IMG/VR virus record: IMGVR_UViG_2778261355_000012
DNA: 15,693 nt
From: a virus
Lineage: Duplodnaviria; Heunggongvirae; Uroviricota; Caudoviricetes
Reading direction: 5' to 3' (one strand)
The notes below the pieces were generated by a model that worked only from the letters and a program-made list of their open reading frames with translations, ran no database searches and was not told the origin of the DNA. How positions within the stretch are numbered: the stretch's first letter is position 1; each line of letters starts with the position of its first letter. Below are positions 1 through 15,693 of this stretch, in pieces. A program made the translations under genes and the position numbers.

Positions 1-537
1 TTACTCGTCCAGCAGAATCACTTTGCCGATATACGGCAGATGACGGTAACGCTGTGCGTAATCAATGCCGTAACCCACCACAAACTCATCCGGGATCGAG
101 AAACCGATAAATTCTACCGGGACGTTCACTTCACGACGGGACGGTTTATCCAGCAGCGTACAAATCGCCAGCGACTTCGGTTCGCGCAGGCTTAAGATCT
201 CACGCACTTTCGACAGTGTATTCCCCGAGTCGATGATATCTTCAACAATCAGCACGTCCTTGCCACGGATATCTTCATCCAGATCTTTGAGGATTTTCAC
301 ATCACGGGTGGTGGACATGCCGCTACCGTAGCTGGAGGCGGTCATAAAGTCGACTTCATGAGATACCTGAACTTCACGGCACAGGTCCGCCATAAACATA
401 AATGAGCCACGCAGCAGACCCACCAGCACCATATCGCTGCCGCTGTCTTTGTAACGCTCAGTAATCTGACGACCCAGTTCGGCGATACGCGCTTTAATCT
501 CCGCTTCGGGGATCATTACTTCTACAATATGTTTCAT
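1..537 (-). CDS. hpt: hypoxanthine phosphoribosyltransferase
   Basis: 178-aa product [35 protein letters not shown]...[14 protein letters not shown]...[10 protein letters not shown] matches E. coli Hpt over its full length from memory; includes the PRPP-binding [13 protein letters not shown] motif; ATG at 537-535, TAA at 3-1. Confidence 0.96.
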
Positions 538-1143
538 AATTCACATAACTCACTGATTTTTGTCAGTTAAAAACAAATTCACACGTAGCAATTTATCAAA
601 AGTGATACACCGAATGATATACGGATCGATACACAGCGCCACAATCTCAAAAAAGCACCAGCACAATTAGAAGGCCGCGAGTATACAACATCAGAAACAG
701 GAGAGGGCAAAGCACGTAATAATTTTCGTTTTTCACAAACGCAAAAATTTGGCGAGGCTGGCGGTCCCGGCAACATGAAGCTACAGAGATTTTGATCCCC
801 TGCATGGTGATGATGCCCATACAAGGCTATTTCATTTCAACGGAACCGGTATGACGAACATGATCGCACCTTCTCCCGAAAACGGTGCGACCTCCATAGA
901 GGAAATGCCTATTCAGATCCCCGGTGATTTTCACCATTCAGAATCTGGCGGGTGAGTTTCTCAATTTCCGCAGTTGGTGGAAATTAAACGAATACAGCGA
1001 GTTAGAACAAGGTGACTAATGGTCACTCTGTTGCTGCGTCACCATATTGATGATCCAGCCCTGTAGTCGCGCCACTTTTCCACCAATGGTGGAAAAGCCC
1101 ACAGCAGGCCGTCCAGCCTCCCCCAATGGGGGATTGTGGAAGA

Positions 1144-1468
1144 ATCAACGGGTTAGGCCTTACCAGCAAAAAAGCACATCAACTGTAACGGAAATCGTTA
1201 TGGTTGCTGGTGGGCTAAATCATCGTTATGGTGATGCAGCCATGTAGACGTTCCGGTCTCCTCAAATCGAGGTTTCCGAAAATATCAGTGAGTTAGCGAT
1301 TAAGCTGGCGAGTAATTAAACTGTGAAAATTTCGTAGTTTGTGACTATCTGAAAGATAGTCGGTTGATCCGGCCTCAGCCGTTGGCTGTTCCCGAAAATA
1401 TCAACGGGTTAGGCTGGTTTCCCCGATGTTCGCCGCTGGCGAATTTCGAAAATATCAACCAGTTACCG
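1144..1468. repeat. direct-repeat array: three full and one partial copy of a ~22-bp motif (consensus about CGAAAATATCAACGGGTTAGGC) at the junction between hpt and the island
   Basis: Read directly: atcaacgggttaggc (~1144-1158), ccgaaaatatcagtgagttagcg (~1276-1298), ccgaaaatatcaacgggttaggc (~1392-1414), tcgaaaatatcaaccagttaccg (~1446-1468). An 8-bp-stem palindrome GACTATCT-gaa-AGATAGTC sits between copies at ~1343-1361. Function (integrase arm sites vs packaging/TerS site) is inferred only. Confidence 0.7.
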
Positions 1469-1753
1469 CCGCAACCGCTCCGGCTTCTTCCAGTGGTAAG
1501 TTATTTTTTCCTTCTCCCGATACATCTCCACGCGGCGACGGTATGCCAGCATTTCCAGAACGCGGATCCGTATGTTGCGCATATCCACATCATTAAGCTG
1601 GATACCATTACGGCGCATCACTTCCGCTACAACACGCACATAATTTTCGGCGGTCACGCTGTCCGGCTGCGTGGCCTGTTCGTCATGCTGCTGGCTGATT
1701 CCGGTAACGCGGCGGATTATTTTTAGTAGTTCGGTTTCGCTCATTCTCGTCAT
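1463..1753 (-). CDS. hypothetical protein (96 aa), last gene of the packaging operon
   Basis: ORF overlaps the TerL stop by 4 nt (coupled translation); no motif recognised; its 3' end runs into the repeat array. Confidence 0.45.
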   Translation of the reverse strand: MTRMSETELLKIIRRVTGISQQHDEQATQPDSVTAENYVRVVAEVMRRNGIQLNDVDMRNIRIRVLEMLAYRRRVEMYREKEKITYHWKKPERLRR

Positions 1754-3420
1754 ACCCCATCAAACGCCGCAAGCCGCTCTTTGTGGCTGTCGCTCATATC
1801 AAATGCAAATTCCTCATGCTCTGCCTGGAATGTGCCAAACGCCATCAGCGCCGCAACGCTCGGGTCTATCTTGTTGGATGATTTTTTCTTGTTCGGCTTG
1901 ATATTGGCGTTCGCGTCACTCTGCATCACAACATTACTCATTGACCAGGCCAGCACCGGATCGCCACGATGCACAATCACCTTCCGGTTAACAAAAACTT
2001 CGAACGATTTCGCCGCCGGACTGAAACGAAGGTATGTTTGCGGGAACGGCTCCACCTCAAATCCTGCCCCCTGTAGCTGCGTCCTCAGGTGCGTGGCGTT
2101 CCATGTATCGAAGCCCACCAGCCTGATATTGAAATTCTCTGCATCCGCCATGATGTCATCACGGATACGGTCATAATCAATGCAGTCACCCGGTGTTGTG
2201 CGTATCCAGCCCGCCTTTACCCACTGGCGATAGATGGCGCGGTTTTTATTGGCGGGGTTCTGTAGCTGAAATTCCGGCAGATAGTGACGGGAAACCAGCA
2301 TAATCTTTTTACCGACCGGAAAGGCATAGCACACGCTGGAAATATCGCTGGTTGATGATAAGTCCAGCCCCGCGTAGCACTCCTGACCGTATAAATCCGC
2401 CTCCGCGAACGTTCCGGCGCACTCCGCCCATGCACCGTTACCCATCCACGGTGTAGCCCCCTGACACCAGATATTGAATCGCTTGGTGAGCATTTCCACC
2501 CACTGCGACGGAATACCCCGCGCTTTCTGGATGGTTGAGGCCAGTTTTTCACGATCGACGGAAACATCGATATTGGGATTCGCCTTTATCCACATCGCCG
2601 GCTCGTCAACCTCGCTTTCATCATCCAGCTCGTAAATCAGCACGAACATGGATTCGTTCACCTCTTCACCATCCAGTATCTGGCAGCAATAGTCATAGTG
2701 TTGTTTACAGGCTGAAACAACGTTGCTCCCCGATGTGGTGATGGCAAATAACAGCCCCTCCGGACGCGCCCCCATTCCCAGTTCAAGCGCGGAATAAACC
2801 CCGTTGTCAGGGTGCAGGTGATATTCATCCACAATGGCAAGACTCGGGTTTGTACCTTCAATGGTTGCCGCTTTTGCTGCCAGTGGCTTTAACAGGCTGT
2901 TGGTTTTCGGGTGTATCACCTTGTGTGTCTGAATATTTACCCGCTTTCGTAACGGTCGGGATAAAAGGCACATCTGACGCGCATCATCAAACACGATCCG
3001 CGCCTGATCACGACTCACGGCGGCGGTGTAAATATCCTGCTGCCCGTTTTCCATAACCAGAAACCAGTTAGCCAGGATAGCGGCGACCGTGGATTTGGCA
3101 TTTTTTCGCGGCACTTCAATGAATGCGCTGGTGTATTTGCGCCGTCCGGTGGCCTTAACCTTAAAGCCCAGGATGCACGCAAAGGCGAACTGCTGCCACG
3201 GCTCCAGCTCAATGGGGCTACCGCGCATTGCGCCTTTTACGTGCGGACACACCCTGGAAAAGGCAATAAACCGCTCCACGACCTCCGGATCGAACGTGTA
3301 AAGGGGGTTTTCAAGGTCAGAAAAATACCGTTTAACGGCCTGTTTCAGTCGTTTACAGGCCGTAATTTTGCCGTTTTTTACGCCTTCTGCGTACTCATGC
3401 CAGGCGGTCAAGCTCGTCAT
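1750..3420 (-). CDS. terminase large subunit (TerL)
   Basis: 556-aa product with the overall organisation of phage large terminases (N-terminal ATPase, C-terminal nuclease) by recollection; sits after TerS and HNH; overlaps TerS 3' end. Confidence 0.9.
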   Translation of the reverse strand: MTSLTAWHEYAEGVKNGKITACKRLKQAVKRYFSDLENPLYTFDPEVVERFIAFSRVCPHVKGAMRGSPIELEPWQQFAFACILGFKVKATGRRKYTSAFIEVPRKNAKSTVAAILANWFLVMENGQQDIYTAAVSRDQARIVFDDARQMCLLSRPLRKRVNIQTHKVIHPKTNSLLKPLAAKAATIEGTNPSLAIVDEYHLHPDNGVYSALELGMGARPEGLLFAITTSGSNVVSACKQHYDYCCQILDGEEVNESMFVLIYELDDESEVDEPAMWIKANPNIDVSVDREKLASTIQKARGIPSQWVEMLTKRFNIWCQGATPWMGNGAWAECAGTFAEADLYGQECYAGLDLSSTSDISSVCYAFPVGKKIMLVSRHYLPEFQLQNPANKNRAIYRQWVKAGWIRTTPGDCIDYDRIRDDIMADAENFNIRLVGFDTWNATHLRTQLQGAGFEVEPFPQTYLRFSPAAKSFEVFVNRKVIVHRGDPVLAWSMSNVVMQSDANANIKPNKKKSSNKIDPSVAALMAFGTFQAEHEEFAFDMSDSHKERLAAFDGV

Positions 3421-3751
3421 CTTCCTCTGTTTCCGGTGGATTTCTGCGGCGGCTTACCGGGTCAAAACCCAGCAAAGAAGCCATTTTGATCATTATTCTT
3501 TCAGCGTCAGCCTTTGCGCTCAGGGCGGGGTTTCTGCTCTCGCTGCCCTGACTGTTAACAATGCTGAACCCGCGCGTGGCAAGGTCTTCGACGGCTTTGC
3601 GGTATATGGAGTAGTTAACGCAATACAGCTCCAGATTGCTCCAGTCGGCGGGGGTAAGGTCTTCCCGTCCGGAAAGCTGGCGCGATTTTTCCTTCCACTG
3701 CCTGACCGCGATTTCATCCAGGTAAGCGGGGGCTTTTGGTGGTCTTGCCAT
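3395..3751 (-). CDS. terminase small subunit (P27-family-like TerS)
   Basis: Track ORF 3395..3892 trimmed to internal ATG at 3751 (MARPPKAPAYLDEIAVRQWKEK...), an N-terminus typical of P27-type small terminases; placed immediately upstream of TerL. Confidence 0.7.
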   Translation of the reverse strand: MARPPKAPAYLDEIAVRQWKEKSRQLSGREDLTPADWSNLELYCVNYSIYRKAVEDLATRGFSIVNSQGSESRNPALSAKADAERIMIKMASLLGFDPVSRRRNPPETEEDDELDRLA

Positions 3752-4039
3752 GTTCTTTTTTCGCCCAATTATTTTCAAAAAAATTCCCGTGCACAAAAAT
3801 TTGAGGAGGCGGTCGGTGTCCGGCAGGGACGGTTTCGTCCTGAAAACCACCCCCACCCCCTCTGACGGCCTCACCAGCGATTGCGACAACATTCCATGAT
3901 CTCGCGGTCACGGTCGGTTAATTGCTTCGCTGTGGTGCGTTCTGTGCGCCCTGTCCTGTTGGCTTTGTGCCCTGTCTCCTGTGTCTTCCATAAGTCACGC
4001 TGCCTTATCAGTCCACGTATCAGCCTGGTTTGCTCCTGT
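3752..4039. other. non-coding gap between HNH and TerS with a palindrome GGACGgtttCGTCC (~3827-3840) and a C/G-rich tract ccacccccaccccctc (~3847-3862); candidate cos/packaging site
   Basis: No credible ORF fills the gap (track ORFs here are antisense shadows). Position between HNH and TerS parallels cos placement in HK97-like phages. Inference only. Confidence 0.35.
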
Positions 4040-4480
4040 TCAGTCATCATCGCCATACATCCAGTCGTTACGGTGTGCTGCCCGTTCTTCCTGCTCGCGA
4101 TACATGCCCGCCTTACGGTTCGCTTTCGTGGCGGGATCTTCCCGTGTCGTCTTACGGTTGTGGCACGTCTGGCACAATGCCTGGTGGTTCCACTCAGGCC
4201 AGAAGAGAACATCACCGCCGCCATTGATGGGGATGATGTGATCCACCACAAGAGCTGGCGTATAAATCCCCTTAGCCAGACAACGCACGCATAACGGGTT
4301 TTTGCTCAGGTACAGGGCGCGGTATTTGTCCCACTGTCGGGAATACCCGCGCGCGCGGCGGTGTCCCCGTCTGGCATCCTCTGCACGCCATACAGCCCGT
4401 CTGTGCTCTTCACACTTGCCGGACTTCACGCGCTTATTACAGCCCGGCTCAGTGCATCGCCTTAATGGTTGCCACGGCAT
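4040..4480 (-). CDS. HNH endonuclease (packaging-associated)
   Basis: 146 aa with paired Cys motifs (CTEPGCNKR...C...C...CHNRK) and the His/Asn core (VVDHIIPINGGG...WNHQALCQTCHN) typical of HNH; start overlaps the connector stop (TGATG). Confidence 0.85.
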   Translation of the reverse strand: MPWQPLRRCTEPGCNKRVKSGKCEEHRRAVWRAEDARRGHRRARGYSRQWDKYRALYLSKNPLCVRCLAKGIYTPALVVDHIIPINGGGDVLFWPEWNHQALCQTCHNRKTTREDPATKANRKAGMYREQEERAAHRNDWMYGDDD

Positions 4481-4782
4481 CAGTACACCCCCACATCACG
4501 ATAAACCGACCAGAGCGCAGAAATAGCCATAGGCAGTTCAGACTGCTCCACTGGTGAAACTGCTTCCCTGTTCTCGTACAGGAAAGCGATGTACATCAGG
4601 CAACCAACACGCATTGCCGGGGTAAATTCCAGCCCGTCTTCAAAACGTTTCCCGATATGCTTCTGGCAGGCTTCCAGCGCCGCATCGGTATACATTTTCA
4701 GAAGTTCGCCTTCACCGGATAAATCATCATCAAGTCGAAGATGTGCCCTGACTTCATCAGGTGTAATTCTGGCTTCACTCAT
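4480..4782 (-). CDS. head-tail connector / gp6-like DNA-packaging protein
   Basis: Track ORF trimmed to ATG at 4782 preceded by GGGAG RBS; ~100 aa, MSEARITPDEVRAHLRLDDD... resembles gp6-type head-tail connector N-termini; overlaps portal 3' end. Confidence 0.6.
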   Translation of the reverse strand: MSEARITPDEVRAHLRLDDDLSGEGELLKMYTDAALEACQKHIGKRFEDGLEFTPAMRVGCLMYIAFLYENREAVSPVEQSELPMAISALWSVYRDVGVY

Positions 4783-5989
4783 CTTTTCTCCCTTTAATTT
4801 CCACAGTCTGTTTCCATGCCTGGCTGAACTCATCACCACCTTCACGCGGCGGCATACCCTCGCGTTCGCGAGCTTCGTTCGGATTCATGATCCCGCTCTT
4901 AATCCCTTTCTCATACGTGGCATAACGTTCGGTGGGTGTGGCGCGCAGTAAATCGGCTGAATCAAACTCAACCAGATAACGGGTACCAGGTACGGGAGAA
5001 GTCACCAGCAAAGCGGCCTTGATTTGCTGTTCGAAGTTCGCCAGCCACGGGCGCATTGTCATGGTCAGAAATGCGCGGCTCGCCTCACTGAAATTGCTGT
5101 AGGTGCTGTTGCTGTATTCCTGAAGAAAAATCGGCGACACGTTGAACATCCTGGCGATGTCTTCAATGGAGAAGCGACGGGAGGCCAGCCATTCCGCATC
5201 CTGGTTACTCATCCCCAGCTGCCTGTAATCCATGCCCCCTTCAAGGATTGGCGTTTTTCCGGCATTTTTCGCCCCCTTGTAGCGTTCCAGTGCGTCTAAT
5301 GCCTGTTTACCTTTCACGCCGTCCAGCCATTCACCTGACGTGATAATCCCTGCCGCCATCATGCCATCTTTCATAATGCTGGCTCCGTGACGCTGTTGAG
5401 CAAGGCCAAGCCCCAGCGCCTCACGGCAAATCGTGACGGGGGAACGCCCCAGAAAGCCATCATCCGAGGCATAGCGGAGATGCAGAACTTCTTCCTGTAA
5501 ATACGTGCGCACCGTTCCTGTACAGGGTTCGGTGATGGTATAGCGGTATTTGTGTGTGCCTGTGCGTTCCGGTACAACACACCCCGGCGCATAAGGATGA
5601 AGTGATTTTGGCTGCCCGTCCCGCCCCCACTCAATAACCGCATAGGCGTTACCGTTCAGCAGGCAGTGACGCATCATTGTGCGTTTAAACTGGTAAGGTG
5701 TCAGGCACGAATTAGGCTGCTCATTCAGCAGAATATCTACCGGGTGACTGTCCAGCCATTCCCGCGCCTCTCTGCCCTTATCATTGCGTACCAGATACAG
5801 GTAACACGGCATCGTGGCCACCGCCTCAGCGATGACAGAAACCGCGTTCATCACAGCAGGCAATGATTCAGCCGTCCCGGCAGAAACATATTCTCCGGAT
5901 CCGGTATTTGGTACACCAGACAACGCCAGAAAATCATCAATGGACAGGTTACGCAGATCGCTTTTTTTACGACTAAAAGGCCACCACAT
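4775..5989 (-). CDS. portal protein (HK97-family-like)
   Basis: Track ORF 4775..6079 trimmed to ATG at 5989 (MWWPFSRKK...), directly after the protease stop (TGA-T-ATG); ~400 aa with conserved portal stretches (FSIEDIARMFNVSPIFL, TMTMRPWLANFEQ). Confidence 0.88.
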   Translation of the reverse strand: MWWPFSRKKSDLRNLSIDDFLALSGVPNTGSGEYVSAGTAESLPAVMNAVSVIAEAVATMPCYLYLVRNDKGREAREWLDSHPVDILLNEQPNSCLTPYQFKRTMMRHCLLNGNAYAVIEWGRDGQPKSLHPYAPGCVVPERTGTHKYRYTITEPCTGTVRTYLQEEVLHLRYASDDGFLGRSPVTICREALGLGLAQQRHGASIMKDGMMAAGIITSGEWLDGVKGKQALDALERYKGAKNAGKTPILEGGMDYRQLGMSNQDAEWLASRRFSIEDIARMFNVSPIFLQEYSNSTYSNFSEASRAFLTMTMRPWLANFEQQIKAALLVTSPVPGTRYLVEFDSADLLRATPTERYATYEKGIKSGIMNPNEAREREGMPPREGGDEFSQAWKQTVEIKGRKDE

Positions 5990-5990
5990 A

Positions 5991-6551
5991 TCACAACCCC
6001 GCCAGTTCAGCCCAGCGATGACGATTATTTCCTGCCGGGCGTAATTCAGGGTACTGTGCAAACAACGAACGGTGGGCAATCTCCACGCCGGATTCGGGAT
6101 AAGCAGGCATCGATGTTATCGTGATTTCACGGAGTTCTGCGGCGGTTACAGTACGCAGATACGGTTTTTGCGCGATATTCCACTCCTCGCATAATGCGCG
6201 AAAGCCAAAGCTCATTCCTGTAATATCGCCACGTTCCACCAGCGTAAGCACATCTTTTCCAAGCTGGGTATTTGGCGGTGTCAGTTCAAAACGTAGCCCG
6301 GTGTTATCCTCAGTCAGTACCAGTGAGCCGGATTTGGTACGCCCCAGCAGTCGGGTATAGTCATGCTCATACAGACAGCGCACATCATTACCCGCCGCCA
6401 GATAGTCAGCAAAAGCCCCCGGCGTGAACTGTTCGCGAAACTCGTCCCAGATAATTTCTGAAAGGCTGTTCCAGCGAACGGCATAACCCACCAGTTTTTT
6501 ATCGCTGGCGGTCAGTTCAGATGTACGGATTTCAAAATCGGTGTTTTTCAT
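5991..6551 (-). CDS. prohead protease (HK97 / S78-family-like)
   Basis: Track ORF 5991..6776 trimmed to ATG at 6551 (MKNTDFEIRT...) with GGAG RBS ~9 nt upstream; the upstream extension overlaps the capsid gene. GYAVRWNS...FTPGAF...LYEHD pattern fits prohead proteases. Confidence 0.82.
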   Translation of the reverse strand: MKNTDFEIRTSELTASDKKLVGYAVRWNSLSEIIWDEFREQFTPGAFADYLAAGNDVRCLYEHDYTRLLGRTKSGSLVLTEDNTGLRFELTPPNTQLGKDVLTLVERGDITGMSFGFRALCEEWNIAQKPYLRTVTAAELREITITSMPAYPESGVEIAHRSLFAQYPELRPAGNNRHRWAELAGL

Positions 6552-6570
6552 CGGTGTACTCCATAAAGCT

Positions 6571-6592
6571 GAAAAAGGAGGCCGAAGCCCCC
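6571..6592 (-). terminator. hairpin plus U-tract between capsid and protease genes (attenuator or partial terminator)
   Basis: Minus-strand RNA GGGGGC-UUCG-GCCUCC (one G-U pair) followed by UUUUUC; the protease RBS lies just downstream. Confidence 0.4.
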
Positions 6593-6600
6593 TTTGCTCA

Positions 6601-7746
6601 TTACTTGCCAGCCTGAATTTCCAGAATCTTGATGGCGTTCGAATCCACCACACCACCGCCCAGATATTTCTGGGTATAGATGTTAATGAATCCAGGCTCG
6701 CTGAAATCCGGACGGGTACGCGTACCGGTTTTATGGTCAACGATGAAATAACCGCGCTTAAAGTCACCGACTGCAATCACACCGTCCGGCATAAATTCCA
6801 GATATTCAACCGGAAGCCCCAGCAGAGAATCAGGATCACCAGCCTGTAAACGATCGCGCCAGATGTAATCACCAGTGGCATTTTTCAGTTTTTGTGCGGA
6901 GGCGGCTGTATTTGAGTTCATCACCCATACAGCTTTTTTGCGGTACTTATTGCGCAGCGTAAATTTCAGGTCAATCAGCATATCGGCGCTGAGACTGCCA
7001 GTCACTTTTTTCGTCTGGAGCGTACCGAAAGGACGGGTTTTGTCATTATCCGTAGCGCGCGGGAAAGTCAGGAAACCTTTGGCTTTTTTCTCGCCATCAC
7101 CGGAAACCAGATCCGTTTCTTCGGTATCAACGAAAGTGTCGCCAATTTCAGAAGATAACCAGCCCATAATATCGACTTCGGAAAAATCGATAATTTCCTG
7201 AGTGGTTTTCGGGTAAGCGTAGATCGGATACAGGCGGATACTGACTTCATTCAGTTTTGGGGTTGCCGTCTGGTTACGTGCCGCACCTTCTTCGCCGTGT
7301 CCCACGACCGCACCCCCGGCAGAAACCAGTTGCTTAAATTCATTACTGTGAATGGTTTTAACAGTACAGATTTTACGCATCACCGACTCATCAGAAAGCT
7401 GACGCATAATTTCTCTGTTCAGTTCCGGGATAACCGTATAACCACCATCAGCCGGAACACTGCCGGACAGGTTGCGGGTTTCCCCGGTCAGAATGTAAGA
7501 GCGTAGCTCATTTTTGGTGATTTTATCTTCGACGGGAACACCAGGCTGGTTACGTTCTTCATCAGCCACAGACTCGAGGCGGGAAATTTCTGTGTCGAGG
7601 GAATCGGCTTTTGCACGCAGTTCATCAAACTGTTTGCCTTCGTCATCGGTTAGACTGCGGTTTTCACTGTCGGCTTTTTCCAGCAGGGATCGCATCTGGT
7701 TTTTCAGGGCGGTTTTTTGCTGGCGGAGTTCGATTAATTTCTTCAT
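6601..7746 (-). CDS. major capsid protein (HK97-fold)
   Basis: 381 aa; coiled-coil N-terminal ~100 aa (scaffold/delta-like) followed by a core typical of HK97-family capsids by recollection; followed directly by protease. Confidence 0.88.
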   Translation of the reverse strand: MKKLIELRQQKTALKNQMRSLLEKADSENRSLTDDEGKQFDELRAKADSLDTEISRLESVADEERNQPGVPVEDKITKNELRSYILTGETRNLSGSVPADGGYTVIPELNREIMRQLSDESVMRKICTVKTIHSNEFKQLVSAGGAVVGHGEEGAARNQTATPKLNEVSIRLYPIYAYPKTTQEIIDFSEVDIMGWLSSEIGDTFVDTEETDLVSGDGEKKAKGFLTFPRATDNDKTRPFGTLQTKKVTGSLSADMLIDLKFTLRNKYRKKAVWVMNSNTAASAQKLKNATGDYIWRDRLQAGDPDSLLGLPVEYLEFMPDGVIAVGDFKRGYFIVDHKTGTRTRPDFSEPGFINIYTQKYLGGGVVDSNAIKILEIQAGK

Positions 7747-7983
7747 GAAGGTTTTCTCGCATTGGTTAAGATTCAGGACGTGAAACCAACACGGGGGGAG
7801 CGCCGCCCGACACTCTCGGCATCTCGCAGATCAACCCGGCATCGCGCAGGGGGTCAGGCGGCATTGTGGCGGCTCACGTCTGAGTGCCACACGCCAACAT
7901 ATACATAAAAATCAGTATGTAAACATCAACCAGAATCACCGAACAACCTGGAACAACCACGAACAAATAATTTACAAAACCTG

Positions 7984-8010
7984 AAAAAAGACCCGGAAAA
8001 AATCCGGGCC
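7984..8010 (-). terminator. rho-independent terminator ending the replication operon
   Basis: Minus-strand hairpin CCCGGA-uuuuuu-UCCGGG followed by UCUUUUUU; sits just past the stop of the 82-aa ORF and ahead of the capsid promoter region. Confidence 0.7.
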
Positions 8011-8019
8011 TTTATCGCT

Positions 8020-8268
8020 TTATTGTTTCACTGGCTCCCGCATTCTGCGTCTTATTTTCCACAAATATTCGATCATCGCTTCCACCTGCTCACGGTTGGT
8101 TGCGAAAATTTCCCCGGTCAGTGAGCTACGCAGAAAATCATGATGATCCACAAAAAATAACGCATCGGAAGAAAGCAACCGACGATATTTTTTTGCTGTC
8201 GTGGTTTCCAGATCATCAAAACCATGAAGCTTTTTATGTTGCTGAACTTCTTCGAATGTCACTGGCAT
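8020..8268 (-). CDS. hypothetical protein (82 aa)
   Basis: Start overlaps the 3' end of the FinO-like gene by 10 nt; followed by the terminator; no motif recognised. Confidence 0.45.
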   Translation of the reverse strand: MPVTFEEVQQHKKLHGFDDLETTTAKKYRRLLSSDALFFVDHHDFLRSSLTGEIFATNREQVEAMIEYLWKIRRRMREPVKQ

Positions 8269-8789
8269 GTATCCCCCTTTGCTGCCCGGCGCTGGCGCTT
8301 GTGCTTCTCATTCAGCACCATCAGCCGTGTTTCTGCCTCCTGCTGTTCCTGTGGTGTCACTTCCCCACATGGCTGGCCTTTCAGGTCGTAACGTGCGCCA
8401 CCAGCTATCAGGGCGCGGTAATAGCGCGGAGACTGCGCATAGGATGCCAGCGTCGCACGTAATACCCCCGACCCGAATGCCAGCCCCCTGACGGCGATAT
8501 CCTGCATCAGGTCGTCGAATATCCCCACCTTAAGCGGCTTCGGTGCTTTATGGCTGAATAAGTCAGGCCACATCTCAGTGAGGCGGTTAACGCGTCGGCG
8601 GTTTTTGCGCTGCCTTTTGGTCATATGCTGCCACGGTGTCGCCCCTGTGGGCTTCTGCTGTGCGTTCTGATTGCCGGGTATCACTTTATGCGCCGATGTG
8701 GTTTTATCCTGCTCTTGCGCCGCCTGCGTCGTTTTCTGCGGCGTGCCGTAAATGCCTTTCGGCTTCCGGTTAATGGTCAGCGTTGTCAT
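8259..8789 (-). CDS. ProQ/FinO-domain RNA-binding protein
   Basis: Residues ~70-155 (WPDLFSHKAPKPLKVGIFDDLMQDIA...VLRATLASYAQSPRYYRALIAGGARYDLKGQPCGEVTPQEQ) align by eye with the E. coli ProQ N-terminal domain (FPHCF...PLKIGIFQDL...[35 protein letters not shown]); basic, low-complexity N-terminus. Confidence 0.8.
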   Translation of the reverse strand: MTTLTINRKPKGIYGTPQKTTQAAQEQDKTTSAHKVIPGNQNAQQKPTGATPWQHMTKRQRKNRRRVNRLTEMWPDLFSHKAPKPLKVGIFDDLMQDIAVRGLAFGSGVLRATLASYAQSPRYYRALIAGGARYDLKGQPCGEVTPQEQQEAETRLMVLNEKHKRQRRAAKGDTCQ

Positions 8790-8825
8790 GCCTTCCCCTG
8801 TAATTACTCTGTTCGCTGTTGTGAA

Positions 8826-9251
8826 TTAAAACGGTATGTTATCCCCGTACGGGTCATCGTGCTGGCTTGTCTGTTGTTTTGCCCTGTTCAGTGCGTCAGT
8901 GGCCTGGCCCTGTTGACCTTTTTTGCCGCCCGGTCGCGCCGTTCGCGCACTGATTACGCTGTCTGCAATAACCTGCCAGCCCCGCTGCGTTTCCCCGTTC
9001 TGGCCTGTCCACTGGCTCACCTGCATGTTACCCGCCACGCTCACCAGTTCGCCTTTGTGGTGTTTTGCCAGTGCGTCGGCCTGTCTGCCAAACGCCAGGA
9101 CAGATAACCACATCGTCGCCGTTCCGTCATCTGCCTGGCTGCACGGCAGGGGAACCGCCATACTCGCCATCGCCATTTGTGTCCCTTTGCTGGTGGTCTT
9201 TAACTGCGGGTCAGCCACCAGCCGCCCGTAAGCCGCTATCTGTGCTGTCAT
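8826..9251 (-). CDS. single-stranded DNA-binding protein (SSB)
   Basis: 141 aa with OB-fold SSB pattern (GRLVADPQL...MWLSVLAFGRQA...KGELVSVAGNMQVSQWTGQNGETQRGWQV), Gly/Gln-rich linker and acidic tail ending DNIPF (canonical DDDIPF). Confidence 0.8.
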   Translation of the reverse strand: MTAQIAAYGRLVADPQLKTTSKGTQMAMASMAVPLPCSQADDGTATMWLSVLAFGRQADALAKHHKGELVSVAGNMQVSQWTGQNGETQRGWQVIADSVISARTARPGGKKGQQGQATDALNRAKQQTSQHDDPYGDNIPF

Positions 9252-9493
9252 GCTGTCTGCTCTCCGGTTTTAACGTTGATGGTTGTCACCTGTTCCGCTT
9301 CGGCAATCTCCCGTTCTGTCAGCGTGGCAAAGTTTGCTGCCGCCGTGGTCATGAATGCGCTTATCAGTTCGGGATGTGCTTTTGCGTACCCTTCTCCCGC
9401 GTTGCGGTCGATGATTTTTATCGCCACCCTCAGCCAGTGTTCTGTCAAATCAAGGGCGTGAGATTGTGGTTTTTTTGCGTGCTTCGTTGTCAC
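9248..9493 (-). CDS. hypothetical protein (81 aa, GTG start)
   Basis: GTG start with GAGGT RBS ~8 nt upstream; stop overlaps SSB start; no motif recognised. Confidence 0.45.
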   Translation of the reverse strand: MTTKHAKKPQSHALDLTEHWLRVAIKIIDRNAGEGYAKAHPELISAFMTTAAANFATLTEREIAEAEQVTTINVKTGEQTA

Positions 9494-9540
9494 AGGCTTT
9501 ACCTCACAGCAATAAAATAAAATTTTTGCATTTTAACCCT

Positions 9541-9770
9541 TCACCTGTTCACCTTTTGAGATTTTCCCTTTTTATTCATAATGTTAAGGGGTGAACAGTT
9601 TCACAAAAACTATTCACCAACTGTTCACCACTGTTCACCCTTAAAGCTCAATAAATAATCAAAAAGGTGAACAGTGAATAGTTTGGTGAACAGTTCACAA
9701 ATAACTGTTCACCCTATAATGTACTGATATAAAAGATATTTATCACAGGGTGAACAGTGGTGAACAGTTA
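9541..9770. repeat. iteron field: at least 9 perfect copies of TGTTCACC / GGTGAACA in both orientations plus variants, with an adjacent AT-rich tract; candidate replication origin
   Basis: Read directly: perfect octamers at ~9546, 9590, 9622, 9632, 9666, 9685, 9706, 9749, 9759; AT-rich tataatgtactgatataaaagatatttatc at ~9714-9743. The octamer is the one I recall as the phage P4 alpha-binding type I iteron. Confidence 0.8.
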
Positions 9771-9780
9771 TTCCATAAGT

Positions 9781-11595
9781 TTAATTTTTGCTGTCGTCAT
9801 TTGTGACCGATGCACATGATGGCATCCAGTCTTCTGAATCCTCTGTCAGTGTCACATTTGAACGCAAACCGTGCTTCGTTTTCCGTTTTATATACTCCCT
9901 GCCATATTCCGCCATTGCCCCCGGCATATCTTTACCGAAGCGCGTCAGTGTTACAGGTTTACCGAATCCGTGTGCCCTCATATATGCCAGATAGGCGTGA
10001 TAAAGATACCTGCGCGGACTGAACGGAATAATTTCGGCATTACCCACTAACAGACCATCACACATTACCGACGACATGAGATAGCCACAGAAGTCCACCA
10101 GCGAATCGCCCTCGCGTTTTATCACCAGAGCTTCTTCTGATTTCTGCTGCTCATACAGCAGGCGTTTAGCTTCGTCCTGGTCAGAAAAACGAGTAAGCAG
10201 ATGGCGAATCACAACCGCCAGCTCTCCTTCTATTTTTTCTGCCAGCATGGGGTCGCGCTCGTTCTCCGGTACAACCTCCGAAAAATTGAATATCACCCGA
10301 CGACGTGAGATCCCCCCGCTGCGGTCACTGAATGACATGGCGTTATTGTTCACCGCCAGCACGACCGCCTGAATGCGTGTTGAGTAGGGGGCTTTATGCT
10401 TCGGGTCGATTGCCACCTTGTCACCGCCTGTAATGGCCTTAATTCCTGCGCCATCACCAGCGTAGCGGGTCATATCCGGCATGATAATCAGCGAAAAGCC
10501 AACCACTAACGCGCGTTCCCTTGCATCTTCCAGCGCCTTCATGCTTGCCGATACTGTGTTGGCCTTACCCGCCAGCATGGTGCAAATCTCCGCCATCACG
10601 CTTTTACCACTTCCCCCTGGACCTGTTACCTCAATGAATAACTGCCAGTCGTACCGGTTCGCCAGCACCATGAATAATGCAGCCAGCACGCGATCCGTCT
10701 TGCGGTCATTCTCTGCCACCGAGCGGCGTAACCACTTCCAGAAATTCGGCGCATGTGTTGCCAGCGTTTCCCCCTCTGCTGGTGGGCTGAAAGGTAATTC
10801 ACTGGCAATTAACAACCAGTCGTTTTTGTTATGCTCCCGAAAATTACCTGTTCTGGTATCAAATACCCCGTTACTGAATCCAATCAGGTTACGGGCTGTA
10901 TTCCCCATTACAGGCAAACTTAACTTCATGGTATCGACCGCCGATTTAATGGCGTTCTGCGAATAGCTGATCTCCGCATCAATGAAAATCTGCGCCATAG
11001 CACGCTGTAACTCTTTATCCTGAATCGGCTCCCATACAACGCCGTTGTAATGGTGAACAGTGTCAGAGTCGGCATGAATCGCCAGTTCACCGCCATAATG
11101 TGCCAGGAGAACTTCGCCGCGCTGGCTTGCTCCCATCTGGTTAAGCGCCAGTGGTGCGGCGCTGTCTTCTGTTTTTTTCTTAACAGGAAGCTGAATCACC
11201 AGACCATCAGAAAGATTCTGGCGCTCACGGGCCAGATATTCGCGCCAGTTCTGCACCTCCTGGCCGTGCATACCCTCAGGATAAAAATTTGCATCCTGTA
11301 CGCCTGCCGCCGCCAGCTTCTGACCAATCGCCTTTATCATTACTGGCGCAAGATATCCGGCCCTGAATATGCGCACGGATTTTCTGCCTTCCGGCACAAT
11401 TTGCAGCTTATCCAGTTCGGATAACTGCTGCTCCCCAAGCCACACAGGAGGCTCATTATCTCCGGCCATACGCGCGTCATGTTCCTGCCATTGTTTTGCG
11501 TGTGACCAGGCATCACTACCCGCAAAAATAATGACTTCTGTTTCTTTGTGTTTTATGCCGCGTAACTGCTGTTTTACGTTCGGTGCCAGTTTCAT
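9781..11595 (-). CDS. replication initiator with primase/helicase-type NTPase domain (P4 alpha-like / D5-family)
   Basis: 604 aa; Walker A GPGGSGKS mid-protein; iteron field lies immediately 3' of the gene; start overlaps the upstream 95-aa ORF (ATGA). Confidence 0.8.
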   Translation of the reverse strand: MKLAPNVKQQLRGIKHKETEVIIFAGSDAWSHAKQWQEHDARMAGDNEPPVWLGEQQLSELDKLQIVPEGRKSVRIFRAGYLAPVMIKAIGQKLAAAGVQDANFYPEGMHGQEVQNWREYLARERQNLSDGLVIQLPVKKKTEDSAAPLALNQMGASQRGEVLLAHYGGELAIHADSDTVHHYNGVVWEPIQDKELQRAMAQIFIDAEISYSQNAIKSAVDTMKLSLPVMGNTARNLIGFSNGVFDTRTGNFREHNKNDWLLIASELPFSPPAEGETLATHAPNFWKWLRRSVAENDRKTDRVLAALFMVLANRYDWQLFIEVTGPGGSGKSVMAEICTMLAGKANTVSASMKALEDARERALVVGFSLIIMPDMTRYAGDGAGIKAITGGDKVAIDPKHKAPYSTRIQAVVLAVNNNAMSFSDRSGGISRRRVIFNFSEVVPENERDPMLAEKIEGELAVVIRHLLTRFSDQDEAKRLLYEQQKSEEALVIKREGDSLVDFCGYLMSSVMCDGLLVGNAEIIPFSPRRYLYHAYLAYMRAHGFGKPVTLTRFGKDMPGAMAEYGREYIKRKTKHGLRSNVTLTEDSEDWMPSCASVTNDDSKN

Positions 11596-11879
11596 TTTTT
11601 ACCCCCTGCGACCAGCATTTCACGAATTTTGCGGATATGACTTGCTGCACGTTTCTGATTTACGGCTTTACGATGGCCCACCAGCGTGAAATCACGCCGG
11701 AACTGATAAACAGGCATCACGCAGTCATATTCGTAGCCATCACGGCGGTAAGTGATGCGCCGTTCTGCCACGTCTTTTATCGTTACCGTGCCGCCATAGT
11801 TATCCCGGAAAATATCGCCGGGGCGGATTTCAGGCCGAGCGGGGCCGCTGGCAGTAAAGCCAGAAATTTTCTGTTTCAT
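11592..11879 (-). CDS. hypothetical protein (95 aa)
   Basis: Translationally coupled to the replication gene; no motif recognised. Confidence 0.5.
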   Translation of the reverse strand: MKQKISGFTASGPARPEIRPGDIFRDNYGGTVTIKDVAERRITYRRDGYEYDCVMPVYQFRRDFTLVGHRKAVNQKRAASHIRKIREMLVAGGKK

Positions 11880-11884
11880 GGTTT

Positions 11885-12112
11885 TTATTCCGCGTTTATT
11901 TTTTTATCGTGAATTTCGATCGCTTTATTTAATTCGACGATTACCGTATCGAGTAATGAAATAAACGCACCAGCAAGATTAGATTCACGCTCATCTTCCG
12001 GCGCATCACTTAAACCATCAAGCCAGATAAGAAATATTTGCCTCAAACATTCACTGTTAGTCAGTGCGTTTTCTGCATGGCTCATTGATTTAAAATAACG
12101 GTCATCATGCAT
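11885..12112 (-). CDS. hypothetical protein (75 aa)
   Basis: ATG overlaps the stop of the upstream 67-aa ORF (ATGCATGA); acidic; no motif recognised. Confidence 0.45.
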   Translation of the reverse strand: MHDDRYFKSMSHAENALTNSECLRQIFLIWLDGLSDAPEDERESNLAGAFISLLDTVIVELNKAIEIHDKKINAE

Positions 12113-12308
12113 GGCGCACCCCCTGACGAATACGGGCGGCGAATACCATCACGCAGTCATCAGGAGATTGCTGGCGTGCTTCCTGTTCGCTGGTGGCCTC
12201 AATGGTAATCACGCGCGGTTGTGCCGTGCTCAGGGCGATAAAACGCCAGATGTATTTATTCAGGTTGTACGAGTCCCGCCCTTGCGGGTGTCTGGTATAA
12301 TTTCTCAT
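12105..12308 (-). CDS. hypothetical protein (67 aa), first gene of the replication-side operon
   Basis: Track ORF 12105..13013 trimmed to ATG at 12308 with GAGGT RBS 5 nt upstream; the long N-terminal extension is Ser/Cys-rich and antisense to plus-strand genes. Confidence 0.45.
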   Translation of the reverse strand: MRNYTRHPQGRDSYNLNKYIWRFIALSTAQPRVITIEATSEQEARQQSPDDCVMVFAARIRQGVRHA

Positions 12309-12389
12309 AGCTACCTCGATACTCTCGTTATCGTTGGTGGTTAGACGCCCTGCATGTGTTGCGAGCACTGCGGGGCGTTGCTCTTTTAG

Positions 12390-12435
12390 GTGTATTTCAC
12401 CTTTGCTTTTTAATTTACTCACTGGTGAAATACAC
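12390..12435. promoter_or_regulatory. perfect 12-bp inverted repeat GTGTATTTCACC-N22-GGTGAAATACAC in a divergent promoter region (candidate operator)
   Basis: Read directly; lies in the ~190-bp gap between the minus-strand 67-aa gene start and the plus-strand 59-aa gene start; TATACT -10-like hexamer downstream at ~12466. Confidence 0.5.
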
Positions 12436-12501
12436 TTCAAGCCTTTTTTTATCATTTTTTTTGCGTATACTGACATACACCAATTTTTAGGAGATCCAGA
12501 A

Positions 12502-12681
12502 ATGGCAACTGGTGCAAAGAACGCAAAATCACAAATGACAACTGTCAGAATCCCACATGAAGTAATGGATGATATTGAGCAACTTAAAGAACCTGGCGAA
12601 AGTACCGCTGGTTTTTTAGTTACTGCCGCAAAAGGCGAGATCAAACGCCGCCAGCGTCGCAAGGCCAAAGAGCAGGAGTAA
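12502..12681 (+). CDS. small putative DNA-binding protein (59 aa, possibly ribbon-helix-helix-like)
   Basis: Track ORF 12334..12681 trimmed to ATG at 12502 with AGGAG RBS ~9 nt upstream; MATGAKNAKSQMTTVRIPHEVMDDIEQLKEPGE... then a basic tail; the RHH assignment is a weak guess. Confidence 0.5.
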   Translation: MATGAKNAKSQMTTVRIPHEVMDDIEQLKEPGESTAGFLVTAAKGEIKRRQRRKAKEQE

Positions 12682-12738
12682 CCATCACCAGCGCCGTGGT
12701 GTGAGTAACTACGGCGCATTGCTATGCAGGACAACACA

Positions 12739-12912
12739 ATGACCGATAAAGAATTGACCAAAACATTATCACCGGCACGGAAAAGACGGCGCAGAAAGAT
12801 AGAGCATGAATCAGAAAGATTCGCGCCATGTGCTTTTGCCCTTGAGCAATTCCTTAAAGAGCACAGGAAAAAGCTCTCGTTGCAAACCTTGGAACGAACC
12901 AAATCTGACTGA
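12739..12912 (+). CDS. hypothetical basic protein (57 aa; alternative start 12724)
   Basis: Follows the 59-aa gene on the same strand and is followed by a strong terminator; arginine-rich (ARKRRRRK). Confidence 0.4.
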   Translation: MTDKELTKTLSPARKRRRRKIEHESERFAPCAFALEQFLKEHRKKLSLQTLERTKSD

Positions 12913-12976
12913 TCACATTGCCCACCAGCCAGCAAATCACTATGATGTTCGGGCTTATGTTTAGTGTTTTCCCATT

Positions 12977-13008
12977 GGCGACCGCCCCCGGTCGCCTTTG
13001 TTTTATGT
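12977..13008 (+). terminator. rho-independent terminator after the plus-strand cassette
   Basis: GGCGACCG-cccc-CGGTCGCC perfect 8-bp GC stem followed by TTTGTTTT on the plus strand; prevents read-through antisense into alpA. Confidence 0.7.
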
Positions 13009-13022
13009 GTCATAACTCCCCC

Positions 13023-13307
13023 TTATGCAGCTTTCTTACCGTACGGATTATTGACTTTATCTACAGCAGGTGGGTTACGAACCCACCAAAGCACATCAGA
13101 GAGAAGCCACGCACAGCTATTGCGCCCGAAATGACAACGAGGCGGGAAACGCCCTTCATTTTCCATTTTGAAGCGAGTTGAGCGCGACAGACTGGTAATT
13201 TCCTGGCATTCCTTTTCACGGATACGGCGATCAAATTCAAAACCGTATTCTTCAAGAAGCGCCCGGCGTTGTTCTGGAGTTGGGGGAATGAATGTGGTTT
13301 TTGTCAT
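13023..13307 (-). CDS. alpA: AlpA-family transcriptional regulator (prophage CP4-57-type)
   Basis: Track ORF trimmed to ATG at 13307 with GGAGG RBS; HTH segment EITSLSRSTRFKMENEGRFPP...WLLSDVLWWV matches the AlpA pattern from memory. Confidence 0.8.
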   Translation of the reverse strand: MTKTTFIPPTPEQRRALLEEYGFEFDRRIREKECQEITSLSRSTRFKMENEGRFPPRCHFGRNSCAWLLSDVLWWVRNPPAVDKVNNPYGKKAA

Positions 13308-13389
13308 ATTGCCTCCACTGTATCTATGCTTGCGGAGGCTATTTTGCAATCTTTAATACTGGATTAAAACACAGTAGTAATCATAGAAA

Positions 13390-13422
13390 CATACTGATAA
13401 TGCTTATAAATATATCAGTATG
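13390..13422. promoter_or_regulatory. 10-bp inverted repeat CATACTGATA-N13-TATCAGTATG between the 309-aa gene and alpA
   Basis: Read directly; could be a weak AT-rich terminator for the 309-aa gene or an operator for the alpA promoter. Confidence 0.35.
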
Positions 13423-13444
13423 CTTAGGAGTATATGAGTAAGGC

Positions 13445-14374
13445 TTACTGCGATCTTTCACTCGGCCTCTTATGAGCATTACTTAAAATTGCTGCTATTT
13501 TTGTTTCTGTTTTTATTGGCAATTCACTATTAATGAACCAATCAGGTCTGGCGATCAACTCACGAGCCCAAGCAGAATAGTTAATCGTTCCATCGTTTTT
13601 TCTGCAGGTCTCATTAAAAGTATTTTGTTGCTCTTCTTTAAAACGCATAGCAACCATTAAAATTTGCTCTCGATTTCTTGCATGTCTTTCAGCAGAATGG
13701 TGCACAATTTCATTGCCATTCATCTTGTGAGGTTCTACAGATTCAAAATTATCTGTTAGCGTAAAATAATCGCCACCACAGTCAAGAAGTCGCCTTATAT
13801 CATGAGCGGTAATCCACAAGTCATTTATAGAAATATTATTCTTTAATATTTGATCGTCTTCTTCATCATAATCACTATCTTCACCAACCATTAAAAGTTG
13901 TACGGCAGGATTATCAGTTTCTGGATGACACGGGGTTAATTCAAAACCACTTAGGGAATACTCTCCAAAATTTTGTAGCTCTTCCAGCCCACTCCAAAGA
14001 CGCCACAATCCATAAGCCCTACCAATAGAGCTAAAGCATCCGTTTTCTGAGTCTTGACCGAATAAAGGCGCGTGTATAGTTTCATCTGTCTCCTCATTAT
14101 AATTGTATCTGAAAAGATGAAATCTGGAGTATTCCGTAATATTGTTCCCCATCAGTGATGTGGTCGATTTTGCATTTCTGGTATCAAACCAAGCAGTTGC
14201 AGACTCGCTATCAGTATTCATATATAAAACAGCGCGAGCATCAAATAAATTTAGGCATAAAGCTATTTTTTTAGTAACACCTAAATTCACGAGATCGCTA
14301 ATCTCGCAACCCAGCAATCTTGATGCACGTTCAATGTTGCAATACTGAAAAGGAATTTTAATGTCGTTAGCCAT
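13445..14374 (-). CDS. hypothetical protein (309 aa), AT-rich cargo gene between int and alpA
   Basis: Long clean ORF with GAGGG RBS 6 nt upstream; markedly lower GC than flanking genes (by eye); acidic central stretch EDSDYDEEDDQ; no domain recognised. Confidence 0.7.
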   Translation of the reverse strand: MANDIKIPFQYCNIERASRLLGCEISDLVNLGVTKKIALCLNLFDARAVLYMNTDSESATAWFDTRNAKSTTSLMGNNITEYSRFHLFRYNYNEETDETIHAPLFGQDSENGCFSSIGRAYGLWRLWSGLEELQNFGEYSLSGFELTPCHPETDNPAVQLLMVGEDSDYDEEDDQILKNNISINDLWITAHDIRRLLDCGGDYFTLTDNFESVEPHKMNGNEIVHHSAERHARNREQILMVAMRFKEEQQNTFNETCRKNDGTINYSAWARELIARPDWFINSELPIKTETKIAAILSNAHKRPSERSQ

Positions 14375-14472
14375 TGCGCTACCCTCAACGCCCTAAATAC
14401 TTTACGAGCCAGGCGGGTAGGGTTTCCCGCTTTTCGGTTGGCCGACCTATGCCCGTAATATCAGTTTAACCT

Positions 14473-15693
14473 CTATATCGATACAGGTAACAGCACCACA
14501 TTTTGATGATTACCCGCCAGAAGTTCTAATCGGCCATACCACTTATTCAACGCATCCATTTTCTCAGGTAAGTACAGACTACGGTTATAAATAGCCATCA
14601 CCCCCGGCAATGCATGACCAAGTAAAAGCTCTACAATATGTGGCGCAATACCCATATTATTTAAACCTGTAGAAAATGTTCTGCGCAAATCGTGAAGCGT
14701 CCATGGCTCATTATGATGAAAATCTTTGTATAGCCTACGCCCTTTAAGCGAAGCAGCCTGGCGGGAACGTTCTTCACCCAGTACAATTCCTGTTTTTCCC
14801 GTTTCCTTTTTTAGATCCTCAATCCATGGGCGAATGCCCTCTGGAATTGGACGAACTATTTTTTCACGAGTTTTGCTGTGTTCTTTAGGAACCGTCCAAA
14901 TCCATGACTGAAAATCCCATTCACTCCACCGGGATAATCTTACTTCCATTGTTCGCGCCCCAAACAGCACAAGCAACTTAAGCAGACGAAGATAATAAAA
15001 TTGCTGTTCATCGCTATAAGTACACCGCCATACATCAGCTAACTCACTATCTGACAGCACCCTATCACGCTGCCCCGATGGTTGCCCTACATCCTGGATT
15101 GTCATAAAAGCCAGGGCATCACATGAGGCATAACGGCGAACCTTGCAGAATCTTAAGGCCTGTTTACAAATCTGGAACATTCGCCCGGCAGTGATTGGCC
15201 TGGACTGGTTAATTTCATCAAAACATGCCACCCAGTGACGCGTTTCACACCGGGATAACGGATAGTGGCCAAGACGCGGATAAATATGCTTACGTAATTG
15301 CGCCCGCACCAGTTCCTCGTCACTACGTTTTTTTCTTGCGTAATGAATTAGCCAATATTCAAGGGCATCATGGACAGTTACGGGGTTAAGGTTTTCTTCT
15401 GCGCTAAGTTCTAATTCAAGTCGTGGATTCAGCCCGTCCGCATACCATTTTCGGCATAGTTCCCTCTTCTCCCTAGCCATTTTCAACGACATGTCAGGGT
15501 AACGCCCAAGAACAATGCGCTCTAACTTGCTCCCACGCCCACCAAGACGATAAGAGAAAACCCAACTAATGCATCCCATCATGGATACTTTGATGCTTAA
15601 TCCTTCACCATCCGCAATGGTAATTACTGAATCCCGCTTTACGCCGAGAAGCGATCTTAATTTTTTATCACTCAGTTTGTTTGTGCCAGCCAC
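14473..15693 (-). CDS. int: tyrosine integrase, P4-type (5' end at window edge)
   Basis: N-terminal P4-integrase-type arm-binding pattern (KLSDKKLRSLL...DGEGLSIKV...WVFSYRLGG...LGRYPDMSLKMAREKR); C-terminal catalytic signature HDLRRTF...LLGH...AIYNRSLY. First codon is GTG exactly at the edge, so it is either a GTG start or slightly truncated. Confidence 0.92.
   Translation of the reverse strand: MAGTNKLSDKKLRSLLGVKRDSVITIADGEGLSIKVSMMGCISWVFSYRLGGRGSKLERIVLGRYPDMSLKMAREKRELCRKWYADGLNPRLELELSAEENLNPVTVHDALEYWLIHYARKKRSDEELVRAQLRKHIYPRLGHYPLSRCETRHWVACFDEINQSRPITAGRMFQICKQALRFCKVRRYASCDALAFMTIQDVGQPSGQRDRVLSDSELADVWRCTYSDEQQFYYLRLLKLLVLFGARTMEVRLSRWSEWDFQSWIWTVPKEHSKTREKIVRPIPEGIRPWIEDLKKETGKTGIVLGEERSRQAASLKGRRLYKDFHHNEPWTLHDLRRTFSTGLNNMGIAPHIVELLLGHALPGVMAIYNRSLYLPEKMDALNKWYGRLELLAGNHQNVVLLPVSI

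What the first reader, a model, noticed from the sequence alone, without database searches (positions are those of the whole stretch)
13445..14374. AT-rich 309-aa orphan gene in the integrase-proximal cargo position
This is the only gene in the island with clearly lower GC than its neighbours, which suggests separate horizontal acquisition. It sits between int and alpA, a position where satellites commonly carry accessory or anti-phage cargo. I could not assign any domain; an acidic stretch EDSDYDEEDDQ is the only distinctive feature. It is a candidate single-gene defense or helper-interference protein, or alternatively a repressor of the island.
Basis: partly seen in the sequence, partly recalled or inferred. 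Interest (0 to 1): 0.75.

Follow-up and report, generated by a model that had tools for sequence, protein, structure and literature searches.

The report
Integrase-coupled accessory gene of a phage satellite
The AT-rich 309-codon gene is not an orphan: it belongs to a large unnamed protein family that nearly always fills the one-gene slot between the integrase and alpA genes of phage satellites, so it probably helps the island cut itself out rather than being defence cargo.

Summary
The ORF at 13445-14374 (- strand) encodes 309 aa with GC 0.375 and GC3 0.30. That is 4 sd below every other 930-nt window, and the ORF lies between int and alpA of an E. coli capsid-forming PICI.

- **Not an orphan.** A profile search finds more than 335 cluster representatives. 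None is in Pfam; PHROG 7144 lists the family as unknown function.
- **Fixed position.** Every locus with enough flanking sequence, across 11 genera plus metagenomic and viral contigs, reads int - this family - alpA.
- **Low GC is a family trait** in every host, not a sign of recent acquisition.
- **Real, constrained gene.** dN/dS is 0.08.
- **Swapped as a cassette.** Two E. coli islands share int at 99% and alpA at 98%, but this gene at 22%.
- **Known RNA leader.** The cassette sits directly behind Rfam RF02996 (int-alpA RNA).
- **Structure.** The model shows an N-terminal MerR/Xis/AlpA-like winged helix and otherwise no known fold.
- **No defence-model hit.**
- **Closest tested analogue.** iolg of Vibrio PICMI satellites occupies the same slot and is essential for excision.

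Best reading: an integrase-coupled excision/induction accessory factor (confidence 0.45). Defence cargo and a helper-sensing regulator remain open.

The parts
14473..15693 (-). int: P4-type tyrosine integrase (406 aa), first gene of the module; the window ends at its start codon
   Evidence: ORF. RefSeq annotates it as a tyrosine-type recombinase. Homologues at 51-80% identity carry Pfam Arm-DNA-bind_3 and Phage_integrase.
14391..14457 (-). int-alpA RNA motif (Rfam RF02996) in the 98-nt int-X spacer. It has three helices, and the loop AAACCCUA can pair with the downstream UAGGG. It acts as the 5' leader of the gene.
   Evidence: cmscan gives 55.2 bits against a gathering score of 35.8, E 2.6e-9. 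The motif is found directly upstream of homologues in Morganella, Photorhabdus, Arsenophonus and a metagenomic contig. Covariation: 9 pairs change on both sides, and 0 of 500 shuffles reach the observed score. The pseudoknot is conserved but shows no covariation.
14372..14386 (-). Shine-Dalgarno GAGGG and ATG start of the gene; the conserved 3' end of the leader
   Evidence: Sequence. Homology among alleles runs up to the start codon and stops there.
13445..14374 (-). The gene ('X', 309 aa, WP_032199958.1): a member of an unnamed superfamily of int-alpA slot proteins (PHROG 7144)
   Evidence: dN/dS is 0.076 against the fis-site allele.
14180..14353 (-). N-terminal winged-helix-like domain (aa 8-65): strand, helix, helix, then a beta-hairpin wing. 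It is the part most conserved across the whole superfamily.
13850..13882 (-). Acidic linker EDSDYDEEDDQ, predicted disordered and variable in the family
   Evidence: pLDDT is below 50 for residues 166-178. This is a variable, gapped region of alignment A1.
13448..13699 (-). C-terminal helical domain (aa 226-309), basic with pI 9.0. It is the best-conserved part within the close family and carries invariant H225, R230, H231, N234, R235, E236, C257, K259, R271, R276 and K288.
   Evidence: No structural match in PDB or BFVD.
13387..13425 (-). Hairpin CATACTGATA-N13-TATCAGTATG followed by TTTCT, immediately after the stop codon and overlapping a 20-nt tandem repeat. It is terminator-like and travels with the gene as part of the cassette.
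   Evidence: Each allele carries its own hairpin of different sequence at this place. Homology between alleles resumes only 15-35 nt before the alpA start.
13311..13339 (-). Hairpin GCCTCC-N17-GGAGGC whose 3' arm is the Shine-Dalgarno of alpA; the conserved 3' flank of the cassette
   Evidence: The equivalent hairpin is present, with different stem sequences, in all ten spacers folded. No alignment-based consensus could be obtained.
13023..13307 (-). alpA: AlpA-family regulator (94 aa), master activator of Gram-negative PICIs
   Evidence: RefSeq annotation. Homologues at 61-70% identity carry Pfam Phage_AlpA. Role taken from PMC6092414.

Best explanation
The gene encodes an integrase-coupled accessory protein of the satellite's integration/excision module. 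It is the enterobacterial counterpart of the 'int-overlapping / int-contiguous gene' (iolg/icg) class described in Vibrio PICMI satellites.

Proposed mechanism:
1. It is co-transcribed with int.
2. Its translation is set by the structured int-alpA RNA leader. In other alleles a 4-nt ATGA overlap with int does this job instead.
3. When the helper phage switches on alpA, the protein works with Int and AlpA to excise or activate the island.
4. The conserved N-terminal winged-helix-like domain and the basic C-terminal domain provide the contact with DNA or with Int/AlpA.
5. The divergent middle part differs between alleles.

Shown: family membership, fixed synteny, purifying selection, cassette boundaries, the RNA leader and the fold of the N-terminus. 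Inferred: co-transcription with int, any DNA or protein contacts, and the role in excision. The excision role is borrowed from one experiment on a positional analogue.
For: - **Fixed synteny.** All loci with enough flank to show context have the order int - X - alpA on one strand. They cover E. coli (three attachment sites), Morganella, Photorhabdus, Arsenophonus, Xenorhabdus, Klebsiella, Aeromonas, metagenomic contigs and 11 IMG/VR contigs. They include elements with P4-type DUF927 primases or Ogr/Delta.
- **One gene per slot.** The slot almost always holds exactly one gene of 230-330 aa. In 18 fis-site viral contigs with both int and alpA, 11 carry X-family genes, 5 carry DUF6387 and 2 are empty.
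- **Physical coupling to int.** Some alleles overlap int by 4 nt (L010, L012 and most IMG/VR loci). Others have a 91-98 nt spacer filled by RF02996. No promoter-like site lies in the spacer.
- **Purifying selection.** dN/dS is 0.076 and is uniform over the domains.
- **Fold.** The N-terminal fold is that of excisionases and AlpA.
- **Experimental precedent.** In PICMI115 the gene in this slot, iolg, is required together with int and alpA for helper-induced excision, packaging and transfer, and the mutant is complemented by int/iolg. In that study 25 of 35 PICMI subfamilies carry such a gene, falling into 13 families of unknown function (PMC10803314).
Against: - Homology to PICMI IOLG could not be tested because no sequence was obtainable.
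- The gene is swapped for alleles only 16-30% identical while int and alpA stay 98-99% identical. That is not expected for a protein that must fit Int and AlpA closely.
- Some islands lack any slot gene, and an unrelated family, DUF6387, can take the place.
- EcCICFT073 studies name only int, alpA and pri as essential.
Confidence: 0.45

Rival explanations
1. Helper-sensing regulator ('immunity cassette'). The conserved N-terminal domain anchors the protein at the island's control region or on AlpA. The hypervariable remainder recognises a helper-phage or host signal. Each allele would therefore decide which phage can switch on alpA and excision, making it a functional analogue of the Stl/Rpr repressors of Gram-positive PICIs.
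For: - Whether Gram-negative PICIs have a repressor is stated to be unclear, and the phage inducer of alpA is unknown (PMC6092414).
- The gene sits where stl sits in SaPIs, between int and the regulator.
- Alleles are exchanged as cassettes between unchanged int and alpA. This suggests the variable part faces something outside the island.
- The N-terminus is more conserved than the rest.
- The cassette includes about 100 nt upstream of alpA with allele-specific inverted repeats.
- alpA carries an SD-sequestering hairpin, so it is tightly controlled.
Against: - The gene is co-directional with alpA, not divergent as stl is.
- The inverted repeats have variable loop lengths and a T-rich tail, like terminators rather than operators.
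- The N-terminal domain is acidic.
- Islands without the gene exist.
- In PICMI115, loss of iolg abolishes excision rather than derepressing it.
Confidence: 0.2
2. Single-gene anti-phage defence or helper-interference cargo. This is the first reader's main idea: the protein protects the host or blocks competing phages, and is carried in the int-proximal accessory region.
For: - PICIs are reported to carry immune systems at their 5' and 3' ends (PMC11364771), and accessory genes between int and the regulator (PMC10085698).
- The gene is AT-rich.
- This allele is rare, found in 12 of 5426 E. coli genomes.
- Alleles are many, very divergent and exchanged as cassettes.
- A BREX-1 system follows the same int and leader in strain Ec1120.
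Against: - No PADLOC model matches this protein or four other alleles.
- The family was never seen outside the int-X-alpA context, unlike defence genes, which move between hotspots and element types.
- There is always one gene of similar size, coupled to int by overlap or leader.
- Synteny is kept down to 16-28% identity.
- The tested positional analogue has a life-cycle function.
Confidence: 0.15
3. Lysogeny stabiliser or exclusion factor. The protein is made constitutively with Int. It either restrains Int-mediated excision until AlpA appears, or blocks integration or induction of competing satellites that use the same site.
For: - Expression is coupled to int.
- Allelic diversity occurs at one attachment site, as expected for incompatibility determinants.
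- The protein is acidic with a poly-acidic linker, which could act by protein binding or DNA mimicry.
Against: - There is no direct evidence.
- The PICMI iolg mutant loses excision rather than gaining it.
- Tandem satellites at one site are known (PMC10111431).
Confidence: 0.08

Closest known systems
iolg / icg (integrase-overlapping or integrase-contiguous gene) of PICMI satellites of Vibrionaceae (Barcia-Cruz et al. 2024, PMC10803314)
   Same: Same slot and strand (int - gene - alpA). A single gene tied to int; remote alleles of the family studied here have the same ATGA overlap. Many very divergent families of unknown function, and a few elements with an empty slot. iolg is essential for excision together with int and alpA.
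   Different: The window's gene is separated from int by a 98-nt structured RNA leader rather than overlapping it. The host is Enterobacterales and the element is a 15-kb capsid-forming PICI, not a 6-kb minimalist island. Sequence homology to PICMI115 IOLG is untested, and no function has been tested for this family.
Recombination directionality factors / excisionases of the winged-helix class (lambda and Pukovnik Xis, Tn916 Xis, TorI, AlpA, RdfS)
   Different: The protein is five times longer and has three further regions of unknown fold. It has no sequence-profile similarity to AlpA or to Pfam HTH_17, MerR or Phage_AlpA. The domain is acidic. The island already has AlpA as its presumed excisionase/activator.
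Stl / Rpr master repressors of Gram-positive PICIs (SaPIs)
   Same: Located between int and the regulatory gene. About 250-300 aa, with an N-terminal helix-turn-helix-type domain and a highly variable remainder. Many alleles.
   Different: Stl is transcribed divergently from its target promoter and its mutants are derepressed. The gene here is co-directional with alpA, operators are not evident, and the only tested positional analogue is needed for excision rather than repressing it.
Rfam RF02996 int-alpA RNA (for the leader)
   Same: Full-length match above the gathering score, with covariation in all three helices.
   Different: Rfam lists it as an sRNA named after the int and alpA neighbours. 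In all 10 loci where an X allele follows the motif, it abuts the Shine-Dalgarno and start codon of that allele; alpA begins more than 0.8 kb further on. In the eleventh copy, L024, the cassette is replaced. The motif therefore looks like a cis-acting 5' leader of this gene.
DUF6387 (Pfam PF19924)
   Same: Occupies the same slot in other fis-site satellites. It overlaps int by 1-4 nt, is 281-290 aa and is AT-rich.
   Different: No detectable homology (hhalign probability below 1%) and a different N-terminal motif.

Membership tests
Unnamed superfamily of int-alpA slot proteins (PHROG 7144) | Full-length sequence similarity to the family profile | tested here: met
   phrog_7144 matches with E 4.7e-36 over residues 3-301 of 309. 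There are 21 close homologues and 335 representatives at E<=1e-3. E. coli alleles at 16-30% identity hit the profile at E 1e-24 to 1e-72. The O157 allele matches by hhalign at 96.6% probability.
Unnamed superfamily of int-alpA slot proteins (PHROG 7144) | Position directly downstream of a P4-type integrase and upstream of alpA, same strand | tested here: met
   True for the window and for every other locus with enough flank.
iolg/icg class of PICMI satellites | Single gene between int and alpA, overlapping int by 1-13 nt (iolg) or contiguous with it (icg) | tested here: met
   The window's gene is contiguous with int, with a 98-nt spacer. Family members in L010, L012 and 10 of the 11 X-family IMG/VR loci overlap int by 1-4 nt.
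iolg/icg class of PICMI satellites | Required for helper-induced excision | not testable with these tools
   Known only for PICMI115 (PMC10803314). Testing it here needs a deletion mutant of this island.
iolg/icg class of PICMI satellites | Sequence homology to one of the 13 PICMI IOLG/ICG families | not testable with these tools
   No IOLG sequence is held in the paper's files. Searches reached Aeromonas but not Vibrionaceae. The fis-site viral contigs were all enterobacterial-like in GC.
Winged-helix excisionase / MerR / AlpA DNA-binding domains | Strand-helix-helix-wing fold | tested here: inconclusive
Winged-helix excisionase / MerR / AlpA DNA-binding domains | Sequence-profile match (Pfam HTH_17, MerR, Phage_AlpA) or similarity to the island's own AlpA | tested here: not met
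   No Pfam hit at E<=10, and none in 60 family members. hhalign against an AlpA alignment gives probability 1%.
Winged-helix excisionase / MerR / AlpA DNA-binding domains | Basic DNA-contacting surface | tested here: not met
   The domain has pI 4.7, with 6 K+R against 8 D+E. This is composition only; the surface was not analysed.
Known anti-phage defence systems | Match to a defence-protein model | tested here: not met
   PADLOC-DB gave 0 hits at E<=10 for this protein and nothing meaningful for four other alleles or for DUF6387.
Known anti-phage defence systems | Phage protection when expressed | not testable with these tools
   Needs plaque assays.
Stl/Rpr-type PICI master repressor | Divergent transcription from the regulated promoter, with operator repeats | tested here: not met
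   The gene is co-directional with alpA. The repeats after the stop codon behave like terminator hairpins with variable loops.
Rfam RF02996 int-alpA RNA (leader) | Score at or above the gathering threshold, with helices supported by covariation | tested here: met
   55.2 bits against 35.8. 88.6% of cells are paired, 9 pairs carry compensatory changes, and 0 of 500 shuffles reach the observed value.
Capsid-forming PICI (the island as a whole) | Has int, alpA, primase, HK97 capsid, protease, portal, connector, HNH, terS and terL; no tail or lysis genes; about 15 kb at a dedicated site | tested here: met
   RefSeq annotation of the identical region between hpt and gcd, compared with the description in 10.1101/2022.09.08.507074.

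The most novel reading that the evidence does not exclude
The int-alpA slot proteins are the missing specificity determinants of Gram-negative phage satellites. In this reading they form a hypervariable, cassette-exchanged sensor family, with DUF6387 as a non-homologous alternative. A conserved winged-helix anchor docks on the Int/AlpA machinery or its DNA, and the variable body reads a helper-phage cue. This would gate excision and decide which phages can mobilise a given island. The orphan int-alpA RNA motif would be the riboregulator that sets the level of this protein relative to integrase.
Probability: 0.15. Interest if true: 0.8.

Novelty: new variant of a known kind. Interest (0 to 1): 0.5.

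Why it matters
How Gram-negative PICIs stay quiescent and how a helper phage triggers their excision is an open question. The field names only int, alpA and pri as essential, states that a repressor is 'unclear', and has not identified the inducer (PMC6092414). The PICMI study asks how AlpA, Int 'and probably IOLG' cooperate (PMC10803314).

This work makes three points that bear on that question:
- One large, unannotated protein superfamily fills the int-alpA slot across enterobacterial PICIs, capsid-forming PICIs and elements with P4-type primase or Ogr/Delta genes.
- That gene is exchanged as a precise cassette between a conserved RNA leader and a conserved alpA leader.
- The orphan Rfam motif int-alpA is its 5' leader.

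Together these give a defined third component of the integration module, a natural set of alleles for swap experiments, and a likely function for an RNA motif that has had none since 2017. If the protein turns out to be ordinary defence cargo, the finding loses most of this value.

Tried and rejected
- **Sequence libraries.** Pfam, NCBIfam and PADLOC scans of the protein gave nothing. Pfam on 60 diverse members gave nothing. A profile against PDB sequences gave only a chance hit.
- **Structure searches.** Foldseek against BFVD and PDB gave no match with E<0.1; repeated weak cereblon hits were discarded as noise. The AFDB library was unavailable.
- **AlpA paralogue or internal duplication.** The idea that the N-terminal domain is a paralogue of AlpA, or that residues 180-215 repeat the N-terminal motif, was rejected by hhalign (probability about 1%).
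- **Operators.** The inverted repeats after the stop codon were first read as operators. They are more likely terminators, because each allele has its own hairpin with a different loop length followed by a T-rich tail.
- **Low GC as recent transfer.** Rejected because it holds in all hosts and all alleles.
- **Vibrio IOLG sequence.** Three routes failed: the paper's supplements, two protein searches and a scan of viral contigs for the fis attachment sequence.
- **Genome scan.** The scan with the close alignment found only four Xenorhabdus loci.
- **alpA leader hairpin.** RNAalifold gave no consensus because of register shifts. That feature rests on single-sequence folds only.
- **Empty slot.** The empty slot of L013 was checked for a pseudogene remnant; none was found.
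- **Literature.** The Cell 2022 paper on PICI immune systems is not held in the library.

Full report
**What is there**

The window is identical to a region of E. coli ATCC 43886 between hpt and gcd. On the - strand it reads: int, a hypothetical gene, an AlpA-type regulator, an Icd-like gene, DUF4222, a D5-type primase, SSB, a ProQ/FinO protein, HK97 capsid, protease, portal, connector, HNH, terS and terL. There are no tail or lysis genes. This is the organisation of a capsid-forming PICI.

The gene in question is the ATG ORF at 13445-14374 (-), 309 aa. Its GC is 0.375 and its GC3 0.297. No other 930-nt window of the sequence falls below 0.440, giving z = -4.2. The acidic run EDSDYDEEDDQ is residues 165-175.

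**Not an orphan**

Pfam, NCBIfam and PADLOC give nothing. PHROG 7144 (unknown function) matches over the full length at E 5e-36.

Close homologues at 34-89% identity occur in Enterobacter, Photorhabdus, Arsenophonus and Morganella. A profile search of 1.8 billion cluster representatives finds 335 members at E<=1e-3, mostly 260-340 aa. Named members are all 'hypothetical protein', from Raoultella, Providencia, Xenorhabdus, Enterobacter, Klebsiella, Serratia, Yersinia and Aeromonas. None of 60 diverse members has a Pfam domain.

This particular allele is rare, present in 12 of 5426 complete E. coli genomes.

**Fixed position**

Every locus I could inspect with enough flank has the order int - family member - alpA on one strand:
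- Morganella, in a cf-PICI; 38% identity.
- Photorhabdus, 46%.
- Arsenophonus, 43%; the island lies inside a prophage just after its tape-measure gene.
- A 28%-identical member next to prlC/rsmJ.
- Xenorhabdus.
- Aeromonas, followed by an Ogr/Delta gene.
- Klebsiella/Enterobacter elements with P4-type DUF927 primases.
- Metagenomic contigs.
- The O157:H7 PICI at cspD, whose 257-aa slot gene is a remote homologue (hhalign 96.6%, E 6e-10).

Identities to the window for int/X/alpA are 58/38/63, 52/46/70, 56/43/61, 51/28/70 and 80/42/64. X is always the most divergent of the three and does not track int.

**Low GC is a family trait**

In all seven loci measured, X is the AT-richest gene of its module: GC 0.31-0.40 and GC3 0.20-0.36, against 0.37-0.49 for int and 0.40-0.53 for alpA. 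Further slot genes from viral contigs show the same pattern. Low GC therefore cannot date the arrival of this gene in this island.

**A real gene, exchanged as a cassette**

Against the 88.8%-identical allele of a fis-site cf-PICI, dN/dS is 0.076 and is uniform across domains.

Yet within E. coli the slot holds very different alleles on otherwise identical backbones. L015 and L021 share int at 99% and alpA at 98%, but X at 22% (309 vs 272 aa). The window and L023 share int at 83% and alpA at 81%, but X at 16%. All of these alleles hit the family profile at E 1e-24 to 1e-72.

DNA homology between alleles stops at the X start codon and resumes 15-35 nt before the alpA start codon. The exchanged unit is therefore the ORF plus about 100 nt that contain an allele-specific hairpin.

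**The slot is not exclusive to this family**

A scan of viral contigs for the fis attachment sequence gave 18 loci with both int and alpA:
- 11 carry X-family genes; 10 of them overlap int by 1-4 nt.
- 5 carry an unrelated 281-290-aa gene that is Pfam DUF6387 (hhalign below 1%).
- 2 are empty.

Two E. coli PICIs have a 419-bp AT-rich spacer with no remnant of the gene. In strain Ec1120 a related int and leader are followed by an IS fragment and a BREX-1 system, with no alpA or PICI genes.

**Flanking RNA elements**

The 98-nt int-X spacer contains Rfam RF02996, the int-alpA RNA (55.2 bits against a gathering score of 35.8). The same motif lies directly upstream of X homologues in Morganella, Photorhabdus, Arsenophonus and a contig whose X is only 24% identical.

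In E. coli the leader occurs in 25 genomes. Twelve carry this allele. In all four of the other 13 that were inspected the leader follows a related int, and in three of those an X-family allele comes next.

An alignment of 11 leaders supports the three helices: 9 pairs have compensatory changes, and 0 of 500 shuffles reach the observed score. The conserved 3' end runs through the Shine-Dalgarno to the ATG of X. A possible pseudoknot (loop CCCUA with downstream UAGGG) is conserved but shows no covariation.

No promoter-like site lies in the spacer. X is therefore most simply co-transcribed with int, and the motif looks like its cis-acting leader. Where the motif is absent, X overlaps int by ATGA.

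Downstream, every spacer folds into a hairpin whose 3' arm is the Shine-Dalgarno of alpA. In the O157 element this is a full terminator-like hairpin followed by T7.

**The protein**

An AlphaFold2 model from 20 sequences has mean pLDDT 81.5. It shows five regions:
- An N-terminal strand-helix-helix-wing unit (aa 8-65).
- A beta-rich middle domain.
- A disordered acidic linker.
- A short beta-beta-alpha unit.
- A C-terminal helical domain.

There are three caveats:
- The N-terminal domain is acidic (pI 4.7).
- Only the C-terminal domain is basic (pI 9.0). It is the best-conserved region in the close family and carries many invariant Arg, Lys and His residues.
- There is no profile similarity to AlpA.

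DNA binding is therefore plausible but not shown.

**Comparison with what is known**

Fillol-Salom et al. 2018 state that a global repressor in Gram-negative PICIs is unclear. They also show that alpA is an activator induced by the helper through an unidentified factor.

The HE-PICI study defines an 'integration zone' of Int plus AlpA/HTH_17 and mentions an unknown DNA-binding protein at attP.

Barcia-Cruz et al. 2024 describe the closest case. In Vibrio PICMI115 a gene overlapping int by ATGA (iolg) is required, together with int and alpA, for excision, packaging and transfer. Twenty-one of 35 subfamilies have such a gene, four have a contiguous one, and three have none. These genes fall into 13 families of unknown function.

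The pattern found here matches that description:
- One int-coupled gene per slot.
- Many divergent families.
- Occasional empties.

It extends the description to Enterobacterales and Aeromonas, and to cf-PICIs and elements with P4-type primase or Ogr/Delta genes. Direct homology could not be tested.

**Verdict**

The gene is best read as an integrase-coupled accessory factor of the excision/induction machinery (confidence 0.45). The free exchange of very different alleles between unchanged int and alpA keeps a helper-sensing regulator reading open (0.2). Position, AT-richness and the BREX replacement keep defence cargo open (0.15). A lysogeny stabiliser or exclusion factor is a fourth, weaker rival (0.08).

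It is a new variant of a recently recognised but uncharacterised kind. Its interest is moderate, and comes mainly from three results:
- The family's breadth and fixed position.
- The precise cassette boundaries.
- The link to the orphan int-alpA RNA motif.

Noticed in passing
window 14391-14457 (-): Rfam RF02996 'int-alpA RNA', listed as an sRNA of unknown role. In all 10 loci where an X allele follows it, it sits directly in front of the Shine-Dalgarno and start codon of the slot gene, not in front of alpA. It looks like that gene's cis-acting leader.
   Followed up: yes
window 13311-13339 (-), and the equivalent place in L002, L006, L007, L010, L012, L015, L021-L023: A hairpin whose 3' arm is the Shine-Dalgarno of alpA. 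It is present with different stem sequences in all ten spacers folded, and in the O157 PICI it is followed by T7 like a terminator. It suggests post-transcriptional or antitermination control of the master activator.
   Followed up: partly
window 13387-13439 (-): Two 20-nt tandem repeats and a 10-13-nt inverted repeat (CATACTGATA) lie right after the stop codon. The arrangement is terminator-like and belongs to the exchanged cassette.
   Followed up: partly
window ~9500-9780: An AT-rich (GC 0.37) non-coding stretch upstream of the primase, full of GTGAACAG / CTGTTCAC repeats. It triggered spurious microRNA hits and is probably the island's iteron-type replication origin.
   Followed up: no
window 11885-12112 (-): A 75-aa hypothetical gene with GC 0.373 and GC3 0.316, as AT-rich as the gene under study.
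   Followed up: no
window 8259-8789 (-): The island encodes a ProQ/FinO-family RNA chaperone next to its SSB. This could be relevant to the structured leaders of X and alpA.
   Followed up: no
L024 / L031 (E. coli Ec1120, hpt-gcd site): A related integrase (82% identity) and the int-alpA leader are followed by an IS fragment, BrxR and a complete BREX-1 system plus IS debris, with no alpA or PICI genes. This is a defence island built on the satellite's integration module; homology breaks just after the leader.
   Followed up: partly
L034, L070, L083, L084, L102 (IMG/VR fis-site contigs): An unrelated family, Pfam DUF6387 (281-290 aa, AT-rich), fills the same slot and overlaps int by 1-4 nt.
   Followed up: partly
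L007 and L008 (Arsenophonus nasoniae): Two copies of the island in one genome, each starting immediately after a prophage tape-measure gene. This is the 'helper-embedded PICI' configuration.
   Followed up: no
L016 (E. coli Br_190_kylling) vs window: The same int-X-alpA module (99-100% identity) and capsid genes, but a RepA-type helicase replaces the D5 primase. This shows module shuffling within the island.
   Followed up: partly
window 12105-13013 (-): The 302-aa ORF listed here is probably spurious. RefSeq annotates only an Icd-like gene (12105-12308, -), a YlcI/YnfO gene on the + strand (12502-12681) and a pseudogene fragment.
   Followed up: no
L025 (GenBank PQ569648.1, 'Klebsiella phage P12620-1', 106.5 kb): This is the only 'phage' record with a family member, and it carries it in a 1227-nt ORF - 92-nt gap - X arrangement. 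The upstream 1227-nt ORF is int-sized but is annotated only as hypothetical. The record has only 67 annotated features, so it may include satellite or host DNA.
   Followed up: no
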